Positions 1-64,000 of a stretch of 64,000 bases of DNA are shown here, piece by piece (positions within the stretch are counted from its first letter, which is position 1; every line of letters starts with the position of its first letter). This DNA is from a bacterium (lineage in GTDB: Bacteria > Patescibacteriota > Dojkabacteria > SC72), in assembly GCA_022840695.1 (NCBI GenBank), contig JALHDC010000002.1, forward strand, positions 25,753 to 89,752, in the 5' to 3' direction. The position numbers were made by a program, and so were the translations under genes. The notes below the pieces were generated by a model. It did not search any database and was not told the origin of the DNA. It was given only the letters and a program-made list of their open reading frames with translations.

Positions 1-173
1 CTGACTAAAAGGATACACATTACTTTCCCTCCATTTAACCATTCTCTTGTAGAATTCATAGAAAGATGAACTCTGTTTTTTCCCAAATATTACGTCGAAC
101 ATAGTTAAATATATACTAATGGTGGGAACTATGGAAGATATATTAACAGATTTTAATACACTATGGAAAACTC

Positions 174-202
174 TTGACCAAAATTTTTAATAATGTAACA
201 TA
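174..202 (+). promoter_or_regulatory. possible sigma70-like promoter (TTGACC, 16-17 nt, TAACAT) driving the glmS leader/ribozyme
   Basis: TTGACC at 174-179 with an AT-rich -10-like hexamer about 17 nt downstream; located about 25 nt upstream of the ribozyme. Confidence 0.25.
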
Positions 203-223
203 TACATAGGGTATTTAACATAA

Positions 224-330
224 TAGCGGCTGGGCAATGCTAAGGACATTGCAACGAGGCAGGAGCTATCGAGACATCAGCGGGCACTCCTAGGCTGTAT
301 TGTAAGCCTAAAGGTTAGTTACAAATCCAC
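224..330 (+). ncRNA. glmS ribozyme (GlcN6P-dependent self-cleaving leader) in the 5' UTR of glmS
   Basis: AGCGGC near the expected cleavage site, 6-bp P1-like hairpin GCAATG/CATTGC, AACGAGG (consensus GACGAGG) at 253-259, GGAGC-UAUCGA-...-GCGGGCA-CUCC matching the conserved P2/P2a core (UAUCGA...CGGCGGAUGCC) with a compensatory closing stem, P3-like stem TAGGCT/AGCCTA followed by AAAGG; GC-rich island in an AT-rich UTR immediately upstream of glmS; 3' boundary (P4) uncertain. Confidence 0.75.
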
Positions 331-378
331 AAACTCTAACCAACAATCCCTAATCAATTAAAATAATTAACTACTACC

Positions 379-2166
379 ATGTGCGGCATATTTGGCTACA
401 CCGGATCTAATGTTGCAAACAATTTAATTTTTGACGGATTAAAAAGATTAGAGTATAGAGGGTACGATTCCTGGGGAATAGCGATATTAAAAGAAAATAA
501 AATACACCAATACAAAAACATCGGCTTAGTGAAAAAAGATAAAGATTTAGAAAAACTACCAGATGCTAAAATAGGGATAGGACATACTAGATGGGCAACT
601 CATGGAGGTGTAAAGAAAGTAAATGCCCATCCTCACATTTCGACAGAGAAAGACTTCACAATTGTTCAAAACGGAATGGTTGAAAATTTCGATTCATTAA
701 AAAAGCAACTTCTAAAACAGAAAGCTATATTTAAATCAGAAACAGACACAGAGGTAATTGTTAAACTTGTAGAAAAAGAAGTAAGGAGTGGGAAGTCTCT
801 CAAACAATCGTTAATAACTTCATTTAAAAAATTAGAGGGAAGAAATACCATAGCAATACTTGATTCAAAACAGAATAAAATATATGCAATTAAAAATGGT
901 TCGCCATTAGTTGTAGGACTCTCTAAAGATGGTATATACCTAGCTTCTGATTCTCTCTCCTTCTCTCCATACACTAAAAAAATTGTAGTCCTTGATGACT
1001 ATGATATGGTTGAAATTGAAGGAAAAAATATAAGTATATTCAATATTAAAACGAATAGAAAGAAAAAACCTGAGATTAAAACTTTAAAATATCAGTACGA
1101 GGAGATAGACAAAGGTAAGTATGATCACTTCATGCTTAAAGAAATTGTAGAGCAACAAAAAACAATTAATTATGCCACTGAATATACCTTGGAGGAGCTA
1201 AAACCTCTCCTAGAGGCAATTAGGAGGTCAAAAAAAGCATATATATTAGGAGCTGGTACTGCAGGATTTGCAGCTGGTCAAATTGGATATTTTCTAAGAA
1301 CAATAGCAGGCATAGATGCACAGGATGTAAAGAGCTATGAATTTAGATCATATCTTCCAATCATAACTTCTAAAGATTTAATAATAGCTGTATCACAAAG
1401 TGGAGAAACTGCAGATACAATAGAGCCATTGGAGATTTTGAAAAAGAAAGGTTGTAAGATAGCAAGTTTTGTAAATATGTTTGGTACTACAATATCCAGA
1501 ATGTCAGATTATGAATACTATACTAATGCGGGACCTGAGATATGTGTTGCTTCCACAAAGGTATTTACAGCTCAAAGTGCATGGGGATATCTTTTAGCTA
1601 TGTCATTAGCAGGAAAACATACTACAGCCCATAGAAGATTAAAATTACTAACAAAATCACTTAATAGTCTATTCACACCAAGTAGTTTTGACTACCTTAA
1701 ACGTATGTGTGGGGTTTTAAAAAAGAGTGAGCATATGTTCATATTAGGTAAAGGAGAAAATTCTTTTATAGCCCTAGAGGGAGCTCTAAAGATCAAAGAG
1801 ATTTCATACAAGCATGTGGAAGGCTTCTTTGCAGGAGAATTAAAACATGGAGTAATAGCTCTCATAGAGAAAGGTACTCCTGTATTTGGAATTATACCCG
1901 ATGATCATAAAGATAATGAGAACAAAGACATTATCAGTGCAATAGAACAGGTAAAGGCTAGGGGAGCTTTAACCATAGGTATTGGGAGTGAGCAGTATTC
2001 AAAATTAAAAATATTTGACTATTTCATTCCTACACCTCAAATTAACTCATTAAGTAGTATAGCCAATGTTATACCTTTTCAATTGGTATCATACTTTCTT
2101 TCTTTGCAATTAGGTAATAACATAGATAAACCTAGGAATTTAGCAAAATCAGTCACTGTTAAATAG
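379..2166 (+). CDS. glmS: glutamine--fructose-6-phosphate aminotransferase (isomerising)
   Basis: N-terminal MCGIFGY catalytic Cys nucleophile, two SIS domains, 595 aa. Confidence 0.95.
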   Translation: MCGIFGYTGSNVANNLIFDGLKRLEYRGYDSWGIAILKENKIHQYKNIGLVKKDKDLEKLPDAKIGIGHTRWATHGGVKKVNAHPHISTEKDFTIVQNGMVENFDSLKKQLLKQKAIFKSETDTEVIVKLVEKEVRSGKSLKQSLITSFKKLEGRNTIAILDSKQNKIYAIKNGSPLVVGLSKDGIYLASDSLSFSPYTKKIVVLDDYDMVEIEGKNISIFNIKTNRKKKPEIKTLKYQYEEIDKGKYDHFMLKEIVEQQKTINYATEYTLEELKPLLEAIRRSKKAYILGAGTAGFAAGQIGYFLRTIAGIDAQDVKSYEFRSYLPIITSKDLIIAVSQSGETADTIEPLEILKKKGCKIASFVNMFGTTISRMSDYEYYTNAGPEICVASTKVFTAQSAWGYLLAMSLAGKHTTAHRRLKLLTKSLNSLFTPSSFDYLKRMCGVLKKSEHMFILGKGENSFIALEGALKIKEISYKHVEGFFAGELKHGVIALIEKGTPVFGIIPDDHKDNENKDIISAIEQVKARGALTIGIGSEQYSKLKIFDYFIPTPQINSLSSIANVIPFQLVSYFLSLQLGNNIDKPRNLAKSVTVK

Positions 2167-2190
2167 ACTTAATATGGGTTACAATTAAAT

Positions 2191-2748
2191 ATGGATTCAA
2201 GTAGGAATAAAACTGTAGTGTTGTTTCTGTTAATGGGAGCTACTGTAATATTCTCAATACTGTATGTATTTGTAATACTGCCTAATAATAAAAGTACATT
2301 GGGAAGCTCTGATATACTTCTAGAACTACCAGTACAGAAATGGAATATTAGGTATTCGGAGTATGGAATACTACCATTTTGTAAAGATGATAATACATCA
2401 TTAACATTTGAAGTAGGACCAGATACTACAGTATTTTCATCAGTATCAGGTATTGTAAGCTCTGTTAAGGACAACATCATAACAGTTGAGGTGTCTCCTG
2501 GTATCTATGTAGAGCACTTTCCAGTATCTAATTACAATGTTTTTGAGAATGACTATATAACAAAGGGACAATCAATCGGAAAAGTAGATGGGGAGTATTT
2601 GAATTTAAGAATTAATGTACAAAAGAATGAGTTATATGAATGTCCATATAATTTTTTAAATACATTTGGAAAGAGTATCGTAGATGAGGTATTAGAATTA
2701 GTAGAATATGAGGGTAATGCTTGTGAATGTGCTATTTTAAATTATTAA
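2191..2748 (+). CDS. membrane-anchored hypothetical protein
   Basis: 185-aa ORF with N-terminal TM helix; no recognisable catalytic motif. Confidence 0.4.
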   Translation: MDSSRNKTVVLFLLMGATVIFSILYVFVILPNNKSTLGSSDILLELPVQKWNIRYSEYGILPFCKDDNTSLTFEVGPDTTVFSSVSGIVSSVKDNIITVEVSPGIYVEHFPVSNYNVFENDYITKGQSIGKVDGEYLNLRINVQKNELYECPYNFLNTFGKSIVDEVLELVEYEGNACECAILNY

Positions 2749-2759
2749 TATATAGATAT

Positions 2760-3041
2760 ATGCCTGAGTATGTATACAGTATTATATTGGTATTAGCTAT
2801 TGTAGGTATTATGGTTTGGTGGGTAGCTAAGAAGAGAGGAGAGGAATGGAAGGGAGAAGTAATTAAGAAGAGGTATTCTCCTGGGGATTATGAGAATTCA
2901 CCTAGTTATACTGTAGTGTTTAAGACAGATGAGGGTAAAAAGAAAAGATTTACTACAGCAGATAGTAAATATTATGATTCATGGAATGAGGGAGATAGGG
3001 CAGAGAAGAAGAAAGGAGAGTTTTTTCCAAGTAAGGTGTAG
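2760..3041 (+). CDS. small membrane-anchored hypothetical protein
   Basis: ORF; likely start at internal ATG 2760 (MPEYVY...), one TM then K/E-rich domain. Confidence 0.3.
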   Translation: MPEYVYSIILVLAIVGIMVWWVAKKRGEEWKGEVIKKRYSPGDYENSPSYTVVFKTDEGKKKRFTTADSKYYDSWNEGDRAEKKKGEFFPSKV

Positions 3042-3046
3042 TAATT

Positions 3047-3379
3047 ATGGAATTTGAAACACTTAGAAACAAGCAGGTGTATTTAATAGATAGGGATAAT
3101 AGTCCTTCTAAGTATAAAGAAGATTCTAAAAAGATAGAAGAAGAGATAAGGAAGGAGATATGGAATGGGGAATATAGTAAACCTATCTATTATTATGGTA
3201 TATCAGATGTTTTACCTGAATTAGATAAATTTACAAATGGAGATAGATCTAAGGTTTGTGTTTCTGATAATTGTGTATTTCCTGATAAATATAATAATAC
3301 ATTAGTTTATGTAGCAGAGGATAAGGTTATACATTGGTTTGTTTCTCCTAAGGATGTAGGATTGGAAAGAGGGGATTAG
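3047..3379 (+). CDS. hypothetical protein
   Basis: 110-aa ORF, co-directional, 5-nt spacing from upstream ORF. Confidence 0.35.
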   Translation: MEFETLRNKQVYLIDRDNSPSKYKEDSKKIEEEIRKEIWNGEYSKPIYYYGISDVLPELDKFTNGDRSKVCVSDNCVFPDKYNNTLVYVAEDKVIHWFVSPKDVGLERGD

Positions 3380-3406
3380 TAGGGTATAATTACATTGTTT
3401 TATTAT

Positions 3407-3484
3407 GGTGGATGTAGCTCAACTGGTTAGAGCATCGGTTTGTGGAACCGAGGGTTGTGGGTTCAAATCCCATCTTCCACCCCA
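3407..3484 (+). tRNA. tRNA-His (anticodon GTG) with encoded G-1 and 3' CCA
   Basis: cloverleaf folded by eye: extra G-1 pairing with discriminator C73 (His-specific), acceptor GTGGATG/CTTCCAC, anticodon stem TCGGT/ACCGA, loop TTGTGGA, T-arm GTGGG-TTCAAAT-CCCAT, CCA at 3482-3484. Confidence 0.9.
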
Positions 3485-3485
3485 T
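3472..3485. repeat. attL-like direct repeat (3' end of tRNA-His), ATCTTCCACCCCAT
   Basis: identical 14-mer recurs at 14365-14378; flanking similarity TCAAATC / TGAAATC. Confidence 0.7.
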
Positions 3486-3574
3486 GTAGAGAAACAATCT
3501 CTTTGTATTGGCAGCCTTTATTGATACTAAATCCAAGCTTGAGGTATGGTTCAAGTAGTTCGATAACTTTGTTT

Positions 3575-3793
3575 TTATTTCGTTGTAATCCCCTCATCGT
3601 TATCCTCCTTATATGATCCTGTATCGTCTTCAAATTGATATGGTTGATCATCTTCTGGATATTCAGTTTCCATTGCATTATCATCTTCTAGAAGGTCTGT
3701 AAGAGCCTCTAGAGACTGTTCATCCCCTTCATCGAATGTAGAAGTTTCTTCTGTATCTATTTCATCTTGTGTTGTCTGATCATCGTCATCCAT
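3575..3793 (-). CDS. very acidic small protein (about 45% Asp/Glu), last gene of the RM operon
   Basis: 72-aa ORF, 15 nt downstream of hsdS on the same strand; composition DDDD...EDD; no homology recognisable. Confidence 0.35.
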   Translation of the reverse strand: MDDDDQTTQDEIDTEETSTFDEGDEQSLEALTDLLEDDNAMETEYPEDDQPYQFEDDTGSYKEDNDEGITTK

Positions 3794-3807
3794 ATTTGAT
3801 TATATCG

Positions 3808-5025
3808 CTATATTAGCTTACCTTCAAAGGCTTTTTTAAGGATTGATTGACGGAGTGACTTTATAAAAGCTTTTTGCTCTTGAATCCTACGAATTGATTC
3901 GTCAGAGTATGTCTTTAACTTCTCAAGCTTCTTGGAAATCGCTTTTTGACGGCTTATGTCTTGAGGATAAATAAATGGCAGATTCTCTGTTTTTGATTTA
4001 TTTAATATTGGCAGTGTTGTACTAGAACTCTCAGTAGTGATTAATGAGCGTATTTTTCTGAGATAGAAATAAAGATATTTCATATCGAACTTTGGATTAG
4101 GAATAAAAGAATTGATTTGTTGGTTTGTTGTAAGCTCTACTTCTGCAATCCCGACTTTTCCAATCGTTGCACCTATGCAACATAAGAGTACTGTATCTTC
4201 AGGTAATAGTCTTACAACCCCAGTTTCGATTGCATATTTATCAATATATTTATTAGCCTTTGTGATTACGATTTCTGAGTCAGGTAAATCGCTTGGTCCG
4301 ACAAAAGGTATGTCCTGATTTGTATAGTAAAGTTTCTCCTTTGTTTGGGGTGTTTTTCCCGTGTATACTTGGAAAATATCTCCTAGTGATTTAATTTCCC
4401 AGCGATCATCTTCCTCAGGTAAGGTATGAGGGATAAGCCTCTCTAATGCACTATCCATTACCTTGTTTAATTTATCTTCAGCTTGTTTAAGCTTTGCTTC
4501 TGATTTATCTAATAATGTAAAGCATTCTTTTATTTTTGATAAGATTTCAGACTGTGTTTCTAAATCGGGCAAATTTATAGGAATTTCTCTTATGACTTTC
4601 ATCGGTTTTAAATTCTGCATTGCCGTGCCTGAAGTTTGTAGAAGATATCTCTTTTGGACATATTCTGATTCTAAGTAAAGCTTTAAAAACTCTGAGTACA
4701 CTTTTTCACTTGGTCGGATTCTTAGTAATGCTTGGTTTATAATGCCACTTTTTACACCTTTAGGAGCAATTGATAACTTTCCGATGGTTCCTGAACAACT
4801 CATGATTATGTCATTTGGTATTACTTCGAATGCCTTCATCTCTTGAAACTTCTCGCTATTTATATAATAGGAACCAAGTCTGAAATCATCGTAAATAGCA
4901 TTTTTTTGCTCATACACTTTATAACCATCTGGTACGAAAATGCTCTTCTTTAATGCTCCACCAAAAGGGCCTCTCTTTAGGTCTGCTACTTCATTTAGCT
5001 TGATTGTTTTAAAATTCTTTTTCAT
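3808..5025 (-). CDS. hsdS: type I restriction-modification specificity subunit
   Basis: 405 aa, two-TRD architecture with central and C-terminal conserved coiled-coil spacers, located after hsdM/hsdR. Confidence 0.8.
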   Translation of the reverse strand: MKKNFKTIKLNEVADLKRGPFGGALKKSIFVPDGYKVYEQKNAIYDDFRLGSYYINSEKFQEMKAFEVIPNDIIMSCSGTIGKLSIAPKGVKSGIINQALLRIRPSEKVYSEFLKLYLESEYVQKRYLLQTSGTAMQNLKPMKVIREIPINLPDLETQSEILSKIKECFTLLDKSEAKLKQAEDKLNKVMDSALERLIPHTLPEEDDRWEIKSLGDIFQVYTGKTPQTKEKLYYTNQDIPFVGPSDLPDSEIVITKANKYIDKYAIETGVVRLLPEDTVLLCCIGATIGKVGIAEVELTTNQQINSFIPNPKFDMKYLYFYLRKIRSLITTESSSTTLPILNKSKTENLPFIYPQDISRQKAISKKLEKLKTYSDESIRRIQEQKAFIKSLRQSILKKAFEGKLI

Positions 5026-5034
5026 TGCTATTTA

Positions 5035-5802
5035 TTAAAATGGTAATTCGTTTTCATTACTCACTGATTGAGGCTCTTCAATATTAAACTTTTTGTTGTA
5101 GTAGCTAATTAAAAATATTCCCACCGTAGCAACAGAATTAATGATAAATGAAGCATACAGAGGATTGTCTATAATTCTGTCTTCGGTTAATTTACCATGT
5201 GATCTAGTCTTTTCACTTCGGAGTTGTTCTATTGCTCTTGAAACAGCTAATAAGCTACTGCCTATTGTTTTCACCTCAGTAGGCATTTCTTTTTCTGGAT
5301 ATAATTGAAATTGTTTAAGAATATCAATAGCCTGTTCGTATAAAGTCTTTGTCTTATCAAAGTTTTCAAATTTACTATCCTTTAATATATGTTTTACGAT
5401 GCTTTCTAGTGCAGAATTAGCTAGTGAAATTGCATTATCTGGATGTTCGTAACATTGATTCAGTGCCTGTTTGAATGTTTCTCCAGCTGTTTGGTAGTTT
5501 ACCTTGAAAATATTATATATTTCAGATACCGCAGGTATAAAGTCTGGTGTATTAACTCCTATGTCTGCTGCGATTTGTAAAACGGTCTCATCGTCAATAT
5601 GTGTTAATGTCTGTGTCAAATCTATCTCGTTTGTATCTCCTTTGGTAATTATTACAAAATTCTGATTATTCCAATCATACTCTTCTATCCATTGCTCCAT
5701 GTATTGTCGTACACGCTTATACGTTTTGTATTCGTTCCATATAGCATTTTCAATCTCGAGTAATAACTGCATTTTGAATTTTGGAGAGATCTTATCTATC
5801 AT
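5035..5802 (-). CDS. hypothetical protein inserted between hsdM and hsdS; candidate HEPN/Abi-like defence protein
   Basis: 255 aa, start overlaps hsdM stop by 4 nt; C-terminal R-x6-H (RSEKTRSH) motif compatible with HEPN Rx4-6H; assignment tentative. Confidence 0.5.
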   Translation of the reverse strand: MIDKISPKFKMQLLLEIENAIWNEYKTYKRVRQYMEQWIEEYDWNNQNFVIITKGDTNEIDLTQTLTHIDDETVLQIAADIGVNTPDFIPAVSEIYNIFKVNYQTAGETFKQALNQCYEHPDNAISLANSALESIVKHILKDSKFENFDKTKTLYEQAIDILKQFQLYPEKEMPTEVKTIGSSLLAVSRAIEQLRSEKTRSHGKLTEDRIIDNPLYASFIINSVATVGIFLISYYNKKFNIEEPQSVSNENELPF

Positions 5803-7166
5803 AATTCTTTCTGTAATTTTTCCAAGTTATCTAATACCTCTTTAATATCCTTTATACTCTCTTGTATAAGTACTTCCGGTTCTGGAAGATCATCTAAGTT
5901 TCCTAAGCTCTTATCTTTTATCCAAGTGATATCTAAGTTGAAGTTTCTTTTTTGTATATCTTCATATGTAAATTTCTTCCATCTTTCTGTCTCTTCATTT
6001 CTATTCTGGTGTGCATCTTCAAATTCTTTGAAATAGTTTTTTGTTAATCCTTTTGTTTTGGTGATCTTTTCTACATTAGTTCTCATATCGTAGATCCATA
6101 CTTCTTCTGTTCTCTTACCTGTTTTTTCAAAGAAAAGAACGTTTGTTTTCACTCCTGCAGCATATGGTGTAAATACTCCATCTGGAAGTCTTAGGATAGT
6201 ATGTAGGTTGTTATTCTCTAATAATATCTTTCTAATCTTTTGACCATCGTTATCTTCAAAAAGTACATTGTCGGGCATAACCATTGCACATCTTCCTCCG
6301 ATCTTTAGAATACTCATACAGTGTTGTAGGAAGTTTAACTGCTTGTTACTTGTCTGTACTGTAAAGTCGTCTCTGGTGTATTTAGAGCCTCCAGATTTCG
6401 TTCCAAATGGAGGATTGGTTACTATTACGTCGTATGATCCATATCGTTCTTCTAGAGCGTCTCCAAAGCGTATATTGGCCTCTATATCGTGTAGGTAGAG
6501 GTTCATTATGCATAGTCTTCTTGTATCCCAAACAATCTCACCTCCTGATATTGCTTTCTTTTGTAGAAACTCTTGTTCTTCAATACTTAATGCTTTGTTT
6601 TCTTTTTCTAATTTACTAAATATGTGCTCAAATGCTCCAATTAAGAAGCCTCCTGTACCACAAGCAGGATCGTGTATTGTTTCGTTATGTTTTGGATCTA
6701 CACATTTAACTATTGATTTAATTAATTCTCTTGGTGTGAAGTATTGTCCTGCTCCTTTTTGATCAGCTGCAAATTTAGCTAGAAGGCCTTCATATGCTGT
6801 TCCTTTTACATCTATATCAAGTGTCCCCCAGTCGTTTTCGTTTATTAGAAGTATCAGCTTTGAGAGGTTTACTGGATTTCTGAATTTGTTGTTAGATTGG
6901 GAAAATATATCTCCTAATACGTCTTCTTGTTTCCCAAGTTCTCTAAGCATTTCAGAATAGTGTTCTAGAAGATCTGTACCACTATGTTCTAGCAGTGTAT
7001 TCCATTTATATTTTTCTGGTACATATGCTCCTCTTTCATCTGCCATTTTCAAAAAGAGTAGGTATGTCAACTGTTCAATGTAGTCTCCATAGTGCATACC
7101 GTCTGCTTTGAGTACGTTACAGTATCCCCAAAGTTTATTTACTATGTCTGATTCTTGTTGTGTCAT
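5799..7166 (-). CDS. hsdM: type I RM DNA methyltransferase subunit (N6-adenine)
   Basis: NPPFG catalytic motif (VIVTNPPFGTK), AdoMet-binding region, HsdM N-terminal domain. Confidence 0.9.
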   Translation of the reverse strand: MTQQESDIVNKLWGYCNVLKADGMHYGDYIEQLTYLLFLKMADERGAYVPEKYKWNTLLEHSGTDLLEHYSEMLRELGKQEDVLGDIFSQSNNKFRNPVNLSKLILLINENDWGTLDIDVKGTAYEGLLAKFAADQKGAGQYFTPRELIKSIVKCVDPKHNETIHDPACGTGGFLIGAFEHIFSKLEKENKALSIEEQEFLQKKAISGGEIVWDTRRLCIMNLYLHDIEANIRFGDALEERYGSYDVIVTNPPFGTKSGGSKYTRDDFTVQTSNKQLNFLQHCMSILKIGGRCAMVMPDNVLFEDNDGQKIRKILLENNNLHTILRLPDGVFTPYAAGVKTNVLFFEKTGKRTEEVWIYDMRTNVEKITKTKGLTKNYFKEFEDAHQNRNEETERWKKFTYEDIQKRNFNLDITWIKDKSLGNLDDLPEPEVLIQESIKDIKEVLDNLEKLQKEL

Positions 7167-7167
7167 A

Positions 7168-8718
7168 TTATTCTTGTCCTAAAATTATCTTTTCTAACTC
7201 TTGATAAACCTTCATTTCTGGAGTAATTACTTCTGCCAATTTTTGTTTGTATGTCTTTAGGTCAATACTTTTCAAAGTAGGTGTAACAGTGTTTCTAAAT
7301 GTTATACTTAGATCCTTCAGCTCGTCATTGATTATATCTTTAACCAACTTATCATATTCTTCCTTACTCGCGTTATTATCAAGCTTTGAAACCACCTCCC
7401 AGTCATACAAATAGTTCTCAAGCTCTCTTCGTTTGAGCATTCTTCTTTTGGTCGGATTCACTTTAAGCCATTCATCTCTATTCTCATTGTCTCGATCTTT
7501 TAAAACAAAAATTTTTAGTGAATCAAATGCTTTTGCTAATACCTTTAATGCTATCTCAGAATATCCGTCTGGTTCTGTATTTCCTCCGCTTGATACAAAT
7601 AATATCTCTGGCTTCGTTATCTCAAATATCTTGTTATAACAAATAGCGTCTATTCCTCGTTCATCGTCTGTATCATTGCGACCTTCGCAATAGTAAATCT
7701 GCTCAGGAGCTAGGAGGCCAGTTAAGTCCTCCAATGTTATCTTGAACAACTTTTTCCAATTTGCTGGTGTCGTCTTCATAGGGGTTAGTATTTGTTCAAC
7801 ATCGAAATCCTTATCAAAATCTAGCACAATGCTTTTGTCTTTTAGTTCCTTTTGTAGTGCTTGTAAAAAGCCTATGCTATGTGTTGCTATCCACAACTGG
7901 CAATTGTTAGGTACAAGTTTTTCGATCTCTATTAATAAGTTTCTTTGTATAGAAGGATTTATGTGTAGCTCAGGTTCGTCAATGCAAAAGATTGTATCGT
8001 TATAAGCATCTTTTTTGATAATCAAGTCAAGAACAATGTCTAAAACTTCTTTTTCTCCCGAGGAGAGATCTTCATAAGGTATATTTCGTGCTGATCCTTT
8101 ATGAAAGAATAATTGTCCTCTTTTTTCTATGACATTTCCTAAATCTGCCACTGATATATCTCCAAGAATATTTCTTAGTGATTGGTTAATTTGTCCAAGT
8201 AAATCGTTCATAATTTCTTGCCCAGTTTTTGTTCTTGTTACAAATACATCTTTCCAAGCTTTTCCTTGAAGTCTTTCATAGTTCTCTGTTAATCTGGAAT
8301 CTATCTGAGTCATACTTCCTGGTCTGTTTGTATCATTTAACAAGTCTTGCTCTTGTGCTCGTATCTGAGTGATATTTAGAGAAGGAGTATAACGATATGG
8401 AGTCCTAATGTAAAAACTCTTATTATTCAAGGCTGCTGAGTCCTCTCTTTCCACGTTAATGTTGGAATTTCTCGAGTATGAAGCTCCGCTCGGCTCTGAA
8501 CTTGTTACATATAAAGATTTAGACAGATATGTCACTTGAGGATTATAACTAGAGCCCTTATGATTCTTGTTTAACTCTTCAAAGGCGTCAAATACTGAAC
8601 TTTTCCCCGATCCATTGGGGCCAACAAGTGCTACTATTTTAGGTGAGTATCCATCTAAATCAATCTCAAGATTAGTGAAGCGTTTAAAATCTTTCAGAAT
8701 GACCTTCTTAATTCTCAT
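7168..8718 (-). CDS. ABC/SMC-like ATPase fused to C-terminal Toprim-like domain (OLD-family / PARIS AriA-AriB-like or Gabija GajA-like defence nuclease)
   Basis: Walker A GPNGSGKSS, signature-like LSSGEKEVL, Walker B FCIDEPELH, H-loop ATHS; C-terminal YYCEGRNDTD ... VLKDRDNEN resembling Toprim E/DxD motifs; embedded between hsdR and hsdM with overlapping ends. Confidence 0.6.
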   Translation of the reverse strand: MRIKKVILKDFKRFTNLEIDLDGYSPKIVALVGPNGSGKSSVFDAFEELNKNHKGSSYNPQVTYLSKSLYVTSSEPSGASYSRNSNINVEREDSAALNNKSFYIRTPYRYTPSLNITQIRAQEQDLLNDTNRPGSMTQIDSRLTENYERLQGKAWKDVFVTRTKTGQEIMNDLLGQINQSLRNILGDISVADLGNVIEKRGQLFFHKGSARNIPYEDLSSGEKEVLDIVLDLIIKKDAYNDTIFCIDEPELHINPSIQRNLLIEIEKLVPNNCQLWIATHSIGFLQALQKELKDKSIVLDFDKDFDVEQILTPMKTTPANWKKLFKITLEDLTGLLAPEQIYYCEGRNDTDDERGIDAICYNKIFEITKPEILFVSSGGNTEPDGYSEIALKVLAKAFDSLKIFVLKDRDNENRDEWLKVNPTKRRMLKRRELENYLYDWEVVSKLDNNASKEEYDKLVKDIINDELKDLSITFRNTVTPTLKSIDLKTYKQKLAEVITPEMKVYQELEKIILGQE

Positions 8719-11428
8719 TTGGATACCCTCCTTGTAATACTCGCTGATTTACATCTGCAATAACATACTGTAATTCTCCATTAAAATCGGTATTAGCTTT
8801 GTTATACCCACCTTTTCTTTTGAAGGTAAGGAGGTTGTTGAAGTCTTCTTTTTCTACAACAACATTCCTAGTGAGATGATTCTTTACAAGGTTTAACCAT
8901 TGCAATTGTTGTTGAGTGTATTCATCTAATTTCATAGTACTGAAAGCATTATCTACTCTTTCTTGTGGAGATATCAACTCACCACCATATACAGCATATG
9001 ACACAAAAGAGTAGAGGTCTGCATCTGTTTCTTCTTCTATGATCTGTTCTGCGGCTTCTTGTAATCTTCTTTCTGTAAACATTTCAGGAGTATTCTTCAA
9101 TTGCTCTTTTAGTTCGTTAAAAGCTTTTCTAGTGAAGTCTTTTGGATTCTCTAGAAGTATCCTTAATGCTTGTATAGTATGCTTGTTATCGTTTATGTAT
9201 GTTTTAAACGATTCCATGTAGTCTTCAGGTTTTAGATCTCTTCCATCTGTAGTTTTGAAAAGGTACTCAGAAGTTACAATCTTTGCTTGCCTCTCTCTGG
9301 AAACGATTAACCCATCTCTATATCTTGGGTATCTTTTAACAAATGTTATCCAGTTTGCATCTCCCCATCTTTCTAATTCCTGTTCGTTCTTGCTTGATAA
9401 TCTGTCTTGTACTGAGTCTGCAAGTTTTAGTAATCCATCTTTTTCAATTCCGAACCTATCTTCAAGTTCTTGTCTTCCCTCTTCTGTAATGTTTTTATCC
9501 ATTCGTCTTAGCTTGTTTGCTAGAATCTTCGCGTTCTTATCAATATTCGTTTCATTTTCTAATTCTTCTACCACCTCCTCTATGGATTTGGTGTTTGAAG
9601 GGGCTGTAGGCTCCATTACGCCTCCTTCTTTCTGCATAAACTCTATTACCCCCACTGCGTCAAATACTGTGAAATGGGTCTTTCCTATTTCGTTACAAAG
9701 TCTTGTTCCCCTTCCTATAATCTGCTCATAAAGTATTCTTGATCTAATAGGGCGAATTAGTACTAAGTTTTCAACTTGGGGAATATCAACACCAGTTGAA
9801 AGCATATCTACTGAAACAACAATACTTGGCTTCTTTTCGTTTCTAAAATGTCTTATCCAACTATTCGCTTTATCGATTCTGTATGTGATCTTTTGAATCT
9901 CATCTGGATATTTTATCTCTTCTTGTAATAGTTTTACTAATTGATCTGCGTGATCTTCGTTTACTGCGTAGAATATGGTCTTAGGTATTCTTTCGCCCTC
10001 TTTTTTAATGTAGGAGAGCACTTCTTGTACAATTTTTCTGTTTCTATCTTCAACTGTAACTTTTCTTTCTAATGAAGCCGTTTGAATGTTCAATTCATCT
10101 TCTAGGAAGGTACTAAATCTGTATGTACCACCTCTGTCTCTAACTTCTACCGCTTCTCCCTTTTGAAGTTCAATCTCTTTTGCCATATCTATGTCAGTTT
10201 GTATCCTTACAGCGTCAAAGTCTACTAAGTATCCTTCGTGTACTGCTTTTTCGTATGGGTAGTAGTAGATGTCTTTTTCGGTATGACAATCAAAATATGC
10301 TGCAGTATGAGCGGCTGGTGTTGCCGTTAATCCAATTTGATAACTATCGAAATAGTCGAGAACGTATTTCCACTTGTTGTAAATTGATCGATGGCATTCA
10401 TCTGAAATGATTAAGTCGAAGCTATCAATTGGGAAATCTGGATTATATTTGATTTCTGAATCCCCTAACTCTTCCCAGTTCTCATCTTCAATGTCTGTAT
10501 AACTTACTTTTTTTCCTGTTAATGTTGCATATAGTCCCTGTATCGTTGACACATAGACAAATGAGTTTACATTCTGTCGATTCTTCAAATTCTTGAGTTG
10601 TAATTGTTCTGCTCCTAGATCTTTTGGATCTTCGTCTCCTTTAAACAATCTATCAAAATATACTGGATATACAGTGTTAAATTTCTGGCCTGTTACTGGC
10701 TCAAACGTTGAGAATGCTGAGATTGCCTGAGAAGCAAGTGATCTTCTATCAACTAGAAACAGGATTCTTTTGAAATATCCTGTTCTCATTAAGTGATAGA
10801 TCAATGCTGAAGCCATAAAGGTTTTGCCTGTACCTGTTGCCATAGCTACGAGTCCTTTTCTTTTGCCTTCAAGTATTCGTTTAACTGCATACTCGACTGC
10901 TTCCTTTTGGTATTTTCTTAATCCCTTTTGTCCGTACTTCTCTATAACTTGTTCTGTTTCAAGTTCTCTTAGTGCCTCGTTTTTTGAATCTGAGAGCAAT
11001 TCGTTTAATGCTTCTGGTGTATGAAATCCTTTTACTCGTCTTGGTATCGAATTATTGATATGCAATTCTTGGAATGTTATTTCATTTCCGTCTGTACTGT
11101 ATATGAATGGTACTTTGTATTCTCCGTAGAGCTTTGGAAGGTCGATATCTTGGGCGTATCTCTTAGCTTGTGCAATGACTCCTTCTGTTGAGGTGTTATC
11201 CTTCTTGGCTTCTACAATCGCAATTGCTTTGCCATTAAAAGTTAATAAGTAGTCAGCTGGTCCTGAGACTGTTCCAAATTCTACTATTGCGTCTTTACTG
11301 CTATTAGTGAGGTCTTCTTTTGTTCGAGTGACTTTCCATCCAGCGTCTTTTAGAAGTTTATCAATACTATCTTTTCTAGTATTCTTTTCACTTTTGTAAG
11401 TCTTCGTAAATCTGAATGGTAGTTCCAT
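8708..11428 (-). CDS. hsdR: type I restriction enzyme R subunit (endonuclease/helicase)
   Basis: N-terminal PD-(D/E)xK nuclease (IVEAKKD), SF2 helicase motifs MATGTGKT and DECHR, 906 aa. Confidence 0.9.
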   Translation of the reverse strand: MELPFRFTKTYKSEKNTRKDSIDKLLKDAGWKVTRTKEDLTNSSKDAIVEFGTVSGPADYLLTFNGKAIAIVEAKKDNTSTEGVIAQAKRYAQDIDLPKLYGEYKVPFIYSTDGNEITFQELHINNSIPRRVKGFHTPEALNELLSDSKNEALRELETEQVIEKYGQKGLRKYQKEAVEYAVKRILEGKRKGLVAMATGTGKTFMASALIYHLMRTGYFKRILFLVDRRSLASQAISAFSTFEPVTGQKFNTVYPVYFDRLFKGDEDPKDLGAEQLQLKNLKNRQNVNSFVYVSTIQGLYATLTGKKVSYTDIEDENWEELGDSEIKYNPDFPIDSFDLIISDECHRSIYNKWKYVLDYFDSYQIGLTATPAAHTAAYFDCHTEKDIYYYPYEKAVHEGYLVDFDAVRIQTDIDMAKEIELQKGEAVEVRDRGGTYRFSTFLEDELNIQTASLERKVTVEDRNRKIVQEVLSYIKKEGERIPKTIFYAVNEDHADQLVKLLQEEIKYPDEIQKITYRIDKANSWIRHFRNEKKPSIVVSVDMLSTGVDIPQVENLVLIRPIRSRILYEQIIGRGTRLCNEIGKTHFTVFDAVGVIEFMQKEGGVMEPTAPSNTKSIEEVVEELENETNIDKNAKILANKLRRMDKNITEEGRQELEDRFGIEKDGLLKLADSVQDRLSSKNEQELERWGDANWITFVKRYPRYRDGLIVSRERQAKIVTSEYLFKTTDGRDLKPEDYMESFKTYINDNKHTIQALRILLENPKDFTRKAFNELKEQLKNTPEMFTERRLQEAAEQIIEEETDADLYSFVSYAVYGGELISPQERVDNAFSTMKLDEYTQQQLQWLNLVKNHLTRNVVVEKEDFNNLLTFKRKGGYNKANTDFNGELQYVIADVNQRVLQGGYPNEN

Positions 11429-11449
11429 AATGTCTTATTATATCGCAGA

Positions 11450-13747
11450 TTATTGTGTCTGAATAGCCATTTCTGATAGCTTTTGCTCTATTCTGTTCCA
11501 GTCTAAAATTAAATCTAAACTCTGATTCCACCAGTCACTAAATGGCAATTGTGAATCAGTCTTTTTTATTTCACTATATTGTCCAACTCGAAGTGTATCA
11601 GTCGATGGAATATTGTATGTACCTGATTCAGTAATCAACCATCTGTCGTGCAAGGAATTCTTTAATTCTGAATCTAAAATGACACGCATTTCTGCGTTTA
11701 TACCTCTGTAGTTGAGCTCTTCTTTTAAGGTTTTGAACTTTTCTCGAATCTTATGGTCTACTTTATTTATCGAAGTTATAATTTTTACAGAGGAGATTTT
11801 TGAATCTGAGCTTTCTGATATGCTTTCGGATATTAAATCCAAGCCTACGACTGAAAAGTATTTGTCTACCCATTTGATTTCGCCATATTGAGCTTTGATT
11901 ATATCCTTGAGATGTTTTGTATTCGTGTATGGACTTTGTGGTGTTATTAGGATCGTTTCCTTTTGAGCTCCTTCAAAAATGCTTCTTAATTCATTAATGA
12001 TTGTCTTCTTTCTCTCTTGAATGAAGTCATTAAAGTCTTCAGATCCGAAATTTTCTCTCGTCAGTATTTCAATAGCCTTTCTAGAAAGAAGATGTGTTTG
12101 CATTAGATCGTAGAATTGCTCGTCATTTCCGATATTTCTCTTTATCTCGTTGAGGTAATCGCTTGGAAGTCTGTCGCTAATCTTCTTGTTTGTATCATTT
12201 GAAATAGGAGCTTTGTTTAATATCGTATTTATGTCTTTTATTCCGTTTTTCTTACCCCAAGATGCTGGAACAATGTGGTGATCTTCTAATACTGAATACT
12301 CTGGTAGATTGTTTGTATAGAAATCTCTTGCTTCGTTTCTAGCAAACAAACTGAATATTGCATTATATATAGCAGTATTCTGCCTATTCTCTCTAACCAA
12401 ATCTAGATTCTCAATAGTATTAACGGCTCTTTGAACCACATTTGGTGTTATTGAATCGTCTTCTATCCATTTTTTGAGGTCTAAGTAGTCTTTTGTCATT
12501 GTTGATTCAACACTGCTCGAATAACTGTTGGATAGTACAGAAGCCCAATACCATTGTGTAATCTTCTTATCAAAAGCTTGCTGTTTTGTTGAATCGAGTG
12601 ACTCTTTTTCTTTCAGTAGAACAGCGAGAATTGGGGTCATAGTTGGATATGGAATAAACTTTGGTTGAAGTGATCCAAAATCCCTAGGATTCTCGATTTT
12701 TGCTAAAGCCTTTTGAGTATATTGTAAGGCCTCACCCCAGTATTGTGTGAATTCTTCCGGGCTTGTCATAATAACACGTTTCTCTTTTGAACCATCTTCT
12801 TTTCTAATTGTTCTTTGCGTATTAGGCACCAAGTAGTAAAGGTATCTAGGTGAGCAATATCCTTGTAGTCTGATCGACATATACTGAAGAAGGTATATGT
12901 TCATCTTTTCTAATTCCTTGTGGTTATAATTTTCAGAAGCAATTCTCCAGTTTTTCTTAAGCTCAATAGCGTGAGGCTTCAATAACGCGTTGAGAAGATC
13001 GAAGATCGTAAGTTTCAACCCAGATGAGTTGATTTTTGTAAATATATCGCACACCTTTGCGACATCGATGTCCTTTGAAAGCTCTATGTAGCTAATATCG
13101 TAACTATTAAGTAATGATTGGAAGAACTTCTCTAGCTTCTGAACTTTCTCTTCTTTTTCGGTATACCCTTGTTTCTCTAACCAATTTCCATACTGTACAA
13201 CCCACTTATACCATTCAAAGCCTTGACCAAGAAGATAAAGTGGGAATAGTCCTTCTTCGAATTGCTTTTCTAATGGTCCTACAAATTCTTCAGCAGTTCT
13301 TTGTCTTGAAGTATTGTCATTTCTGTACTCAATTGATTCGTCCCAATCGTCTTCTAAAATACTGTTTAGTTTAACAAAGAAATAGAAACGAGTTTTTCTT
13401 TTTGGAAATGGCTCTGTAGGTGGGAAAAATGCATAATGTAGAGCACTAAGTCTCTGTTGTCCGTCTAAAACAATGTGTTGGGCTGTATATTTTAGTTTCT
13501 CTTTATTGATCTTGTTAAATCCGTATATAGACTCACAATTCAGTTTATCGAAGTTTTCTGGGGTTGATCTCCAGAGAAGTAGTGTACCAATGTAATAATC
13601 TGCGAATATTGATTGCAACAATGCTTGTATATCCCAAGGTCCCCATTCAAATTCTCTTTGAAAGTCTGGAATTACATAGAATCCAGAATCTATTGCAGTT
13701 AGTATTTTGCTAAGATTGTCTTTTGACGGAGTCTCTAGGTCTCGCAT
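11450..13747 (-). CDS. DUF262 (ParB-like NTPase) / DUF1524 (His-Me finger) protein, GmrSD/BrxU-like type IV restriction enzyme, with extra C-terminal domain
   Basis: N-terminal FQREFEW and DGQQR motifs; EDHHIVP...N His-Me finger motif; 765 aa with about 200-aa uncharacterised C-terminal extension; first gene of the operon. Confidence 0.75.
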   Translation of the reverse strand: MRDLETPSKDNLSKILTAIDSGFYVIPDFQREFEWGPWDIQALLQSIFADYYIGTLLLWRSTPENFDKLNCESIYGFNKINKEKLKYTAQHIVLDGQQRLSALHYAFFPPTEPFPKRKTRFYFFVKLNSILEDDWDESIEYRNDNTSRQRTAEEFVGPLEKQFEEGLFPLYLLGQGFEWYKWVVQYGNWLEKQGYTEKEEKVQKLEKFFQSLLNSYDISYIELSKDIDVAKVCDIFTKINSSGLKLTIFDLLNALLKPHAIELKKNWRIASENYNHKELEKMNIYLLQYMSIRLQGYCSPRYLYYLVPNTQRTIRKEDGSKEKRVIMTSPEEFTQYWGEALQYTQKALAKIENPRDFGSLQPKFIPYPTMTPILAVLLKEKESLDSTKQQAFDKKITQWYWASVLSNSYSSSVESTMTKDYLDLKKWIEDDSITPNVVQRAVNTIENLDLVRENRQNTAIYNAIFSLFARNEARDFYTNNLPEYSVLEDHHIVPASWGKKNGIKDINTILNKAPISNDTNKKISDRLPSDYLNEIKRNIGNDEQFYDLMQTHLLSRKAIEILTRENFGSEDFNDFIQERKKTIINELRSIFEGAQKETILITPQSPYTNTKHLKDIIKAQYGEIKWVDKYFSVVGLDLISESISESSDSKISSVKIITSINKVDHKIREKFKTLKEELNYRGINAEMRVILDSELKNSLHDRWLITESGTYNIPSTDTLRVGQYSEIKKTDSQLPFSDWWNQSLDLILDWNRIEQKLSEMAIQTQ

Positions 13748-13886
13748 TGTAATTCCTCGCTAAAATTACTTTTATAAGGATATCAGAAAAGGCTGTATTT
13801 GAACAGAAATACAACTGTGTATTCATCGTACTAGCACTCTCTCTCAGAGTTTGCTAAAATAATTAATAACTTTTCAATTTAGCTTT

Positions 13887-14201
13887 ATGTCTAAAACACA
13901 ATCACACATAAGAGCCCAGTCTAAGGCTGCAGGTAAAGAGGGAAAACAGGAAGTCTCCTTATCTCGAAATAGACGACTAGATGCGGTTACAAAGTCTGGG
14001 TCTCGAGCAACAGAGATTGAAAGAAGTGGAAATCCAAAACTTCTTGAGAAAGCGGCTCAGAGATTAGGAGATAGACGTTCAAGTCAGAAGGTCTTGCAAG
14101 TTCCTCAGTCAGATATGGGATTAGCTACTGCCGCAATGCGAAAAAAGGAAGTCCACGGAACAGTTAAAAATATGTCAGGCACAAAGAGGAGATCTGTATA
14201 A
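13887..14201 (+). CDS. doubtful ORF (basic 104-aa product) within a GC-rich anomalous block; may instead be noncoding
   Basis: uses codons rare for this genome (CGA, GCG, ACG, GGC); local GC far above window average. Confidence 0.15.
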   Translation: MSKTQSHIRAQSKAAGKEGKQEVSLSRNRRLDAVTKSGSRATEIERSGNPKLLEKAAQRLGDRRSSQKVLQVPQSDMGLATAAMRKKEVHGTVKNMSGTKRRSV

Positions 14202-14364
14202 AGTTGGAGTCCTCGCTTCCTTCTAAGTTTTAGAGCTTATAATCGAGCTTTATATAAGGCTTAGTCTTACTTTCAGCAATGATCAAATCCATCTCTTCCT
14301 GAACCTTTTTAACTTGTTGGAATAGCGGTATTAGTACCTCTTCGACAAATTGGAGAAGTTTGAA

Positions 14365-14378
14365 ATCTTCCACCCCAT
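14365..14378. repeat. attR-like direct repeat ATCTTCCACCCCAT
   Basis: identical to 3472-3485 (tRNA-His 3' end). Confidence 0.7.
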
Positions 14379-14665
14379 TTCTCCCTACTTTTTTCTGTTA
14401 TAATAAAAAATGGAATTAAAAGGTAATATCTTCTGGTATATATATATTCCTTCTACTATTACAATTCATACTCTTAATATTTGCATTAAATCAGAAATAT
14501 GATTTTTTCAATATTAAAATTATAAAAATATCTGACTATGTTATCTCATATATACCAAGAATATTAATAGTAACTATATTACAATTCTTTCTAGTATATA
14601 TATTCCTAACAAAGGGATACTATACCGATTCTACATTATCCTTAGTAATTACATTATTCTCTACT

Positions 14666-15016
14666 TTGATACTCTTAGATACAATAGGGAATATTTTTAA
14701 TCTATATAACATAGGAGAGATAGTAGGGAAGTTACACTATGATAATATAATGCACTCTATTGGACCCCTCATTATCTTCATATCCTCACATATGCTTTTA
14801 GTTAATAGATTTAGTTATACTAATGACAAATCAAGATTAATATCCTTAGTAGTTGCACTCTCACTTATACTACTCTGGGAACTTTATGAATATAGTAGTG
14901 ATCTAATATTTCATACTAAAATGGTTTTAGGATCTAAAGATACCATTAGAGACCTAATATACGGTACAGGAGCAATAATAATTGGATTTCTAATGACATA
15001 TCTACCAGTAATCTAA
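14666..15016 (+). CDS. small multi-pass membrane protein (TTG start in ORF track; reading frame stays open upstream to 14420)
   Basis: 116-aa ORF starting at TTG; in-frame upstream translation is also strongly hydrophobic, with no ATG. Confidence 0.4.
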   Translation: MILLDTIGNIFNLYNIGEIVGKLHYDNIMHSIGPLIIFISSHMLLVNRFSYTNDKSRLISLVVALSLILLWELYEYSSDLIFHTKMVLGSKDTIRDLIYGTGAIIIGFLMTYLPVI

Positions 15017-15064
15017 TATTTTCCATTGACCTTCCATATCCCCATATATATACTAAATTTAGTA

Positions 15065-16147
15065 ATGAAATATACATATTTAGAATATATATCAAAAAAT
15101 ATTAAATCCCTAATACATAACAAATATATTCTTAAAATACTTGTAACTCTCCTTCTCACTCTCTGTGTATTTGAAACACCACTTCTTCTTAGCTATATAA
15201 AAACCAAAGATCAAACCTCTGAACAAAAGATTGTTGAAACAAATAAAGATGAGAAATTAGATGAGGACATATCAGTACCTGAAGATGTAGAACAACAGGA
15301 AGAGGAAGTACCAGAAAAGATAGAGGAAAAAGCGAATACTACACCAAGCTATCCATCTAAACAAACCAATACAGAAATAGAGAAAGAAGAAATACCTACT
15401 GAGACTCCAATTGAACAACCTCCACAAGAACAACCAGTTGAAGAACCACCAATACCTGAATCCCCAAGTGCAGTTGTTGCATTCTATGCTGACACACAAT
15501 CAGATACTGATCAAGAAGATTTAAATCATCAAAGAGTGGTTAATTACATATTAAGTTCTGGAGGTAATCCTGTATTTCATGCAGGAGATGTTATGGAAGA
15601 TGGTACACAGGCTAGTTTAGACAGATTTAATACCGTTACCTCTACATTAAGATCTACAAGAACCTTCTATGCGGCATTAGGGAATAATGATAGGGCAGTG
15701 GGAGATTCTAGTACACCTTCACAACTATTTTTAGATAATTTTGTATTTCCAAATAATGAAAGATGGTACTCTGTAAACTATGGTAATCTACATTTGGTTG
15801 TATTAGATAGCGCTTTTGGATCTGGTAATGTTACACAATTAAATTGGCTAACTAATGACCTTCAGAGTAGTAATTCACAGAATAGAATAACAGGAGTTAT
15901 GTATCATCATCCTACATTTGCAAGTTCAATATCTTCATATTTAATTAATTATGGAGTAGATTTTGTAGTAGCAGGACATATACATTCGTATGGTCATTCT
16001 ATAAGTAATGGTATTAACTACTTTACACTCAGTGGTCAACCTTCCATAGGATACATGGTAGCTAGAATATACTCGGACAAAGTATCCATTACTGTATACA
16101 ATAGTAGCAATGCTGTAATAGATAGTATTGAGTTCAATGAGAGGTAG
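15065..16147 (+). CDS. membrane-anchored metallophosphoesterase (calcineurin-like) with Pro/Glu-rich linker
   Basis: GD (HAGDVMEDG), GNND (GNHD-like), GHIHSYGH motifs; N-terminal TM; E/P/Q-rich low-complexity spacer; ATG 15065 preferred over TTG 15026. Confidence 0.6.
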   Translation: MKYTYLEYISKNIKSLIHNKYILKILVTLLLTLCVFETPLLLSYIKTKDQTSEQKIVETNKDEKLDEDISVPEDVEQQEEEVPEKIEEKANTTPSYPSKQTNTEIEKEEIPTETPIEQPPQEQPVEEPPIPESPSAVVAFYADTQSDTDQEDLNHQRVVNYILSSGGNPVFHAGDVMEDGTQASLDRFNTVTSTLRSTRTFYAALGNNDRAVGDSSTPSQLFLDNFVFPNNERWYSVNYGNLHLVVLDSAFGSGNVTQLNWLTNDLQSSNSQNRITGVMYHHPTFASSISSYLINYGVDFVVAGHIHSYGHSISNGINYFTLSGQPSIGYMVARIYSDKVSITVYNSSNAVIDSIEFNER

Positions 16148-16153
16148 TATTAA

Positions 16154-16921
16154 CTACGGTCTCAATGTTCCTCCAAATACCTGCCATGCTAACAATGTCT
16201 TAGCTACAAGACTTAATACAATATATGCTTTTTCTCCATATAGATAATCCTTCCACTTCCCAACCTTCTTGTATTGTAAAAACATATTAATTGCAAAACT
16301 ATTAAAGAATAGGAATATACTTACATATATCCAATACACAAAATTAGGGATATCACCTCCACCAACCTCTGTTATGGAATAAACATATATACCAAACACT
16401 ACCCAAGGAACAATACCAGCTATACAACCTAATACAAAGGTTAACCAATTAACCTTCTCCTTCCCAGTATTATGTACCTCCATAGCCAAACCAGTTAAAT
16501 TCATTAATGCATCTAATGCAAAAATCATAACCAAACTAGCTAAATCATATATACCTGTTAAAAAACTAATTGCTAACATCATTACACTTGCACTAAAAGC
16601 ATACTCAAACCATCTAACTCTATTTATACCAACCTTTAGATCCTCCTCATACTTCCTTCTATACACAGTTGATATGAATAGGTGAGCAAAAGCACTCATA
16701 AAGAAGAATGTAGCAACAAACCATGCTATATTAACCTCTGTAATCTGCTCTGTCATAGGAAGAAGCTTCTGTAACTCCAAATCATATTTTAAATAGTTTA
16801 CCGTTATTGGAACAATTCCTTTTTCTGGATCACTAAGAAGAAGGACAACAATACCCTGAACAAGGTGAAAGAGTCCCATTACAAGATTGAAGATTCTTAA
16901 ATTCTTTAATTTCTTCTCCAT
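16154..16921 (-). CDS. heliorhodopsin (retinal-binding 7TM protein with inverted topology)
   Basis: strong similarity along the full length to heliorhodopsin 48C12-type sequences: FHLVQGIVVLLLS, RWFEYAFSASVMMLAI, GCIAGIVPW, SIFLFFNSFA, YIVLSLVAKTLLAWQVFGGT (Schiff-base Lys conserved). Confidence 0.85.
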   Translation of the reverse strand: MEKKLKNLRIFNLVMGLFHLVQGIVVLLLSDPEKGIVPITVNYLKYDLELQKLLPMTEQITEVNIAWFVATFFFMSAFAHLFISTVYRRKYEEDLKVGINRVRWFEYAFSASVMMLAISFLTGIYDLASLVMIFALDALMNLTGLAMEVHNTGKEKVNWLTFVLGCIAGIVPWVVFGIYVYSITEVGGGDIPNFVYWIYVSIFLFFNSFAINMFLQYKKVGKWKDYLYGEKAYIVLSLVAKTLLAWQVFGGTLRP

Positions 16922-17083
16922 ATATACTTAACTAAAATTATATACATACAGTATATGGCATTCTAACTGAAAAACAAAATATCTGGTATAATCAAACTAC
17001 AATGAAAAACATTAGATATACATACATACATCATATATAGCACCTTTGGTGTATATTTTGTCGTATATATATCAAAGGAATAC

Positions 17084-17109
17084 AAAAGAACCAAACGGTT
17101 CTTTTTTTT
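17084..17109 (+). terminator. intrinsic-terminator-like hairpin (9-bp stem AAAAGAACC/GGTTCTTTT, loop AAAC, T8 tail) in the hisS 5' leader
   Basis: seen in sequence between an extended -10 (TGgTATAAT at 16984-16992) and the hisS start; possible attenuator or bidirectional terminator. Confidence 0.4.
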
Positions 17110-17142
17110 GTTAATATGTAATATAACTTAAGATATAGAGAT

Positions 17143-18438
17143 ATGAAAAATAATATAAATACACAACCAATGCCAGGATTCATGGAACTACTACCACAAC
17201 AACAGATGGTATTTAATAATATGATCAAAACCATAAGGGAGGTATATGAGCTATATGGATTTAGACCAATAGAGACACCGTTATTAGAACGATCAGAGGT
17301 CCTTTTGGCAAAAGGAAGTGGAGAAACAGATAAACAAATATATAGATTTAAAAAAGGAGATGCAGATATATCCCTTAGGTTTGACTTAACAGTACCATTA
17401 GCTAGATATGTAGCAAACAATCAAAATGATTTGGTATTTCCATTCAAGATAGGGAACATTGGTAAGGTATACAGAGGAGAAAAACCACAAGCAGGAAGAT
17501 TTAGAGAATTCTATCAATGTGATTTCGATGTAATAGGCAGAGAAGAATTACCAATATCATATGATGCAGAGATAGTAGCAATGATATATCAAATGTTTAC
17601 TAAATTAGGATTAAACAATTTAAAAATTAAAATCAATAACAGGAAAGTATTAAATGGATTCTTTAGAAGTCTAAGTATTTCCAACTCTCAAGATATTCTT
17701 AGAATAATAGATAAGATTGAGAAAATTGGAAAAGGAAAAGTAGAGGAAGAATTAAAAGGTATAGGAGTATCAAAAGATACTGTAGAAAAAATCTTAAATT
17801 TCTTGAATATAAAAGAGGATGTTGTAAAAAAGTTAAAAAATTTAGACATAGAAGATGAAGAGTTCAAAAAAGGAGTAGAAGAATTAGAGTATGTACAAAA
17901 TCAGGTTGAGATATTTGAAATACCAAAAGAAGCATTTGAAATAGATTTAACTATTGCAAGAGGATTAGACTACTATACAGGAACTGTATACGAAACAATC
18001 CTAAACAACTATCCTAATTTTGGTTCAGTATGCTCTGGTGGAAGATATGACAACCTTACATCCTTCTATACTTCTAATAACTATCCAGGAGTAGGGTGTA
18101 GCATAGGCCTTACAAGGCTATTTGATTGTTTACTAAAAAATAATCTTCTTGATATTAAAACAGAAACAGATACCCAACTTCTAGTTATAGGTATGGATGG
18201 ATACGAAAACAATGCTACAAAATTAGGAACTGATTTAAGAAAAGAAAATATCAATACAGAAGTTATGAATAGCCTAAAGAACGGTCTTAAATATGCAAAC
18301 AGATTAAAGATACCTATTGTTGTGATAATAGGGGAACAAGAAGCAAAGAGTAACAGCTTTACTGTAAAAGATATGAATAGTGGTCAACAAAGTACTTTAA
18401 AATATGATGCTTTATTAAAATATCTTAGAGCTAATTAA
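17143..18438 (+). CDS. hisS: histidine--tRNA ligase
   Basis: class II aaRS motifs (GRFREFYQCDFD, GGRYDNL) and C-terminal anticodon-binding domain. Confidence 0.9.
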   Translation: MKNNINTQPMPGFMELLPQQQMVFNNMIKTIREVYELYGFRPIETPLLERSEVLLAKGSGETDKQIYRFKKGDADISLRFDLTVPLARYVANNQNDLVFPFKIGNIGKVYRGEKPQAGRFREFYQCDFDVIGREELPISYDAEIVAMIYQMFTKLGLNNLKIKINNRKVLNGFFRSLSISNSQDILRIIDKIEKIGKGKVEEELKGIGVSKDTVEKILNFLNIKEDVVKKLKNLDIEDEEFKKGVEELEYVQNQVEIFEIPKEAFEIDLTIARGLDYYTGTVYETILNNYPNFGSVCSGGRYDNLTSFYTSNNYPGVGCSIGLTRLFDCLLKNNLLDIKTETDTQLLVIGMDGYENNATKLGTDLRKENINTEVMNSLKNGLKYANRLKIPIVVIIGEQEAKSNSFTVKDMNSGQQSTLKYDALLKYLRAN

Positions 18439-18650
18439 AGGATCTCAACAATCTTCTCTTTACTTCTTAATCCATGTTTAATAGACACATTGCCTTTTGG
18501 TACATTAAAGAATTTTGATAATTGATTGATTACAGAAATATTAGCTCTATTTTCCTTCGCTGGTTCCTTAGTATGAACAATATATAATCCATTTTTCAAA
18601 ACTATATTATTTTCTTTTGAGTTACTCTTAACCCTTATTCTAATAATCAT
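18435..18650 (-). CDS. DUF167 (YggU-like) protein
   Basis: 71 aa, KEPAKENRAN core similar to DUF167 (ApAxxGxAN); convergent 4-nt overlap with hisS. Confidence 0.55.
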   Translation of the reverse strand: MIIRIRVKSNSKENNIVLKNGLYIVHTKEPAKENRANISVINQLSKFFNVPKGNVSIKHGLRSKEKIVEIL

Positions 18651-18684
18651 TTTAAAACAAATTATACATTACTTTAGAAAATAT

Positions 18685-18713
18685 TTGACACAATTTAAAA
18701 CAAATTGTATATT
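18685..18713 (+). promoter_or_regulatory. near-consensus sigma70 promoter TTGACA-17-TGtATATT for the ABC importer/upp operon
   Basis: TTGACA 18685-18690, 17-nt spacer, extended -10 TG at 18706-18707 plus TATATT 18708-18713. Confidence 0.45.
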
Positions 18714-18717
18714 GTAT

Positions 18718-18739
18718 TCTTAGAGTGACTACTCTAAGA
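18718..18739. promoter_or_regulatory. operator-like perfect palindrome TCTTAGAGT-N4-ACTCTAAGA overlapping the predicted transcription start
   Basis: 9-bp inverted repeat with 4-nt spacer immediately downstream of the -10 element. Confidence 0.4.
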
Positions 18740-18760
18740 AAAACAAAAACAACTAGAAAT

Positions 18761-19582
18761 ATGATAATTCAAAAAGACCTGAGCGGTCTTTTTTTTTGGT
18801 TTAAAAAGAGTAATTTAGTAAAAATATTTAAAACAATTCTCTTTTTAACAATATTACTATTAACATGGGAATTAATTATTACGAAGTTTAATATTCCAAA
18901 AAGAATAATACCGAAACCTACAGATCTATTTAATTTTCTACAACAGGAATTCTTAAATTCAAAATCAACAACCGTCCTTACTAAATCCATATTTAGTTTC
19001 AAAGATGCTTTAATTGGATTTTTCCTTTCTCTATTGGTAGGAACAGGGATAGGTATTACACTTTCAAAGAGTAAAACAGTAGATGCAATACTTTTTCCTT
19101 TCCTCTTTTTAACTCAGATAGTACCAGTTCCTGCATTAGCACCTGTACTAGCCGCAATACTTGGATATGGACAAACAACTAAAATATTTTTGATTGTTCT
19201 GTTTACAATATTTCCGATAGCTGTAATTATTAAAAATGCCATTCTTAACATTCCTGAAAATTACACACTACTCCTTCATACCTATACAAGAAAAAGATTT
19301 GCAATATTTAAACATCTAATACTTCCTTCTTTAGTCCCTCCTTTACTCTCTGTCATGAAAATAGTCGCCACATCTAGTATTGTTGCAACAATCATTACAG
19401 AACTACCTCTTTCTGTTAAAAATGGTATTGGAAAAGATATATATAATTCATTTAACAATCAATTAATTCCAAGAGTTTGGGTTAGTGTAATAATCATTTC
19501 AATCATATCGCTTCTCTTTTTCAACTGTATATCATTTTTTGAAAAATATATAACCTCAAAATATAAATATGGTCAATACTAA
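18761..19582 (+). CDS. ABC transporter permease (NitT/TauT family)
   Basis: multi-TM with BPD-transport EAA-like loop; ATG 18761 preferred over GTG 18725, which lies inside the palindrome. Confidence 0.75.
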   Translation: MIIQKDLSGLFFWFKKSNLVKIFKTILFLTILLLTWELIITKFNIPKRIIPKPTDLFNFLQQEFLNSKSTTVLTKSIFSFKDALIGFFLSLLVGTGIGITLSKSKTVDAILFPFLFLTQIVPVPALAPVLAAILGYGQTTKIFLIVLFTIFPIAVIIKNAILNIPENYTLLLHTYTRKRFAIFKHLILPSLVPPLLSVMKIVATSSIVATIITELPLSVKNGIGKDIYNSFNNQLIPRVWVSVIIISIISLLFFNCISFFEKYITSKYKYGQY

Positions 19583-20354
19583 AGCAATAGAAGTGAAGAG
19601 ATTAAGTGCTGATTTCAAAGGAGATGGTAAAGATTTAAATGTTTTAAGTAATATTAATTTTACAATATCCAAAGGATCATTTAATTGCATAATCGGTCCC
19701 TCTGGATGTGGGAAATCAACTCTATTTAGACTTCTAAGTGGATTACCCACAAGAGATTCTTGCAAAATATCAGGAAGTATTAGAGTTTTAGGTAAAAAGC
19801 CAGAAACTGCATCAAGGAATAGGGAGATAGGCTTAGTATTACAGAAACCTACACTTCTAGAGTGGAGAGATGTCCAAAGTAATATTGCACTTCCATTAGA
19901 GATCATGGGATATACAAAAGAGAAACAGGAAGAAAAAATATCTGAACTGTTAAATCTTTTGGATTTAAATGAATATTCTGAATACAGACCTAGTGAACTA
20001 TCTGGAGGTATGCAGCAAAAAGTTTCAATCGGTAGGGCACTTGCATACGATCCAGAACTACTTTTAATGGATGAACCATTTGGAGCATTGGATGAGATTA
20101 ATAGAAGAAGAATGAATAATGAAATTATTAAGATATGGAGGAAAACAAAAAAGACAATTCTTTTCATAACACATAGCATAGATGAAGCAGTATATCTTTC
20201 TCAAAAAGTTATGGTTCTTTCTAAGAAACCATCGACTATTCACAAAACCATCAATATAGATCTTGAATATCCAAGGGAGAAGGAAGAAAACAGTAGTAAA
20301 TATTTTAAATATATAAAAGAGGTAAGAGGATATCTAAATGAAGCAAGTTGTTAA
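19569..20354 (+). CDS. ABC transporter ATP-binding protein (NitT/TauT family)
   Basis: Walker A GPSGCGKST, signature LSGGMQQKV, Walker B LLLMDEPFGALD; start overlaps upstream permease. Confidence 0.85.
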   Translation: MVNTKAIEVKRLSADFKGDGKDLNVLSNINFTISKGSFNCIIGPSGCGKSTLFRLLSGLPTRDSCKISGSIRVLGKKPETASRNREIGLVLQKPTLLEWRDVQSNIALPLEIMGYTKEKQEEKISELLNLLDLNEYSEYRPSELSGGMQQKVSIGRALAYDPELLLMDEPFGALDEINRRRMNNEIIKIWRKTKKTILFITHSIDEAVYLSQKVMVLSKKPSTIHKTINIDLEYPREKEENSSKYFKYIKEVRGYLNEASC

Positions 20355-21099
20355 AAAAGAATATACATATTTAATATCGATAATTACAATTATTGCTTTT
20401 CTGCTTCTTTGGGAAATACTTTTAAATATATTGGACATATCTAGAGCTGTATTAATTAAACCAACGGAGATACTTAAGACAGCGATATCAGAATATGACA
20501 TTATTCTTAGTGAGCTTCTGTATACAGCAAAGGAAATAATACCGGGGTGGATAATAGGAAATAGTTTGGGATTTTTTGTAGCAGTAACTATTTACAGAAG
20601 ACAAAATATATCAACAAAGTTAGTAAATACATTTGTATTAATAAATTCTGTCCCTTTAATAGCTCTCTCAGCTATATTAGGGGGCATTATGGGAACTAAT
20701 ACAGATCAAAAAATATTAATAGTTTCCTTAGTATTATTTTTTCCCATGTTAATTACAGCACTATCTCAATTAACAACTATAGAAGATGACCATAGAGATC
20801 TTCTTCTTACATACTCTGCATCTCAAAAGGATATTTTTAAGAAAATACTCTTACCAAAATCTCTACCGTTCCTACTTAACTGTATAAAGGTTAGTGTAAT
20901 TACTGCAATATTTACAGCAATCACTGCTGAATTTTTCGGAGGATATGGTGGTATAGGGATATTCATACTTTCAAAAAAAGGACTATATAACTTACCTTTA
21001 GTATGGGCAAGCATATTTTACATAGCGATATTTGGAACTATCTTTTATTTTTCTGTTGAGGCTTTGCAAAAAAAGTTAACACCTTGGCAGAGATCATAG
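20338..21099 (+). CDS. ABC transporter permease (second)
   Basis: 6-TM permease, overlapping start with the ATPase gene. Confidence 0.75.
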   Translation: MKQVVKKEYTYLISIITIIAFLLLWEILLNILDISRAVLIKPTEILKTAISEYDIILSELLYTAKEIIPGWIIGNSLGFFVAVTIYRRQNISTKLVNTFVLINSVPLIALSAILGGIMGTNTDQKILIVSLVLFFPMLITALSQLTTIEDDHRDLLLTYSASQKDIFKKILLPKSLPFLLNCIKVSVITAIFTAITAEFFGGYGGIGIFILSKKGLYNLPLVWASIFYIAIFGTIFYFSVEALQKKLTPWQRS

Positions 21100-21136
21100 A
21101 TAGTGACATATATATTTAAATTATTAATTATTTAAT

Positions 21137-22180
21137 ATGGAAGAAAAGAATTCTTCTAATTCACTTCTAATTGGAGTGATACTTCTTCTGCTTGTGGCAG
21201 CTGGAGTATATTTTCTCTTTCTGAAAGATTCTCCTGAGAATGAGGAAGAGGGTAAGGATACAGTTACTTTGCAACTTAAATGGATTGAGCAAGCTCAGTT
21301 CATGGGCTTTTTAGTTGCTAGAGAGCTTGGATACTACGAGGATGAAGGTATAGATATTGAGATACTACCAGGAGGAGTTGGTATTAATCCAATAGATGTC
21401 CTAATTGCTGGAGATGCAGATGTAGCTGTAGCATGGACGGGTAATGTACTACCAGCAATATCCCAAGGTGAAGAGTTAGTAAATATTGGACAAGGATTAC
21501 AAAGATCTGCAATGAGATTAATGGCATTAAAAGAAAGTGGTATAGAAAACCCAGAGGATATAGAAGGAAAAAAGATTGGAACATGGCCAGGTGGTAATGA
21601 ATTAGAGCCATATGCATTCATAGAGATGCAAGGATTGGATAAAGATAGAGATGTTACATTGGTAAGTCAGAATTTTGATATGAACCAATTACTAAATGGT
21701 GAAATAGATCTTGCCTCTGCAATGATTTATAACGAATATTGGCTACCAATAGAGCAAGGATATAATGAAGATGATTTCACAGTATTTGATATGGAAGAAG
21801 AGGGTGCAGGCATGCTACAGGATGCTTTATTTGTTAAAAAAGATTTCTTAGATAACAATGAAGATCTTTTAGTAAGATTCCTTAGAGCAAGTATAAAAGG
21901 ATGGGAGTATGCTATAGCAAATCCCGAAGAAGCTGTAGATTTAATGAAATTAGATTTTACTGCTAATGATGTAACTGCAAAAGATCATCAAATTAGAATG
22001 GCACAAGAAACAGCAAAACTATATCAATCTGATGATGGAGCTAGTAAAGGTCTTTTCTACATAAATGAAGAAAAGCTTCAACAAACTGTAGATATTGCTA
22101 CAGAGTATATTGAGGAAGTAAAGAATATAGATATTTCCAAGATATATACTTTGAGTATATGGGAGAAAGCTATACAGTAA
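21137..22180 (+). CDS. ABC transporter substrate-binding protein, NMT1/THI5-like (pyrimidine/sulfonate-type)
   Basis: N-terminal TM anchor, LQLKWIEQAQFMGF...GYYEDEGIDIEI characteristic of NMT1/THI5-like periplasmic binding proteins. Confidence 0.7.
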   Translation: MEEKNSSNSLLIGVILLLLVAAGVYFLFLKDSPENEEEGKDTVTLQLKWIEQAQFMGFLVARELGYYEDEGIDIEILPGGVGINPIDVLIAGDADVAVAWTGNVLPAISQGEELVNIGQGLQRSAMRLMALKESGIENPEDIEGKKIGTWPGGNELEPYAFIEMQGLDKDRDVTLVSQNFDMNQLLNGEIDLASAMIYNEYWLPIEQGYNEDDFTVFDMEEEGAGMLQDALFVKKDFLDNNEDLLVRFLRASIKGWEYAIANPEEAVDLMKLDFTANDVTAKDHQIRMAQETAKLYQSDDGASKGLFYINEEKLQQTVDIATEYIEEVKNIDISKIYTLSIWEKAIQ

Positions 22181-22824
22181 TGAAAAACCTTACTCTTCTT
22201 ACAAATCCAGTTATACAAAGCATTGGATTGAAACTTCATGATAAGGATAACAATCCTCATGAATATAGGGAGTATGCCAGATTATTAGGTCTATACATGG
22301 GTATAGACCTTTCTGGTAGAAGTATACTACCTACAAAAAAAGTTATTTGTAAAACACCACTTGGCTCACTCACATCAGAGGTTATAGATGACAATAAAAT
22401 AGGAATAGTGAATGTATTAAGAGCTGGGACTGGTATGGCATTGGGAGTAGGGGAAGCATTTCCTGAAAGCTGTATTGCCTTTATATCTGCATGGAGAAGA
22501 CAGGAAAACAATACTATTATTGCAGACACGGATTACAATAGAGGGATAGAGGATTTAGATAAAAAAATTGTAATTATAACAGATCCTGCCTTGGCATCTG
22601 GTTCTTCCATACTAGCCTGTATCGATGTAATACATAAGAAAGTAAAACCTAAGAAAATAATAATATGCTGTTTACATGCTGCAACTGAGGGTATAAAAAA
22701 TATAAGAAAGGAGTATCCTGATATTAATATATACTCTGTATTTGGACCTAGTGATTTAAACGAAAAATTCTATATCGTAAATGGTCCTGGAGATTGTGGA
22801 GATAGAAGCTTTAATACAAAGTAG
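22180..22824 (+). CDS. upp: uracil phosphoribosyltransferase
   Basis: PRPP-binding signature VLRAGTGMALGV and ITDPALASGSS; start ATG overlaps SBP stop (TAATG). Confidence 0.85.
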   Translation: MKNLTLLTNPVIQSIGLKLHDKDNNPHEYREYARLLGLYMGIDLSGRSILPTKKVICKTPLGSLTSEVIDDNKIGIVNVLRAGTGMALGVGEAFPESCIAFISAWRRQENNTIIADTDYNRGIEDLDKKIVIITDPALASGSSILACIDVIHKKVKPKKIIICCLHAATEGIKNIRKEYPDINIYSVFGPSDLNEKFYIVNGPGDCGDRSFNTK

Positions 22825-22848
22825 AAATTAAATTAATATTTATACTAT

Positions 22849-23316
22849 ATGAAAGTGCTAGTAAGTGCATGTCTGTTGGGCATTAATAGTAGATATGATG
22901 GTAAAAACAAATTTAATAAAGATCTTCTTTCTTTTTTAATTAATAACAACATAGATTTTTTTCCTCTTTGTGCAGAGCAACTAGGAGGCTTAACAACTCC
23001 AAGAGAACCATCTGAGATAGAGTATGGTTTTACAGCTCAAGATGTTATTGAGGGTAGAGGAAGAGTATTAACAAAAAGTGGAAAAAATGTTACTAAGAAT
23101 TATATCGATGGAGCAAATGAGGTATTAAAATTTTGCAAATCTATAAATATTACTCATGCTATATTAGCTGAAAAAAGCCCGTCTTGTGGATATACAAAAA
23201 CATATGATGGAACATTTAGTGGGATATTAATAGATGGTAATGGAATACTTACTCAATTACTCAAAAACAATGGAATTGCGATTGTAAAAGATATGCAAGA
23301 TTTAAACAAAAGTTAA
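22849..23316 (+). CDS. DUF523 protein, TudS-like (thiouracil desulfidase family, [4Fe-4S])
   Basis: MKVLVSACLLG N-terminus; three Cys positioned as in TudS cluster ligands (SACLLG, FPLCAEQLGG, SPSCGY). Confidence 0.6.
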   Translation: MKVLVSACLLGINSRYDGKNKFNKDLLSFLINNNIDFFPLCAEQLGGLTTPREPSEIEYGFTAQDVIEGRGRVLTKSGKNVTKNYIDGANEVLKFCKSINITHAILAEKSPSCGYTKTYDGTFSGILIDGNGILTQLLKNNGIAIVKDMQDLNKS

Positions 23317-24483
23317 AGCAAAACCTTTCTTACCTGCTCTTCCTGTTCTTCCAATACGATGGATATAATCCTCGTATGATTGAGGCATATCGTAATTAAT
23401 AACATGAGAGATATTATTTACATCTAAACCTCTAGATGCTACATCTGTTGCTATCAACACATCTATGCTTCCTTTCTTGAACCTATCAATTATTCTACTT
23501 CTCTGGCTCTGTTTCTTATTTCCATGTAAAGCTTCTACATATATTTTACATTCCTCCAATTTTTTACATAGATTGTCTGCACCTCTTTTTGTTGCTGTAA
23601 AGACCAATACTTTCTTTACTTCTTCTTTTCCTAATAAATTCTTTAAAACATCAAATTTGTTTTGATCTCTTTCTAATCTAATTACATCCTGATCTACATT
23701 CCTTCCTGGTTCCTGTCTCTCTATTTCAATTCTAATTGGATTATGTAATAAGGTGTTGGCTATTTGCTCTGATTTGTTATTCATAGTGGCTGAGAAGAAT
23801 AGGGACTGTCTTTCTTTCTTAAGACCATCTATTATGAATTTAATATCGTTAATAAATCCCATATCTAACATCCTATCCACTTCATCTAGAATGACATTAT
23901 TTATTGTAGAAAGATTAATTTCTCTTCTTTCTGTTAAATCTTTTAATCTCCCAGGAGTACAAATGATGAATTCTGGATTCCTTCTTAATATACTAATTTG
24001 AGTTCTCATACTGTTTCCACCCATTATTAATACACTATTAATACCTGTGTTTCTTGAAAGTTGTCTAAATTCATCCTGTATTTGCATAGCCAATTCCCTA
24101 GTGGGGACAACTATTAGACATCTACTGTTTCTATCCTTAACAATTTTATTTATCATTGGAATTAAAAATGCTGCAGTTTTACCTGATCCAGTAGTAGCAA
24201 TGCCTAGGATATCTCTTCCACTTAATATCTCAGGTATAGCCTTATACTGTATTTTTGTAGGATGACTATAGCCTTTTTCGTATGCATTTCTTTTTAATAT
24301 CTTAGTGATATCAAATTGAGAATATTCAAAATCATCTACAAACATATTCATAGGCTCACTATCTACAGCCTTAGCTACCAATTTGTCTACCGAGATAGCA
24401 TTTGGCTTATATCGAGATCTTCTTGAATTGTTATTATATCTATTATGGCGATATCCTCCATTACTTCTGTGATAATTTCTCAC
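23302..24483 (-). CDS. DEAD-box ATP-dependent RNA helicase with N-terminal R/N/Y-rich extension
   Basis: Q-motif, TGSGKT, PTRELA, DEVD, SAT, HRIGRTGRAG; 393 aa; ends unusually soon after motif VI. Confidence 0.85.
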   Translation of the reverse strand: MRNYHRSNGGYRHNRYNNNSRRSRYKPNAISVDKLVAKAVDSEPMNMFVDDFEYSQFDITKILKRNAYEKGYSHPTKIQYKAIPEILSGRDILGIATTGSGKTAAFLIPMINKIVKDRNSRCLIVVPTRELAMQIQDEFRQLSRNTGINSVLIMGGNSMRTQISILRRNPEFIICTPGRLKDLTERREINLSTINNVILDEVDRMLDMGFINDIKFIIDGLKKERQSLFFSATMNNKSEQIANTLLHNPIRIEIERQEPGRNVDQDVIRLERDQNKFDVLKNLLGKEEVKKVLVFTATKRGADNLCKKLEECKIYVEALHGNKKQSQRSRIIDRFKKGSIDVLIATDVASRGLDVNNISHVINYDMPQSYEDYIHRIGRTGRAGKKGFALTFV

Positions 24484-24625
24484 GGTTGTATGTATTTATT
24501 TTATTTTCAGTTTCTTATAGATAACCGAATATAAAATTTAAACCGTAAGGTACTTATTTCGTGAATCTACATTAAACGAAGGCTCAGTATACCATTATAT
24601 TGATAATTAGTATATAGCTACTATA

Positions 24626-25024
24626 TTAATGATGATGCTCTTCCTCAGCTTTCATTGCATCTTCTCTTGTAGCATGTACTGTACCCTCTGGGTGATTTGC
24701 AGGAGCATAGATTGTGTATAGCTTTAAATCTCCATCTCCTACATTGATAACATTATGCTTAGATCCTGCGGGTACTATAGCAACCATGTCTTCTTTAACT
24801 ATATTCTCTTCACCATCTATAACGAATTTTGCTTCTCCTTCTTCTACTCTAAAGAACTGATCAACTGTATCATGAACCTCTTCGCCTATATCTTCACCAG
24901 CCTTAAGAGACATAACTACTAATTGCATATGACTACCTGTAAACAATACTTTTCTGAAATTAGAATTTTCTAATGTCTTTTCCTCAATATTATCTATGTA
25001 TCCCATGATTAATAAATATAACAA
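24626..25024 (-). CDS. cupin domain protein
   Basis: 132 aa, conserved cupin barrel motifs, His-rich C-terminus. Confidence 0.55.
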   Translation of the reverse strand: MLYLLIMGYIDNIEEKTLENSNFRKVLFTGSHMQLVVMSLKAGEDIGEEVHDTVDQFFRVEEGEAKFVIDGEENIVKEDMVAIVPAGSKHNVINVGDGDLKLYTIYAPANHPEGTVHATREDAMKAEEEHHH

Positions 25025-25085
25025 TTTAAATATCTATGACTATATTGTACATCATTGTTGAGAAAATTTCCTAAGAGGGTGTAAC

Positions 25086-25628
25086 TTAACCAAATACCTT
25101 TTTAATTAATACCTTCTGTCTTTTAAATAGTGGGTGCTTTTTATCCGTATTAGCTATTATACTTTCATATACATTTCTGTGATACCATTCCTGATCTTCT
25201 CTTCCTCTTTTGAACTTACTCCATACCTCTTCTCCTTCTCTTTGTAAATCAATATATATTGATTCTAGATTATTTATCTTATCTGCACATTCGACTAACT
25301 TTACTTCTATACCTGCATCTTTAACATGATCTATTGTTTCCTGTTTTCTAACTTTCCAAGGCAAACTCTTATCTGATTCAGATACACCATCTACAATATT
25401 AGCTATTTTTTTACCAAATCTTTTCTCAATATCTTCCTTGGTATATGGGGTATCTTCTATAACATCATGTAATAGTCCAGATATAATAATATCATCACAA
25501 CATCCAGCTCTCTGTAATATCATTCCTACTGTAAATGGGTGAAATATCATTGCAACATCTTCCATCTTCCTATTTTGTCCATTGTGTGCCTTAGTTGCAA
25601 AATATATTGCTTTCTCTACCTTATCCAT
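25086..25628 (-). CDS. HD-domain (p)ppGpp hydrolase-like small alarmone hydrolase (Mesh1/RelA-SpoT HD type)
   Basis: AHNGQNRKMEDV...IFHPFTV...LLHDVIEDT motifs matching the RelA/SpoT hydrolase HD domain; 180 aa, no synthetase domain. Confidence 0.7.
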   Translation of the reverse strand: MDKVEKAIYFATKAHNGQNRKMEDVAMIFHPFTVGMILQRAGCCDDIIISGLLHDVIEDTPYTKEDIEKRFGKKIANIVDGVSESDKSLPWKVRKQETIDHVKDAGIEVKLVECADKINNLESIYIDLQREGEEVWSKFKRGREDQEWYHRNVYESIIANTDKKHPLFKRQKVLIKKVFG

Positions 25629-25730
25629 ATATCTATTCTAAAATTTTATTAGTATATCACTTTGTTAGAAATATATTAATTATTTTTGATATGATGTAAT
25701 ATATATTTAACTAAATATATATGTACTGCC

Positions 25731-26255
25731 ATGTTTCTTTCGAATAAAACAATTAGTAAATATATCCAAAAAGGAAAGATTATTGTAAAAGGAAAACTCC
25801 ATATTGAAACAAAGGGCATTACAATGAATTTAGGAAATGAATTATTAATACCCAAACCAAATCAAACTGTAGACACAGAAAGTCCAAAGGAGATTAGGTA
25901 TGAAAAATATGATTTAGAGAAAGAACCATATATACTCAAACCTAATGATTTTGTATTAGGATCTACATTGCAAAATATTAAAACAGGCAAGAATATAATT
26001 ACTATGATAGATGGAAGATCTACATTTGCTAGAGTAGGGATGACTGTACATATCACAGCTTTTGTATTGGATGGGATACCTTTTAACAATGAAAATTCTG
26101 TATTAGAAATAAAGAATCTAGGAAATTGTAATATTGTATTACATAAAGGTGAGCAGATTGGTACATATCTGTTTGCAAAACTAAGTGAAAAGATAGTAGG
26201 GGGAAAAGAAAGTAAGTACGAGGGACAGAATGGTGTAGTTGGAGTAAAGCTTTAA
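25731..26255 (+). CDS. dcd: dCTP deaminase
   Basis: DGRSTFARVGMTVHITA core and C-terminal KYEGQNG resemble Dcd. Confidence 0.75.
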   Translation: MFLSNKTISKYIQKGKIIVKGKLHIETKGITMNLGNELLIPKPNQTVDTESPKEIRYEKYDLEKEPYILKPNDFVLGSTLQNIKTGKNIITMIDGRSTFARVGMTVHITAFVLDGIPFNNENSVLEIKNLGNCNIVLHKGEQIGTYLFAKLSEKIVGGKESKYEGQNGVVGVKL

Positions 26256-26258
26256 ATT

Positions 26259-27248
26259 ATGGAAAAAATATATCCTAAAAAACTCAAGAGGGGAGATAGT
26301 ATAGCAGTAATAGCACCTTCTATGTCGATGGCTTTAATAGGAGATGATTGTAAAACATACTCAAAGAAATATTTTGAAGATGAATTAGGATTAAAAGTAA
26401 CATTTAGTAATAATGCAGAAGAGTTAGATGATTTCAGATCATCCTCTATACAGTCAAGAGTCGAAGATTTACAGAATGCTTTTTTGGATCGCAATATTAA
26501 AGCTATATTCACAATTATTGGAGGTTTTAATTGTAATCAAATGCTAGATTACATAGATTGGGATATTATAAAAAATAATCCGAAAATATTTTGCGGATTT
26601 TCTGATATTACTGCTTTTAATAATGCAATATATGCCAAGACAGGTCTAGTTACATATTCAGGACCTCACTATTCAACATTTGGACAAAAAGAATTAGATC
26701 CATATACACCTGAATATCTAAGAAAATGTCTATTTAAAGATACCTCTTTCGAAATAGTACCAAGCAAAAGATGGACTGACGATGCTTGGTATAGAGATCA
26801 AGATAACAGAAATTATATTGAGAATGATGGATATTGGATTGTAAATGAGGGTAAAGCAGAGGGAACTATTCTGGGAGCCAATCTTTGTACTTTTAATCTA
26901 CTGCAAGGGACACAGTATATGCCTTCTCTTGATAATTCAATACTCTTTTTAGAAGATGACTCAGAATCTAAGCTAGGAAATTTTGATAGAGATTTACATT
27001 CAATAATCCATCAAAAGAATTTTGATAAAGTAAGAGGCATTGTTATTGGTAGATTTCAAAAAAATAGTGATATATCAAAAGAAGAATTTAAGATGATGAT
27101 TAAGAACAAAAGAGAATTAGAAAACATACCAATTGTAGCCAATGTTGATTTTGGTCATACTGATCCCAAAATCGCATTCCCAATTGGGGGAGAGTGTACC
27201 CTCGAGACGATCGATAACAAATGTAAGATTCTAATAACAAAGCATTAA
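26259..27248 (+). CDS. ldcA: LD-carboxypeptidase (peptidase S66, muramoyltetrapeptide carboxypeptidase)
   Basis: IAVIAPSMS nucleophile-region motif, 329 aa. Confidence 0.7.
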   Translation: MEKIYPKKLKRGDSIAVIAPSMSMALIGDDCKTYSKKYFEDELGLKVTFSNNAEELDDFRSSSIQSRVEDLQNAFLDRNIKAIFTIIGGFNCNQMLDYIDWDIIKNNPKIFCGFSDITAFNNAIYAKTGLVTYSGPHYSTFGQKELDPYTPEYLRKCLFKDTSFEIVPSKRWTDDAWYRDQDNRNYIENDGYWIVNEGKAEGTILGANLCTFNLLQGTQYMPSLDNSILFLEDDSESKLGNFDRDLHSIIHQKNFDKVRGIVIGRFQKNSDISKEEFKMMIKNKRELENIPIVANVDFGHTDPKIAFPIGGECTLETIDNKCKILITKH

Positions 27249-27755
27249 ATGCACAAAAAAGTCATTGTAAATGATAAAATGCAATCCAATTATGTGTACT
27301 ACCTCATAGAACCTATTGGTAAGAACTTTGATCCAGAATTTAAACCTGAACTAACTCCTAAGGAAATGTTAGAACTAGGAGTATTTGGTGGGAAGTATAT
27401 GAATGATTGTATAAATGAATTTCCTAAAGATTGGTTTATTAATGCTAAATTATCACCAGAAAAGAAAGATATATCCCTTAACTATTTTAAAATAGATGCC
27501 AGTATGCCATTATCATACTGGAAAGAGAAAGGATGGATATATCATGAAGATCCTAGAGGATGGTTTCAATGGTACTGCAGATACTATATGGGCAGAAGAA
27601 TTCCTCCTGAGGATGAAAGACAGATCAAAAGATGGAAAGCTATAAAAAGACATATATCTGCTATACAGAAGAATTGTATACCACTAGATTTAGATTGCAG
27701 GAAGAAACAGAGACAAGCTGTATTACATTGGGCTTATGATAGTAGGAAGATATAA
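27249..27755 (+). CDS. hypothetical W/Y/R-rich protein translationally coupled to ldcA
   Basis: ATG overlaps ldcA stop (TAAATG); GWFQWYCRYYMGRR...RWKAIKRH; no family recognised. Confidence 0.4.
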   Translation: MHKKVIVNDKMQSNYVYYLIEPIGKNFDPEFKPELTPKEMLELGVFGGKYMNDCINEFPKDWFINAKLSPEKKDISLNYFKIDASMPLSYWKEKGWIYHEDPRGWFQWYCRYYMGRRIPPEDERQIKRWKAIKRHISAIQKNCIPLDLDCRKKQRQAVLHWAYDSRKI

Positions 27756-27757
27756 AG

Positions 27758-29041
27758 TTACCTATCAAATCTTCTAAAAATCTCATCTACATATCTAGTA
27801 TAATAATCCAGATTACACAATCTATTCAATTCTTTTTCATTTGTATACTTTAATATCCCTTTATGAGATAACAAAGAAGCTATAATATCGTTTTCATTAT
27901 CAAATGAAATTTTTTGTATTAATTTATATGCTTTTCTTTTTTCCATTCCCTTACTAACAAGGTAAAGCATCAGTGTTTGAGACAAATAATTATCTTTTTC
28001 AAGATTTATATTCTCTCTCATTTTTTCACTATTCACCTTTAAATTCCTTAATACAAACGACATATCATTTAGCATGAAATGTACTGTACATAATGAATCG
28101 GGGATTATGAATCTTTCTGCAGAAGAGTGGGACATATCTCTTTCCCCCCATAAAGATGTGTTTTCCATTCCTACAATTAAATTTCCCCTCAATACTCTAG
28201 CTAACCCACATATTCTTTCACAGAGTATAGGATTTTTCTTATGTGGCATACTAGATGAACCCTTCTGCCCATCTTCAAAAGGCTCTTTCAATTCTCCTAT
28301 CTCCGTTCTATGTAAATGCCTTATCTCGAATGCTATTTTTTCTAATGTATTTCCTACAGTAGAAATAGAATAGAGAACATCACAGTATCTATCTCTTTGC
28401 AAAATTTGAGAGGATACTTTTGCATACTTAAGTTTTAATTTTTTACAAACAAATTTTTCGACATATGGATCTACATGAGCATATGTACCTACTGAACCAG
28501 AAATTTTTCCATACGAGATATTCTTTAAAGACATTTCTAATCTTTCAATATCTCTATCTATCTCATATACCCACAAAAGAAATTTTAATCCTAAAGTAAT
28601 CGGCTCTGCATGAACACCATGTGTCCTTCCCATCATAATTTGTTTCTTGTATTTCTTTGCTTTCGTAAAAAGTACTTTTCTTAGTATTTTCGTGTCTTTA
28701 AGTATTACTTCCAATGATTTGATTATTTGTAAAGATTGAGCTGTATCTAAAATATCACTTGATGTGATACCGTAATGCAAATATCTACTAGATTTCCCAA
28801 CCTTATTAGTTATGCTTTCTACAAATGCAATTGTCTCATGTTTAGATTCTTCCTCTCTTTTTCTGATATCTGAAATATCTATTTTCGCTTTTTGTTTAAT
28901 ATTCCTTAAATCATCATTATTTATTTTTCCTTTCTTACTCCAAGCTTCACATACTGCAATCTCCACATTTAACATTGCTTGAAATCTATATTCATCACTC
29001 CATATTTCCCTTAGAGGTGAAAGTGTATACCTATCTATCAT
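27758..29041 (-). CDS. purB: adenylosuccinate lyase
   Basis: fumarate-lyase family, 427 aa, conserved GSSSMPHKKNP signature. Confidence 0.9.
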   Translation of the reverse strand: MIDRYTLSPLREIWSDEYRFQAMLNVEIAVCEAWSKKGKINNDDLRNIKQKAKIDISDIRKREEESKHETIAFVESITNKVGKSSRYLHYGITSSDILDTAQSLQIIKSLEVILKDTKILRKVLFTKAKKYKKQIMMGRTHGVHAEPITLGLKFLLWVYEIDRDIERLEMSLKNISYGKISGSVGTYAHVDPYVEKFVCKKLKLKYAKVSSQILQRDRYCDVLYSISTVGNTLEKIAFEIRHLHRTEIGELKEPFEDGQKGSSSMPHKKNPILCERICGLARVLRGNLIVGMENTSLWGERDMSHSSAERFIIPDSLCTVHFMLNDMSFVLRNLKVNSEKMRENINLEKDNYLSQTLMLYLVSKGMEKRKAYKLIQKISFDNENDIIASLLSHKGILKYTNEKELNRLCNLDYYTRYVDEIFRRFDR

Positions 29042-29052
29042 ATATATTTAAA

Positions 29053-30450
29053 TTAAATAAATAGTGTATCATGCCTATCTGGCCCATATGTAATCATTAC
29101 GGAAGAAGTATTTGTATATTCAGAATAGAAGTCTAAGAACTTTGTAACTTCTTTAGATAATTTTTTAGTACTCCTCAAATTCTTAAGATTCTCTATATTC
29201 CAAACTTTAAACTCCTTATATACAGGTTTTACACTATCTATATATTCCTGATCAGGTCTATATCCAACAACCTTATCTTTTATTTTATACTTAGTACAAA
29301 CCTTTACTGCAGAATCCCAAACTATATCCATATGTGTAAATACTAATTCCTCTATACCACCCATCTTACAAAAATATTCAAGCATAACTAAATCCATATA
29401 TGCAATATCTCTTGGCCTTCCTGTAGTTGTACCATACTCATGTGCTTCATCTCGAATTACAGTTGCATATTTTTCTTCCATTGCAGTTGGTAGTACTCTT
29501 TTTCCCACACTAGAAGTATATGTTGATTTAATTACACCAAATCTAGCAGATATATCATTTGCATTCACTATTCCTTCTGTAGAGTAGGTGATGCCATCTA
29601 AACTACAGTTAGATGCAGAGACATCTGGATATAGTCCCCAACGAGAATCTAATCCAATACCTTGTGCTTTTTCAAAAATAAAAGGGGTATCTGAATTCCA
29701 ATTCTTAAAAATAAAATCATACATATTAAATACATATGGTTTTAATAACTTTCTACATCGTTCCAAATCCTTAATATATTTATCACAACTCCCTACCTTG
29801 TACTCTCTACCTTTATATCTTTGTATTTTAATATCCTTCATTTCAAAACCTAAACCATTAATCCATTTAGAATACCTATTGTACTGTTCAATAAAATATA
29901 CTTTCCAATCTCTTTTGTATAGATCTCGAATTCTAAGAGGAAACCTATACACAACATCTGCATATGCAGGAGCTATACCTCTGCCTGTAGCAGCAGCACT
30001 ACCTAGTGATTTAGAGGATGAATTCTTTAATGCATATTCAAATGCTCTATGTAGATCAGTACTTAGTACTGCCATTTCATCTATCATCAAATTGGCAGGA
30101 AGTTCTTTAAATTCAAAAACCTGTTTAATTTCCTCTATCTCTTCTAACAGATCAGATGGGTGTATTACCATACCTTTACCTAGTACTACATAGCATCCCT
30201 TGTGTAATATCCCAGACCCTATTTGGTGTAATCCAATCTTTTTGCCATCATGTGATATTGTATGACCAGCATTAGCCCCACCATTATCTCTATACACTAT
30301 GACATTTTTAAATCTCTTTTTATTCAAAAAATACTCTGTTAATTCATCAGTTATCCTTCCTTTTCCTTCATCTCCAAACATAGCACCTAATATTGCTACA
30401 GAATTTTTTCTTCTTCCCTTTTTATTTAATGATTTTTCTAAATTAGTCAT
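29053..30450 (-). CDS. purA: adenylosuccinate synthetase
   Basis: GDEGKGR P-loop, GGANAGHT, TTGRPR motifs. Confidence 0.85.
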   Translation of the reverse strand: MTNLEKSLNKKGRRKNSVAILGAMFGDEGKGRITDELTEYFLNKKRFKNVIVYRDNGGANAGHTISHDGKKIGLHQIGSGILHKGCYVVLGKGMVIHPSDLLEEIEEIKQVFEFKELPANLMIDEMAVLSTDLHRAFEYALKNSSSKSLGSAAATGRGIAPAYADVVYRFPLRIRDLYKRDWKVYFIEQYNRYSKWINGLGFEMKDIKIQRYKGREYKVGSCDKYIKDLERCRKLLKPYVFNMYDFIFKNWNSDTPFIFEKAQGIGLDSRWGLYPDVSASNCSLDGITYSTEGIVNANDISARFGVIKSTYTSSVGKRVLPTAMEEKYATVIRDEAHEYGTTTGRPRDIAYMDLVMLEYFCKMGGIEELVFTHMDIVWDSAVKVCTKYKIKDKVVGYRPDQEYIDSVKPVYKEFKVWNIENLKNLRSTKKLSKEVTKFLDFYSEYTNTSSVMITYGPDRHDTLFI

Positions 30451-30626
30451 GAAAAATTTAAAACAATTTATACATCATATCCTAGCATATCTTTACAATA
30501 CTTAGCTTAGAGGGGATAATAGTAGAATAGGGGTTGAATCAAATAGAAAAAGCTCCAATATACCATAAATCAATATAATTCTGAAATATAAACCTGTATA
30601 TTTCCTTTTTCTAAGGTTTTTAGAAT

Positions 30627-31142
30627 TTAAAACAGCTCCTGCCAACAATATTTCTTAATATTTAGCATTTGCTCTTTAAAAAGAACAACAAAAGGAACAC
30701 CACAAAGCTCTAGATTTCGAATTTGCTTTCTCTTCCTCTCATCATTTGTTCTCATAGAAGAAAGAGTTATCTCTACTAATTTCCCATTGAAAGTTCGAGG
30801 ATTATATACAAAAAAATCAGGAACACTATCGCATAACTGTATCCTAGGTTCCCTATAAACTACCATATCCTTACTCAAGAGAAGTTTTGCAAATTGCCTT
30901 TCATTAGAATTCATTGTGCTTTTTCTATTTAATACTGAAAATTCATCCAATGGGGATGGAAGTACTAATTGGGGATACTGTTCTTTAATGGAATTTTCTA
31001 GTTGGTCAACATACTCTACGAAAAATGCTGTTTCTTTCAATGTTTCTGTTTCTACTTCTAGCATTACTATCTGTTTAAGTAGTACTATTTGATTCGGTAT
31101 ATACATAGTACAACAGTATTCAGAAACTGACAACTGTATCAA
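30627..31142 (-). CDS. hypothetical protein
   Basis: 171-aa ORF with plausible coding composition; no motif recognised. Confidence 0.4.
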   Translation of the reverse strand: MIQLSVSEYCCTMYIPNQIVLLKQIVMLEVETETLKETAFFVEYVDQLENSIKEQYPQLVLPSPLDEFSVLNRKSTMNSNERQFAKLLLSKDMVVYREPRIQLCDSVPDFFVYNPRTFNGKLVEITLSSMRTNDERKRKQIRNLELCGVPFVVLFKEQMLNIKKYCWQELF

Positions 31143-31168
31143 CCAATTATTGTGTTGACAATGGATTA

Positions 31169-32164
31169 ATGCTAATATTTTGTATCATGCCCCGTATTAA
31201 AAATTATAGAATTTTAATAATTTTCCCTCTAAGTATATTTTTGTTCTTCGGCCTATTTTTTTTAGAAAACTATACTTCCAAAGATATTGATGCCTATGAT
31301 ATCTCAGATGATTTTAATGATGCTACTTACATAGATATTGGAAATTCTTCTAATTATTTGTTATCTGGAGGACAGATTACTGCATCTACAAAATCATATA
31401 CATTTGGAACAGGGGCTGATGGTGCTTGTACAGTATCTAGTAATATGAATATTAATACACAGTCATGTGTGGGAAGACCATATGGTGATGCAGTGAGGTT
31501 TTATAAGAAGGCTGCATATAATGCTAATGCGGGAGATTACATTCTCGATATAAACACATCTACAACAAATGGATTAGCTATTGGTGATGAAGTATTAATT
31601 TTAATTCAAGATGGACTCGCATCTGCCTCTGCAAATACTGGTAAATATGAAACCGCGATTATTTCAAATATAACTGCTGACCGATTAACTTTCGAAACTC
31701 CACTTCAAAATTCATACACTTCTTCAAATAATGTAGCTGTCATTAGAGTTCCACAATATACAAATGTAACTGTGAATGAAGGAGTTACTGTTACAGCTGA
31801 TACAAAATCGCTACTAGCTCCAGCAGGAGTTGTCTTCTTCAAAGCTTCAGGTACTGTAACTATAAATGGAAGTATTAGTACAAATGCAAAAGGATTTCCT
31901 GGAGCAGCTAAATGCTTTTCAAATTGTGGAATTATGGGAGGAGCGAGAGGAGCAGATTATGCAAATGGTAATGCAATAGAAAGATTCAACGAACTATATA
32001 CAAACAAAATAATAGACTTTGTAATTGGTACAGATGCTACATATCATACAAAAGAATTATTAAGAGAAAATAAATGGTTTAAAGAAATATCTGTATCCAA
32101 TTATTTAGCAGAAACCATATATAGGATAAATAGAAGAAAATCAATTGGTGAGTTATTGAGGTAA
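31169..32164 (+). CDS. secreted/membrane-anchored hypothetical protein
   Basis: N-terminal TM/signal, G/A/T/N-rich beta-rich body. Confidence 0.4.
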   Translation: MLIFCIMPRIKNYRILIIFPLSIFLFFGLFFLENYTSKDIDAYDISDDFNDATYIDIGNSSNYLLSGGQITASTKSYTFGTGADGACTVSSNMNINTQSCVGRPYGDAVRFYKKAAYNANAGDYILDINTSTTNGLAIGDEVLILIQDGLASASANTGKYETAIISNITADRLTFETPLQNSYTSSNNVAVIRVPQYTNVTVNEGVTVTADTKSLLAPAGVVFFKASGTVTINGSISTNAKGFPGAAKCFSNCGIMGGARGADYANGNAIERFNELYTNKIIDFVIGTDATYHTKELLRENKWFKEISVSNYLAETIYRINRRKSIGELLR

Positions 32165-32227
32165 AAAAGGTTTTGAACTTGGGCGATATGATATGTGTAT
32201 TGGAACGATCAGATCGCCCATGTTCTA

Positions 32228-32473
32228 TTAATCCTCCAAACCCAAATACTTAAAAGCTATTCTTTTTCCACCATATACGATGTAGATTCCTATTATTAAG
32301 GTGAAAATGAATAAATTTAAGTTTATGGCCAGGAAAAGAAAAATCATGAAGACAGCTCCACCAAGATATATTAAGATATCTCCAATTTCTTTGTTTAAAA
32401 AAAATCTATTCCTTAAACCAAAGCCTAGCAAAATTACTCCTAAGAGTTCCCCCAAAAAGTATCCTATATCCAT
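32228..32473 (-). CDS. small membrane protein (2-3 TM)
   Basis: 81-aa hydrophobic ORF on opposite strand between two plus-strand genes. Confidence 0.25.
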   Translation of the reverse strand: MDIGYFLGELLGVILLGFGLRNRFFLNKEIGDILIYLGGAVFMIFLFLAINLNLFIFTLIIGIYIVYGGKRIAFKYLGLED

Positions 32474-32587
32474 TTTTTCTCCTCTTTTCTTTTTATTATT
32501 TTGTTTTAATAGAACAATTGATTATATTACTTTCCAACCCCATAGTAAATATACTGAAATATTCAATTCCTTCTGTTAACATATAAT

Positions 32588-33664
32588 ATGGATATAAAAA
32601 GATATCATTCCCTAAAGAAATACAATACCTTCTGTATTGATATAAAAGCAAAATATTTTGCTAAAGTAAAAACCATTCAACAATGCATAGACATATTAGA
32701 AAAATATAAAAATGAAAAAATATTAATACTAGGAGGAGGAAGTAATACACTATTTCTTAAAGATTGGGATGGATTAGTATTAAAGATTGAATTGAAAGGA
32801 AAAGAAATTGTTAAACAAGATGATCAATATGTATATATCAATGTATCCTCAGGAGAAGATTGGAATAAATTTGTTAAGTATGCAGTAAAAAATGATTGGG
32901 CTGGTATTGAAAATTTAATATTCATACCAGGTACAGTAGGGGGAGCTGTAGCACAAAATATAGGGGCATATGGACAAAGTATTACTGATTCTTTGTATAG
33001 TATAGAAGCATTAGAGATAGATACATTACAATTAAAAAAGTTCGATCCCAAAGAATGTGACTATAGATATAGAAGTAGTCGATTTAAAAGGGAATGGAAA
33101 AATAAATACATCATTACTTCTGCTACATTTAGATTAAGAAAAAATACAGAAGAATTTGAGCTTAGTTATCATGAAAGATCTGGAAGATATGGATCTTTAA
33201 AAGAAGAATTGGAATCTTTTTCTAAAGAACCATACAGTATTCAAGATGTTATGAAGGCAGTAGTTAAACAAAGACAGAAAAGATTACCAACTGTAAAAGA
33301 GTATGGTACATGTGGAAGTTTTTTTGAAAATCCATTAGTTACATTCAAAAAATACAAAGAACTATCTAAAGTTGTATCTGATCTTCAATTTTATCCATCA
33401 GAGGATCTTAAGTATGATTTAACTGATACAGGAGAATTTAAGGACGATGATTTAGTAAAGATACCTGCAGGAAGATTGTTAGATGAGCGAGGATGGAAAG
33501 GAAAATGGGAAGGAAATGTAGGAGTATCTGAAAAACATGCACTATGTGTTGTTACAAACAAGAAAGCGAGAGGAGAGGAAATAGAGAAATTTATAAAAAA
33601 GATGCAAGATGATATAAAAAAGAATTATGATATTGAACTTAAACCTGAAGTAAATATATTTTAA
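32588..33664 (+). CDS. murB: UDP-N-acetylenolpyruvoylglucosamine reductase
   Basis: FAD-binding ILGGGSNTLF motif, MurB C-terminal domain, extended C-terminus. Confidence 0.75.
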   Translation: MDIKRYHSLKKYNTFCIDIKAKYFAKVKTIQQCIDILEKYKNEKILILGGGSNTLFLKDWDGLVLKIELKGKEIVKQDDQYVYINVSSGEDWNKFVKYAVKNDWAGIENLIFIPGTVGGAVAQNIGAYGQSITDSLYSIEALEIDTLQLKKFDPKECDYRYRSSRFKREWKNKYIITSATFRLRKNTEEFELSYHERSGRYGSLKEELESFSKEPYSIQDVMKAVVKQRQKRLPTVKEYGTCGSFFENPLVTFKKYKELSKVVSDLQFYPSEDLKYDLTDTGEFKDDDLVKIPAGRLLDERGWKGKWEGNVGVSEKHALCVVTNKKARGEEIEKFIKKMQDDIKKNYDIELKPEVNIF

Positions 33665-33665
33665 A

Positions 33666-35285
33666 TTACGGATGTTCTCTTACAAATTTAAGGAGTATTT
33701 TTCTTATATCCCTTACCTTAGATACACTTAATTCGATTATTGATATTGCATCTACAAAAACATTCCCATTATATTTATCATCCTGCTGCAGTTTGTGTAC
33801 ATGTTCATCAAATTCAGCCCTAATCTGTGCATATATTTCCTCTTCCTTAACCTTAATATTTAAAAGATCCTGTTCAATAGGATTTTGTAAAACAGTTTCC
33901 ATCTCTCTAAACAATTCTATTAACCTATTATATATATCCGTAACTCTTTCTATATTCATTTCGTCAGTAGGAATTCCTAAATTATGCATTCTTTGAAATA
34001 CTTCTGAAAAATCATTTCCTAAATCACCTATCTGTTCAATAGTATTAGAAACTTTTACTAAAACTATAGTTTTATATGCATCTTTCTCTGAAAGTTTAAA
34101 TTTTGAAAGGGAAACTATTGAAGCTGTAATTTCATCATCCAAAAAATCATTCAATGTTTCTAATTTCTGGATCTCCATTAATGTAGAACCAGACAAATTG
34201 TAGAATACAGATACTGCCTTCTGATATATCTTTATGGTATTTTCTATTGAATATCCCAATTCTTTATCTATATCATCCATTCTTTCATGTAATTTTCTAT
34301 TTCCATTTCTCTGAATATATTTTGTTCTAAATAGTATTTCTTCCTCATCACCTTTTATTATCCTACTTACAAGTTTTTCAAAAGGTGTAAGGAGGAGGAG
34401 GAATACTGAGGTATTAATAACATTGAATATTAAATGGGCATATGCTGCTTGATATGCTACATTTTCAAATAGAAATTGCATTAAATATACAAAAGGAGAA
34501 AGGAGAAGCATTGCTACTAATGTACCTATTAAATTAAGGAGAAAATTTGCAAAGCCAGCTCTTCTTGCAAAAAGATTTAATTTCGAAGAAGCAATTAATG
34601 CTGTTATACTGGATCCTAGATTAGCACCCAAAATCATTGGAATAGCAACCCAAATTGGAAGAATTCCACCTTGTGCAAGGATGACAATTATACCGGTAGT
34701 GATGGAGCTAGAATGAATGATCATCGTAAAAAGAGCAGTTACCACAAATGCTACTGTTGGACTTTCTAACTCAGCAAATAGTCTCATTAATTCTGGGTTA
34801 TTCTTTAATGGCTCTACAGTCGATGAAAGCCAATTAAGTGTAAAAAGAATTAAGCCTAAGAAAAATATTGGCTTACTTATTAATTTCAATTTCCTATTTA
34901 ATATTCCAAGAATAAACCCTATTATTATTAATACAGAAGCAATTACAGAAGAATTTACCAGTGCTAATTGTGCAGTTATTGTAGTACCTATGTTAGCTCC
35001 TAGAATAATTCCTAAGCTATTACTAAAAGATATTATTCCTGTATTGACTAAAACTACTGCTAATACTGTAACTGCTGAGCTTGATTGTGTTATTGCAGTA
35101 GCTAAAGCCCCTACCAATGTACCTTTTACTCTGTTCCTTACTAATCTAGATATCAATTTTCTAAATTTCTCAGAAGCTAATTCTTGAATTTCCTTGCTTA
35201 AATTATCAATTGCATATAAGAAAAGAACTAAAGCTGAGAGCAATCCTAAAGTGATCTGTAAATAGCTAGAATCGAATATATTCAT
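33666..35285 (-). CDS. Na/Pi cotransporter family protein with PhoU-like domains
   Basis: two Na_Pi_cotrans repeats (GANIGTT, GANLGSS) plus C-terminal PhoU-like helical repeats. Confidence 0.8.
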   Translation of the reverse strand: MNIFDSSYLQITLGLLSALVLFLYAIDNLSKEIQELASEKFRKLISRLVRNRVKGTLVGALATAITQSSSAVTVLAVVLVNTGIISFSNSLGIILGANIGTTITAQLALVNSSVIASVLIIIGFILGILNRKLKLISKPIFFLGLILFTLNWLSSTVEPLKNNPELMRLFAELESPTVAFVVTALFTMIIHSSSITTGIIVILAQGGILPIWVAIPMILGANLGSSITALIASSKLNLFARRAGFANFLLNLIGTLVAMLLLSPFVYLMQFLFENVAYQAAYAHLIFNVINTSVFLLLLTPFEKLVSRIIKGDEEEILFRTKYIQRNGNRKLHERMDDIDKELGYSIENTIKIYQKAVSVFYNLSGSTLMEIQKLETLNDFLDDEITASIVSLSKFKLSEKDAYKTIVLVKVSNTIEQIGDLGNDFSEVFQRMHNLGIPTDEMNIERVTDIYNRLIELFREMETVLQNPIEQDLLNIKVKEEEIYAQIRAEFDEHVHKLQQDDKYNGNVFVDAISIIELSVSKVRDIRKILLKFVREHP

Positions 35286-35979
35286 GGTTAATATAATTTA
35301 CCATATTGAAATATACATTCCAACAATGTATCGTTTAACTATGCTTAAGAAATTTAATGAGGTAGTGCTACTATTAACAGTATCAGATACATTTACATGG
35401 GGACCTTTCATCATAATTGCAAATCTCTCTAGTATATATTTGGCTAGCAAATTGGGTGCAAATACAATAAGTTTTGTTGGGATTGGTACTGGTATATATT
35501 TCGTCACAAGAGCACTTTTTCAAATGCCAATAGGACATATTACTGATAAAATAGACAATGATAAGGATGAAATCATTCTTTTAGTATTAGGAATCATCTT
35601 GATGGGTATTCCTTTTCTCTTCTACCCATTAATAACAAAAGCTTTTCAGTATTATGTTCTCCAATTTATCTTTGGATTGGGAGTATCTTTTAATCTTCCA
35701 AATTGGAGAAAGCTCTTTGCATTGAATTTGGATAAAGGTAAGGAGGGATTTCAGTACGGTTTCTACGAGACCGTTCTTAGTATCTCTACTGCAATATTTA
35801 GTGCTTTGGTAGGATATATAGCAAACCTAGGAGATCAGTATTTCGATATGTCCATGAGAGGAGTAGGGATTGTAATGATTCTATCAGCAATATGGGTTGT
35901 GTTAATAATCAAGGTAAAAAAGAGAAAGAGTAATGGATATGAAGTTCCTACTGTTGCAGTTGATAAAGTAGCAAAATAA
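35284..35979 (+). CDS. MFS-like transporter half (6 TM) - truncated or split
   Basis: 231 aa with MFS-like loop motif; only half the usual length. Confidence 0.3.
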   Translation: MVNIIYHIEIYIPTMYRLTMLKKFNEVVLLLTVSDTFTWGPFIIIANLSSIYLASKLGANTISFVGIGTGIYFVTRALFQMPIGHITDKIDNDKDEIILLVLGIILMGIPFLFYPLITKAFQYYVLQFIFGLGVSFNLPNWRKLFALNLDKGKEGFQYGFYETVLSISTAIFSALVGYIANLGDQYFDMSMRGVGIVMILSAIWVVLIIKVKKRKSNGYEVPTVAVDKVAK

Positions 35980-35996
35980 CTTTTCAATATAAATAA

Positions 35997-36404
35997 ATGG
36001 AGAAAAAGAATATCCTTGGTTTTGGAATACTTCTTGTCATACTACTAGTTGTAGGAGCAATTGTATTCAATATATATATGGATTTAAACAGTGATGAAGA
36101 ACAAGATAATCAAAATACTGATACTATATCTGATCAAATAGAATATGACGATATTAATTTTGAATATGAATATGTAGGTAATTCATTATGGAGATATACG
36201 ATATCAGGAACATTACCAAATCCTTGCTACAAAATTAGTACAGAAGCAATAGTAATGGAAAGCTATCCAGAGCAAGTTATTGTTAAATCTACCGTATTAC
36301 TTCCTGATGCAGAAACTATGTGTGTACAGGTAATTCAAGAAGTATTTGAAGAAGGAGAGTTTGAGGCAAGTGAGCAAGCACAGGTTAGATATGAAATAGA
36401 GTAA
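35997..36404 (+). CDS. membrane-anchored acidic hypothetical protein
   Basis: N-terminal TM, D/E-rich. Confidence 0.35.
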   Translation: MEKKNILGFGILLVILLVVGAIVFNIYMDLNSDEEQDNQNTDTISDQIEYDDINFEYEYVGNSLWRYTISGTLPNPCYKISTEAIVMESYPEQVIVKSTVLLPDAETMCVQVIQEVFEEGEFEASEQAQVRYEIE

Positions 36405-36466
36405 AAGAGCTTGACTTTCATTTTGAAAATGATACTATATACCCATACCTATGGTGGGGGTATATT

Positions 36467-36886
36467 ATGAATAATGAAAAAACAAACATATACATAGGAA
36501 TAGCTTTAATAATTTCTTTTTTACTTATATTTTTTGCTGTTTCTTCAAGGAACGATTCTAAATCTAATACAAGAGATGTTAATGAGAAAAAAGAAATTTC
36601 AGAAAATGTCCTTTTGGAAGAGGAGTTGCAGACTGTAACAATAACTTCAAGAGCAGGGGGTTATACACCAAAAATAACATATGCCAAATCATCTGTTCAT
36701 ACGATATTAGAAATGAACTCAGTTAATTCATATGGATGTGAGAGAGCATTTAGAATACCTTCATTAAATATTTCAAAAGAATTACCAAATAATGGAACAA
36801 CAACATTTGATCTTGGAACTCCGGAAGAATCTATAACTGGTACATGTAGTATGGGAATGTATGTATTTACTATTAAGTTCATATAA
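36467..36886 (+). CDS. membrane-anchored putative cupredoxin-like/metal-binding protein
   Basis: C-terminal GTCSMGMYVF motif (Cys/Met-rich) immediately upstream of copA. Confidence 0.35.
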   Translation: MNNEKTNIYIGIALIISFLLIFFAVSSRNDSKSNTRDVNEKKEISENVLLEEELQTVTITSRAGGYTPKITYAKSSVHTILEMNSVNSYGCERAFRIPSLNISKELPNNGTTTFDLGTPEESITGTCSMGMYVFTIKFI

Positions 36887-36888
36887 TT

Positions 36889-39069
36889 ATGAAAAAATAT
36901 TCAGAAAAAATAGAAGGAATGCACTGTGCAACATGTGCAATTAATATAAAAGATAGAATAGCTTCCTTGGATGGAGTCAGTAATGCAACAGTAAATTATG
37001 CTAGTAAACAAATTAATGTGGAATACGATGAGAAAAAAATAAACGAACAAGATTTTAAGAAGGAAATTAAAGATCTAGGTTATTTAGTCTCATCTAAATC
37101 AAATAAAGAAGAAAATAGCTATTTGAAGAAAGAAAGAAGAAAGCTCTACTTCCTTATTCCAATTGCTCTGTCTATTTTCTTTTTAATGATCTGGAATATG
37201 CTAATGATGGAAATTTTTAAAAATGATCAATTTATGATAGAAATAAAAATTTTTGATGAAATACTTTTTTTAATATCAAGTTTAGTTCTTCTAATAGCTG
37301 GAAGACCTTTCCTAAATGGGCTAACAAATTTCTTGAGCGGTAAAGGTGCAGATATGAATACCTTGATTGGACTAGGAACAGGTGCAGCATATATATACAG
37401 TACCATTATTCTAATATTGAGGTATTTCAATACCAATATCTATGTTGAAAATGTCTTGTACTTTGAAGCATTAATAATCGTAATTAGTTTTGTAGTTTGG
37501 GGGAAGTATTTAGAAGAAAAATCAAAAGCAAGTACAGGAAGTGCAATCAAGGAATTGGCAAGCCTACAATCTGTATCTGCAATACTATACAAAGATGGAA
37601 AGGAATTAGATATTAAAATTGAGGATATTAAAATAAATGACATCTTACTAGTTAAGCCTGGATCAAAAATCCCTACAGATGGATTAATAATAGATGGCGA
37701 TGCTTTAATAGATCAATCTATGCTAACAGGAGAACCTGTGCCTGTTTTGAAAAAAATAAACGAAAATGTATTTGGTGGAACAATTAATAAACAAGGTTTT
37801 TTAAAAATAAAAGCTACAAAGGTTGGAAAGGATACAGTACTAGCTAGAATCATTGAATTAGTTGAAAATGCTCAGAATTCAAGAGCACCAATAGAGAAAT
37901 TAGTGGATAAAATATCTAGAGTTTTTGTTCCATTAATAATAATTTTAGCAATACTTTCTTTCATTATTTGGACTATATCTGGAAATGTTTCAATGGGAAT
38001 ATCAGCTCTAGTTTCTACATTGGTCATAGCATGTCCCTGTGCTCTTGGATTAGCAACTCCTACAGCAATTATAGTAGGAGTAGGAAAGGGAGCAAAAAAT
38101 GGCATATTAATAAAAGATGTTGAGAAGATGCAAAATCTTAGTAATGTAGATACTATTGTTTTTGATAAAACAGGAACAATAACATATGGGAAGCCACAAG
38201 TTACAAAAATTATTACTACAAAGAATGAAGCGGAAATATTAACAATAGCAGCTTCCTTAGAATCAAAATCTCAACATCCCTTGGCATATGCTATGAAAGA
38301 GAAAACGAAAGAGTTAGGACTTAAGATCAAGCCAGTCAAAAATTTTAAAAATATTGATGGGAAAGGATTAGAGGGTATGATTGGAAATGAACAGTATTTT
38401 TTGGGAAGTCCTACGTATATAAAGAGTTTAAATATTGAAATAGATGATACAGATATTGATTCAACAGCTATCGTTTTAGCAGATAGAAAGAATGTACTCG
38501 CAAAAATATTTGTTGAAGATCAAATAAAGGAGGATGCAAAGGATACAATAAAACACATTCATTCATTAGGTATTAAGACTGTATTATTAAGTGGAGATAA
38601 TGAAAAAACTGTAAATAAGATAGCGAAATTCTTAAATATAGATGAATTTTATTCCAATGTTCTACCAGAAGACAAATCAAAAATAATTAATACTCTCAAA
38701 AAAGAGAAAACCATTGCTATGGTTGGAGATGGTATTAATGACGCTCCCGCTCTTGCCCTTGCAGATGTAGGGATTGCTATGGCAACAGGAACAGATATAG
38801 CCATTGAATCATCCGATATTATTTTATTAGGTGGGAATCTAGAGAAAATTCCAATGAGTATAAAGCTATCCAAAGATATAATGCTAACTATAAAGCAGAA
38901 TCTATTCTGGGCCTTTATATACAATATCATTGGAATTCCATTGGCAATGGGAGTTTTCTATCCAATATTTAAGATATTAATAAATCCTGCTTTTGCAGGA
39001 ATGGCTATGTCATTTAGCAGTATATCTGTTGTACTTAATTCGTTAAGACTTAAATTTAAAAAAGTATAG
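36889..39069 (+). CDS. copA: copper-translocating P1B-type ATPase
   Basis: N-terminal HMA GMHCATCA, CPC in TM6, DKTGT, GDGINDAP. Confidence 0.9.
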   Translation: MKKYSEKIEGMHCATCAINIKDRIASLDGVSNATVNYASKQINVEYDEKKINEQDFKKEIKDLGYLVSSKSNKEENSYLKKERRKLYFLIPIALSIFFLMIWNMLMMEIFKNDQFMIEIKIFDEILFLISSLVLLIAGRPFLNGLTNFLSGKGADMNTLIGLGTGAAYIYSTIILILRYFNTNIYVENVLYFEALIIVISFVVWGKYLEEKSKASTGSAIKELASLQSVSAILYKDGKELDIKIEDIKINDILLVKPGSKIPTDGLIIDGDALIDQSMLTGEPVPVLKKINENVFGGTINKQGFLKIKATKVGKDTVLARIIELVENAQNSRAPIEKLVDKISRVFVPLIIILAILSFIIWTISGNVSMGISALVSTLVIACPCALGLATPTAIIVGVGKGAKNGILIKDVEKMQNLSNVDTIVFDKTGTITYGKPQVTKIITTKNEAEILTIAASLESKSQHPLAYAMKEKTKELGLKIKPVKNFKNIDGKGLEGMIGNEQYFLGSPTYIKSLNIEIDDTDIDSTAIVLADRKNVLAKIFVEDQIKEDAKDTIKHIHSLGIKTVLLSGDNEKTVNKIAKFLNIDEFYSNVLPEDKSKIINTLKKEKTIAMVGDGINDAPALALADVGIAMATGTDIAIESSDIILLGGNLEKIPMSIKLSKDIMLTIKQNLFWAFIYNIIGIPLAMGVFYPIFKILINPAFAGMAMSFSSISVVLNSLRLKFKKV

Positions 39070-40055
39070 TGATGCTATCAAGAAAATATTATGTAAAAGG
39101 TATGCACTGTCCATCTTGTGAGATATATATTGAAAATAAACTAAAAGATATTGATTCTATATCCAATATAAAAAGTAACTATAAAAACCAAACAGTAACT
39201 TTTAATACGAATCAGCAATATCAAGAAAATACAGTTATAAATGAAATAAATAATCAAATAGAAAAGGATGGATATCAAATTCAAGCAGATTCATTAGAAA
39301 TAGGGAAAAGCAAACAAAATATTCTACTTCCACTATCTATTTCTATAATTATTATGCTTATATTTTATCTAATTCAAAAATATTTTCCTTTTGACATAAT
39401 TTCAGGATCAACAAATATATATTTAACATCTTTCCTTATTGGAGTATTAGCTTCTCTTTCTTCATGTATGGCAGTTGTTGGGAGCATAACAATATCTATG
39501 TCGACAAAATATAAAAACAGATCCTCAATCATTATTTTTCATATATCAAGAATCTTTTCCTTTTTTATACTTGGAGGAATTTTAGGCTTAATAGGTAGTA
39601 CTGTTTCTCTGTCAGATAATTTCTACCTTATTTCAGGTATCGTACTATTTTTTATAATGATAATTATGGGACTTAATTTATTAGATCTGTTTCCATTTGT
39701 AAAAAATTTACAACCAAAACTACCCAAGCAAATTACTTCAAAAACTTTTCGAAATAACACTTCCCCTTTGCTCTTAGGATTCTTAACATTCTTTCTACCA
39801 TGCGGGTTTACCCAATCAATGCAAATCTTAGCTATAAGTACTGGTGATATTATTATTTCATCGTTAACTATGCTCATTTTTGCTTTAGGAACCTTACCTA
39901 TATTAGGACTTCTTTCATTTGGCATTAGAATACTAAAAGAAAAAGTTGATACTCAAATACTTTTTAAAACTGCAGGATTTATTATTATCTTTTTCTCTTT
40001 GTACAATCTGATGTCATTACTTACATCTATTGGTATAATAGTAAATATATTTTAA
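39069..40055 (+). CDS. HMA-domain fused to CcdA/DsbD-like (DsbD_2) membrane thiol-disulfide protein
   Basis: GMHCPSCE metal-binding motif, TM Cys in LSSCMAVVG and FLPCGFTQ; start overlaps copA stop. Confidence 0.5.
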   Translation: MMLSRKYYVKGMHCPSCEIYIENKLKDIDSISNIKSNYKNQTVTFNTNQQYQENTVINEINNQIEKDGYQIQADSLEIGKSKQNILLPLSISIIIMLIFYLIQKYFPFDIISGSTNIYLTSFLIGVLASLSSCMAVVGSITISMSTKYKNRSSIIIFHISRIFSFFILGGILGLIGSTVSLSDNFYLISGIVLFFIMIIMGLNLLDLFPFVKNLQPKLPKQITSKTFRNNTSPLLLGFLTFFLPCGFTQSMQILAISTGDIIISSLTMLIFALGTLPILGLLSFGIRILKEKVDTQILFKTAGFIIIFFSLYNLMSLLTSIGIIVNIF

Positions 40056-40068
40056 GCTTAAAGAATAT

Positions 40069-40335
40069 ATGAATACAGATACTACATCGATAAACTTCAA
40101 AAAAGTGAGAAGCTTGATGGATAAGATAATAAAGATGAAAGAGAGAGATGAATACTGCATAGATATAATGCAACAGAATCTTGCAGCAATTGGCCTACTT
40201 AAATCTGCTCATCAATCACTAATGGAAGATCATTTGCATCATTGCTTTCTAAAAGCAATTGATTCAAAAAATGAGAAGAAGAAACTTGAAATGATTGAGG
40301 AGATTCTTAAAGTAACAAAATTAGCAAATAAATAA
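40069..40335 (+). CDS. csoR: CsoR-family metal-sensing transcriptional repressor
   Basis: 88 aa, C...H-x3-C ligand pattern (CIDIM...HLHHC). Confidence 0.6.
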   Translation: MNTDTTSINFKKVRSLMDKIIKMKERDEYCIDIMQQNLAAIGLLKSAHQSLMEDHLHHCFLKAIDSKNEKKKLEMIEEILKVTKLANK

Positions 40336-40336
40336 T

Positions 40337-41497
40337 ATGTACTATTTTGATAATTCAGCTACAACAAAGATAGATAAAGAGGTATTGGATGAAATGATGC
40401 CATATCTTACAGAAAAATTTGGAAATGCATCTACAATATATTCATTAGGAATAGAGAGTAGAACAGCTATATTGAATGGCAGAGAAAAAGTAGCCAAGGC
40501 ATTGGGATGTAGTAGTAAAGAAATATATTTCACTAGTTCTGGGACAGAGTCGGATAACTGGGCTTTAAAGGGAGTCGCATTTGCAAACAAAGATAAAGGA
40601 AAACATATAATAACAACGGCCATTGAGCATCATGCAATATTACATACTTGTGAATATTTAGAAAAACAAGGATTTGAAATAACATACCTCCCTGTAAAAG
40701 AGAATGGAATCATAGATATAGAAGTTCTGAAGAAAGAAATCCGAGAGGATACTATACTAATATCCATAATGACTGCAAATAATGAGATAGGAAGTATTCA
40801 ACCAATTGCAGAGATAGGAAAGATAGCTAAAGAGAAAGGTATATACTTCCATACAGATGCTGTACAGGCAGTAGGGAATATGAATATAGATGTTAATGAA
40901 TCAAATATTGATCTTCTTTCATTCTCAGGACATAAAATAAATGGACCTAAGGGAATAGGAGTATTGTACATAAGAGAGGGTGTAAACATAGACAACCTCC
41001 TTCACGGAGGAGGGCAGGAAAGAAGAAAAAGGGCAAGTACAGAAAATGTTGCTAGCATAGTTGGAATTGGTAAAGCAGTAGAGATTGCTACAAAAAATAT
41101 TGGAAAAAAGAGTGAATATTTAATTAATTTGAGAGAGAAATGTATAAAAGGGATATTAGATAAGATTCCAGATACAATTGTAAATGGTGATAGAGAAAAG
41201 AGATTGCCTGGAAATGTAAATGTATGCTTCAAATATATAGAAGGAGAATCTCTACTCTTACACTTAGATAAATTAGGAATATGTGCATCTAGTGGATCTG
41301 CATGTACCTCTGGAGAATTGAATCCCTCTCATGTACTTCTGGCAATTGGTCTACCTCATGAGATAGCACATGGATCATTAAGAATATCCATAGGAAAAAA
41401 TAATACAGAAGAAGAAATAGACTACATACTATCAGTATTACCTGATATTGTGCAGAAATTAAGAGATATGTCACCGTTATACATTAAAAACAAATAA
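40337..41497 (+). CDS. iscS: cysteine desulfurase
   Basis: PLP Lys in SGHKI, active-site SSGSACTSG. Confidence 0.9.
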   Translation: MYYFDNSATTKIDKEVLDEMMPYLTEKFGNASTIYSLGIESRTAILNGREKVAKALGCSSKEIYFTSSGTESDNWALKGVAFANKDKGKHIITTAIEHHAILHTCEYLEKQGFEITYLPVKENGIIDIEVLKKEIREDTILISIMTANNEIGSIQPIAEIGKIAKEKGIYFHTDAVQAVGNMNIDVNESNIDLLSFSGHKINGPKGIGVLYIREGVNIDNLLHGGGQERRKRASTENVASIVGIGKAVEIATKNIGKKSEYLINLREKCIKGILDKIPDTIVNGDREKRLPGNVNVCFKYIEGESLLLHLDKLGICASSGSACTSGELNPSHVLLAIGLPHEIAHGSLRISIGKNNTEEEIDYILSVLPDIVQKLRDMSPLYIKNK

Positions 41498-41499
41498 AT

Positions 41500-41877
41500 A
41501 TGGAAAATTATAGCGAGAAAGTTATGGATCACTTCATGAATCCCAGAAATGTAGGAGAGATTAAAGATGCAAACGGGATAGGAGAGGTAGGAAATCCAAG
41601 GTGTGGAGATATTATGAAGATGTATATAAAAGTAAAGAATAATAAGATAGAGGATGTAAAATTCTTAACTTTTGGATGTGGAGCAGCTGTAGCTACTAGC
41701 AGTATGATTACAGAATTAATAAAAGGAAAGACATTAGAAGAAGCTCTAGATATATCAAATAGACAGGTAGCAGAAGCACTAAATGGATTACCTCCTGTTA
41801 AAATGCACTGTTCTAATCTAGCAGAACAAGCTGTAAAAGCAGCAATAGAAGATTACAAGAAGAAAAATGAGAAATAA
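41500..41877 (+). CDS. iscU: Fe-S cluster assembly scaffold
   Basis: GNPRCGD, FGCGAA, HCS motifs. Confidence 0.85.
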   Translation: MENYSEKVMDHFMNPRNVGEIKDANGIGEVGNPRCGDIMKMYIKVKNNKIEDVKFLTFGCGAAVATSSMITELIKGKTLEEALDISNRQVAEALNGLPPVKMHCSNLAEQAVKAAIEDYKKKNEK

Positions 41878-42892
41878 AAAAGTACTCCTAGGTATGAGTG
41901 GAGGAGTAGATAGCTCTGTAGCTGCATACCTACTTAAAAAGAAAGGATATGAAGTAATAGGTGCTACTCTCCAAATGACAGATATTAAAGATACCGATGC
42001 TAAAAAAGTATGTGAATACCTTGGCATACAACATATATACATAGATAGAAGAGAAGAATTTAGAAAGGAAATAATTAATTATTTTTTAAATGAATACAAA
42101 GAGGGTAGAACTCCAAACCCCTGCACTCTATGTAATAGAAAAATAAAATTTAAAACTTTAATACAGGAAGCTAACAAATTGAATTGTAATTATATATCAA
42201 CTGGTCATTATGCAAGAGTAGCAAAAAAAGGTAATAGATATCTACTTAAAAAAGGTAAAGATAAAACAAAAGATCAAAGTTATGTACTATTCAATCTCAC
42301 TCAAGATCAATTAAGTAGATGTATATTTCCATTAGGTAATACAACAAAGAAAAGAATTAGAAATATAGCTAAAGATTTGAAATTAGAAATAGCAGAAAAA
42401 AAGGATAGCCAAGAAATATGCTTCATCCCAGATAATGATCATAATAGCTATATTAAAAACAATAGCTCTGAAAAATTTAAGAATGGGGATATTGTAGATA
42501 AAGAAGGCAATATATTAGGAAAACATAATGGAATATTCAATTACACAATAGGACAAAGAAAAGGTATTAAAATATCTTCTAAAGATCCTCTCTATGTTGT
42601 AGATATAGATGTAAAAAGAAATCAAATAGTAGTTGGAAATGAAGATGAAATATATAAAAATAAATTGATTGCAACTAATATTAACTGGATCGGTATTGAA
42701 GAATTAAGAAAAGAGATGAATGTGAAAGCAAAAATAAGATATAGTGGGAAAGAGTCTAAGTGTAAAGTATCTAAGATAGAAAATGACAAAGTATTAGTAG
42801 AATTTGATCAAGAACAACGGGCTATAACTTCTGGACAATCTGTAGTTTTTTACAAAAGAGATATTGTACTAGGGGGAGGAATAATTCTTTAG
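41867..42892 (+). CDS. mnmA: tRNA-specific 2-thiouridylase
   Basis: PP-loop LLGMSGGVDSS, 341 aa. Confidence 0.85.
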   Translation: MRNKKVLLGMSGGVDSSVAAYLLKKKGYEVIGATLQMTDIKDTDAKKVCEYLGIQHIYIDRREEFRKEIINYFLNEYKEGRTPNPCTLCNRKIKFKTLIQEANKLNCNYISTGHYARVAKKGNRYLLKKGKDKTKDQSYVLFNLTQDQLSRCIFPLGNTTKKRIRNIAKDLKLEIAEKKDSQEICFIPDNDHNSYIKNNSSEKFKNGDIVDKEGNILGKHNGIFNYTIGQRKGIKISSKDPLYVVDIDVKRNQIVVGNEDEIYKNKLIATNINWIGIEELRKEMNVKAKIRYSGKESKCKVSKIENDKVLVEFDQEQRAITSGQSVVFYKRDIVLGGGIIL

Positions 42893-43220
42893 GAACTCTA
42901 TTTCACAATCTTCTGTATTTTTATATAATTCACAAGCTTTTCATATTCTTTTACAAGGAGGCATACTGTTGTCTGACAAGAACGATTTCGTTAAAGAAAA
43001 GAACGGTAGGGAGAAAGAAAATATACAAACTTCTCTTATAGAGAAAAGGAAATACGAAATAAAAAACAAAGCAAGAAAAAAGAATGAAGAAAAGAAAAAG
43101 TAAAACCTGCTCCATGAGTGGGCCTATATTAGATTTCATTTCATATATATAGGCTCACTTAAAATTTTTACTTACATAAAAGATATAGTATATTGTATAA
43201 GTAACATAAATATATCAAAC

Positions 43221-43949
43221 ATGAGAAAAGAAATAATTCTTAAAATATTAATCTTCCTATTACTCACTACTACCATTGCAGTAAATGCTTTAGCCAATAT
43301 TGTACCGATAAATGGAATTACTACTGGTGAAGTATCTAATGCAATACCCATATATTTTGTACCTTCAGGATATGTTTTTGGTATTTGGGGATTCATATAT
43401 ATATCATTACTCTTCTATGCTTTTTACATATTTAAAGATTTCCAAAAAGAAGATAAAAAGATATTCCCATGGTTTGTTATTGGAAGTTTAAGTAATTCTA
43501 TTTGGATAGTTCTTTGGCATTATAAATTTATATATTTAAGTATATTACCAATGCTACTACTCCTTTCATCACTCATTGCGATATATAACATTACAGATAC
43601 AGAAGAGTATTCCAAATTAAAAAGAATTCCTTTTCAAATATATTTAGGCTGGATATCTGTAGCTACCATTGCAAATATATCTGGAGCTTTACACATTAGT
43701 CAATGGAACGGTTTTGGTATTCCAGAACAGATATGGGCAGTTATAATGATTGGAATTGCTACTAAATTAGCAATTTTAGTGACATCCATGAAAAAAGATG
43801 TTTTCTACTCACTTGTCATAATATGGGCAATTATAGGGATATTGGTTAATTTCTTTTCCAAATCGGATTTATTAACCGGAGCTTGTCTAGTATCCATAAT
43901 GGCAATATTTATGAATATCTTTACTGTGATATATATAAAAAAGACTTAG
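43221..43949 (+). CDS. TspO/MBR-like tryptophan-rich membrane protein
   Basis: multi-TM with W-rich motifs (FGIWGFIY, IYLGWISVATIAN) resembling TspO. Confidence 0.4.
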   Translation: MRKEIILKILIFLLLTTTIAVNALANIVPINGITTGEVSNAIPIYFVPSGYVFGIWGFIYISLLFYAFYIFKDFQKEDKKIFPWFVIGSLSNSIWIVLWHYKFIYLSILPMLLLLSSLIAIYNITDTEEYSKLKRIPFQIYLGWISVATIANISGALHISQWNGFGIPEQIWAVIMIGIATKLAILVTSMKKDVFYSLVIIWAIIGILVNFFSKSDLLTGACLVSIMAIFMNIFTVIYIKKT

Positions 43950-43961
43950 TTATTAAATTAA

Positions 43962-45446
43962 TTGAAAAAGAAATTAGAGAAGAAAATATACAGAATTTCA
44001 GAGATCCTCTTCTTTATTGTTCTTCTACTATTCACAGCTTTGTCTAGTTACTCTTTCTTTAAATATCAAAAGATTATTCAATCCTTACAAGCTACTAAAG
44101 TTGATTTCAAAAATTTTCCAAAAGCAAAGTTTGAATATGCCAAACCATTACCATTCGAGCTAAATATACTTCCATCTGATTTTTCTGATTTCATAGATAA
44201 ATATAATTTAGATATCAAAAGAGAACACATTGTCTCATTTCTCAATACTGGTTCCTTTTTCTATCCTAAAGATACATATCCCAAAAATATAGATCTTTTT
44301 AATGAATATTCAGAACTTGCAAATATCAATAATGAGATTTTCCTTTCTTCAAATATTTTAAATATGTATTTTGAAAATCAATATACAAATATTACAGAAG
44401 GATCAAAGAATCTAGAGAGAGAGGGAAGGGAGATAGAAGCTGATGTAAATATTGAAATCGAAAAAGATTCGGAAGTACTAAATTATCTAAGTAATCATCT
44501 AACATACCTGAAATCTTTAAATAAAGAATATGAATCATTAGAGAATCAAGTAAAAGCTTTATTGAATTATTCTGAAGGAAACAATGAGGACATATTAAAT
44601 ATAATTAAGAATCTTCCAACAATTGAATTAAAAGAAAATCAGGAATACGGATATTTAATATCATTACATAATAATCAATTAGTCATATCTCCATATATAG
44701 CAGAAGAGAATGATTTTGTAATAGATAACGAAAACTTTTCAAAAGGTTATGATATTGAGCCAACAACACAACTTGCAGGCTCTATTAGAATACCTGTACT
44801 TATGTTCCATCAAATAGCATATATTCCTAATACTGAAAGTACATTTAAACAAGGTTTATATATTATTCCCGAAGTTTTTGAACAACAGATAGCATATTTA
44901 ACAAAGAAAAATTACAGAAGTATATCTACAGAAGAATTTTTTAATATTCTAAAAACAGGCAAAAATCCTACACAAAAAACAATTGTCTTAACCTTTGATG
45001 ATTCTGTAGAAAATCATTTTACCACTGCATATCCCATTTTAAAAAAGTATGGGCAAACTGGAGTGTTTTTTGTTGTATCACATAGAAGCTCAATAACAGC
45101 AGAGCAATTAAAAGAGATGTCTAATAATGGTATGGATATAGAATCTCATACATCAATGCATCCTGATTTAACTAAGTTAACTTCTGATTCCGAATTAACA
45201 TCTGAGATAGCTGGGAGTAGGTCTGCACTCAGTAGCATTACAGGAAAGAGTGTTAATGCTATTGCATATCCTGGATGTGTAGCCAATACAAATGTATATA
45301 GCAAAGTACAAGGTTCTGGATATTTAACAGGATTCTCTTGTGGAAGAAAAATAGATCATTACTACATTAATAGATTCTCTATTTCCAGAACACATGTATC
45401 TAATTCATTGGAATCATTAAAAATCATACTGTCCGGTAGATATTAG
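43962..45446 (+). CDS. membrane-anchored polysaccharide deacetylase (NodB/CE4 family)
   Basis: C-terminal TFDD (LTFDDS) and HTxxHP motifs; N-terminal TM. Confidence 0.65.
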   Translation: MKKKLEKKIYRISEILFFIVLLLFTALSSYSFFKYQKIIQSLQATKVDFKNFPKAKFEYAKPLPFELNILPSDFSDFIDKYNLDIKREHIVSFLNTGSFFYPKDTYPKNIDLFNEYSELANINNEIFLSSNILNMYFENQYTNITEGSKNLEREGREIEADVNIEIEKDSEVLNYLSNHLTYLKSLNKEYESLENQVKALLNYSEGNNEDILNIIKNLPTIELKENQEYGYLISLHNNQLVISPYIAEENDFVIDNENFSKGYDIEPTTQLAGSIRIPVLMFHQIAYIPNTESTFKQGLYIIPEVFEQQIAYLTKKNYRSISTEEFFNILKTGKNPTQKTIVLTFDDSVENHFTTAYPILKKYGQTGVFFVVSHRSSITAEQLKEMSNNGMDIESHTSMHPDLTKLTSDSELTSEIAGSRSALSSITGKSVNAIAYPGCVANTNVYSKVQGSGYLTGFSCGRKIDHYYINRFSISRTHVSNSLESLKIILSGRY

Positions 45447-45448
45447 AT

Positions 45449-45832
45449 CTACATTCTGATCTCCCATAATCCATGGATATTACAATATGCTCTAACTATA
45501 TAGCTATCTGATTCTACAAAATCAAATACTGCTTGAGGTTTTTCACTTGGTTTCAGAAATTTTCTAAAAGAAACACCATTTACAATATATTCAATCCATT
45601 CAATATAGTGAGCATCTTCCATTGGATGAGGGATATCACCTATATTTACAATCAATTTACTATCTTCAAACGATAGTGATGGAAGATGTTTTTCGAATCC
45701 TTGATCTTGATCATGTTCTACTTGCAATGTCATTGGCTTATCACAACATACCAAGGTACCAGTTCCTGAATGTATAACATTAACCATATTTCCGCATATT
45801 TCACATTTATATATTTGATGTAATTCTGTCAT
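45449..45832 (-). CDS. dfx: desulfoferrodoxin (2Fe superoxide reductase)
   Basis: N-terminal desulforedoxin-like CEICGN...CC and C-terminal SOR domain; 127 aa. Confidence 0.85.
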   Translation of the reverse strand: MTELHQIYKCEICGNMVNVIHSGTGTLVCCDKPMTLQVEHDQDQGFEKHLPSLSFEDSKLIVNIGDIPHPMEDAHYIEWIEYIVNGVSFRKFLKPSEKPQAVFDFVESDSYIVRAYCNIHGLWEIRM

Positions 45833-45931
45833 ACATATGTATCTTAATTTATGTAATTCAGTATATATTAATTATTGAAAATTGTTAACCTATGAGTATA
45901 ATATACTACAGTAAATTGAATATAAAAAAAT

Positions 45932-46234
45932 ATGGCTAAAAGATTGTACAGATCAGAAACAGATAAAATAATTGGTGGAGTATGTGGAGGTATTGCTGAA
46001 TATCTAAATATTGATTCAGTTATTATAAGAGTTTTGTTTATATTAGCTTTGATTTCAGAAGGATTTGGTTTAATGCTTTATATAATACTCTGGGTTGTGT
46101 TACCTACAAAAGAAAATATTGATAAAGATCCAGAAGAAGTTATACAGAAGAATACAGAGGAAATAAAAAAGAATGTGGTTAAAGCTACTAAAGGTATCAG
46201 GAAGGAAGTAAAATCTGATACAAAGAAAAAATAA
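45932..46234 (+). CDS. PspC-domain protein
   Basis: LYRSETDKIIGGVCGGIAEYL PspC N-terminal motif + TM. Confidence 0.6.
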   Translation: MAKRLYRSETDKIIGGVCGGIAEYLNIDSVIIRVLFILALISEGFGLMLYIILWVVLPTKENIDKDPEEVIQKNTEEIKKNVVKATKGIRKEVKSDTKKK

Positions 46235-46251
46235 TTTAAGTAATAAAATAT

Positions 46252-47256
46252 ATGGCAGAACCAATAAAAGAAAAAAAGGATATTGTATTTGCAATATTTC
46301 TGATATTCATAGGAGCCCTATTCCTACTAAACACAACAGGAGTAGTAGGATGGGGGATATGGGAATATATATTAAGATTTTGGCCTGTATTTCTAATATT
46401 AGGTGGTATTAGATTGATTTTAGGTTATTCTGTCATTACCGAAATTATAATCTCTGTAATTGCATTAATTCTCTTTGCATTAATTGGGATATTCTCATAC
46501 ATATCCTTTAGTTCAAATTCTTTACCATTTGTACCAAATTGCATGAATGAATACATATTGAAAAATTCTAATTGGCTTACATACAAGAGTTCTGACATGG
46601 TAGAAGATGAGACATTTGTAAATACTGAGGATTATGATGGTGTAACAAAAAGAAATTTGAATATCAAAGTCGGAGCATCTCAATTTACTTTAAATGATAA
46701 TGAAGAAGATAAGTTACTAAAACTTAATTCTAAGTATGTTGAAAATTACATAGAGCCGTCATTGGAAAGTGAAAAAGTTGAAGATACGGTTAATATTTCT
46801 TTTAATACAGTATCACCTAATACAATTAGATTTTGGGATAGTAGGAAATCTCCAGAGTTCAATTTCACTCTAGGAAAGATAGATTTAATTACTGATATAA
46901 ATATGATATTAGGAGCCGGGAAAGGAGAAGTTGATTTGGAATTGGTTAAACTTGATGAAGTATCAGCACAGGTAGGGGCTGGACAAATGATAATCAAATT
47001 AAACAAATCCTCCATTCCTTCAAAACTTAATTTAGATGTAGGTGCTGGAGAAATTATACTTCTACTTCCTGAGGAGATTGGATACAAATTATCGTACGAT
47101 TTAGGAGTAGGGGAAATTACCCAAAATGATGAAAAGATAGCAGAATTCTTAGGTAAAAATTCCGATTATGAATCAGAAAATTATCAAGAAGCTGAAATAA
47201 AATTAGAAATAGTAGCTAGAGTAGGAGTAGGTTCTTTAGAAATAAATAATATTTAA
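46252..47256 (+). CDS. membrane protein with C-terminal DUF4097-like beta-helical (putative adhesin) repeats
   Basis: 4 TM then repeated VGAG/GVG beta-strand units. Confidence 0.45.
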   Translation: MAEPIKEKKDIVFAIFLIFIGALFLLNTTGVVGWGIWEYILRFWPVFLILGGIRLILGYSVITEIIISVIALILFALIGIFSYISFSSNSLPFVPNCMNEYILKNSNWLTYKSSDMVEDETFVNTEDYDGVTKRNLNIKVGASQFTLNDNEEDKLLKLNSKYVENYIEPSLESEKVEDTVNISFNTVSPNTIRFWDSRKSPEFNFTLGKIDLITDINMILGAGKGEVDLELVKLDEVSAQVGAGQMIIKLNKSSIPSKLNLDVGAGEIILLLPEEIGYKLSYDLGVGEITQNDEKIAEFLGKNSDYESENYQEAEIKLEIVARVGVGSLEINNI

Positions 47257-47267
47257 TTATAAAAAAA

Positions 47268-47945
47268 ATGAAGGATACTATAAAAATAATTATTGGAGTA
47301 GCCCTGGTGACAATAGGCTCGCTTCTCATTATAGAAAGAATTGGGATTTTTCTTCCGTTCACTGTTGATGTATGGAAGATAGTCAGTATTTTCTGGCCAC
47401 TAATTCTCATATATTTGGGCCTTAAAATGTTTTTTGAAAATAATACAACTGGAGGAGTAATACTTTTCACATTAGGTTCTGTGATATTCCTAACAAATGT
47501 CTTTGATTGGAATTTTTTCTCAATACTATGGCCATTATTAATAATAGGTATTGGAGTATCCATCTTAGTTAAGAAAGATGAAACTAGATTTAATATAGAA
47601 TCTTCTGAATATAGTGATGATTATATTAAAGAAAGCATCGCCTTCTGGGGAAGTGATAAGAAATTGACATCTAAAAGCTTTAAAGGTGGGGAGATCAATG
47701 TTGCTTTTGGTGGAGTTAATTTGGATATGAGAGAAACAAAGATTCATAAAGATGGAGCAAAACTAAATGTTAATGTTGCTTTTGGAGGAGCAGAGATATT
47801 TGTTCCTAAAAATTGTAGAGTTAAAACAAATGGTACAGGAATATTGGGTGGTTGGGATCCACATCTTAGTAGCAGTGATATAAAAGAACCTGTTTTGGAA
47901 ATAACAGGAACAGCTATCTTTGGTGGAGTAGATATAAAAGAATAA
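47268..47945 (+). CDS. LiaF-like cell-wall-active antibiotic response protein (DUF2154)
   Basis: N-terminal TMs, C-terminal AFGG-repeat domain. Confidence 0.45.
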   Translation: MKDTIKIIIGVALVTIGSLLIIERIGIFLPFTVDVWKIVSIFWPLILIYLGLKMFFENNTTGGVILFTLGSVIFLTNVFDWNFFSILWPLLIIGIGVSILVKKDETRFNIESSEYSDDYIKESIAFWGSDKKLTSKSFKGGEINVAFGGVNLDMRETKIHKDGAKLNVNVAFGGAEIFVPKNCRVKTNGTGILGGWDPHLSSSDIKEPVLEITGTAIFGGVDIKE

Positions 47946-47980
47946 ACATTGTTAGAGGTAGTCTTATCTAATCGGATATA

Positions 47981-48012
47981 GAAAAAAGGGAGTACAAAGT
48001 ACTCCCTTTTAA
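47981..48012. terminator. bidirectional intrinsic terminator (10-bp stem AAGGGAGTAC/GTACTCCCTT, loop AAA, T-runs on both sides)
   Basis: between convergent liaF-like (+) and RRM (-) genes. Confidence 0.6.
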
Positions 48013-48031
48013 AATCTAATAAAGATTACAA

Positions 48032-48325
48032 TTAGTTATCGTAACTTCTTCTGTTATCCCCACCAAATGAATCTCTTCTCTCTTCTCGAGCTTCAGATAC
48101 ATTGATAGGTCTACCATCGACTTCTTTTCCGTTTATCTGCTCTAAAGCAGCTTGTGCTTCCTCTTCAGTAGACATTGTAACAAATCCAAATCCTTTGGAT
48201 CTATTCTTCATTCTGTCTATGATGACTACTGCTTCAATAACAGTACCAACAGCACTGAAAACTTCTTTTAACTGTTCATCTCTAACATCCCAGCTAAGGT
48301 TTCCTACAAATAATTTTTTACCCAT
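48032..48325 (-). CDS. RRM-type RNA-binding protein with Gly/Arg tail
   Basis: RNP2 LFVGNL and RNP1 KGFGFVTM. Confidence 0.8.
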   Translation of the reverse strand: MGKKLFVGNLSWDVRDEQLKEVFSAVGTVIEAVVIIDRMKNRSKGFGFVTMSTEEEAQAALEQINGKEVDGRPINVSEAREERRDSFGGDNRRSYDN

Positions 48326-48460
48326 TATTTATATAAATAAAATAAATTAAATCTTTGCTACACCATTAATTGGGAGAATACACTCTAAGCAGTCTATCAA
48401 ATGAAGAAAGCTTCCATAGCTATTTATATTATATCATACATTTGAAAAATAAATGCAATA

Positions 48461-49675
48461 CTATCTAAAATACTTAACTATCTCTGCAAATGTTGGCCTT
48501 CTATTGTACATAAGGCAACCTAATTCGAATAGTTTAGAAGCTAAAAATATTGCAATAGCTACATAGATAATGGAGGTGAATATTCCGATAATTAGTTCCT
48601 CTACAGAGAGAACACCTAACGAATTTCTTGTTAAAAGAATCATGAAAGATGTAAATGGAAAATAACTAAAGATTTTTGCTAATAAACTATTTGGTTCTGT
48701 TATTAAAGATTGCATTAAATACATAGGAAATATAGAAAGAATTATAAATATAGATGAAAGATTTCTACTATCCTCGGCTCCAGTTCCTACTGCTCCAACT
48801 CCAGTCATTACGGAAGCAAAAAACAAGAAGCCCATTATTATGAAAAACAAATTAATAGGTAAATACTGCAAATCAATAGCCTTGATATCAATCGGTATTG
48901 GGATATCAAACTTACTCATAGCTAAATAATAAATTAAAACTCCAAACAGAAGCCATATTATTAACTGTGTGAATACAACACATATTAAACCAACCATCTT
49001 CCCAATCATTAAAGATTTTTTATCTACAATAGAAAGCATCGTCTCAATCATTCTATTTTCTTTTTCAGCAGAGACACTTTGTAAAAGGAATGATGATGAT
49101 ATAAACACTGTAACAAAGAATAGAACAAGAGAAATAATTGGAAGTACAAATTTCTCCAAACCTTCTTCTTGTAATTTGCCATCATCCGTAATTGAAAATA
49201 CCGTAGAATTAAATTGAGACGTGAGAAGTATTCTAGAACTTTCATTATCTATTCCCTGTATAGCACTATTCTTCAGAAGAGAATCAACAATTAAAGCAAC
49301 ATTTGCACCTCTTAATATATCTCCCTCTTCACTAAAATATACTTCATACCTAAGTGATTCAAGAAAATTATCTGGGATAACTATTAGAATGCTCTTTGAA
49401 TCTTCTAATAATGAATCTTTTACCTCATCAAGATTATCTATTTCAAAAAGATTTTGTCCTAAATTTTGAGTATCTATCAAATCTAATTCGTCAACTATAT
49501 ATATTTTTGAAAAAATTTCCATATTTTCCATTTTTTTCATTGCATCCATAGAAGAGTATCCCGATACCAAACCTACAATTCCTATAAATATTGGCAAAAA
49601 TAGAGTAGAGGCCCAAAAAGAGGGTTTTTTAATTATTTTTTTATATTCAAATTTTGCTATTTCAAAGAATTTCAT
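48461..49675 (-). CDS. ABC-2 family transporter permease
   Basis: N-terminal TM, large extracytoplasmic domain, 5 C-terminal TMs. Confidence 0.6.
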   Translation of the reverse strand: MKFFEIAKFEYKKIIKKPSFWASTLFLPIFIGIVGLVSGYSSMDAMKKMENMEIFSKIYIVDELDLIDTQNLGQNLFEIDNLDEVKDSLLEDSKSILIVIPDNFLESLRYEVYFSEEGDILRGANVALIVDSLLKNSAIQGIDNESSRILLTSQFNSTVFSITDDGKLQEEGLEKFVLPIISLVLFFVTVFISSSFLLQSVSAEKENRMIETMLSIVDKKSLMIGKMVGLICVVFTQLIIWLLFGVLIYYLAMSKFDIPIPIDIKAIDLQYLPINLFFIIMGFLFFASVMTGVGAVGTGAEDSRNLSSIFIILSIFPMYLMQSLITEPNSLLAKIFSYFPFTSFMILLTRNSLGVLSVEELIIGIFTSIIYVAIAIFLASKLFELGCLMYNRRPTFAEIVKYFR

Positions 49676-49676
49676 A

Positions 49677-50573
49677 CTATTTTTTCATTAATTCTATAAA
49701 TATTTGGTTTAAAGATGGATAATCAAGTGTCATATCAACTATTTTAACACCTTGATTTAAAATATTTTTAATTATTTCATTGCTATCAATGTTTGATTTA
49801 GGAGATATTTCTGCTCTTTTATTTGAAATAATCGCACTATATAGGCGATTATCTTTCTCAGGAGCTTTCCCTACAAAATCAATAATTATATTTTTACTTC
49901 CATATTTTTCTCTAACTTTTTCTACATTACCATATTCCAAGCTTTTACCATTTTTAATAATCAAAAGTGTATCAGCCATTTTTTGAGCTTCATCTATTAC
50001 ATGTGTACTATACAGTATTGTAGTCCCATTCTTTGCTCTTTCAATTAGAATATCTACGAAAAGCTGTCTATTAACAGGATCTAACCCTTTAAAAGGTTCA
50101 TCTAAAATCAATATCTCAGGTTCATGTATCAATGCTGTACCTAATTGTACTTTCTGTTGCATTCCAGAGCTTAATTTAGCAATCTCTTTATCCCTATGAT
50201 CATACAGATCAACTTTTTTAAGATATTCTATACTTCTGCTCAAAGCCTCCTCTTTCTTTATATTTCTTAAAACTGCAGTATATACAAGTATATCCAAAAC
50301 AGAAACATCTCTGTACAAACCTCTTTCTTCGGGAAGATATCCTATTAAGTTATTAAAATCTTCATTATATTCTGAGTTATTTATCAACAATTCTCCTTCA
50401 TCTGGTTGATAGATTTTTAAAAGACATCTTATTGTAGTTGTTTTTCCAGAGCCATTAGCACCAAGAAAAGCAAATATTTCACCCTCATTAACATCAAAAG
50501 AAAGATTATCTACTGCTTTCAAATCACCAAAGCTTTTTGAAAAATTCTTTATATGTATTGAATAATTAGCCAT
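49677..50573 (-). CDS. ABC transporter ATP-binding protein
   Basis: GANGSGKTT, LSSGMQQKV, ILILDEP. Confidence 0.85.
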   Translation of the reverse strand: MANYSIHIKNFSKSFGDLKAVDNLSFDVNEGEIFAFLGANGSGKTTTIRCLLKIYQPDEGELLINNSEYNEDFNNLIGYLPEERGLYRDVSVLDILVYTAVLRNIKKEEALSRSIEYLKKVDLYDHRDKEIAKLSSGMQQKVQLGTALIHEPEILILDEPFKGLDPVNRQLFVDILIERAKNGTTILYSTHVIDEAQKMADTLLIIKNGKSLEYGNVEKVREKYGSKNIIIDFVGKAPEKDNRLYSAIISNKRAEISPKSNIDSNEIIKNILNQGVKIVDMTLDYPSLNQIFIELMKK

Positions 50574-50596
50574 GGCTTAAATATACCACAAACTAA

Positions 50597-51931
50597 CTAT
50601 GTTAACATACCTCTAGCAGCCATTACACCTGTTACTGCAGCTCCTGTGATCGATCCTGAGAGCCCTGCAGCATCTCCAGCTACATATAAACCTTTGATTG
50701 AAGTTTCCATATTTCTATCTGTTTTTGTCTTAGAGGATCTAAATTTAACCTCTGGGGCATAAAGTAGGGTAGACCCAGAATTGATTCCTGGCATTACTAA
50801 ATTAAGAATACCAAGCCCTTCAACTATATTAACTACAATTCTATGTGGTAATGCCATTGATATATCCCCCGGAGTGTATTCCTCCAAAGAAGGAGTAACA
50901 AAAGATTTTTCTAATCTACTTTCAGTACTTCTTCTTCCACATTTCAAATCCTCTAAAGATTGCAATATAGGTTTGCCACCACCAATAGTTGATGCTACTT
51001 CTGCAATAGATTTTGCATAAGCAATTGAATTCTCGACCGGTTCTGTCAAATTAACTTCACACAAAAATGCAAAATTAGAATTCTCAGAAAGATGATCAGA
51101 ATTAGAATGACCGTTAACACAAACATATCCATCATATTTTTCTGTTGAGACTAAACCATTTGGGCAACTACAAAATGTTCTAACAATATCATGATATGTT
51201 TTAGTTCTTACTCTATATACAGTTTCATACAAGACCTCAGCCTGTCTCTGCATTATTGATGATGGGAATTCTACTCTAACACCAACTTCTACCTTATCAT
51301 ACATATATTCAATACCATACCTATCAGAAAGAGTTTGTAACCATTTTGCATTTACTCTACCAGGAGCCAATACTACTTTCTTTGCATATATATTCTTCTT
51401 TTCTGTTTTAATACCTTTTAGGTTCTTTTTTTCAATGATTAAATCTGTGACTTTTGTATTATCTAAAATATCTACACCATTCTTTATTAAATATTCCTCA
51501 AAATTCATCATTACTTTTCTTAGTTTGTCTGTACCAACATGCCTAGCTTTTCTTAGTACAAGCTCTATATCATTTCTTTTAGACTCAAGGATTAGTTCAT
51601 TAAGAAGATCATTTTCTTTCGGATAGTATTCTGAATCAACTCCAAAATCAGTTAATACCCCATCAACATAATCTAATATTTTTTGATACTTATTCCTATT
51701 TATCAAATGAAAAGCTTTTTCGTGAGAGAGATTTGCTGTTAATGTCAATTTCCCATCCGAAAATGTTCCTGCACCTCCAAATCCTGACATCACATCACTT
51801 CTCTTCCTCCCTTTCATACTTTTACCCATTTCCACTAAAGCAATTTTCATTCCTTTAGATCTCTTTATGAGTTCGTAACAAGCGAAAAGTCCTGCAGGTC
51901 CAGCACCAACAACTAGTACATCGTATTTCAT
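50597..51931 (-). CDS. FAD-dependent oxidoreductase/dehydrogenase of unknown specificity
   Basis: N-terminal VLVVGAGPAGLFA dinucleotide-binding motif, C-terminal GDAAG. Confidence 0.6.
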   Translation of the reverse strand: MKYDVLVVGAGPAGLFACYELIKRSKGMKIALVEMGKSMKGRKRSDVMSGFGGAGTFSDGKLTLTANLSHEKAFHLINRNKYQKILDYVDGVLTDFGVDSEYYPKENDLLNELILESKRNDIELVLRKARHVGTDKLRKVMMNFEEYLIKNGVDILDNTKVTDLIIEKKNLKGIKTEKKNIYAKKVVLAPGRVNAKWLQTLSDRYGIEYMYDKVEVGVRVEFPSSIMQRQAEVLYETVYRVRTKTYHDIVRTFCSCPNGLVSTEKYDGYVCVNGHSNSDHLSENSNFAFLCEVNLTEPVENSIAYAKSIAEVASTIGGGKPILQSLEDLKCGRRSTESRLEKSFVTPSLEEYTPGDISMALPHRIVVNIVEGLGILNLVMPGINSGSTLLYAPEVKFRSSKTKTDRNMETSIKGLYVAGDAAGLSGSITGAAVTGVMAARGMLT

Positions 51932-52098
51932 TAAGGTATTTCTGTTATGTTAACAATATATGGTACATGAAATTATATTAACAAACAATCGATACTGTCT
52001 ATAGTATATTAAAAAGTATCGAAAAAATGTAAAATAGAATATATAAACAAAGGATTATTAACTACCTTTAACGTAGGATATATGCAAATGTTGGATAT

Positions 52099-52635
52099 AT
52101 GGAAAAAATTTTAATACATACATGTTGTGCAGATTGTTTCTTAAATACCATTGATTATTTAGAAAATGAAGGCATTATTAACAATCAAACAGAAATTACC
52201 TCTTTTTTTTACAATCCTAATATACATCCAAGATCTGAGTATATAGAGAGATTGAATGCACTAAAGAAGATACTATCGAAAGATATAAAATTAGTAGTTC
52301 CAGATTATAGACCAACGGATTATTTCAAAAGTATAGAAGGAAAGAAGGAGAGATGTATTGGTTGTTGGAAAGTTCGTTTAAAAGGACTTTTTGAATATGC
52401 TAGAGATAATAATATATCCAATGTAACCTCTACTCTGTTAGTGAGTTTGTACCAAGAGAGAACAAGAATTATGAGTATAGCAGAAGGATTAAATAGAGAG
52501 TATGGGTTGAATTTTGTAAATATTGATAGTAAGCATAATTGTAAACATAAGGGTTTTTACAAACAAAATTTTTGTGGTTGTTGTTATTCCTTAGTTGAAA
52601 AAATGACAGAAAAAGAAATTAATACTAGAAGATAG
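52099..52635 (+). CDS. queH: epoxyqueuosine reductase QueH-like (DUF208)
   Basis: HTCCADC N-terminal motif and downstream C-x2-C; about 180 aa. Confidence 0.5.
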   Translation: MEKILIHTCCADCFLNTIDYLENEGIINNQTEITSFFYNPNIHPRSEYIERLNALKKILSKDIKLVVPDYRPTDYFKSIEGKKERCIGCWKVRLKGLFEYARDNNISNVTSTLLVSLYQERTRIMSIAEGLNREYGLNFVNIDSKHNCKHKGFYKQNFCGCCYSLVEKMTEKEINTRR

Positions 52636-52755
52636 TCAATTCTTTGCTTCTATAACAGCATTTCTTTATTATCCATTCTATACCCCTTCCAACTTTTTGA
52701 TCTATTTGATAGATTGGAAATTCTTTCGTCCTATTTAAATTTTTTTACTACCCAC

Positions 52756-52911
52756 ATGACCAAAAATATACTAGAACTGGGCATATATATTGCCATAATG
52801 AGCCTACTCTTAGGAATAGTTGCACTCATAAGTGTACTCTTTACAGATGTAAATAGAAGTAAAAGTGAGGATATAAATAATAATCCCCAATATATACATT
52901 TGCAAAATTAG
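52756..52911 (+). CDS. small single-TM peptide (51 aa)
   Basis: short N-term, one TM helix, charged C-tail; ATG start inside a TTG-initiated ORF. Confidence 0.3.
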   Translation: MTKNILELGIYIAIMSLLLGIVALISVLFTDVNRSKSEDINNNPQYIHLQN

Positions 52912-52935
52912 TATTAAAAAGTAATATAATAGGAT

Positions 52936-53055
52936 ATGGGAATCATAATTACAGTTGCTGTATTTATAGCATTTATTGTTATATTCCTTATATTGGCAAC
53001 ATTAATGCCAGAAAATGAGGAAAAAAGTGGAGAACGGGAGGAAAGTGAAGAATAG
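52936..53055 (+). CDS. small single-TM peptide (39 aa) with acidic tail
   Basis: MGIIITVAVFIAFIVIFLILATLMPENEEKSGEREESEE; below the ORF-track length cut-off, found by reading. Confidence 0.25.
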   Translation: MGIIITVAVFIAFIVIFLILATLMPENEEKSGEREESEE

Positions 53056-53057
53056 TT

Positions 53058-54347
53058 TTAGTTCTGCCTTAAAGCCTCTATTGGATCTATCTTAGAAGCT
53101 TTTCTTGCAGGATACAGTCCTGCTATTATTCCAATCAGAATACTACCTAGTGTTATATAAATAGCATTCAATAGTTGGAAATTAAAAAATTTATCTATAC
53201 TAGTAAATCCTTGTTTTGAAAGAATACTAACAATAAATGGATCAGCTAATTTCATCCCTAAAAATGTTATTCCTAGTCCTAAAGCTCCCCCTATGAATCC
53301 GATTATTCCCGATTGTATTAAGAATATAATTAATACTTGAGAATTAGATGCTCCCATTGCCTTTATAATACCTATTTCCTTTGTTTGTTCATAAATACTC
53401 ATTACCATGGTATTTATAATACCTATGGATGCAACGAGTGCAGATATTGATCCAAATATGACTAAAGCTATTGTTAAGCCTGATGTAAGAGTATCAAGAA
53501 ATCCTAATAATGTTTCAGTAGATATTACAGAAAGTTTTAATTCATCAACTATATATTTTTCAATATCCGATGTTTTTCCTTCTTCTGTAATCAATAAGAT
53601 CTGATCATAACCCACCTTTTCCAAGTATTCATTCTCGTCTGTAAAGCCACCAAGATCAACTAGCATATTCATTGCCTCTTTTGTATTAACAAAAAATGCA
53701 TCGTTACCTGATTCCACGACTCCCGCTACTGTAAACTCGTACTGTTTATCTATCATACTTTTAGAAGCAACCGAAAGAAAAGTACTGCTATTAGAGCTCT
53801 TAACAAGAATCTTTTTACCTATTATTTCTTTCTTGCTAGTTTCGAAGAAAGATACAACAAAATTACTGACAAAGATCTCTCCATTATCCAATTTATCATC
53901 ACTACCAAAGAAACCGTTATAGATATGATGGGTTCCTGGCAAATCAGCACTACCCACAAAGTTCATAGGGTAGGGTACATCATCTCCCTCTAAAAATACT
54001 TCTACATTACTAACAGTAAATATTGGATTAGTGGAAATTACTCCATCTATTTTCTCTAATTCTTCTCTTAATTGAGTATTTAGAATTATTTCTTCTTTCA
54101 CATCATCCTGTTTGCTAGGAGCAGTATTCATACCACCAAACATAAACATATCTCGGCCTGAAACATATAAATCTTGAGGAGAGAACCTACTACTGAATTC
54201 ACTTGTTACAGCATTCTTTAAATCTGACATACCAAAAAGAATGAATGTCATTAACATAACTGCAATCATAATTCCTAAACTTGTTAAGAATGTTCTTAAT
54301 TTCCTTCTAAAGATTATTTGTACTGCATATCTAAACATTTTTTCCAT
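53058..54347 (-). CDS. ABC transporter permease, FtsX/MacB-like
   Basis: TM1 - large extracytoplasmic domain - 3 TM FtsX domain. Confidence 0.7.
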   Translation of the reverse strand: MEKMFRYAVQIIFRRKLRTFLTSLGIMIAVMLMTFILFGMSDLKNAVTSEFSSRFSPQDLYVSGRDMFMFGGMNTAPSKQDDVKEEIILNTQLREELEKIDGVISTNPIFTVSNVEVFLEGDDVPYPMNFVGSADLPGTHHIYNGFFGSDDKLDNGEIFVSNFVVSFFETSKKEIIGKKILVKSSNSSTFLSVASKSMIDKQYEFTVAGVVESGNDAFFVNTKEAMNMLVDLGGFTDENEYLEKVGYDQILLITEEGKTSDIEKYIVDELKLSVISTETLLGFLDTLTSGLTIALVIFGSISALVASIGIINTMVMSIYEQTKEIGIIKAMGASNSQVLIIFLIQSGIIGFIGGALGLGITFLGMKLADPFIVSILSKQGFTSIDKFFNFQLLNAIYITLGSILIGIIAGLYPARKASKIDPIEALRQN

Positions 54348-55008
54348 CCACTAAAGTTACTGTTCTATCCGTTTGACTAGCTATCTTACTATCATGAGTT
54401 ACTATTATGGTCGTCATTCCTTCTTGCATATTTAAAGACCTAAGAAGATTTATTATCATGTTCCCTGTTTTACTATCCAAATTACCAGTTGGTTCATCTG
54501 CCAATATTATCTTAGGACTATCTATAATAGCTCTTGCTATAGCTACTCTCTGTGCTTGTCCACCAGACAACTCATTTGGATAATGTTTCCTTCTATCGCT
54601 CAATCCTGTTTTATTTAAAATATATTCCAATCTCTCATTTAATTTCTGTTTACTAATATTTTTCTGAAACCTAGTAGGAAGAAGTATGTTTTCTTCAACA
54701 GTAAGGGACGGAATTAAATGAAATTGTTGAAAGATTGTTCCAACAATAAATCTTCTGTAGTAGTTTTGATCATAATTTCTAATATTTTTTCCCTCTATAT
54801 AAATATCTCCTGAATAATTCCAATCTAACCCTCCAAGAATATTTAGAAATGTAGATTTTCCAGATCCTGAGCTTCCAACTAAAGAAATCATTTCCCCTTT
54901 TTTAACAGAAAATGCAAGATTTCTTAAAGCCGCAACCAATACTTTCTTGCTTGGCCTATACTCTCTGCACAAATTTTGAATTTTAATATATTCCGACATA
55001 GGCTTCAT
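54331..55008 (-). CDS. ABC transporter ATP-binding protein, MacB/LolD-like
   Basis: GSSGSGKST, LSGGQAQRV, ILADEPTGNLD; start moved to ATG 55008. Confidence 0.85.
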   Translation of the reverse strand: MKPMSEYIKIQNLCREYRPSKKVLVAALRNLAFSVKKGEMISLVGSSGSGKSTFLNILGGLDWNYSGDIYIEGKNIRNYDQNYYRRFIVGTIFQQFHLIPSLTVEENILLPTRFQKNISKQKLNERLEYILNKTGLSDRRKHYPNELSGGQAQRVAIARAIIDSPKIILADEPTGNLDSKTGNMIINLLRSLNMQEGMTTIIVTHDSKIASQTDRTVTLVDGKNV

Positions 55009-55079
55009 ATTACTTGATATTGTGTATCTTTTCAATTTTTTGTAACCTTTTTGTAAGAATTTAGTTTTAATATGAAAAA

Positions 55080-55787
55080 GTGAGAAATTACAAAATTTCT
55101 GTATTATTAATAGAAGATGATGCAAGCCTGGTATTTATTCTCACACGGTTTTTAGAAAATCTTAATATGAAGGTCGAATCTTCATATACTGCAAAAGAAG
55201 GATTGATTAAGGCATTGACAAACAAATATCAAATTCTAATCATAGATATTGGACTACCAGACTCAGATGGATTTAAAATAATAGAGCAGATTCGTTTAAT
55301 AGATAATACAAAGCCAATCATAGTTATAACTGGTGACAACTCACGAGATAAAGAAATATACTCCTACAAAGCCAAAGCAAATATTTTTCATCCTAAACCA
55401 ATTAAGTTCGATATCCTTGAAGCACAGATTAAGTCTTTAATAGAGGATCAATACCCTAATATTATTGTTATTGGAGATCTTTGTATAGACAAAATAAAAA
55501 GGATCGTAAAGATAAAAAACAAGGGAATTAAATTAACACACAGTGAATATAATTTATTAATTATGCTAATAGATTCTAACGGGGAGATATTCACTAGGAA
55601 ACAGATATTAAGCAATATTATGAATTACTATCGTAATTCCTCTGAGACATCTGTAGATACATTAGTCTGCAGAATTAGAAAGAAACTAGGGAACAAGATA
55701 GGTGGTGATTTAATAAAAACAGTATACAAATCAGGATATTGTATTAATCCCTATCTCAAGGATCAGACATTAAGAAGTTATCAATAA
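55080..55787 (+). CDS. OmpR-family response regulator
   Basis: REC domain + winged-helix output domain. Confidence 0.8.
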   Translation: MRNYKISVLLIEDDASLVFILTRFLENLNMKVESSYTAKEGLIKALTNKYQILIIDIGLPDSDGFKIIEQIRLIDNTKPIIVITGDNSRDKEIYSYKAKANIFHPKPIKFDILEAQIKSLIEDQYPNIIVIGDLCIDKIKRIVKIKNKGIKLTHSEYNLLIMLIDSNGEIFTRKQILSNIMNYYRNSSETSVDTLVCRIRKKLGNKIGGDLIKTVYKSGYCINPYLKDQTLRSYQ

Positions 55788-57034
55788 GGAATTTCAACTA
55801 TAATTTGCGAATATCCCCCTTCCTTACTCTTAATATCAACACTCCCATTAAAGTCTCTTTTTACTGAATTTAATACAAAAAGTAATCCCAGTCCAAAATG
55901 ATTTTCACTCTTTGAAATATATCTACCTATGGAAATATCCTCAATTATATTCTTACTAATACCCATACCATTATCTTGAACTTTAAGAATTATGAAATTT
56001 TTCTTTCTTAACAGATCAACATTTATATATTTTTTCTTTCTATCCGTTGATTCTAATTCTTCAACTGCATTTAGGAATATATTAAGAAATATTCTAGAAA
56101 AAGAAGTCTCGCAACCTTTTATCTTCAGAGCTTCATCCAAAACTGTATTAACCTCTATATTATTTTTAGATATTCTGTAATCTAACAAACTTAAAACCTT
56201 CTTAATAGAAGATGATGGCTTAAAAACTTTCTCATTTCTTTTTCCATCTACAATAGACAATGCATCCTCTAATATACATTCCAAATATTCAATAGAGTCC
56301 ATAAGTAATGGTTGTAAAGTACTTTGATCTTCTTTATTAAGAAGTTTTAAACTTCCAGATATTACACTTAGTGGAGTGGCAATATCATGCAAAATACACT
56401 TTGAAATTTTACCCATTAATCTATTTCTGTATTCTACCTTTACTAAATAATTGTACTTTTCAAAACAAAGAAAGTATTTTTCTTTACATAATTTTCTAAG
56501 TAGAAAAATTCTGTACTGAATATATAGAAAGAATAGAAATAGCCATATTGATTTTAAGAATGTAAATTCGACATTTTCATGGTTTTGATAATTTAGAAAA
56601 GTATTTTTGTTAATAGCAGTAGCTACAATTAAAAGTAGTATAGCAATACAAGCAGAAACAACAAACTCTTTTTCATTTAAATAGAATAGGGAGAGAATGA
56701 AAAGAATGGAAATGTATATATATGGTAACGGAACTAATAAGCCTTGGATATAAATGGAGACAGATGAAATGAGAGAAAATACTCCCAAGAGAATATACAC
56801 AGATATTTGTATATGTTTTTTAAGTATTTTAAATCTTCCTAAAAAAATTAAAGATATTAAAAAAAGAAAGAATGAAGCTTGATATAAACATATGTCTGAA
56901 GTTATATACACATATTTGCATGTATAGAGAAAGAGTAGAGACAGTATTGAAATGAAAAGAATATTGTAAATATCTATCAACAATTTCTTTTTACTCTCTT
57001 CTAAATACTTAGTTACATCTTCTTCAAAAAGCAT
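55781..57034 (-). CDS. sensor histidine kinase (multi-TM sensor)
   Basis: H-box ILHDIATPL, N/G boxes (QDNGMGIS, GLGL). Confidence 0.75.
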   Translation of the reverse strand: MLFEEDVTKYLEESKKKLLIDIYNILFISILSLLFLYTCKYVYITSDICLYQASFFLFLISLIFLGRFKILKKHIQISVYILLGVFSLISSVSIYIQGLLVPLPYIYISILFILSLFYLNEKEFVVSACIAILLLIVATAINKNTFLNYQNHENVEFTFLKSIWLFLFFLYIQYRIFLLRKLCKEKYFLCFEKYNYLVKVEYRNRLMGKISKCILHDIATPLSVISGSLKLLNKEDQSTLQPLLMDSIEYLECILEDALSIVDGKRNEKVFKPSSSIKKVLSLLDYRISKNNIEVNTVLDEALKIKGCETSFSRIFLNIFLNAVEELESTDRKKKYINVDLLRKKNFIILKVQDNGMGISKNIIEDISIGRYISKSENHFGLGLLFVLNSVKRDFNGSVDIKSKEGGYSQIIVEIPY

Positions 57035-57124
57035 TTCTATTGCTCTAATCTAAAATCTGTAAAAATAATAAAAGTATTAATTTACAAAATCATTACAAAA
57101 TTAAAATATGATATACTTTCTGAA

Positions 57125-57613
57125 ATGGCAAAACAATTGAAAATATATACAATTGACAATAAAAATGAAGAAAAATCTTTGAGAGAAAAAAGTCTCCCTG
57201 TAACTGAGATTGAATTAAAAGATTCAGTTTTTAGGGAATTCCTAGATGATTTACTCTTCACTGCTCTTCATAGTGAAGAACAGGGAAATGTTGCTGCAGG
57301 AGGGATAGCAGCACCTCAGGTAGGAGAGAAAAAAAGAGTATTCTATATCCTTGATTATGATACAAATGAATGGAAGCTATTCATAAATCCGGAAGTTACA
57401 CCTCATGGATTTGCAAAGACAGTAACAAAGGAGGGATGTTTGAGTGTTCCTAACAGAGAAGAAGATGTTTTGAGGTACAAAAAGATTAAGATAAAATATC
57501 AAGACATTGACGGGAATTGGAAGAATGAAAAATACTCAGATTTAAATGCAGTCTCTATTCAACATGAATTAGATCATTTAGATGGCATTCTTTTCATTGA
57601 TAGATTAAAATAG
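57125..57613 (+). CDS. def: peptide deformylase
   Basis: GIAAPQVG, EGCLSVP, HELDHL. Confidence 0.85.
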   Translation: MAKQLKIYTIDNKNEEKSLREKSLPVTEIELKDSVFREFLDDLLFTALHSEEQGNVAAGGIAAPQVGEKKRVFYILDYDTNEWKLFINPEVTPHGFAKTVTKEGCLSVPNREEDVLRYKKIKIKYQDIDGNWKNEKYSDLNAVSIQHELDHLDGILFIDRLK

Positions 57614-57648
57614 ATAAAAATATATGAATTAAATTTAACTGTCCAAGC

Positions 57649-58761
57649 ATGAAAATCTCTTTAAAGAATATATTAATACTTCTTTTGCTTTTAATTCCAT
57701 TAAATACTGCTATAGCCCAAACAAAATCTACAGCAGAAATCCTTGGGGAGGAAAATACAAATACTACTGAAGAATTAGATTTGAAAGAAGCTGCTAGGGA
57801 GGCTGATTTTCTTAATCAGCTCCTATTGGATATTCCTGTATTAACTGATAATCCAAGTCACATAATCACCTTTGTGGATCCTTCTGAAGACAAATCAGGA
57901 GTACAAATGGAGATTGATGGAAAAAGCTTTCAAGATATTCTAAGCCCTTACTCCCTACCAGCTTTAAGTATAGGTAAGCATGAATTAAGATTTAAGTTTG
58001 TTGATAAATATGGAGCGACACAAATACTAGAGAAGGATATCATTATCATTCCAAGACCTCCAATAATAAATTCCCCTACATTCCAAGAAGAATCGTTGCA
58101 AATATCTGGCACAGGTTTGTCAAATTCAGAGATTATAATAATCATCGCCTCAAGTAAGGATATATTAACCTTGGAGGATAATATTGATGGAGAAGGAAAT
58201 TGGAGTTTCAATATAAATAAAGAAAATCTGACAGAAGGAGTATATACATTTTCTGGATATACAAGAAGACATGGCTATGCAAGTAATCTTTCAGAACCCA
58301 TAACATTTGAAGTAGGAGATTCTCAAACAGTAGTCACAAAAGAGAATGGGAATGAAATATATTTTAAATTTAAGGACATTTCTTTCTCAAATTTAAATGA
58401 AATAGTTTCAAAAAATGTTGATCTGATAATTCTCATCATCTCTACATTTACCTTGGGGTTCGTTCTATCTGCTATCCTCTTTTCTATATTTAGAAATAAT
58501 TCTGATGGGAAGAATATAAAGATTTTAGAGAAGAAAATAAAAGAGAATGGAAAGCAGAATAAAGAAATAACATTGAAAGAGAAGTTATCACAAACAGAAG
58601 CAATTGCAAAAGATAATAAAATAAAAGAGAAGAAAGAAGAGAAGAAAGAGGAAAAGATAGTAACAAAAATAGATTTCTTAAAAGACTTCAAAATGTTTGA
58701 TCCAGATAATGAGAAAGGACAAGAGGAAAAGATCAAAGTAACCCTAACTTCAAAAGATTAA
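57649..58761 (+). CDS. cell-surface protein with Ig-like domain, TM anchor and K/E-rich cytoplasmic tail
   Basis: signal peptide, Ig-like beta region, TM (LIILIISTFTLGFVLSAILF), KEKKEEKKEEK tail. Confidence 0.4.
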   Translation: MKISLKNILILLLLLIPLNTAIAQTKSTAEILGEENTNTTEELDLKEAAREADFLNQLLLDIPVLTDNPSHIITFVDPSEDKSGVQMEIDGKSFQDILSPYSLPALSIGKHELRFKFVDKYGATQILEKDIIIIPRPPIINSPTFQEESLQISGTGLSNSEIIIIIASSKDILTLEDNIDGEGNWSFNINKENLTEGVYTFSGYTRRHGYASNLSEPITFEVGDSQTVVTKENGNEIYFKFKDISFSNLNEIVSKNVDLIILIISTFTLGFVLSAILFSIFRNNSDGKNIKILEKKIKENGKQNKEITLKEKLSQTEAIAKDNKIKEKKEEKKEEKIVTKIDFLKDFKMFDPDNEKGQEEKIKVTLTSKD

Positions 58762-58784
58762 TACATGATAGAATATGCATGAAT

Positions 58785-58868
58785 GCCAAGATGGTGAAAT
58801 CGGCAGACACGCTATGTTCAGAACGTAGTCCTAGAAATAGGGTGGGGGTTCAACTCCCCCTCTTGGCA
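58785..58868 (+). tRNA. tRNA-Leu (anticodon CAG), type II, no encoded CCA
   Basis: acceptor GCCAAGA/TCTTGGC, anticodon stem CTATG/CGTAG, loop TTCAGAA, long variable arm, T-arm GGGGG-TTCAACT-CCCCC, discriminator A. Confidence 0.85.
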
Positions 58869-58871
58869 CTT

Positions 58872-60653
58872 CTATTCAAAATACCAATCTTGGATACTCT
58901 TAAACCTTTCGTATGAGTAGTTTATATTCTCTAAATCTATACCTTTAATATTATCTTTCACAAAATAATAGAAAGTCGGATTGTATAAAAAGACAACAGG
59001 AGAATCTGCCATTATATACTTCTGAACTAAATCATACTTCTCTTTACGAACATTCCTCTGTGATATTTTTCTAGCATCCTCTAGAAGTATATCTACTCTC
59101 TCATAAGAGTACCCAGATATATTTAAATCAGGATAATTGCTCTTCAAAGAGTGCCACAAATTATACTGATCAGGATCTACAGTAGTCTCAACTTCATATA
59201 GTAATATATCAAAATCCCTAGTTGCAATTATTTCTTGTGTTATCTGATTGTAATTTAATTTCTCTCCTTTCAAAACCACTCCTTCTTTCTTTAATAATTC
59301 CTTCAATACGGAGAACAATCTTTCATTAGTAATGCTATCAAAATAGCTAATGGTAAAAGAAAGGATTTCTTCCTGATCGTTTTCAAAATAACCACTTTCC
59401 TCATTCTTGGTAAATCCTAGATTTTTAAATATCTCAGCTGCCTTAGCTGGATCATATGCATAATAGTCAATATTAGAGTTAAAAGCCCAGGAATCCTCTG
59501 GGAATGGACCTTTTCTAACAATACCTTGAATACCTGACTGCTCTACTAAACCTTCTTTATCTATTAAATAGTTAAAGGCCAAACGAATTTCTTTTCCTTT
59601 ATATGTATCTCTTCTTGTATTAAAAAATAGTAATTTGGTTCTGTAATTCTCAATCTTGCTAAAACTATTTAAGTTACTATACTCCTGAGTAAATTTTAAC
59701 AATTCATAATCCCAACCACCTACTGCATCTAAAACCCCAATCCTAAACGACATCTCCATACTTTGTTTATCAGGGAATACCTTAAATACAATATTTTGTA
59801 TATCACATTCACTTTCATCGTATTTATTATCTTCCAAAAAGACCGTATTTTGCTCTGTTCTTGTAACCATATATCTCCCAGTACCAACGGGATATCTAGA
59901 AAACATATCAAAAGCCATCTGACTTAAATCAACACTCTCTAATCTAGACTTAGGAACTATGAAGAGAGAGACTGCTTCAAAGAAAGTAGGGTTGGGTTCT
60001 GATAGTTTAAATACAACTTCCTTTCCATTTTTACTAATATCAACACCTATCAAAGAAATACCGACTGAATCAAAACCAAATTCCTCTGAAAGAGCCTTTG
60101 CAGTATTAAAGGTAAATAAAATATCATCAGCTGTAAGAGGAGTTCCATCATGCCAAAATACATCCTCTTTTATCTGAAATCTATACTCTAATCTATCATC
60201 AGAAACACTCCAACTCTCCGCTATTCCTGGTAGAGGTTCCCCATCTTTATTGATATAAACAAATCGATCAAAAACAAGTTCCTGTACTGCTTTATCTACA
60301 TAATTAACTGATATAAATAAAGGATTGAAAGTAGAGATAGCACCCACAGAACCCTCTGTAAAAGTATTTTCGGATCCAGAACCCTCTAAAATCCTAGCCA
60401 CAACCTTAGAATCCAGAACAAAAGAAATTGCAATACCAACAATACCAAATAACACAATATAACTTAGTGGAATTAAATTCTTAAATAATTTGGAAATATA
60501 TATGGGATAATCCCACAAAACATCTCTGAAATCTCTTTTCTTTAATTTCTTACCATTAGCATCTCTCCTTTTTTTTATATCAATAGATCCCAACGCCTCT
60601 TTCATCGTAGACTTGGTGTCAGAAGAAGATTCTTTTACTATTTTCTTTCCCAT
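58872..60653 (-). CDS. ABC transporter substrate-binding protein, family 5 (peptide/nickel type), membrane-anchored
   Basis: 593 aa with N-terminal TM; SBP_bac_5-like length and composition. Confidence 0.55.
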   Translation of the reverse strand: MGKKIVKESSSDTKSTMKEALGSIDIKKRRDANGKKLKKRDFRDVLWDYPIYISKLFKNLIPLSYIVLFGIVGIAISFVLDSKVVARILEGSGSENTFTEGSVGAISTFNPLFISVNYVDKAVQELVFDRFVYINKDGEPLPGIAESWSVSDDRLEYRFQIKEDVFWHDGTPLTADDILFTFNTAKALSEEFGFDSVGISLIGVDISKNGKEVVFKLSEPNPTFFEAVSLFIVPKSRLESVDLSQMAFDMFSRYPVGTGRYMVTRTEQNTVFLEDNKYDESECDIQNIVFKVFPDKQSMEMSFRIGVLDAVGGWDYELLKFTQEYSNLNSFSKIENYRTKLLFFNTRRDTYKGKEIRLAFNYLIDKEGLVEQSGIQGIVRKGPFPEDSWAFNSNIDYYAYDPAKAAEIFKNLGFTKNEESGYFENDQEEILSFTISYFDSITNERLFSVLKELLKKEGVVLKGEKLNYNQITQEIIATRDFDILLYEVETTVDPDQYNLWHSLKSNYPDLNISGYSYERVDILLEDARKISQRNVRKEKYDLVQKYIMADSPVVFLYNPTFYYFVKDNIKGIDLENINYSYERFKSIQDWYFE

Positions 60654-60671
60654 ACTAAATCCATACTTATA

Positions 60672-60899
60672 TTACGAGTATTTCAATATCGCTAAAGAAA
60701 GAAATACTAAAACCACTATTAAAAATATTGTGAAATAATACAAAAACTTCTCCAAACCTCTCTTAGTTCGAAAGACCTCACCACCCCCTCCAAACATCTT
60801 CCCAAGACCCTCAGCCCTATTCTGTAACAAAATTGCTCCTATTAATATCCCACAAACAATAATTTGTGAAATTAAAAGAGTTTTAGATATGTTGTCCAT
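60672..60899 (-). CDS. secG: preprotein translocase subunit SecG
   Basis: 75 aa, two TMs, LLQNRAEGLGKMFGGGG motif. Confidence 0.7.
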   Translation of the reverse strand: MDNISKTLLISQIIVCGILIGAILLQNRAEGLGKMFGGGGEVFRTKRGLEKFLYYFTIFLIVVLVFLSLAILKYS

Positions 60900-60928
60900 A
60901 AAAGCTATTATACACTATTTAAATGAAA

Positions 60929-61339
60929 TTAATCACCATCTAACTCTCTGTAGATAGTACAGAAGAATGAACAAGCAACAGCAGATATTACAATAGAAAG
61001 AAGTGGAACAACCTCAAAACTCTTTATCTGAATACTTCCTAATTCCAATCCCTTAAAAACAAATTCATTAACATAAAAATCAACCATAAATATCTTCAAA
61101 ACATACAAAATTCCAGTTAAAAGTATAGCAGACATAAGAAAAAAGGTTGGAAATTTACATTTAACAGTTAAGAAACTAAGAAGAGGACATGCCATCAGAA
61201 CAGTTAAACTTAATACAAAAATTGTAAGTATCAAATATGTAATATTATCATCAGGAAGTTGAATTCCCTCTTTAAACAAGCTTAAAATGAAATATAAGAT
61301 AAGCGAGTAAACCAGAAACAATTTTATACCTTTTTTCAT
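60929..61339 (-). CDS. small multi-pass membrane protein
   Basis: 136 aa, about 4 predicted TMs. Confidence 0.35.
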   Translation of the reverse strand: MKKGIKLFLVYSLILYFILSLFKEGIQLPDDNITYLILTIFVLSLTVLMACPLLSFLTVKCKFPTFFLMSAILLTGILYVLKIFMVDFYVNEFVFKGLELGSIQIKSFEVVPLLSIVISAVACSFFCTIYRELDGD

Positions 61340-61457
61340 TGCCTAATATAACATATCACAACTACTGTTCATAGTCCTGTAATATGAATTATACAAGATG
61401 ATTATGTTCATTAATAATATTTTTTCTGCTATACTTTCGATATCAAAATCTGCCCAT

Positions 61458-62870
61458 ATGCAAAATATATCTAAAACAAAAATCATAGCAACAATAGGTC
61501 CATCTTCATGGGATAAAGATATTCTAAAAGAAATGTACAAAGCAGGTATGCAATTGGCTAGAATAAATGCCTCCTTTGCTGATTCAGAAGAAATTCAAAG
61601 AGTATCAAAAGAGGTAAGAACACTTTCTCCTAGAGTATCACTCATTCTTGATCTACAAGGAACAAAAATACGAGTAGTTAATCTAAATACAGATATTAAA
61701 TTAGATCAAAATGTTATCATTTCATCAGCAAATAGTTCAGAACACCAAGATCCCAAAATCAGCATCTCATACCCAGACCTTCATAAACATATTGTGAATG
61801 GTTCAAAAATATTCTTAGACGATGGAACCATTGAATTGGAAGTGACGAAGATTGATGGAACAGATATTTATTGCAAAGTAATCCAATCGGGCATATTAAA
61901 ACCCAACAAAACTGTAAACATACCACATCTAAATTTACATTTCCCAACTCTAACAGAAAAGGATAAAACAGACATTAGCTATGCAATAGAAAATGATTTT
62001 GATTTCATATGCCTTTCCTTTGTAAGGAATTCAACCGATGTTAACACAGTACGAGAAATATTAGGAGATTCTTCAATAAAAATAATATCAAAAATAGAAA
62101 ATCAAGAAGGAATAGACAATTTTGATTCAATCCTGGAAGTATCAGATGCAATTATGATAGCCAGAGGAGATTTAGGAGTAGAAACTCCATTAGAAAACAT
62201 ACCAATACTGCAAAAACAAATGATTTACAAATGCAGAGCTAAAGGAAAACCAGTAATAGTAGCAACACAAATGTTAGAATCTATGAGAGAAAACAAACAA
62301 CCAACCCGAGCAGAAGTATCCGATGTAGCAAACTCTGTTATGGATGGTACTGACTCCGTAATGCTTTCTGCAGAAACCTCTACAGGAAAATATCCAGTAT
62401 TAGCTATAAAAACAATGAATAAAATTGCATACACCGCAGAACAGTATATGCAAATGACCCCAATATACGGAAGAACAACAGCATCAGAAGAAGTAGACGA
62501 AATATCAAAAAATGTATGTCTACTTTCCCAAAGTATCCCACTCAAAGGAATCTGTGTACTATCAGATAATGTACAAACAATCGGTAGTATAAGTCGACAT
62601 AGACCTAATATCCCTATATGGTCAATCAATTCATCTTTAGAGAGAATTCGTAAGGATTCCCTATATAGGGGAGTAAAAACCTTTTATATAAATGATCTTC
62701 CTTCAGACAGAGATGAAAGCATCCTAAAAGCAATTCAAACTATCTATACCCACGGGGAGTTGGATTTAACCGACAAAATTGCTATTATTAGCGGTAGCTC
62801 AATAAAACATAAGAGTAGTGACCTAATTCTTGAAATAGTCACTGTTAAAGATGTTTTAAATCACCAATAA
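61458..62870 (+). CDS. pyk: pyruvate kinase
   Basis: N-terminal KTKIIATIGPSS, MIARGDLGVE, start at ATG 61458. Confidence 0.9.
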   Translation: MQNISKTKIIATIGPSSWDKDILKEMYKAGMQLARINASFADSEEIQRVSKEVRTLSPRVSLILDLQGTKIRVVNLNTDIKLDQNVIISSANSSEHQDPKISISYPDLHKHIVNGSKIFLDDGTIELEVTKIDGTDIYCKVIQSGILKPNKTVNIPHLNLHFPTLTEKDKTDISYAIENDFDFICLSFVRNSTDVNTVREILGDSSIKIISKIENQEGIDNFDSILEVSDAIMIARGDLGVETPLENIPILQKQMIYKCRAKGKPVIVATQMLESMRENKQPTRAEVSDVANSVMDGTDSVMLSAETSTGKYPVLAIKTMNKIAYTAEQYMQMTPIYGRTTASEEVDEISKNVCLLSQSIPLKGICVLSDNVQTIGSISRHRPNIPIWSINSSLERIRKDSLYRGVKTFYINDLPSDRDESILKAIQTIYTHGELDLTDKIAIISGSSIKHKSSDLILEIVTVKDVLNHQ

Positions 62871-62872
62871 AT

Positions 62873-62948
62873 GGTGACGTAGCCAAGTTGGTTAAGGCCG
62901 CGGTCTGCAAAACCGCTATCACGGGTTCGAATCCCGTCGTCACCTCCA
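62873..62948 (+). tRNA. tRNA-Cys (anticodon GCA) with encoded CCA
   Basis: acceptor GGTGACG/CGTCACC, anticodon stem GCGGT/ACCGC, loop CTGCAAA, discriminator U73. Confidence 0.9.
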
Positions 62949-63079
62949 AATCCCTCTACCTTTAGTTTATTAAATAATCTCTACCTATCAATGACTACAG
63001 CCATTATATGAACGAAATTTAATATACTATCGGTACGATTGAAAATAAACAACATTTAGATTAAAATAGCACAATATTA

Positions 63080-63163
63080 GCCGGGATGGCGGAATAGGCA
63101 GACGCGCGGGACTTAAAATCCCGTTCTAGCAATAGAGTGAGGGTTCGATTCCCTCTTCCGGCA
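63080..63163 (+). tRNA. tRNA-Leu (anticodon TAA), type II, no encoded CCA
   Basis: acceptor GCCGGGA/TTCCGGC, anticodon stem CGGGA/TCCCG, loop CTTAAAA, long variable arm, T-arm GAGGG-TTCGATT-CCCTC, discriminator A. Confidence 0.85.
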
Positions 63164-63171
63164 GGATATAA

Positions 63172-63393
63172 TTACTCAGCATCCTCAAATTTGTCTGGAT
63201 CTTGATTACCACACTTAGGACAAACCTTCAATCTAGTAACTCCTTCATACAAATACCCACAGACTAAGCATTTCCACCTTAACCATCTACTATCCAAATC
63301 TTCAGGAGCAACACTATTTACATCAAACCCATTATCTTCAGGAGTAGCAGAATCCACAGGCATTTGTTCATTCTTTTTCAATATATCGTCCAT
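63172..63393 (-). CDS. rubredoxin-like zinc-ribbon mini-protein (rubrerythrin C-terminal-domain type) with acidic N-terminal extension
   Basis: WKCLVCGY...CPKCG with 15-residue spacing (rubrerythrin-type rather than canonical rubredoxin); overlaps cmk start by 26 nt. Confidence 0.45.
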   Translation of the reverse strand: MDDILKKNEQMPVDSATPEDNGFDVNSVAPEDLDSRWLRWKCLVCGYLYEGVTRLKVCPKCGNQDPDKFEDAE

Positions 63394-63988
63394 CTCTTAA
63401 TCTTTTTAAAATTAAGTTAACTGTTTCCTCTTCATTAAGCTTAGAGGAATCAATCACAATATCATTGTACACATTTGGCTTACTATAATCCACTCCATAC
63501 AGTTTCTTATATCTCATATTATCCATCTCCCATCTTTTTCTTAAATCCCTTCTAATTTTGAAATATCTAAAAAATCTTTTAAAGAAACTTTTAATATCCT
63601 CATTCTCTAAATGTCGTAAAGCCCTTCTGTGTAATGATGCATTAATCCAAATCTTAGCAGTACATGGAATATTTTTTATACTAGCAATAGCAGAAAATAT
63701 TTTAGATTCTATAAGTAAATTATTTTCATTATTTACCATATCTATCAATCCTCGATCCACTTCCATATCTATTTTCATTAACTCATCTTCATTACTTTTC
63801 TTAAAGAAACTTTCAAAATCCTCATAACCCCTTTGTTCTACAGCCTTTCTAAAAAGAGATCCGGCATAAACTCTCTTTAGATTAAAATGACTTGCTAACA
63901 TTTCTGATATGGTCGAAGCACCGGAACCACCAGGACCACCGACAACAATCAAAAATCTTTTTCTCTTATCCATTCGCTTACCTTCCAT
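63368..63988 (-). CDS. cmk: cytidylate kinase
   Basis: P-loop GGPGGSGAST, 206 aa. Confidence 0.7.
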   Translation of the reverse strand: MEGKRMDKRKRFLIVVGGPGGSGASTISEMLASHFNLKRVYAGSLFRKAVEQRGYEDFESFFKKSNEDELMKIDMEVDRGLIDMVNNENNLLIESKIFSAIASIKNIPCTAKIWINASLHRRALRHLENEDIKSFFKRFFRYFKIRRDLRKRWEMDNMRYKKLYGVDYSKPNVYNDIVIDSSKLNEEETVNLILKRLRDGRYIEKE

Positions 63989-64000
63989 ATGTTAATATAG

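Follow-up and report, generated by a model that had tools for sequence, protein, structure and literature searches.

A compact member of the glmS ribozyme family upstream of glmS in a probable Dojkabacteria (WS6) genome

The glmS ribozyme is, to our knowledge, the only known natural ribozyme that takes a metabolite as its cofactor. The glmS ribozymes of B. subtilis, B. anthracis and T. tengcongensis lie in the 5' untranslated region (5' UTR) of glmS, on the same strand as the gene, and have an A^G cleavage site that opens onto GCG; they share the core segments ACGAGG and UCG (P2.1) and GCGG (P2.2), the helices P1, P2, P3, P3.1 and P4, and an adenine-rich IL4. The full-length type found in Bacillus and Thermoanaerobacter adds P4.1, a GNRA tetraloop at L4 and a contact between L4 and a G-C receptor in P1; this P4.1/L4 architecture is a peripheral layer that does not define the family, RF00234. 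The contact is reported to be important for the full-length B. subtilis ribozyme, in which both the contact and the IL4 adenines are sensitive to mutation (PMC11602151).

P2.2 has been described residue by residue in T. tengcongensis, where C2 pairs with G56, G3 with C55, C4 with G54, C5 with G53 and G7 with C52, leaving A6 bulged (PMC7125110). Substitution A6C rescues either C4A or C5G: position 6 then pairs with residue 53, and it is position 4 or 5 that bulges (Andreasson et al. 2020, PMC7125110). Positions 4, 5, 6 and 53 were proposed to covary in nature (PMC7125110).

The element described here has all of the features that those three ribozymes have in common; its host belongs to the CPR and has hardly any Shine-Dalgarno sites. 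Unlike the full-length type, it is without P4.1, the L4 GNRA tetraloop and the L4-P1 receptor contact. Compared with the textbook ribozyme, it has a short P1 of 6-7 bp and carries A or U in place of G just ahead of ACGAGG, and its P2.2 reads GCG[G]CUG/UCAGCGG in place of GCGCC(A)G/UCGGCGG, with the bulge at position 4 instead of position 6.

Family match, gene context and host

We refer to the whole stretch of DNA analysed, 64 kb in length, as the window. When all 4227 Rfam families were compared with both of its strands by cmscan, five matches exceeded the gathering score, namely four tRNAs and RF00234, the glmS ribozyme. The RF00234 match lies at 214-351 on the plus strand. Its score of 47.0 bits exceeds the gathering score of 37 (E = 8.3e-8), and it spans the whole model (positions 1-167 of 167); at permissive E values, window positions 1-3600 yielded nothing besides RF00234 and one tRNA. 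The sequence-only reading had placed a glmS ribozyme upstream of glmS and had named the RF00234 threshold beforehand as one point on which it could be refuted; this score and the GlmS open reading frame (ORF) downstream bear it out. Sequence comparison therefore confirms the element as a genuine member of the glmS ribozyme family, in a compact but otherwise ordinary form, and its annotation is routine in that any Rfam-based pipeline would call RF00234 here.

The motifs singled out by that reading are all present, with AACGAGG at 253, TATCGA at 267 and GCGG at 280, as are the two stems, GGAG at 262 with CTCC at 287 and TAGGCT at 291 with AGCCTA at 305; the first of these, then called P2a-like, is P2 itself (261-265 with 287-291). 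The interval proposed, 224-330, starts at the predicted cleavage site A225^G226 and ends about 20 nt too early, as the 3' strands of P4 (336-341) and of the P3.1 pseudoknot (343-347) lie beyond 330. A GC-rich island had also been described, and the G+C fraction is indeed 0.48 at 226-347, compared with 0.24 at 103-225, 0.26 at 348-378 and 0.315 over the window. The distribution it gave for the family, monoderm-like lineages and a few other phyla, fits a host in the CPR (Dojkabacteria/WS6).

The gene and its promoter-like site are as follows:
379..2166, plus strand: glmS, glutamine--fructose-6-phosphate transaminase, 595 aa (Pfam GATase_6/7 and two SIS domains; TIGR01135)
174..201, plus strand: promoter-like site from a consensus scan, -35 TTGACC (174-179), 16-nt spacer, -10 TAACAT (196-201)

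The ORF at 379-2166, whose product begins MCGIFGY, is a GlmS equivalog (NCBIfam TIGR01135, 576.7 bits against a cut-off of 418), and its ATG at 379 stands 27 nt from the end of the RF00234 match at 351, on the same strand. The TTGACC ... TGTAA(T/C)AT arrangement recurs at equal distance in the leaders of relatives. Transcription is predicted to begin near 207-209, leaving some 17 nt ahead of the cleavage site, and window 207-352 is best explained as the untranslated 5' leader of the mRNA for GlmS.

No intrinsic-terminator-like site was found between the ribozyme and the glmS ATG, and an attenuator read-out is unlikely given its absence from the leader. A read-out by masking of a Shine-Dalgarno site is also unlikely, since glmS has no such site to mask and the genome rarely uses them: a Shine-Dalgarno-like motif is found for 5 of the 49 window ORFs of at least 140 aa, three of the five being in the defence island listed below. 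A conserved C/A-rich motif of the ACUAC type precedes the glmS ATG in place of a Shine-Dalgarno site. In some genes, for example that for pyruvate kinase at 61398, a TATAAT- or TGTAATAT-like box precedes the ATG by 10-20 nt; together with the rarity of Shine-Dalgarno sites, such boxes suggest that mRNAs in this genome may be very short in their leaders or leaderless, and glmS, with a leader of about 170 nt, is an exception.

Relatives whose GlmS is 56-78% identical belong to genomes that bear the name Candidatus Dojkabacteria, with Saccharibacteria given in some automated metagenome-assembled genome (MAG) labels, and by these relatives the host, an uncultured and ultra-small bacterium, is placed in Candidatus Dojkabacteria, the candidate division WS6 of the CPR. 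MurB and a polysaccharide deacetylase are encoded in the window; MurB points to a cell-wall precursor pathway, and this gene content indicates that the host makes peptidoglycan precursor and that the GlcN6P pathway feeds its cell wall.

Downstream of glmS, the block at 2191-3379, which is conserved in relatives, encodes three proteins: one of 185 aa whose weak match to Peptidase_M23 stays under the Pfam cut-off, one with DUF7489 and one of 110 aa with no family. This block is possibly co-transcribed with glmS, as the sequence up to 2400 showed no terminator-like site. Directly after tRNA-His(gtg) (3408-3484) lies a defence island, which with the tRNA spans 3408-13747, all on the minus strand:
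3808-5025, minus strand: type I restriction-modification HsdS
5035-5802, minus strand: Abi_C/AbiJ-like gene
5799-7166, minus strand: HsdM
7168-8718, minus strand: AAA_21 / AriA-PtuA-like ATPase
8708-11428, minus strand: HsdR
11450-13747, minus strand: GmrSD_N/HEC-05-like nuclease

A related contig from another sample has the same glmS-tRNA block with an extra DUF7736 gene after the tRNA, showing that this spot is variable.

Conservation and the catalytic core

Loci of relatives were gathered by GlmS-guided retrieval, that is, independently of the RNA sequence. The retrieval yielded 38 glmS loci of Dojkabacteria type whose upstream DNA is intact (31 distinct), and every one of the 38 has an RF00234 match above threshold (45.4-64.5 bits), the window's 47 bits being among the lowest; in the 13 copies measured, the match ends 27-36 nt before the ATG. 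RF00234 was absent at six GlmS loci of other lineages (L018, L019, L021 and L043-L045, a set that includes a Woesearchaeota archaeon, Zixibacteria and an alphaproteobacterium).

To count pairs, we annotated 29 distinct sequences, aligned with MAFFT, with the helices known for the family. Helix cells were paired in 92.1% of cases, compared with 79.9% in column-preserving shuffles, and pairing fell to 30-46% when partners were slid by 1-3 columns. Both sides had changed at 27 of 43 pairs, P3.1 pseudoknot included (P1, 5/7; P2, 4/5; P3, 3/6; P4, 6/6; P3.1, 5/5), and the covariation score was 0.373 against 0.164 in shuffles; for neither measure did any of 500 shuffles reach the observed value. Given no structure, RNAalifold recovered P1, P2, P3 and P4. 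It also paired UCG with CGG in the P2 loop, a pairing we rejected because in solved structures these invariant nucleotides belong to P2.1 and P2.2 (PMC7125110). The nested minimum-free-energy (MFE) fold was not more stable than shuffles (z = -1.25), as is expected of a pseudoknotted RNA.

A bit score that is moderate on its own might reflect a chance resemblance within a G+C-richer patch of A+T-rich intergenic DNA. We consider this vanishingly improbable, as the E value was obtained over the whole window and all Rfam families, the match is on the correct strand and in the correct place before glmS, and it recurs, with covariation, at 38 of 38 related loci.

The catalytic core comprises the following features:
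225..226, plus strand: predicted cleavage site, A225 (A-1) / G226 (G1), from alignment to the RF00234 consensus aA^GCGCC
227..232, plus strand: P2.2 5' strand, C227 G228 [G229 bulged] C230 U231 G232, pairing with G282 C281 G280 A279 C278
233..253, plus strand: P1 hairpin, 233-239 with 247-253, loop CUAAGGA; 92.7% of cells pair
254..259, plus strand: ACGAGG core, invariant in 29/29, in which C255 G256 A257 are the P2.1 5' strand
261..291, plus strand: P2, 261-265 AGGAG with 287-291 CUCCU; 100% paired

In the bulge-shifted register, P2.2 forms five of five pairs in all 31 distinct sequences; the standard register was rejected, since it leaves two mismatches in every Dojkabacteria-type sequence. 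The 5' segment reads GCG(G/A)CUG or GCGUAUG, with the partner UCAGCGG, and the bulge is at position 4 (G/A4), or at position 5 (A5) in the GCGUAU subgroup. These pairs are invariant within the clade, and covariation there is zero. The Dojkabacteria naturally have the arrangement of the double mutants of PMC7125110, in their case as a predicted U6:A53 pair with G/A4 or A5 bulged; the mutants are laboratory constructs in which activity was partly restored, whereas the Dojkabacteria arrangement is fixed in a natural clade, which thus appears to be a natural instance of P2.2 bulge migration.

P2.1 is formed by CGA at 255-257 with U269 C270 G271 and is paired in 100% of sequences. G256 aligns with the active-site guanine of B. 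subtilis (Bsu G39); the roles of P2.1 residues as active-site guanine and in the cofactor pocket have been described (PMC7125110, PMC11602151). The P2 loop holds the P2.1 3' strand (269-271), an A272:U277 pair, the P2.2 3' strand (278-282) and G283, and within it UCG and AUCAGCGG are invariant in the 29-sequence alignment. At position 284, directly 3' of GCGG, the window and roughly half of its relatives have G; the B. subtilis counterpart is A68, which lies close to the cofactor site.

Across the Dojkabacteria-type alignment the invariant core thus consists of A^GCG (unchanged in 31 of 31 relatives), UGGG, ACGAGG, UCG and AUCAGCGG, and it is conserved across GlmS divergence down to 56% identity. 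Invariant nucleotides give no covariation signal but indicate strong constraint, and the pattern points to strong purifying selection on every nucleotide of the catalytic core.

The P1 loop (240-246, CUAAGGA) has a peculiarity of its own, in that AAGG(A) occurs in many Dojkabacteria-type P1 loops, in subgroups with unlike P1 stems. As L4 is lost, this loop could conceivably make a tertiary contact; for AAGG(A) no partner that is conserved was found.

The reduced periphery

Downstream of P2, the element contains:
292..309, plus strand: P3 hairpin, 292-296 with 305-309; 96.6% paired
313..341, plus strand: P4 hairpin, 313-318 with 336-341, 17-nt terminal loop 319-335
343..347, plus strand: P3.1 pseudoknot 3' strand ACAAU, pairing with 299-303

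A sixth P3 pair, 297:304, is formed in most relatives and is a G.A mismatch in the window. The P3 loop at 299-303 (AUUGU) supplies the 5' strand of P3.1. When P3.1 was analysed free of alignment register, a cognate duplex of 4-7 bp between loop and tail was found in 31 of 31 sequences, in at least ten compensated versions, among them AUUG/CAAU, AUUAC/GUAAU, AUGUAC/GUACAU, ACUG/CAGU, GCUG/CAGC, AGUAU/AUACU and ACAC/GUGU.

The P4 loop keeps IL4-like adenines, CAAA (322-325) and ACAAA (329-333), which are invariant or nearly so and which cmscan aligns to the AAA and ACAAAG of the model. The element lacks P4.1 together with the GNRA loop L4, 18 model positions being replaced by a single nucleotide in the cmscan alignment; the two IL4 strands are joined in one hairpin loop of 14-17 nt across the Dojkabacteria-type copies, with only 2-3 nt between them in all 31 distinct sequences. 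The clade has therefore retained the IL4 adenines, which would brace P2.1, and has lost the L4-P1 contact.

Outside this group, RF00234 precedes glmS at three further loci: L041 (970-1126), L042 (513-672) and L020, at 88.4, 79.9 and 62.3 bits. L041 and L042, both metagenome contigs, hold the nearest GlmS relatives from outside the Dojkabacteria (45-48% identity), and their leaders continue for some 75 nt more downstream of the ribozyme. Their ribozymes are full-size, carrying P4.1 with a GUAA tetraloop and P2.2 in the standard register (GCGUGUG with UCUGCGG), and they would serve well as outgroups in dating when P4.1 was lost. L020 is near-canonical and has an insert of P4.1 length, a consensus P2.2 (GCGCC with UCGGCGG) and a GGAGG Shine-Dalgarno site. 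It lies at 2328-2480 on a contig labelled 'uncultured Muribaculaceae' (CAYYQX010000010.1), and its GlmS is only 37% identical to that of the window; the label is unexpected for this ribozyme and may reflect mis-binning.

The missing tetraloop-receptor contact, together with a core that is off consensus at positions 4-6 and 53 (T. tengcongensis core numbering), is what might be seen in a decayed or re-purposed descendant of the ribozyme that no longer cleaves, or cleaves with no need for GlcN6P, a requirement that a few active-site mutations can abolish (PMC11602151). We regard such decay as very unlikely. The purifying selection on all core nucleotides extends over GlmS divergence down to 56% identity, the change in P2.2 is compensated in 31 of 31 sequences, the IL4 adenines are kept and the helices covary; retention of core, P2.2 and helices to this degree is not expected of a relic.

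Proposed mechanism and the transcript ends

The family score, the glmS context, conservation across the clade, covariation and invariance of the core together argue for family membership. By analogy with the studied ribozymes (PMC5473149, PMC7125110, PMC11602151), we consider it highly probable that 207-352 folds as a glmS ribozyme and that its GlcN6P-dependent cleavage at A225/G226 lowers GlmS synthesis. Points that weigh against this reading are a score near the bottom of the clade's range, the loss of the L4-P1 contact and the G at position 284. The RNA would fold into a doubly pseudoknotted core (P2.2, P1, P2.1 and P2) with P3, the P3.1 pseudoknot and a short P4 on its 3' side; GlcN6P would bind a preformed pocket as catalytic cofactor, as in the Bacillus and Thermoanaerobacter ribozymes. 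Cleavage between A225 and G226 would leave a 2',3'-cyclic phosphate on the short leader fragment and a 5'-hydroxyl on the glmS message, the cleaved message would be degraded, and GlmS synthesis would drop when its product is plentiful. In B. subtilis, decay of the cleaved glmS mRNA needs RNase J1. A scan of 20 large ORFs in the window turned up nothing resembling RNase J; one RNase J-family annotation in the CPR, from Saccharibacteria, appears in a review table (PMC10340364).

Two short segments flank the ribozyme and may form an additional helix, which we call 'P0':
207..211, plus strand: leader UAGGG at the probable mRNA 5' end, candidate 5' strand of 'P0'
348..352, plus strand: tail CCCUA directly after P3.1, candidate 3' strand of 'P0'

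RNAalifold and the single-sequence MFE fold both pair 207-211 with 348-352. CCC follows P3.1 invariably (31 of 31 relatives). All but one of the 31 have GGG (the exception has GGA), and it sits in every case 6-7 nt downstream of the -10 box; its spacing is fixed relative to the promoter and varies relative to the cleavage site (14-18 nt). Double changes seen in 'P0' on the MAFFT alignment were discounted as a product of shifted columns, and in a register-aware covariation test of leader and tail, cognate pairs gave 4.87 bp and non-cognate pairs 4.58 bp. 'P0' is thus a candidate for a 5'-terminal clamp helix, as yet unproven. A clamp of this kind, if real, could replace the lost L4-P1 tether, or protect the 5' end of the uncleaved mRNA until cleavage.

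Such a shield would offer another route to decay of the message. An active ribozyme could then act in a manner different from that in Bacillus, cleavage removing a protective 5' end (triphosphate plus GGG:CCC clamp) and exposing the message to a 5'-end-dependent nuclease. In favour of this are the GGG at the predicted transcript start and the invariant CCC right after P3.1, their predicted pairing by both methods, and the tying of GGG to the promoter instead of to the cleavage site. Against it, the clamp is short (3-7 bp, mostly 4), GGG and CCC never covary, the one exceptional leader (L008) has GGA facing CCC with no compensating change, and cognate complementarity is hardly above that of non-cognate leaders and tails; the transcription start that supports the clamp is itself a prediction. 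On this evidence we think this decay route unlikely. A broader proposal, which we advance tentatively and also hold to be somewhat improbable, is that of a miniaturised glmS subclass throughout the Dojkabacteria, in which the P4.1/L4-P1 tether was lost, the P2.2 bulge moved and a new GGG:CCC clamp arose as substitute tether or 5' shield. Were it true, cleavage would both create the 5'-OH and remove the shield.

The preferred reading, of an active ribozyme lowering GlmS synthesis in response to GlcN6P, extends the hosts of the glmS ribozyme to a CPR/Patescibacteria lineage; no paper linking glmS ribozymes with CPR, Patescibacteria or WS6 was found in the searchable literature. The RNA family is a known one, and the clade-specific compact architecture is its noteworthy part, if a modest one. 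The compact form would allow two published ideas to be put to the test, the weight of the L4-P1 contact and the tolerance of P2.2 to migration of its bulge, and could serve as a small GlcN6P-responsive part for engineering. For the organism, it suggests that a reduced genome, here with few Shine-Dalgarno sites, still devotes some 145 nt of structured RNA to regulating the synthesis of cell-wall precursors by feedback.

Follow-up and report, generated by a model that had tools for sequence, protein, structure and literature searches.

Direct repeats of the 3' end of a tRNA gene are a recognised mark of islands inserted by tyrosine integrases (PMC7192596, PMC6109161). The 10.9-kb island considered here lies in a 64-kb stretch of DNA, referred to as the window throughout, from a CPR bacterium with a tiny genome (Dojkabacteria). 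It resembles the Islander/TIGER and P4-like tyrosine-integrase islands in its insertion at a tRNA 3' end that leaves the tRNA intact, its distal direct repeat, the tRNA-proximal integrase of intact members, its accessory or defence cargo and foreign composition, and the occurrence of tandem arrays and decayed copies. It is unlike them in that the recombinase of the family is a large serine recombinase (LSR), which the window copy lacks, and in that the repeat is just 14-15 nt long and occupies the extreme 3' end of the tRNA, including the CCA.

Among serine-family enzymes, a small recombinase of the phiRSM type reportedly has a tRNA gene as the insertion site for a filamentous phage, and likewise uses a tRNA 3' end as attB, but it is resolvase-like, without large C-terminal domains, and its element is a filamentous phage and not a defence island. 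The large serine integrases (phiC31, Bxb1, A118, SPbeta SprA and TP901-1, and Ccr of SCCmec) have in common with the enzyme of the sister islands, which is 552-594 aa long, three domains, a catalytic-serine motif and a place beside their own att site at the end of the element, although the phage LSRs are just 22-27% identical to it. Those integrases insert into protein-coding genes, unlike the present family, whose target is a tRNA gene (PMC6109161, PMC7192596), whose attP lies inside the recombinase ORF and whose host is a CPR bacterium. LSRs are not known to target tRNA genes (PMC7192596), which makes tRNA-His an unusual target for such an enzyme and counts against the LSR-driven insertion proposed below.

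Two other kinds of locus are comparable. The int gene of SSV1-type archaeal integrases is split by integration, and defence genes embedded in Type I restriction loci are known from the E. coli prr locus, where hsd contains PrrC, from the 'immigration control region' and from defence islands. In mycobacteriophages BPs and Brujita, as summarised in a passage of PMC6109161 (Broussard 2013), attP lies inside the repressor gene and provides an integration-dependent switch. The present family is comparable to the BPs/Brujita repressor and the SSV1-type integrases in that integration would alter the C-terminus of an element protein, that of the sister LSR and not of any window protein, as crossover would fall close to where the ORF ends; it differs in that the affected protein is a serine recombinase with a tail ending LDYKL and no ssrA-like tag. 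As in Type I restriction-modification (R-M) loci with embedded genes, hsdR-hsdM-hsdS is interrupted, here by genes for an Abi_C protein and an ABC ATPase, with GmrSD adjoining and the embedded slots varying among sister islands. Neither PrrC nor RloC is among the embedded genes, the likeness of the ATPase to AriA/PtuA is confined to its ATPase part, and the whole locus belongs to a presumably LSR-mobilised element whose host is a CPR bacterium.

An island at the 3' end of tRNA-His

The segment at 3485-14378 (Table 1) is very probably a horizontally acquired defence island that was inserted at tRNA-His by an LSR and has since lost the LSR by deletion. A perfect 14-nt direct repeat had been reported at its ends, and an exact search agrees: ATCTTCCACCCCAT occurs exactly twice in the 64-kb window, both times on the plus strand, and no extra copies appear there at one mismatch. 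The preliminary description put the chance of recurrence at about 1e-4, which matches the figure of about 2e-4 per 64 kb obtained for this C-rich 14-mer from base composition; dinucleotide-preserving shuffling, repeated 100 times, gave 0.02 copies on average and never two or more. The tRNA has G-1 at 3407 and an encoded CCA, and since it ends at 3484, the first repeat copy comprises its last 13 nt, including CCA, plus one further base. tRNA-His is the attB-side (B) arm of attL. The similarity of the bases flanking the repeat, previously written as TCAAATC and TGAAATC, is real, although that register was off by 3 nt; the true alignment sets GTTCAAATCCC followed by ATCTTCC against GTTTGAA followed by ATCTTCC.

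Table 1. Positions in the window of the tRNA, att sites, island genes, recombinase remnants and right-flanking segment
Feature	Position	Strand	Basis
tRNA-His (GTG)	3408..3484	+	ARAGORN; Rfam RF00005 67.4 bits at 3408-3481
44-codon chimeric ORF from deletion	3463..3597	-	translation
attL copy, 14-nt core ATCTTCCACCCCAT	3472..3485	+	same core flanks sister island L114
Surviving P' arm (island side), ~20 nt	3486..3504	+	alignment to L114/L115
Very acidic 72-aa protein (~45% D+E)	3575..3793	-	translation
HsdS, Type I R-M specificity subunit, two target-recognition domains	3808..5025	-	Pfam, PADLOC
Abi_C / AbiJ-like abortive-infection protein, between hsdM and hsdS	5035..5802	-	Pfam Abi_C 2.2e-9; PADLOC AbiJ 1.4e-7
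HsdM, Type I R-M methyltransferase	5799..7166	-	Pfam N6_Mtase 1.3e-73 + HsdM_N; PADLOC MTase_I 3.7e-175
ABC-type (AAA_15/AAA_21) ATPase, between hsdR and hsdM	7168..8718	-	Pfam, PADLOC
HsdR, Type I restriction subunit	8708..11428	-	Pfam, NCBIfam
GmrSD-family (DUF262-type) putative type IV restriction enzyme, 765 aa	11450..13747	-	Pfam, PADLOC
p104, 104-aa basic protein, minimal PD-(D/E)XK-like fold	13887..14201	+	
Orphan LSR C-terminal tail ORF (fossil 2), 47 codons, P arm of attR	14230..14373	-	
attR copy, 14-nt core; island right end	14365..14378	+	sister homology stops there
385-bp segment outside island proper	14379..14763	+	seen only in window-type contigs

The composition of the island is foreign to the host. 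The GC contrast with the flanks, a comparison suggested at the outset, is marked: 0.352 against 0.307, with native stretches of 10.9 kb at 0.294-0.314 (sd 0.005), which places the island about 9 sd above them. The tetranucleotide distance reaches 0.27 for the island and at most 0.106 for native stretches, and GC3 is 0.293 against 0.221.

About 120 comparison loci were fetched and are labelled by L numbers. Sister islands stand at tRNA-His in two other host backgrounds (L114-L117; L120/L121), the flanks of which have no homology to those of the window; L114-L117 have 83-92% nucleotide identity to window 3505-3795 and 5906-14379, and L121 has 92% identity to 12090-14377. On both sides of the L114 island is a core of 15 nt, ATCTTCCACCCCATT, and the attR of L114 reads ...AAATTGGAGAACTTTGAAATCTTCCACCCCATT, with a P arm homologous to that of the window. 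Homology of the sisters to the window ends at 14379 (L114) and 14377 (L120). This sharing of the distal repeat bears out the earlier view of a site-specific insertion at the tRNA-His 3' end with the 14-mer as att core. In L121, from the third host, attL reads ...CATCTGCCACCCCA and attR ...ATCTTCCACCCCA, and the T/G mismatch between them suggests that the crossover lay inside CCACCCCA, a position that would keep the tRNA intact.

One locus, L105, carries the same backbone at 90% identity, with homology that stops at 14206 and no core copy within 1 kb past that point. This boundary counts against the explanation preferred here.

It may be asked whether any site-specific event need be invoked, as homologous recombination through the flanks could have brought in the segment, the 14-mer being a chance repeat or a duplicated tRNA fragment. 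The site is a multi-allelic hotspot bordered by conserved genes (glmS...tRNA-His on the left, metallophosphoesterase and heliorhodopsin genes on the right), and alleles may plausibly have been exchanged within the species through these homologous flanks as a secondary process. As an account of the island itself this is very improbable: the same island, distal core and P arm are found in hosts with non-homologous flanks, the chance expectation of the 14-mer is that given above (about 2e-4), and sister-island homology ends exactly at the core.

Alternative occupants and the right flank

In conspecific contigs, with flanks 97-99% identical, tRNA-His is followed by four different occupants, two of them with other LSRs. 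The tRNA is identical among these contigs, and the alleles part from each other within a base of 3484/3485, after the CCA. An empty site (the tRNA and then TTTCTCCCTAC...), which the preliminary description had proposed to seek in relatives, was present in none of the roughly 120 fetched loci, and this too counts against the preferred explanation.

The 385 bp that follow attR are of uncertain origin, either native, as the 5' part of a membrane-protein frame of ~198 codons, or an older insertion remnant. L013 and L015, which have a different occupant, regain homology only at 14764, at a shared ACCCC, as would follow from an extra 385-bp deletion in those contigs or from a second, older remnant in the window; this boundary is another point against the preferred explanation. 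A native-looking membrane gene had been said to resume after attR. The frame is indeed open from 14421 to 15016, but it has no ATG, GTG or TTG before 14666, and the ATG at 14410 is in another frame. The extended -10 reported ahead of it can be read directly (TGTTATAAT at 14397-14405); the promoter scan omitted TGTTATAAT because it has no -35 match.

Loss of the recombinase

The intact sister islands L114-L117 carry, adjoining the tRNA, an ORF of 552 aa that encodes Resolvase, Recombinase and Zn_ribbon_recom domains and the catalytic-serine motif YLRKSTKSDEQ. None of these full domains is left in the window, where only 13 end codons and an orphan tail persist. That the island holds no integrase, excisionase or transposase ORF, as noted previously, is upheld from two sides: family scans of the island ORFs found no such domain in any of them, and tblastn of the serine recombinases of related loci against the whole 64-kb window returned nothing bar a short tRNA-antisense stretch.

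The window is without exactly 1,834 bp, equivalent to L115rc 2422-4255 and comprising the LSR together with the greater part of a small HTH gene. Window 3384-3504 aligns to L114/L115 until 20 nt beyond the tRNA, window 3505-3795 aligns 1,834 bp further on, and the junction at 3504/3505 is identical across three independent assemblies, so that it is unlikely to be an artefact of assembly. The chimeric ORF created by the deletion begins, behind an RBS (AGGAGG), with the ATG at 3597 and fuses the first 31 HTH codons in frame to the end of the LSR. This first fossil consists of the last 13 LSR codons (3463-3504, KEIVSLHGVEDGI and then the stop), which terminate within the antisense strand of the tRNA; the C-terminus of the L115 recombinase, for comparison, is ...KEVLFLNGVEDGT followed by its stop. 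The minus strand of the surviving P' arm encodes the final codons of the deleted LSR, and the arm itself, TGTAGAGAAACAATCTCTTT, resembles TTTAGAGAAAGCACCTCTTT (L076, L107, L111) and TTGAGAAAAAGTACCTCTTT (L114). At the other end of the island, the orphan tail differs from the L114 tail in 12 codons, 8 of the differences being synonymous and 4 conservative.

The preliminary description had left the choice between a decayed and a trans-mobilised island. Decay stands: the window island lacks an integrase because it is decayed, its sisters having kept the 1,834-bp LSR segment. Trans-mobilisation is less likely, since only ~20 nt of the island-side arm of attL remain. In such a scheme the island would still be mobile as a non-autonomous element, its attL and attR being recombined in trans by a related LSR and a directionality factor, with the LSR encoded at another genomic locus or on a co-resident element. 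At attR both the core and the full P arm are intact, related LSR elements occupy the same site in conspecific strains, and in other species LSR-less mini-modules lie between the tRNA end and a core copy (L051, L059, L080, L081). Moreover, L007 and L008 carry a 753-bp DUF7736 module between the tRNA and the LSR-less island, and the ACCCCAT sequences flanking this module suggest that the joint kept rearranging after the LSR was lost, although deletion between ACCCCAT repeats would explain the L007 difference equally well. LSR half-sites measure ~20-25 bp, so that the window attL, with its P' arm of ~20 nt, is borderline at best; in addition, the 64-kb window is without any LSR homologue, and the co-resident LSRs of conspecifics are from other clades, whose P' arms differ. 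On balance continued mobility in trans is improbable, if less so than recombination through the flanks.

A large serine recombinase with attP in its reading frame

At least 22 further loci with the same tRNA have an LSR ORF directly 3' of tRNA-His, reading into the tRNA, and the 3' end of the tRNA is found again, in copies, further downstream. The attP reconstructed for L114 contains an ORF of 594 aa, against 552 aa in the integrated form, and in the reconstructed circular sister island the tail joins the recombinase in frame. The attR copies of L051 and L081 encode homologous tails of 48-49 aa ending LDYK(L/F) or LDYNL, and conserved tails are seen in two LSR clades. As attP lies inside the LSR ORF, integration would cut off the conserved tail. 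The tails carry no ssrA-like tag: those of clade 1 end LDYKL, LDYKF or LDYNL, and those recovered from clade 2 (for instance that of L013, ...IKIQDFFP) have no LAA-type end. Other LSR clades at tRNA-His share just ACCCC(A) with their attR. The protein collection contains no circular or attP form and no full-length LSR of 594 aa, and for this reason we infer LSR-driven integration from the architecture.

The 'classical' tRNA signature would lead one to expect a tyrosine integrase, but the recombinase is of the large serine type. Direct repeats of tRNA 3' ends are the textbook mark of tyrosine-integrase islands (PMC7192596, PMC6109161), and the locus might be read as a tyrosine-integrase island of the P4/Islander type that lost its integrase, the sister LSR being an unrelated passenger. 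This is very improbable, as family scans and precomputed Pfam annotations show no tyrosine recombinase among the genes from tRNA to attR, in the sister islands or in the alternative occupants. Furthermore, the LSR is tied to the att site, since its ORF runs across the core and the P arm carries the coding sequence of its conserved tail, and several LSR clades show the same architecture at the same tRNA.

Defence cargo

Pfam, PADLOC and NCBIfam matches agree with the earlier assignment of the cargo to defence genes. Its placement on one strand holds for seven genes, on the minus strand, and fails for the 104-aa ORF, which is on the plus strand. HsdR, HsdM and HsdS together make up a Type I R-M system by these three collections, with activity that is putative from sequence. 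HsdR matches Pfam ResIII (2e-37), EcoEI_R_C (2e-34), HSDR_N and Helicase_C and NCBIfam PRK11448 (7e-169); HsdS matches Methylase_S (1.1e-36) in two stretches and PADLOC Specificity_I (4e-50), and its place is taken in L007 by a different HsdS of 31% identity. The 72-aa acidic protein had no family match in Pfam, PADLOC or NCBIfam scans; it has eight homologues in all, each within a sister island, and its gene adjoins hsdS across the whole island family.

The embedded slots vary. In sister islands that of the Abi_C protein is either empty or filled by a protein of 208 or 175 aa, and that of the ABC ATPase is occupied in L105 by an SLFN_AlbA_2/HATPase_c_4 protein. The window ATPase matches Pfam AAA_21 (4e-23) and AAA_15 (1e-19) and PADLOC AriAB (4.7e-34); its ATPase part is AriA/PtuA-like, its C-terminal 217 aa have no Pfam match, and its NCBIfam PtuA and MAD3 scores are far under the cut-offs. 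A PARIS system (AriA/AriB) was considered and rejected, as only the ATPase part is AriA-like and no AriB-like gene is adjacent.

The type IV enzymes GmrSD and BrxU combine an N-terminal DUF262 NTPase with a C-terminal DUF1524 His-Me nuclease domain. The window protein matches Pfam GmrSD_N (3.4e-30) and PADLOC HEC-05 (1.3e-28), and its C-terminal part has no Pfam match, although a DHHIVP motif can be read in the protein sequence. At the right end, p104 belongs to a conserved module of the island family, tail ORF - p104 - GmrSD. It is likely that the Type I system cuts unmodified DNA and the GmrSD protein modified DNA, the Abi_C protein and the ABC ATPase probably serving as abortive-infection-type back-ups.

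Origin and fate of the island

In the history proposed here, attP of a circular form would have been joined to the tRNA-His 3' end (attB) at a common core of 14-15 bp by the LSR that the island encoded. Intact members of the family have the order tRNA-His, LSR, small HTH gene, gene for the acidic 72-aa protein, Type I R-M operon with its embedded genes, GmrSD, p104 and attR, and in the window lineage the 1,834-bp deletion took out the LSR and the larger part of the HTH gene. It is at the level of the family that these islands are unusual, with an LSR that targets a tRNA 3' end, an attP that lies within the LSR ORF and at least three independent losses of the LSR. The window island itself is a decayed and otherwise ordinary defence island, and as a consequence of the LSR deletion it would be unable to mobilise itself and may now act as a fixed chromosomal defence locus.

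The tRNA-His site and the limits of the island

The 14-mer ATCTTCCACCCCAT occurs twice in the 64 kb by exact search, at 3472-3485 and 14365-14378, with no further copies in the window at up to one mismatch, and a pair of hits arose in none of 100 dinucleotide-preserving shuffles. The left copy consists of the final 13 nt of tRNA-His, including the encoded CCA, plus one base. The direct repeat at the tRNA end that had been claimed from the sequence alone is thus real, resting on the exact search, the shuffles and the tRNA calls of ARAGORN and Rfam. The 10.9-kb block between the copies (3485-14378, here the island) is compositionally foreign: GC is 0.352 vs 0.307 (native 10.9-kb windows 0.294-0.314, sd 0.005), GC3 0.293 vs 0.221, and the tetranucleotide distance 0.27, where the native maximum is 0.106. 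Genes of housekeeping appearance flank it, with the glmS ribozyme, glmS and then small genes on the left and metallophosphoesterase, heliorhodopsin, HisRS and ABC transporter genes on the right. The glmS ribozyme upstream of glmS in this CPR genome lies at 214-351 on the plus strand (Rfam RF00234, 47 bits).

Homologues of p72, the acidic 72-aa protein of the island, led to loci L114-L119, which carry a sister island with 83-92% nucleotide identity to window 3505-3795 and 5906-14379 in a host with a slightly different tRNA-His and with flanking genes that do not match those of the window. The homology of L114 to the window stops at 14379, with unrelated DNA beyond, and its attR reads ...AAATTGGAGAACTTTGAAATCTTCCACCCCATT, the window counterpart being ...AAATTGGAGAAGTTTGAAATCTTCCACCCCATT. 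A third host background, represented by two NCBI MAGs (L120 and L121), has a copy of the island's right end with 92% identity to window 12090-14377. The tRNA-His of L121 ends in CATCTGCCACCCCA, and attR there reads ATCTTCCACCCCA. From the comparisons with L114 and L121, the 14-mer is identified as the recombination core and 14378 as the right end, and the alignments establish movement of the island between species to the same target. Since attL of L121 has the host-type G and attR the element-type T, these junctions point to a crossover within CCACCCCA. The attP junction to be expected would read ...AAATTGGAGAAGTTTGAAATCTTCCACCCCATGTAGAGAAACAATCTC..., and that of an empty attB ...GGGTTCAAATCCCATCTTCCACCCCATTTCTCCCTACTTTTTTCTG.... 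The reading of the block as a site-specific insertion at tRNA-His is therefore supported by the same core and right end in sister islands of other hosts. Another related locus, L105, has the island backbone and lacks the attR region.

Two features just right of attR in L114 deserve mention. A 463-aa gene considered as a second recombinase, and so as a sign of a tandem element, has no similarity to any large serine recombinase (LSR) and has a PD-(D/E)XK look. About 25 nt (12173-12200 of the reverse complement) resemble the P' arm, the island-side arm of the att site, and recombinase 3' end of the L064/L077-type LSR clade with no recombinase behind; this stretch resembles a scar left by an earlier element, and it appears that elements have repeatedly accreted in tandem at the site and then lost the recombinase. 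Contigs of the window species (L003, L005, L006, L009) share their sample series (JGI Ga025534x; ENA ERZ2724927x-8x) with L114-L119, so that both hosts co-occur and the inferred transfer had an opportunity.

Loss of the integrase

In window orientation the sister island of L114-L119 reads tRNA-His, a 552-aa LSR, a 106-aa HTH gene, p72, an HsdM-S fusion, an ABC ATPase, HsdR, GmrSD, the 104-aa basic protein p104 and attR. Its LSR combines Resolvase, Recombinase and zinc-ribbon domains with the catalytic-serine motif YLRKSTKSDEQ and shares only 22-27% identity with phage serine integrases. In the window, none of the eight convincing ORFs found by family scans between the 14-mer copies has a recombinase or transposase domain, and queries with recombinases from related loci found no serine recombinase homologue in the whole 64 kb. 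The preliminary description, which had called the island integrase-less and either decayed or trans-mobilised, was right about the absence and about decay: window 3384-3504 aligns to the sister island up to 20 nt past the tRNA, and at 3505 the alignment resumes 1,834 bp on, the missing segment being 2422-4255 of the reverse complement of L115 (L115rc). Trans-mobilisation is the less likely option, since the island-side arm of attL is down to about 20 nt. All of the LSR but its last 13 codons was deleted, together with the 3' two-thirds of the HTH gene, and the scar joins the RBS, ATG (3597) and first 31 codons of the latter in frame to the last 13 LSR codons; the resulting fusion ORF ends in KEIVSLHGVEDGI and a stop, and the corresponding end in L115 is KEVLFLNGVEDGT and a stop.

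The same scar is present in L007, a conspecific contig. L106-L111 lack L115rc 2727-4358 and keep the last ~110 LSR codons, and L120 has only a 232-aa LSR remnant, beside an IS200-type Y1 transposase gene. Judged by these junctions, two lineages beside that of the window and L007 have lost the LSR in different ways, so that three independent losses are seen. The recombinase of L013, another conspecific contig, was considered as the enzyme of the window island and set aside, as its clade, its P' arm and its tail are all different; the likeness of window 3485-3517 to its C-terminus comes almost wholly from residues encoded by the tRNA antisense strand.

A reconstructed attachment site within the recombinase gene

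At least 22 of the loci found by tRNA pattern have, directly 3' of tRNA-His and on the other strand, an LSR ORF that runs into the tRNA gene and ends 18 or 62 nt within it. When the ends of L114 are joined as a circular attP, the LSR is fused in frame with an ORF running leftward from attR, and the 552-aa integrated form, ending ...NGVEDGT, becomes a reconstructed 594-aa form ending ...NGVEDFKVLQFVEEVLIPLFQQVKKVQEEMNLIIAESRTKPYVKLDYKL, each followed by a stop. The window keeps a 47-codon LSR tail as an orphan ORF (14230-14373) that differs from the L114 tail at 12 codons, eight synonymously and four conservatively. In L081 and L051 the attR copies adjoin homologous tails of 48-49 aa ending LDYKF or LDYNL, and a conserved tail of another sequence, WGGWWEEFR..., marks a second LSR clade (L013, L059, L036, L037). 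By this reconstruction the recombinase ORF would contain attP within its 3' end, and the C-terminus of the enzyme would be rewritten upon integration. The proposal rests on reconstruction as no full-length LSR is on record: with the 47-aa tail as query the protein collection returned only orphan ORFs of 47-68 aa, and an excised or circular form of the island was not observed.

On the mechanism that this arrangement would allow, the enzyme encoded by the circular form would be full-length and carry a conserved C-terminal tail (~48 aa ending LDYKL in clade 1, WGGWWEEFR... in clade 2), and integration would swap the tail for a few residues from the tRNA antisense strand. Such a swap could act as a built-in switch of directionality or stability, in which the full-length enzyme integrates and the truncated prophage form is inert or partner-dependent. 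Repeated loss of the LSR, in three independent events, would then domesticate incoming defence islands in small-genome bacteria. The joint reading, which we hold to be possible and rather doubtful, is that of a serine-integrase element of a kind not described before and spread widely through Dojkabacteria, in which at least two LSR clades with attP in the 3' end of their own ORF target the tRNA-His CCA end, the tail swap serves as the switch, LSR loss amounts to domestication, and the window holds a fossil.

SSV1-type tyrosine integrases follow a similar principle; no report of a serine integrase with attP inside its own ORF was found in the literature searched. For repressor genes in integration-dependent immunity a comparable principle has been described (PMC6109161), and serine integrases have been described as 'not known for targeting tRNA genes' (PMC7192596). 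The association of tRNA-His with an LSR may extend beyond Dojkabacteria. The tRNA-His of L067, from a high-GC, non-CPR Candidatus Coatesbacteria MAG (GC 0.57), is likewise followed on its 3' side by a homologue of serine recombinases whose frame runs into the tRNA.

Alleles at the tRNA-His site

Public collections scanned with the 26-nt tRNA-His 3' half yielded 46 metagenome and 36 genome loci, and the AT-rich ones with conserved glmS...tRNA-His synteny carry the label Candidatus Dojkabacteria (Patescibacteria/CPR). Conspecific contigs, found by exact-protein look-up of the flanking genes, have flanks 97-100% identical to those of the window and part company immediately after the tRNA CCA, where four alleles are seen. 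An empty site, with the tRNA followed by the right flank, had been suggested as a comparison; none was found among the looked-up loci or in the 26-nt metagenome and GTDB scans, and four occupants were found instead.

Coordinates of features in the window and occupants of the tRNA-His site
Feature	Position or loci	Strand	Basis or remark
tRNA-His(GTG)	3408-3484		ARAGORN, Rfam
p72, 72 aa, very acidic	3575-3793	minus	
HsdS	3808-5025		
Abi_C/AbiJ-like protein	5035-5802		
HsdM	5799-7166		
AAA_15/AAA_21 ABC-type ATPase	7168-8718		
HsdR	8708-11428		
GmrSD_N protein, 765 aa	11450-13747		
p104, basic, 104 aa	13887-14201	plus	
Allele, window type	L001, L002, L012; GCA_022839185.1		identical to window; 99.9% identical
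Allele, window type + extra module	L007, L008, L014, L018, L019		same island, different HsdS
Allele LSR-A	L003, L005, L006, L010, L028, L032		LSR ORF abuts tRNA
Allele LSR-B	L013, L015, L039		5.1-kb element, other LSR, terminase-small-subunit-like HTH protein, HinfI-type R-M
DUF7736 module	L007 2043-2794; L008; L080; L059/L089		L080 ~1-556 nt, L059/L089 ~1-644 nt after tRNA

Within the LSR-A allele, L009 has just a 121-aa LSR remnant and a MazG-like gene. The LSR-B element (L013 2573-7703) comprises the LSR, a 121-aa HTH gene, two unknown genes and a HinfI-type REase and MTase; the HTH protein matches phage small-terminase PHROG 4102 (2.7e-17), and by its predicted gene set the element resembles a phage-satellite-like mini-element. 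The extra module of the L007-type allele is a 753-bp DUF7736 module between tRNA and island, flanked by ACCCCAT. Modules of this kind, 0.55-0.75 kb with their own promoter, directly follow tRNA-His in several Dojkabacteria species; distally they are bounded by the tRNA 3' end repeated in full or in degenerate form (CCGACCCCA or CCATCCACCCCA), they contain no recombinase, and they could be miniature cargo cassettes of the same integration system. Numerous MAG and metagenome contigs (among them L066, L069, L097, L083 and L003/L028) end at or within 160 nt past tRNA-His, consistent with assembly breaks at a strain-variable hotspot.

Right of attR, homology of L013 and L015 to the window resumes only at 14764, at a shared ACCCC. 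The frame 14421-15016 is open for 198 codons and predicts a membrane-like protein; the chance of so long an open frame in AT-rich DNA is about 1e-4, which argues for 14379-14763 being coding DNA that runs on into the conserved 74-aa ORF, and such continuity favours a microhomology deletion in the L013 lineage. Upstream of 14666 this frame offers no ATG, GTG or TTG. The ATG at 14410, 5 nt past an extended -10 (TGTTATAAT), lies in the +1 frame, and the two frames overlap over a (TA)5 run in which one added TA unit would join them, so that 14379-15016 could be a pseudogene, could use a non-canonical start or could be phase-variable. A 1-nt difference restoring the frame was sought in the L007-type strain, and the strains are identical over 14379-14800.

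Cargo of the island

The Type I restriction-modification (R-M) gene set of the window island is complete, and the slots between its genes vary. The hsdM-hsdS slot holds Abi_C in the window and unknown proteins of 208 or 175 aa or an M-S fusion in the sister islands, the last being a single 669-aa gene in one variant (L105 1315-4834, L106-L113 and L114 7987-9996 compared). The hsdR-hsdM slot holds the ABC ATPase in the window and a Schlafen/AlbA_2 (SLFN_AlbA_2/HATPase_c_4) protein in L105. The match of the ATPase to the AriA/PtuA models is confined to its ATPase part, and it is not filed under PARIS or Septu since no nuclease partner or nuclease domain is recognisable. GmrSD_N indicates that the 765-aa protein is probably a type IV, modification-dependent enzyme; Pfam did not confirm a C-terminal nuclease domain. 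The p72 protein (~45% Asp+Glu) is conserved right after hsdS in every sister island, its 8 homologues being found nowhere else, and its charge suggests a DNA mimic or R-M regulator. Family membership points to a layered defence on a single mobile cassette, in which the Type I system would restrict unmodified DNA, GmrSD would act on modified phage DNA and the Abi and ATPase-type proteins would serve as back-ups. No near match to the island was found in the plasmid collection.

Significance

What the window contains is a decayed defence island of an ordinary, textbook sort; its boundaries, origin and missing integrase are explained. What is new is the kind of parent element, the tRNA-His-specific LSR islands of Dojkabacteria with an att site that, as reconstructed, lies inside the recombinase gene. 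Large serine integrases are the enzyme class used in genome engineering, and the recombinases of these islands would recognise a short, highly conserved natural target, the tRNA 3' end; the attP, attB and 552-aa and 594-aa enzyme sequences can be read directly from the loci found, and if the tail controls activity it would offer a new and simple route to a directional reaction. CPR bacteria (Patescibacteria) have tiny genomes and few known mobile elements. In the present case, one tRNA gene serves as a multi-allelic landing pad at which restriction and abortive-infection cargo is exchanged across species, to become fixed once the recombinase is lost.

Follow-up and report, generated by a model that had tools for sequence, protein, structure and literature searches.

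Type I restriction-modification (RM) operons that carry further defence genes between their subunit genes raise the question of whether such genes are parts of one integrated machine, or independent cargo housed in a common operon. We consider this question for a locus within a 64,000-nucleotide stretch of bacterial DNA (GCA_022840695.1, JALHDC010000002.1:25753-89752; hereafter, the window). An earlier note, made from the sequence alone, had described here a single-strand operon in which a type I RM system is interleaved with two non-RM defence-like genes and headed by a modification-dependent enzyme, and had proposed that it is an unusual, possibly undescribed composite.

The operon and its island

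Seven intact, co-directional open reading frames (ORFs) occupy positions 3575-13747 of the window, all on the minus strand, and their coordinates, gaps and overlaps were reproduced exactly as the earlier note had given them (Table 1). In transcription order, the first two genes are 21 nt apart, the second and third overlap by 11 nt, the third and fourth are 1 nt apart, the fourth and fifth overlap by 4 nt, and the last two junctions are gaps of 9 and 14 nt. This tight spacing suggests a single transcript, and terminator-like sites inside the block are not in excess (three found, 5.3 expected from shuffles). Since six of the seven ORFs have strong family matches among the Pfam, PADLOC and NCBIfam profiles, and since the identical seven genes are present on independent assemblies from the same population, they are real genes rather than chance ORFs. 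The profiles also uphold in essence the identities first proposed, namely a GmrSD-like type IV enzyme, the R, M and S subunits, a PARIS/OLD-type ATPase-Toprim protein, a HEPN protein and an acidic mini-protein, and two non-RM defence genes do lie within the type I operon.

Table 1. Features of the island and of its integration target; positions are counted from the first nucleotide of the window.
Feature	Position	Strand	Basis or remark
tRNA-His (GTG), integration target	3408..3484	+	ARAGORN
Proximal 14-bp direct repeat (tRNA-His 3' end)	3472-3485		exact pair with distal copy
Very acidic protein, 72 aa (30 D/E, 2 K/R, pI ~4), part of island backbone	3575..3793	-	ORF
HsdS, specificity subunit, two target-recognition domains (TRDs), 405 aa	3808..5025	-	Methylase_S
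Embedded cargo 2: Abi_C/AbiJ-family HEPN protein, predicted RNase, 255 aa	5035..5802	-	profiles, motif
HsdM, type I N6-adenine methyltransferase, 455 aa	5799..7166	-	profiles, motifs
Embedded cargo 1: ABC ATPase with divergent, putative DUF4435/Toprim-like domain, 516 aa	7168..8718	-	compact, PARIS AriAB-like
HsdR, type I restriction subunit, EcoAI/EcoEI-like, family IB-like, 906 aa	8708..11428	-	profiles, motifs
Predicted BrxU/GmrSD-like type IV (modification-dependent) nuclease, 765 aa	11450..13747	-	profiles, motifs
orf104, basic 104-aa protein, inside island, divergent from operon	13887..14201	+	ORF
Distal copy of 14-bp repeat, ATCTTCCACCCCAT, island end, att-like	14365..14378	.	exact match to tRNA-His 3' end

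Judged by profiles and motifs, hsdR, hsdM and hsdS constitute an intact EcoAI/EcoEI-like type I RM system with predicted methylation and restriction activities. HsdR comprises an N-terminal PD-(D/E)xK nuclease, an SF2 helicase motor and a family-specific C-terminal domain; it matches ResIII (2e-37), EcoEI_R_C (2.2e-34), HSDR_N and Helicase_C in Pfam, as well as PRK11448 (7e-169) and restrict_EcoAI (3.5e-94) in NCBIfam, both under the equivalog cut-offs, and the nuclease motif D..EAK, ATGTGKT and DECH can be read from its sequence. HsdM, which matches N6_Mtase (Pfam, 1.3e-73) and MTase_I (PADLOC, 3.7e-175), carries the motifs NPPF and DPACGTGGF. HsdS is matched by Pfam Methylase_S in two stretches (1.1e-36); over the second TRD half (4547-3505) it shares 95% identity with the related locus L174, whereas the first half differs, which indicates TRD shuffling.

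The gene heading the operon encodes a predicted modification-dependent nuclease with a DUF262 N-domain, a putative His-Me finger and an extra C-terminal domain of ~170 aa. Of the DUF262/DUF1524 architecture claimed for it, the DUF262 half was supported by Pfam GmrSD_N (3.4e-30), whereas the DUF1524 half is visible as a motif only, with no match to the Pfam model even at E<=10. PADLOC HEC-05 also matches this protein (1.3e-28), as does BrxU 7p9k at the N-terminus (1.9e-9), BrxU ending near its residue 594; the middle region matches PADLOC PDC-M55C (1.7e-4), and the C-terminal region weakly matches MIT_C (0.0047). Its sequence contains LDGQQRLSAL, with the DGQQR motif, and EDHHIVP...N...N; the latter resembles the DHIYP motif of BrxU. 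The gene is optional among sister islands, being absent from L088 and L179-182, in which it and orf104 are together replaced by a 183-aa gene. The product of orf104 has no Pfam match; its counterpart in L083, located at the equivalent place, is 98% identical. The protein is a possible candidate for a regulator; no RptR-like gene was recognised in the window island. At the other end of the operon, the acidic protein has no family match in Pfam, PADLOC or NCBIfam and only eight homologues among 5.8 billion sequences; those whose context was looked up all lie 3' of hsdS in the same island family, and the gene is often truncated to 47 aa in relatives.

The terminal repeats delimit an integrative defence island of 10.9 kb (3485-14378), inserted at the tRNA-His 3' end. 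The chance expectation for the 14-bp repeat is 0.24 even with two mismatches allowed, the homologous island in L083 is flanked by the same repeat pair, and tRNA-His also adjoins the homologous islands of L083, L084 and L088. No integrase or recombinase gene is present in the window. A serine recombinase of 547-552 aa occurs in L083, L084, L172 and L173 and is cleanly deleted in the window island, together with an adjacent 106-aa gene when compared with L083 and L172; by this comparison, the island has lost a recombinase that its relatives retain.

The two embedded genes

The gene between hsdR and hsdM (slot 1) encodes a protein with Pfam matches to AAA_21 (4.3e-23) and AAA_15 (1.2e-19), and its structure model has an ABC ATPase fold. 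In PADLOC it matches the fused PARIS AriAB profile best, and this is also the sole PADLOC match at E<=0.01 of the C-terminal 249 aa alone (4.8e-9); HEC-04, absent from the best 25 full-length matches, was rejected as its identity. Pfam DUF4435 is not detected in the 516-aa protein itself. It is detected in two of 70 homologues (best 8.8e-4), and the sole match elsewhere of a C-domain profile is a DUF4435 protein; E345 and D408xD410 are invariant across the homologues. A putative Toprim domain is indicated by motifs, by the predicted topology, by a single PADLOC profile and by weak links to DUF4435; the fold-search lists contained no Toprim structure and consisted mostly of matches to the ATPase domain. 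The same search placed the ATPase domain structurally nearer to Septu PtuA than to AriA, which was rejected as the closest structural relative, so that a PARIS-like trigger and a tRNA target could be ascribed to the protein only by extrapolation. The protein is also a possible candidate for class 1 of the OLD-family nucleases, in which one polypeptide combines an N-terminal ABC ATPase with a C-terminal OLD-type Toprim. Its family comprises 285 representative clusters at E<=1e-30, nearly all of 510-560 aa. Among 37 informative, non-redundant loci, seven are type I RM loci, two adjoin an HsdR-like gene and three adjoin type III-like RM genes, with the rest located elsewhere, giving an RM-linked share of about one third.

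The gene between hsdM and hsdS (slot 2) encodes a protein that matches Pfam Abi_C (2.2e-9, 37.7 bits against a cut-off of 24) and PADLOC AbiJ (1.4e-7), and the R195 and H202 of its Rx6H motif are invariant in 65 homologues. The best folds found with its AF2 model (pLDDT 79.8) are the HEPN toxin 7ae8, AbiV and Csm6, although these matches are weak (E 0.4-1.2). None of the AbiJ_NTD models of Pfam (NTD1-5) matches residues 1-150; a human-gut protein, L139:6099-6911, carries AbiJ_NTD4. An Abi_C homologue was also found alone among housekeeping genes. A guardian of the PrrC/RloC type was considered for the embedded pair and rejected, as the ATPase and the HEPN domain are carried by two proteins encoded in different slots, and the PrrC/RloC models of PADLOC and NCBIfam match neither of them.

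Exchange of cargo among related islands

Comparison with related islands bears directly on the relationship between the embedded genes and the RM system. The hsdR/hsdM/hsdS backbone is 92-98% identical in relatives, while the embedded genes differ: slot 1 contains an ATPase-Toprim gene, a gene for a Schlafen/AlbA2-HATPase protein or one for a DUF8370/8371 protein, and slot 2 contains Abi_C, DUF3800, a gene for a 209-aa protein, or nothing. L083 is identical to the window at 84% in the GmrSD-like protein, 98% in HsdR, 61% in the ATPase-Toprim protein and 92% in HsdM, and its slot 2 is empty. In L088 and L179-182 (HsdR 94%, ATPase 90%, HsdM 96%), slot 2 is filled by DUF3800 or the 209-aa gene. 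A SLFN_AlbA_2/HATPase_c_4 protein in slot 1 is combined with Abi_C (83%) in slot 2 in L172-174, and DUF8370/8371 with Abi_C (93%) in L168-169. The exchanges coincide with gene boundaries: in blastn alignments with L172 and L174, homology ends at 8705 and restarts at 7169, which is exactly the ATPase ORF, and with L088 and L180 it ends at 5798. Aligned junctions reveal that homology stops just past the AAGGAGG at the hsdR 3' end, within which the Shine-Dalgarno sequence for the slot-1 cargo lies, and resumes ~5 nt before the hsdM ATG. The PADLOC candidates PDC-M04A (DUF3800) and PDC-M36A are represented among the cargoes of sister islands; PDC-S32 matches the AbiJ-type gene of unrelated human-gut type I loci.

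Since each embedded gene is swapped independently and at exact gene boundaries within so similar a backbone, the two are independent cargo rather than obligate machine parts. The integrated composite proposed in the earlier note was therefore not borne out, and conserved synteny of the embedded genes in homologous loci, which that note had singled out as a check, was largely absent. We consider it probable that the island has at its core a type I RM operon serving as a platform for independent, exchangeable defence genes, that its recombinase has been lost, and that it confers layered immunity. The type I enzyme would methylate self DNA and cut unmodified foreign DNA, and the GmrSD-like enzyme would cut hypermodified phage DNA escaping it. 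The ATPase-Toprim and HEPN proteins would act as autonomous abortive-infection modules, each sensing a phage cue, which for the ATPase, by analogy with PARIS, is plausibly an anti-restriction protein or some other protein of the phage; once triggered, they would cleave tRNA or other nucleic acid. The recurrent tight coupling of the ATPase-Toprim family to RM genes of type I and type III, at about one third of its loci, could nevertheless reflect a functional link to RM enzymes instead of full autonomy. It is also plausible, as has been proposed before, that the embedded genes serve as backup effectors when RM is inhibited.

A more elaborate reading, which we regard as doubtful, joins three elements: the RM operon as an integron-like cassette platform, the ATPase-Toprim protein as a possible dedicated RM guardian, and the acidic protein as a possible DNA mimic. 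The platform would have two fixed slots, with edges at the Shine-Dalgarno sequence of the hsdR 3' end and at the hsdM and hsdS start codons, such that exact ORF-sized exchange would keep translational coupling. The ATPase-Toprim family, which recurs in type I/III RM operons across phyla, could read the state of the restriction enzyme, and the acidic 72-aa protein could modulate the operon's restriction enzyme or the ATPase sensor.

It is unlikely that all seven genes form one co-evolved composite, in which the type I enzyme keeps the ATPase-Toprim and HEPN proteins inactive, as PrrC-like guardians, until an anti-restriction protein inhibits it and so sets them free. The overlapping or near-abutting junctions and the position of the cargo Shine-Dalgarno sequence within hsdR are in keeping with it, as are the precedents of PrrC/EcoprrI and PARIS, the recurrence of the ATPase-Toprim family beside RM genes in unrelated lineages (type I in L090, L108, L139 and L151; type III in L087), and a family of human-gut type I loci that carries an AbiJ-type protein and a member of the ATPase family side by side. 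Nevertheless, unrelated genes replace each embedded gene independently in an otherwise conserved RM backbone, some Abi_C genes and about two thirds of the ATPase-Toprim loci sampled are found away from RM loci, and the 61% identity of the ATPase in L083, between flanks of 98% and 92%, is more readily explained by an exchangeable module than by a partner in co-evolution. Quite improbable, too, is the idea that the embedded genes are selfish stabilisers (addiction-type toxins) or regulatory accessories that secure their own and the island's inheritance rather than acting against viruses. Nuclease domains of the HEPN and Toprim kinds are typical of toxins, relatives of the island, itself a mobile element, possess a recombinase, and linked horizontal transfer has been discussed as a selfish benefit of embedding (Payne et al. 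2024). No antitoxin-like partner gene lies beside either cargo gene, however; anti-phage activity has been demonstrated for the related PARIS, HEC-04, AbiJ and BrxU families, and the alternative cargoes of the same slots are all of defence type (Schlafen/AlbA2, DUF3800 = PDC-M04A, PDC-M36A). That the island is immobilised and decaying, its genes no longer functional, is very improbable despite the deleted recombinase and 106-aa gene and the acidic gene cut to 47 aa in many relatives, since the seven ORFs are full length with intact catalytic motifs and identical on independent assemblies, and an island deprived of its recombinase can no longer move, but its cargo is not thereby disabled.

Relation to known systems

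Defence genes within type I RM operons are already documented (Payne et al. 2024; Anantharaman 2013), and the locus is a clear example of this published arrangement rather than a new kind of system, contrary to the earlier suggestion of an undescribed composite. Payne et al. (2024; bioRxiv 10.1101/2024.01.29.577857) described 'guilt-by-embedding' of defence genes inside type I RM, BREX, DISARM and Hma operons, with embedded classes including ABC-ATPase-TOPRIM fusions (HEC-04), GmrSD-like proteins (HEC-05 = BrxU) and HEPN proteins (HEC-08), and already stated the backup or complementarity rationale; HEPN clades linked to R-M were reported by Anantharaman (2013). Same-strand defence genes nested between hsd genes are common to those loci and the window, but in the latter two slots are occupied simultaneously, a type IV enzyme is encoded alongside, and the ATPase-Toprim protein is not HEC-04. 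PARIS consists of the AriA ABC ATPase and the AriB DUF4435 Toprim, which also occur fused as AriAB (Rousset 2022; Burman 2024; Deep 2024); the slot-1 protein likewise joins an AAA_15/AAA_21-type ABC ATPase to a putative DUF4435-like Toprim domain with conserved E and DxD. PrrC/EcoprrI and the Campylobacter Rlo genes share with the window a nuclease-type abortive-infection gene in a type I operon, proposed to be active when restriction is blocked. PrrC and RloC, however, are single ABC-ATPase-HEPN fusions in type IC loci, whereas the window has an ATPase-Toprim fusion and a separate Abi_C HEPN protein on an EcoAI/EcoEI-like backbone. TgvAB, which sits in the type I RM locus of V. cholerae VPI-2, and BrxU in BREX similarly couple a GmrSD-family modification-dependent enzyme to a modification-blocked system, covering both modified and unmodified phages; in the window, the GmrSD-like enzyme is a single protein upstream of hsdR rather than between hsd genes, has the extra C-terminal domain and is optional among relatives. 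The RptR-regulated EPEC island, whose insertion site has been proposed as a recombination hotspot, likewise comprises seven ORFs on one strand, with cargo embedded in a type I RM system (NAR 2025, PMC12255303), but its cargo is DarTG2, its slot lies between hsdS and hsdR, and it has a defined repressor, and the cargo and slots of the window differ. To the picture of embedding, the present analysis adds the exact limits of the cassettes and the setting of the island, with its tRNA-His target and the serine recombinase of its relatives, in which layered immunity would be delivered from one co-regulated unit.

Layout of the operon and its tRNA-His island

ORF calling bore out, coordinates included, all seven co-directional minus-strand ORFs that an earlier note had assigned to one transcript, and identical gene calls were obtained on independent assemblies of the same population (MAG GCA_022839185.1 and Logan SRR18493545/547). 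Counted from the GmrSD-like gene to the acidic gene, the second and fourth junctions are overlaps (11 and 4 nt), and the other four leave gaps of 21, 1, 9 and 14 nt, in that order. Co-transcription of the seven genes can reasonably be inferred, since no terminator-like sites above chance were found within the block, with the reservation that the counts of the promoter and terminator scan did not exceed shuffle expectation and are uninformative. As read from the sequence, every enzyme of the operon has intact catalytic motifs, and all are on one strand.

Features of the operon and its surroundings (window coordinates)
Feature	Position	Strand	Basis
tRNA-His	3408-3484	plus	tRNA prediction
Acidic 72-aa gene	3793-3575	minus	ORF call
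hsdS, 405 aa	5025-3808	minus	ORF call
Abi_C HEPN gene, 255 aa	5802-5035	minus	ORF call
hsdM, 455 aa	7166-5799	minus	ORF call
ATPase-Toprim gene, 516 aa	8718-7168	minus	ORF call
hsdR, 906 aa	11428-8708	minus	ORF call
GmrSD-like gene, 765 aa	13747-11450	minus	ORF call
orf104, basic 104-aa ORF, divergent from operon start, inside island	13887-14201	plus	

The sequence ATCTTCCACCCCAT (3472-3485), made up of the final 13 tRNA bases and one more, is exactly repeated at 14365-14378. Because this exact 14-bp repeat of the tRNA end bounds the operon, the seven genes and the divergent orf104 occupy an island of 10.9 kb with a direct repeat, derived from the tRNA, at its two ends; a repeat search within the island returned chance-level repeats only. 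Homologous islands from other metagenomes (handles beginning with L) likewise abut tRNA-His, and the 14-bp repeat is found at both ends in L083 and at the distal end in L088. In L083, L084, L172 and L173, a 106-aa HTH-like gene and a serine recombinase gene of 547-552 aa lie between the acidic gene and the tRNA; in the window these genes are cleanly deleted (~1.8 kb), and homology with L083 breaks off at 3505 and is taken up again at the tRNA. The acidic protein contains 30 Asp/Glu and 2 Lys/Arg residues (pI about 4), matches no family, and is rare, with 8 homologues in a search of 5.8 billion sequences; the homologues examined all belong to the same island family, where they immediately precede the HTH/recombinase genes. 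Its counterparts include L083:12569-12787 and L179:10001-10144, and in many relatives it is frame-truncated to 47 aa. The protein is possibly a DNA mimic, and orf104, for which no family match was found, could be a regulator of the operon. A 73-aa ORF (3463-3684, minus strand) overlaps the tRNA-His on the opposite strand as well as the end of the acidic gene, and is almost certainly spurious. Just beyond the island, a heliorhodopsin gene (16154-16921, minus strand; Pfam 1.2e-94) adjoins that of histidyl-tRNA synthetase. GC content is about 33% and the relatives come from anaerobic-digester metagenomes, which together suggest a small-genome uncultured host.

Identity of the encoded proteins

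The 906-aa protein is an EcoAI/EcoEI-like HsdR (ResIII, Helicase_C, EcoEI_R_C; NCBIfam PRK11448 7e-169), the 455-aa protein is HsdM (N6_Mtase 1.3e-73), and the 405-aa protein is, by family match, an HsdS with two TRDs. Apparent TRD shuffling is shown by hsdS (3808-5025, minus strand): its second half (4547-3505, acidic gene included) is 95% identical to L172/L174, and the first TRD is unrelated. The 765-aa protein heading the operon contains a GmrSD_N/DUF262 domain (Pfam 3.4e-30) with a DGQQR motif, and matches PADLOC HEC-05 (1.3e-28) and BrxU 7p9k (1.9e-9). Pfam did not detect DUF1524 in this protein; a His-Me-type motif, EDHHIVP...N...N, is readable in its sequence. It extends ~170 residues past the end of BrxU (window 11450-11965); the sole hints on this extension are an 'HDRWLI' motif and a weak MIT_C/PLD-like match (E 0.0047), and it could represent an additional domain with a sensor or nuclease function. 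Searched as isolated sub-regions, the middle and C-terminal parts of the GmrSD-like protein, the C-terminus of the ATPase and the N-terminus of the HEPN protein had no significant Pfam match, nor did the acidic protein or orf104.

The 516-aa protein embedded between hsdR and hsdM (slot 1) is by its AAA_21 and AAA_15 matches an ABC ATPase, in which the Walker A and B, signature and H-loop motifs are followed by a C-terminal domain, which in an AF2 model (pLDDT 87.9) folds b-a-b-a-b-a-b. Its invariant residues, the Glu E345 after strand 1 and the DxD formed by D408 and D410 after strand 3, are placed on the model as in the Toprim pattern. The best PADLOC match of the protein is the fused PARIS profile AriAB (4.7e-34), which is also the sole match of the C-terminal 249 residues alone (4.8e-9); in a model comparison, however, the ATPase fold is nearer to PtuA than to PARIS AriA. 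Pfam DUF4435 was detected in 2 of 70 homologues and not in the window's protein, and the single match of a C-domain profile to the ORFs of 78 other ATPase loci was a DUF4435 protein adjoining an ATPase. A sequence search of the PDB with this profile gave no match even at E<=10.

The 255-aa protein between hsdM and hsdS (slot 2) contains an Abi_C HEPN domain above the Pfam threshold and matches PADLOC AbiJ (1.4e-7), and R195 and H202 of its Rx6H motif are invariant in 65 homologues. In a fold search, its best matches were HEPN toxins, AbiV and Csm6, all of them weak. The Abi_C family comprises at least 600 proteins with the annotation 'abortive infection family protein', and one homologue stands alone amid housekeeping genes. 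Neither embedded protein is a degraded fragment, both being full length relative to large families.

Exchange and wider distribution of the embedded genes

Comparison of the sister islands, in which the window served as reference for HsdR and HsdM, is the decisive evidence and shows a near-constant RM backbone on which each accessory gene varies independently. At 92-98% backbone identity, there are at least three alternative slot-1 genes and four slot-2 states.

Gene content of the sister islands, with identity to the window
Island	Upstream of hsdR	HsdR	Slot 1	HsdM	Slot 2
Window	GmrSD-like and orf104	reference	ATPase-Toprim	reference	Abi_C
L083	orf104 98%, GmrSD 84%	98%	ATPase-Toprim, only 61%	92%, fused to half HsdS	none
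L088, L179-182	183-aa gene, other strand; no GmrSD	94%	ATPase-Toprim 90%	96%	DUF3800 (2e-16), or 209-aa protein in L180
L172-174	GmrSD in L174 (contig begins inside GmrSD); L172 and L173 contigs begin within hsdR	903 aa in L174, about 88% DNA identity	492-aa SLFN_AlbA_2/HATPase_c_4	455 aa, about 88% DNA identity together with Abi_C	Abi_C 83%
L168-169	contig begins within hsdR	partial, about 92% DNA identity	475-aa DUF8370/8371	455 aa, about 91% DNA identity together with Abi_C	Abi_C 93%

Against L172/L174, homology ends at window 8705 and restarts at 7169, which is exactly the ATPase ORF, and against L088/L180 it spans 11449-5798, ending at the Abi_C start. Slot 1 is flanked by ...GTATTACAAGGAGG, the conserved 3' terminus of hsdR, and by ATGACACAACAAGAATCAGA, the 5' terminus of hsdM: for all cargo types, similarity ends directly after the former (alignments A6 and A7; window 8690-8720) and restarts ~5 nt before the hsdM ATG (window 7160-7175). 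The hsdR 3' sequence encodes VLQGG, and its 'AAGGAGG' doubles as the Shine-Dalgarno sequence of the cargo. The L083 ATPase-Toprim gene (9001-10548) differs from that of the window most strongly at residues 41-80, 121-200 and 441-516, which points to allele replacement or to diversifying selection on a putative sensor surface.

One RM backbone carrying alternative genes swapped at exact gene boundaries supports the view that the embedded genes are autonomous, probably co-regulated cargo. The interpretation of the earlier note holds in part: its gene identities stand, and the RM backbone is conserved among homologous neighbourhoods, whereas the embedded genes are not kept with it. An obligate, co-evolved composite of all seven genes is quite unlikely, because the cargo is freely swapped on an almost constant backbone. 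Less likely still than such a composite are an addiction-type role for the embedded genes and a locus that is a decaying remnant.

The ATPase-Toprim family is large and uniform (about 510-560 aa), with more than 4,000 matches in a word-indexed search, at 46-53% identity across Patescibacteria, Thermotogota, Pseudomonadota and Acidobacteriota, and 285 representative clusters at E<=1e-30 in an exhaustive search; the plasmid collection holds one distant homologue (32% identical, Zymomonas). Contig scans with the full-length alignment picked up the generic Walker A pattern, only L003 and L004 being true relatives among the matches listed, and true relatives were retrieved with the C-terminal domain alone. 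The C-domain profile yielded 80 metagenome loci, 50 non-redundant clusters and 37 with informative flanks, of which seven lie in type I RM, two adjoin an HsdR-like gene, three adjoin type III-like RM genes and the remainder have other contexts. At one further locus, the ATPase-Toprim gene is paired with a Schlafen/AlbA2 protein. In Aquella oligotrophica CP024847.1 (L087:9001-16539), 2 nt separate a member from the type III mod gene downstream of it; a RhuM/Fic gene and res come next, and an SNF2 helicase and a TIR/SEFIR protein are encoded on the upstream side.

The two cargo families are not generally paired by sequence family, since homologues were confined to its own genome when the ORFs of the sampled ATPase-Toprim loci were searched by phmmer with the 255-aa protein. 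Only a gut AbiJ_NTD4 protein (PADLOC PDC-S32) is of the same broad kind in that sample. It belongs to a human-gut cluster of 14 members (L139:4352-11753 and 13 similar loci) with the order hsdM, 167-aa gene, hsdS, AbiJ_NTD4 gene, ATPase-Toprim, hsdR, in which the ATPase-Toprim protein is 50% identical to that of the window. Because this backbone, unrelated to the window's, carries both, the same two kinds of cargo recur together elsewhere, side by side.

Proposed layered immunity and its precedents

Established family behaviour suggests layered immunity, in which the type I enzyme would restrict unmodified DNA and the BrxU/GmrSD-like enzyme would restrict hypermodified DNA that escapes it; such coverage of modified DNA has precedents in the pairing of BrxU with BREX and of TgvAB with a type I RM. 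The ATPase-Toprim and HEPN proteins would be autonomous abortive-infection modules fired by phage cues. In PARIS, the sensing of Ocr leads to release of a Toprim tRNase, and by analogy a PARIS-like guardian role for the window's ATPase-Toprim is plausible.

The idea of a possibly undescribed composite with back-up effectors is sound but has already been published. Payne et al. 2024 (bioRxiv 10.1101/2024.01.29.577857) validated the ATPase-TOPRIM fusion HEC-04, the GmrSD-like HEC-05/06 and the HEPN protein HEC-08, reported that GmrSD-like genes are often embedded in type I RM and that embedded genes are oriented as the host system in 96.7%, and proposed that embedded PARIS or Gabija could fire once the host system is blocked by Ocr. 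Links to R-M operons were listed by Anantharaman et al. 2013 for at least 16 HEPN clades, AbiJ solos included. Experimental precedents are TgvAB and the EPEC seven-ORF DarTG2/type I island (PMC12255303), whose intergenic site that study already terms a recombination hotspot. The locus is no new kind of immune system. What is new is the window's particular combination of genes, two cargo slots that the alignments define to the nucleotide level on a tRNA-His/serine-recombinase island, and the recognition of a compact, apparently AriAB-like family of 285 clusters, often RM-linked, which is hereby defined. On its small tRNA-His island, the locus is a clean natural experiment on the packaging of defence genes, and the sister islands are ready matched constructs for testing whether a type I enzyme and PARIS-like, HEPN, Schlafen, DUF3800 and DUF8370 modules act in synergy or as backup.

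Follow-up and report, generated by a model that had tools for sequence, protein, structure and literature searches.

A predicted Abi_C HEPN ribonuclease with an SSB-tip-like C-terminal tail, encoded between hsdM and hsdS in a type I restriction-modification operon of a Dojkabacteria genome

The window analyzed here, a 64-kb stretch (64,000 nucleotides) of a Dojkabacteria contig, carries on its minus strand a tightly packed operon in which a GmrSD-like gene, hsdR, an ATPase gene, hsdM, a gene that we call X, and hsdS follow one another (Table 1). The genes upstream of hsdM overlap or are separated by gaps of at most 21 nt. The start codon of X (ATG, positions 5800-5802) overlaps the stop codon of hsdM as ATGA, and the ATG of hsdS lies 9 nt past the stop codon of X; judging from the DNA sequence, the translation of X is most likely coupled to that of hsdM, and X is most likely co-transcribed within the type I restriction-modification (R-M) operon. 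Independent gene calls identical to X are present on two public contigs that encode exactly the same protein, one of which belongs to GCA_022839185.1. The open reading frame, the Pfam matches of its neighbors, and these gene calls all agree with the initial annotation, which had placed a 255-aa protein between hsdM and hsdS. The G+C content over positions 1..14000 of the window was 31-37%.

Table 1. Positions in the window of the genes of the operon and of the predicted parts of the product of gene X
Feature	Positions	Strand	Basis or properties
GmrSD_N protein, first operon gene	11450..13747	-	DUF262; 765 aa
hsdR, type I restriction subunit, EcoEI-like C-terminus	8708..11428	-	ResIII, EcoEI_R_C, HSDR_N, Helicase_C (Pfam)
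ABC-type ATPase between hsdR and hsdM	7168..8718	-	AAA_21, AAA_15 (Pfam); AriAB E = 4.7e-34 (PADLOC)
hsdM, type I methyltransferase	5799..7166	-	N6_Mtase E = 1.3e-73 and HsdM_N (Pfam)
Gene X, 255-aa Abi_C/AbiJ-type HEPN protein	5035..5802	-	29.6 kDa, pI 4.9
X, N-terminal domain, ~residues 1-88, alpha and small beta	5539..5802	-	conserved motifs
X, HEPN domain, ~residues 90-238	5089..5535	-	model helices 90-102, 104-116, 121-140, 154-164, 175-197, 214-238
X, Pfam Abi_C (PF14355) stretch, residues 162-232	5107..5319	-	E = 2.2e-9, profile positions 8-82 of 83
X, predicted catalytic motif R195-S-E-K-T-R-S-H202 (R-polar-x5-H), then G203	5197..5220	-	conservation in relatives
X, N222, invariant polar residue in hydrophobic last helix	5137..5139	-	70/70 conserved
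X, C-terminal tail, residues 239-255: variable disordered linker and tip NELPF-COOH	5038..5088	-	model pLDDT, column entropy
hsdS, specificity subunit, two target-recognition domains	3808..5025	-	Methylase_S E = 1.1e-36, two stretches (Pfam)

An ABC/Rad50-type ATPase of 516 aa, with a Walker A motif, GPNGSGKS, at 8599..8622, is encoded between hsdR and hsdM. Its C-terminal ~200 aa matched no Pfam family and contain the TOPRIM-like motifs YYCEG (7681..7695) and LKDRD (7489..7503); residues 145-470 matched the PADLOC model of the fused AriAB protein of PARIS. These features raise the possibility that the protein is a PARIS/OLD-like ATPase-nuclease guarding the restriction system. The ATPase is a separate defense module and is not conserved beside X in relatives. 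We also considered a "split PrrC", in which a separate ABC ATPase gene and an HEPN gene would share one R-M operon, and rejected it: the ATPase is absent beside X in three relatives (L023, L030, and L037), all with the order hsdM-X-hsdS. The GmrSD_N protein carries a DGQQR motif (13451..13465), a His-Me/HNH-like EDHHIVP motif (12266..12286), and an extra ~230-aa C-terminal region with no family match; it matched HEC-05 in PADLOC and is probably, from these sequence features, a modification-dependent (type IV) nuclease added to the type I system. Directly downstream of hsdS lies a 72-aa open reading frame (3575..3793, minus strand), which is also a gene call on a public contig. It contains 30 Asp/Glu and only 2 Lys/Arg residues (pI 4.05), a composition like that of DNA-mimic proteins, and a 94% conserved counterpart follows hsdS in a Saccharibacteria relative (L004, 2337-2552). 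In a compact example of layered defense, one operon joins a type IV-like enzyme of the GmrSD kind to a type I R-M system, an ABC-ATPase module, and a predicted HEPN RNase.

A Pfam scan matched X to Abi_C (PF14355), a family of the HEPN superfamily, at 37.7 bits against a gathering cut-off of 24, and X is a member of this family with the HEPN fold. The AbiJ model of PADLOC (PDLC02347) matched residues 123-237 (E = 1.4e-7), the aligned part covering only positions 168-279 of the 281 in the model, that is, its HEPN half. In the structural model, X is predicted to form the all-alpha, up-down helical bundle of the HEPN fold. The initial annotation had suggested an HEPN/abortive-infection module and had stated that no longer alignment was recognizable. 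The Abi_C match above the gathering score shows the latter statement to be wrong; the HEPN reading is supported by this same match, the AbiJ match, the conservation of R195 and H202, and the recurrent position in R-M operons. More than 600 full-length relatives of ~255 aa were found at the 90% cluster level, with PF14355 on all of those among the matches listed; the few named homologues carry the name "abortive infection family protein". The identity of X to characterized relatives is confined to the HEPN half. No NCBIfam model matched X, a phmmer search of PDB sequences gave chance matches alone (E > 0.2), and a PHROGs search returned nothing except one unannotated family. No relative was found in a phage collection, and a plasmid collection yielded only distant matches to the HEPN half (25-28% identity), annotated "abortive infection family protein". 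Neither an antitoxin nor another inhibitor of X was evident.

The R-x6-H motif noted near the C-terminus in the initial annotation is present as RSEKTRSH (residues 195-202), the sole Rx4-6H motif of X. It lies at the end of the model helix 175-197 and in the loop that follows, ahead of the last core helix. Because 24.6% of 20,000 shuffles of X contained some Rx4-6H motif (9.0% contained Rx6H), RSEKTRSH alone is weak evidence; what gives it weight is its conservation, together with the profile and fold matches. Conservation was assessed in a set of 70 sequences, consisting of the window protein and 69 cluster representatives at 22-51% identity, drawn from an exhaustive profile search with 673 matches in all. 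R195 and N222 were conserved in 70 of the 70 sequences and H202 in 68, the other two having Gln, so that R and H hold among homologues down to 22% identity. S196 was kept in 56/70, T199 in 58/70, and G203 and E133 in 65/70 each, and R195, S196, T199, H202, and G203 were invariant in 55 relatives at 48-83% identity. The near-invariance of the Arg, His, and Asn residues indicates a preserved active site, and we infer a role for N222 in that site or in the dimer interface.

The N-terminal domain is marked by two conserved motifs, ISPKY...W...Y and IDL..TL..ID.ETLLKIA.DLGV.TPDFIP. It matched no Pfam family at E <= 10, including AbiJ_NTD3, AbiJ_NTD4, and AbiJ_NTD5; its profile found nothing among PDB sequences, and Foldseek found nothing in the PDB (best E = 1.9). 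A profile search for other architectures returned only Abi_C proteins and fragments, so the domain is no promiscuous module. By sequence it appears to be family-specific, as compared with AbiJ_NTD3/4/5 in Pfam; AbiJ-NTD2, described as a mostly helical domain of ~100 aa with one strand and exemplified by a Bacteroides protein (PMC3710099), remains a candidate by description.

The C-terminal tail combines a variable linker with a conserved tip. In the linker, the model pLDDT is below 50 at residues 244-253 and the column entropy is 2.6-3.6 bits, which is near-random; at the last five positions, the column entropy is 1.4, 0.9, 1.0, 0.1, and 0 bits. The family consensus of the tip is D-D-L-P-F-COOH, or [D/E][D/E]-[L/I]-P-F-COOH with its main alternatives, and the window copy reads N-E-L-P-F, with one acidic residue. 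The final Phe was found in 55 of the 55 sequences of alignment A1 and the Pro in 53; a hydrophobic-Pro-Phe end closes 156 of the 188 full-length family members and is present at 72 of 78 genome loci. Among the neighboring open reading frames, this end occurred in only 4 of 578, one of which was a split copy of X, and in the 64-kb window, counting open reading frames of 60 aa or more in all frames, X alone has it. The variants IPF, MPF, and VPF occur in the X family: IPF was seen in a gammaproteobacterial copy (L023), a Sulfurimonas copy (L017), and one Patescibacteria copy (L030), and LPF in nearly all Bacteroidota copies. The tip-bearing tail is present alike at loci embedded in R-M operons and at stand-alone loci, and for this reason we rejected the idea that the tail docks X onto the R-M complex.

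The genomic context of X relatives was surveyed in 80 loci from species-representative genomes, mostly of Bacteroidota; locus counts refer to 78 loci. According to Pfam, the 74 upstream neighbors included Methylase_S (20), Eco57I (9), N6_Mtase (8), MmeI_Mtase (4), and Type_ISP_C (2), and the 69 downstream neighbors included Methylase_S (5) and HsdR-type families (3-4); these family counts may overlap on one protein. A local iterative HMM search found an R-M gene within four genes of X in at least 34 of the 78 loci, a lower bound since this search is less sensitive than Pfam. Within the family, hsdM-hsdS-X-hsdR is the arrangement seen most often, and the order in the window, hsdM-X-hsdS, recurs at five loci (L003, L004, L023, L030, and L037). 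Stand-alone members have flanking genes on the opposite strand (e.g., L047, L054, and L079) or lie among housekeeping genes, such as those for enolase, a tRNA synthetase, and EF-P (L083), and R-M genes are missing from the vicinity of many close relatives that show 45-56% identity and share the three-part architecture. The initial annotation had considered the hsdM-hsdS gap a recurrent position for such genes. Our survey bears out a recurrent position in R-M operons, with HsdS encoded upstream in 20 of 74 cases and further neighbors matching methyltransferase or type IIG/ISP models; it corrects the picture in that X more often follows hsdS than it separates hsdM from hsdS, and in that many members have no R-M neighbor. 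In one Dysgonomonas locus (L084), two different Abi_C genes are arranged in tandem (7231-8004 and 8001-8765, plus strand) with a 4-nt overlap, adjoining integrases and a methyltransferase. The first encodes an AbiJ-like protein (LRNNSSDAHG) that lacks the tip and differs in its N-terminal half; the second encodes an X-family member with a DDLPF end. The two share 31% identity in the HEPN part only. The two nearest relatives of X (93% and 87% identity) come from Candidatus Dojkabacteria and Saccharibacteria metagenome-assembled genomes and the bulk of the family is found in Bacteroidota, which suggests that a Patescibacteria lineage acquired the cassette horizontally.

On the strength of these sequence features and of analogy with characterized relatives, X is probably an HEPN endoribonuclease of the AbiJ/SadR kind and, as a single protein, an effector of abortive infection; its gene is most likely co-transcribed with, and translationally coupled to, a type I R-M system. 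By analogy with SadR and HEPN toxins, X would dimerize through its HEPN domain, the two R-x6-H motifs would form one RNase site, and the enzyme would be latent in uninfected cells. Once an infection was sensed, X would cleave single-stranded cellular and phage RNA; translation would stop and the infection would be aborted, with X as a second layer of defense after DNA restriction. Sensing or regulation probably falls to the N-terminal domain and the C-terminal tail. AbiJ/Abi_C HEPN RNases in restriction operons were already catalogued in 2013, and an Abi_C defense RNase was reported in 2026, so that the gene as initially flagged adds little to what is known.

The restriction enzyme could instead hold X in check. 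X lies between hsdM and hsdS, its translation appears to be coupled, roughly half of the related loci are in R-M operons, and Anantharaman et al. proposed PrrC as an analogy for R-M-linked HEPN genes (PMC3710099); X might therefore be inactive while bound to the HsdM/HsdS/HsdR complex and be released when a phage anti-restriction factor disables the complex. We consider such a strict, PrrC-like dependence unlikely because many relatives, including close ones at 45-56% identity, have no R-M gene nearby, because the R-M partners are of several types (type I, MmeI-like, and type ISP), which argues against one specific protein-protein contact, and because X lacks the ABC-ATPase domain of PrrC; moreover, SadR and lactococcal AbiJ work as single genes. 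Since many members have no R-M neighbor, the restriction enzyme is probably a co-inherited partner of X and not an obligatory regulator. X might also be a catalytically silent HEPN protein and not a defense toxin: as an RNA- or nucleotide-binding protein it could regulate the restriction operon, or it could have a housekeeping role in RNA processing. Some HEPN families are indeed non-catalytic (table in PMC3710099); however, the almost invariant Arg, His, and Asn residues of the X family, its defense-island contexts (R-M, DarT, AAA_21/DUF4276, and integrases), and its patchy distribution across phyla, which fits a mobile defense gene, make this very improbable. A hydrophobic C-terminal segment had also been reported initially, and it exists: the maximum of the Kyte-Doolittle score in 19-residue windows falls on residues 215-233 (mean 1.84), a value that could point to a transmembrane anchor and hence to a membrane-bound effector. 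The segment lies, however, inside the model helix 214-238 of the HEPN bundle (pLDDT 78-86) and inside the Abi_C match, which extends to residue 232, and it holds the invariant polar N222. We have discarded the transmembrane reading on these grounds as having next to no likelihood; by sequence and model, the segment is taken to be the HEPN domain's final core helix rather than a membrane anchor.

The function of the tail is a separate matter. The C-terminal tip of SSB, the protein that binds single-stranded DNA, is DDDIPF in Gram-negative and DDDLPF in Gram-positive bacteria; it follows an intrinsically disordered linker and serves as the docking site for many genome-maintenance proteins (PMC5531588; PMC5143411). 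Like SSB, X ends in a disordered, poorly conserved linker, acidic residues, and then hydrophobic-Pro-Phe at the free C-terminus; unlike SSB, it has no OB fold and is no SSB, and the window copy has only one acidic residue (NELPF). In the literature library searched, no paper that connects the SSB C-terminus with HEPN or AbiJ proteins or with anti-phage defense turned up, and the SSB-tip-like tail seems to be undescribed. RecT/Red-beta-type phage annealing proteins recognize the last seven residues of host SSB (bioRxiv 10.1101/2020.04.14.041095), and escape mutants against SadR map to phage single-strand annealing proteins (SSAPs; PMC13590631); those against lactococcal AbiJ likewise lie in an SSAP gene (PMC13064643). 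Tentatively, from the sequence, the tail might copy the SSB tip, as a decoy or for docking, and so link a latent RNase to the network of tip-binding proteins, although we regard this as a doubtful possibility. Phage SSAPs or other SSB-tip binders would grab the tail and thereby switch the RNase on; alternatively, the tail would keep the enzyme docked to an OB fold or to the N-terminal domain of X itself until single-stranded DNA or phage proteins displaced it by competition. If true, this model would tie together the SadR and AbiJ escape mutants in SSAPs and the recognition of the SSB end by SSAPs, and would supply a defined molecular trigger for HEPN defense RNases of a class whose activation is as yet unexplained; the authors of the SadR study stated that how such RNases are silenced and triggered is unknown (PMC13590631). 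A conserved tip after a freely varying linker offers a handle on how single-protein RNases stay silent and become activated.

Conservation of the tip would also be expected if LPF were a degradation tag and no SSB mimic, in which case X would be an unstable toxin whose level was set by ClpXP and rose when infection perturbed proteolysis. In Streptococcus mutans, a C-terminal LPF taken from SsbA suffices for ClpXP-dependent degradation of GFP (PMC5143411). That recognition is, however, strain-dependent, absent in E. coli and other streptococci, and was not reproduced in vitro (PMC5143411); the acidic residues before LPF are conserved in the X family as in SSB, whereas ClpXP needed LPF only, and the IPF, MPF, and VPF variants also occur. 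A degradation tag therefore appears quite improbable to us.

Another SSB-like tip was encountered at a Galbibacter sp. locus (L038), where a 506-aa UvrD-like SF1 helicase ending in KYDDDLPF (1894-3414, plus strand) is encoded three genes upstream of the X homologue and is followed by a DarT single-stranded DNA ADP-ribosyltransferase and an ADP-ribosylglycohydrolase. Among the best 120 homologues of this helicase (63-85% identity), 85 have a hydrophobic-Pro-Phe end and 36 end in exactly DDDLPF. These ends mark a second, unrelated family with an SSB-like tip in defense neighborhoods of Bacteroidota, and the device may be used more widely.

X can be set beside several known systems. With PrrC of EcoprrI it shares the position of an HEPN-superfamily RNase gene among hsdM, hsdS, and hsdR, a second line behind restriction, here with hsdM, X, and hsdS adjacent and hsdR upstream. 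PrrC, however, is an N-terminal ABC ATPase fused to a nuclease, and its latency is maintained via the R-M complex, whereas X has neither the ATPase fusion of PrrC and RloC nor a conserved dependence on R-M; no ATPase family of Pfam matched X, and its ~88-aa N-terminal domain has no P-loop. X does not show the HEPN-MNT pairing either, its neighbors being hsdM and hsdS, and no nucleotidyltransferase was present among the 25 Pfam families listed each for the upstream and the downstream neighbors of related loci. In 2013, Anantharaman et al. described the AbiJ HEPN family and noted that it occurs in R-M operons (PMC3710099). AbiJ of Lactococcus lactis (Abi-859) resembles X in combining a variable N-terminal domain with a C-terminal HEPN domain, the domain that in X matches the PADLOC AbiJ model, and some solo members of the AbiJ family also sit in R-M operons (PMC3710099). 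It differs in that only the C-terminal 112 of the 281 model positions match X and the model ends at X residue 237, before the tail.

The closest characterized relative of X is SadR of Staphylococcus aureus, an Abi_C RNase that is 266 aa long and carries the motif RNEYGDAH (Kondo et al., Nat Commun 2026, PMC13590631). SadR degrades single-stranded as well as total RNA and leaves DNA and double-stranded RNA; the substitutions R225A, N226A, and H232A each abolish both its RNase activity and phage defense, and it migrates at ~66 kDa on a native gel, about twice the monomer mass, which suggests a dimer (PMC13590631). The two proteins differ in several respects. The polar residue after the Arg is Asn in SadR and Ser in X, the N-terminal halves are not detectably related, and SadR adjoins rlmH/SCCmec, whereas X lies in an R-M operon; SadR is an RNase by experiment and X a predicted one. 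Only 34 residues follow the catalytic His in SadR, which leaves no room for a linker and an SSB-like tip, compared with 53 in X (family median 53); together with the end point of the AbiJ model, this indicates that both SadR and AbiJ have no tail and that the tail is a subfamily-specific addition. The two are alike in size (266 vs. 255 aa), in consisting of one protein whose Abi_C/HEPN domain is C-terminal, and in sharing the R-polar-x5-H spacing. In SadR-like Abi_C proteins, the motif is R-polar-X-H, in which X stands for 3-5 residues, mostly 5 (PMC13590631), and the window protein follows this rule with R195, S196, the five residues EKTRS, and H202. SadR needs no partner gene, is a defense gene found on islands, and protects as a single gene against phage and plasmids (PMC13590631).
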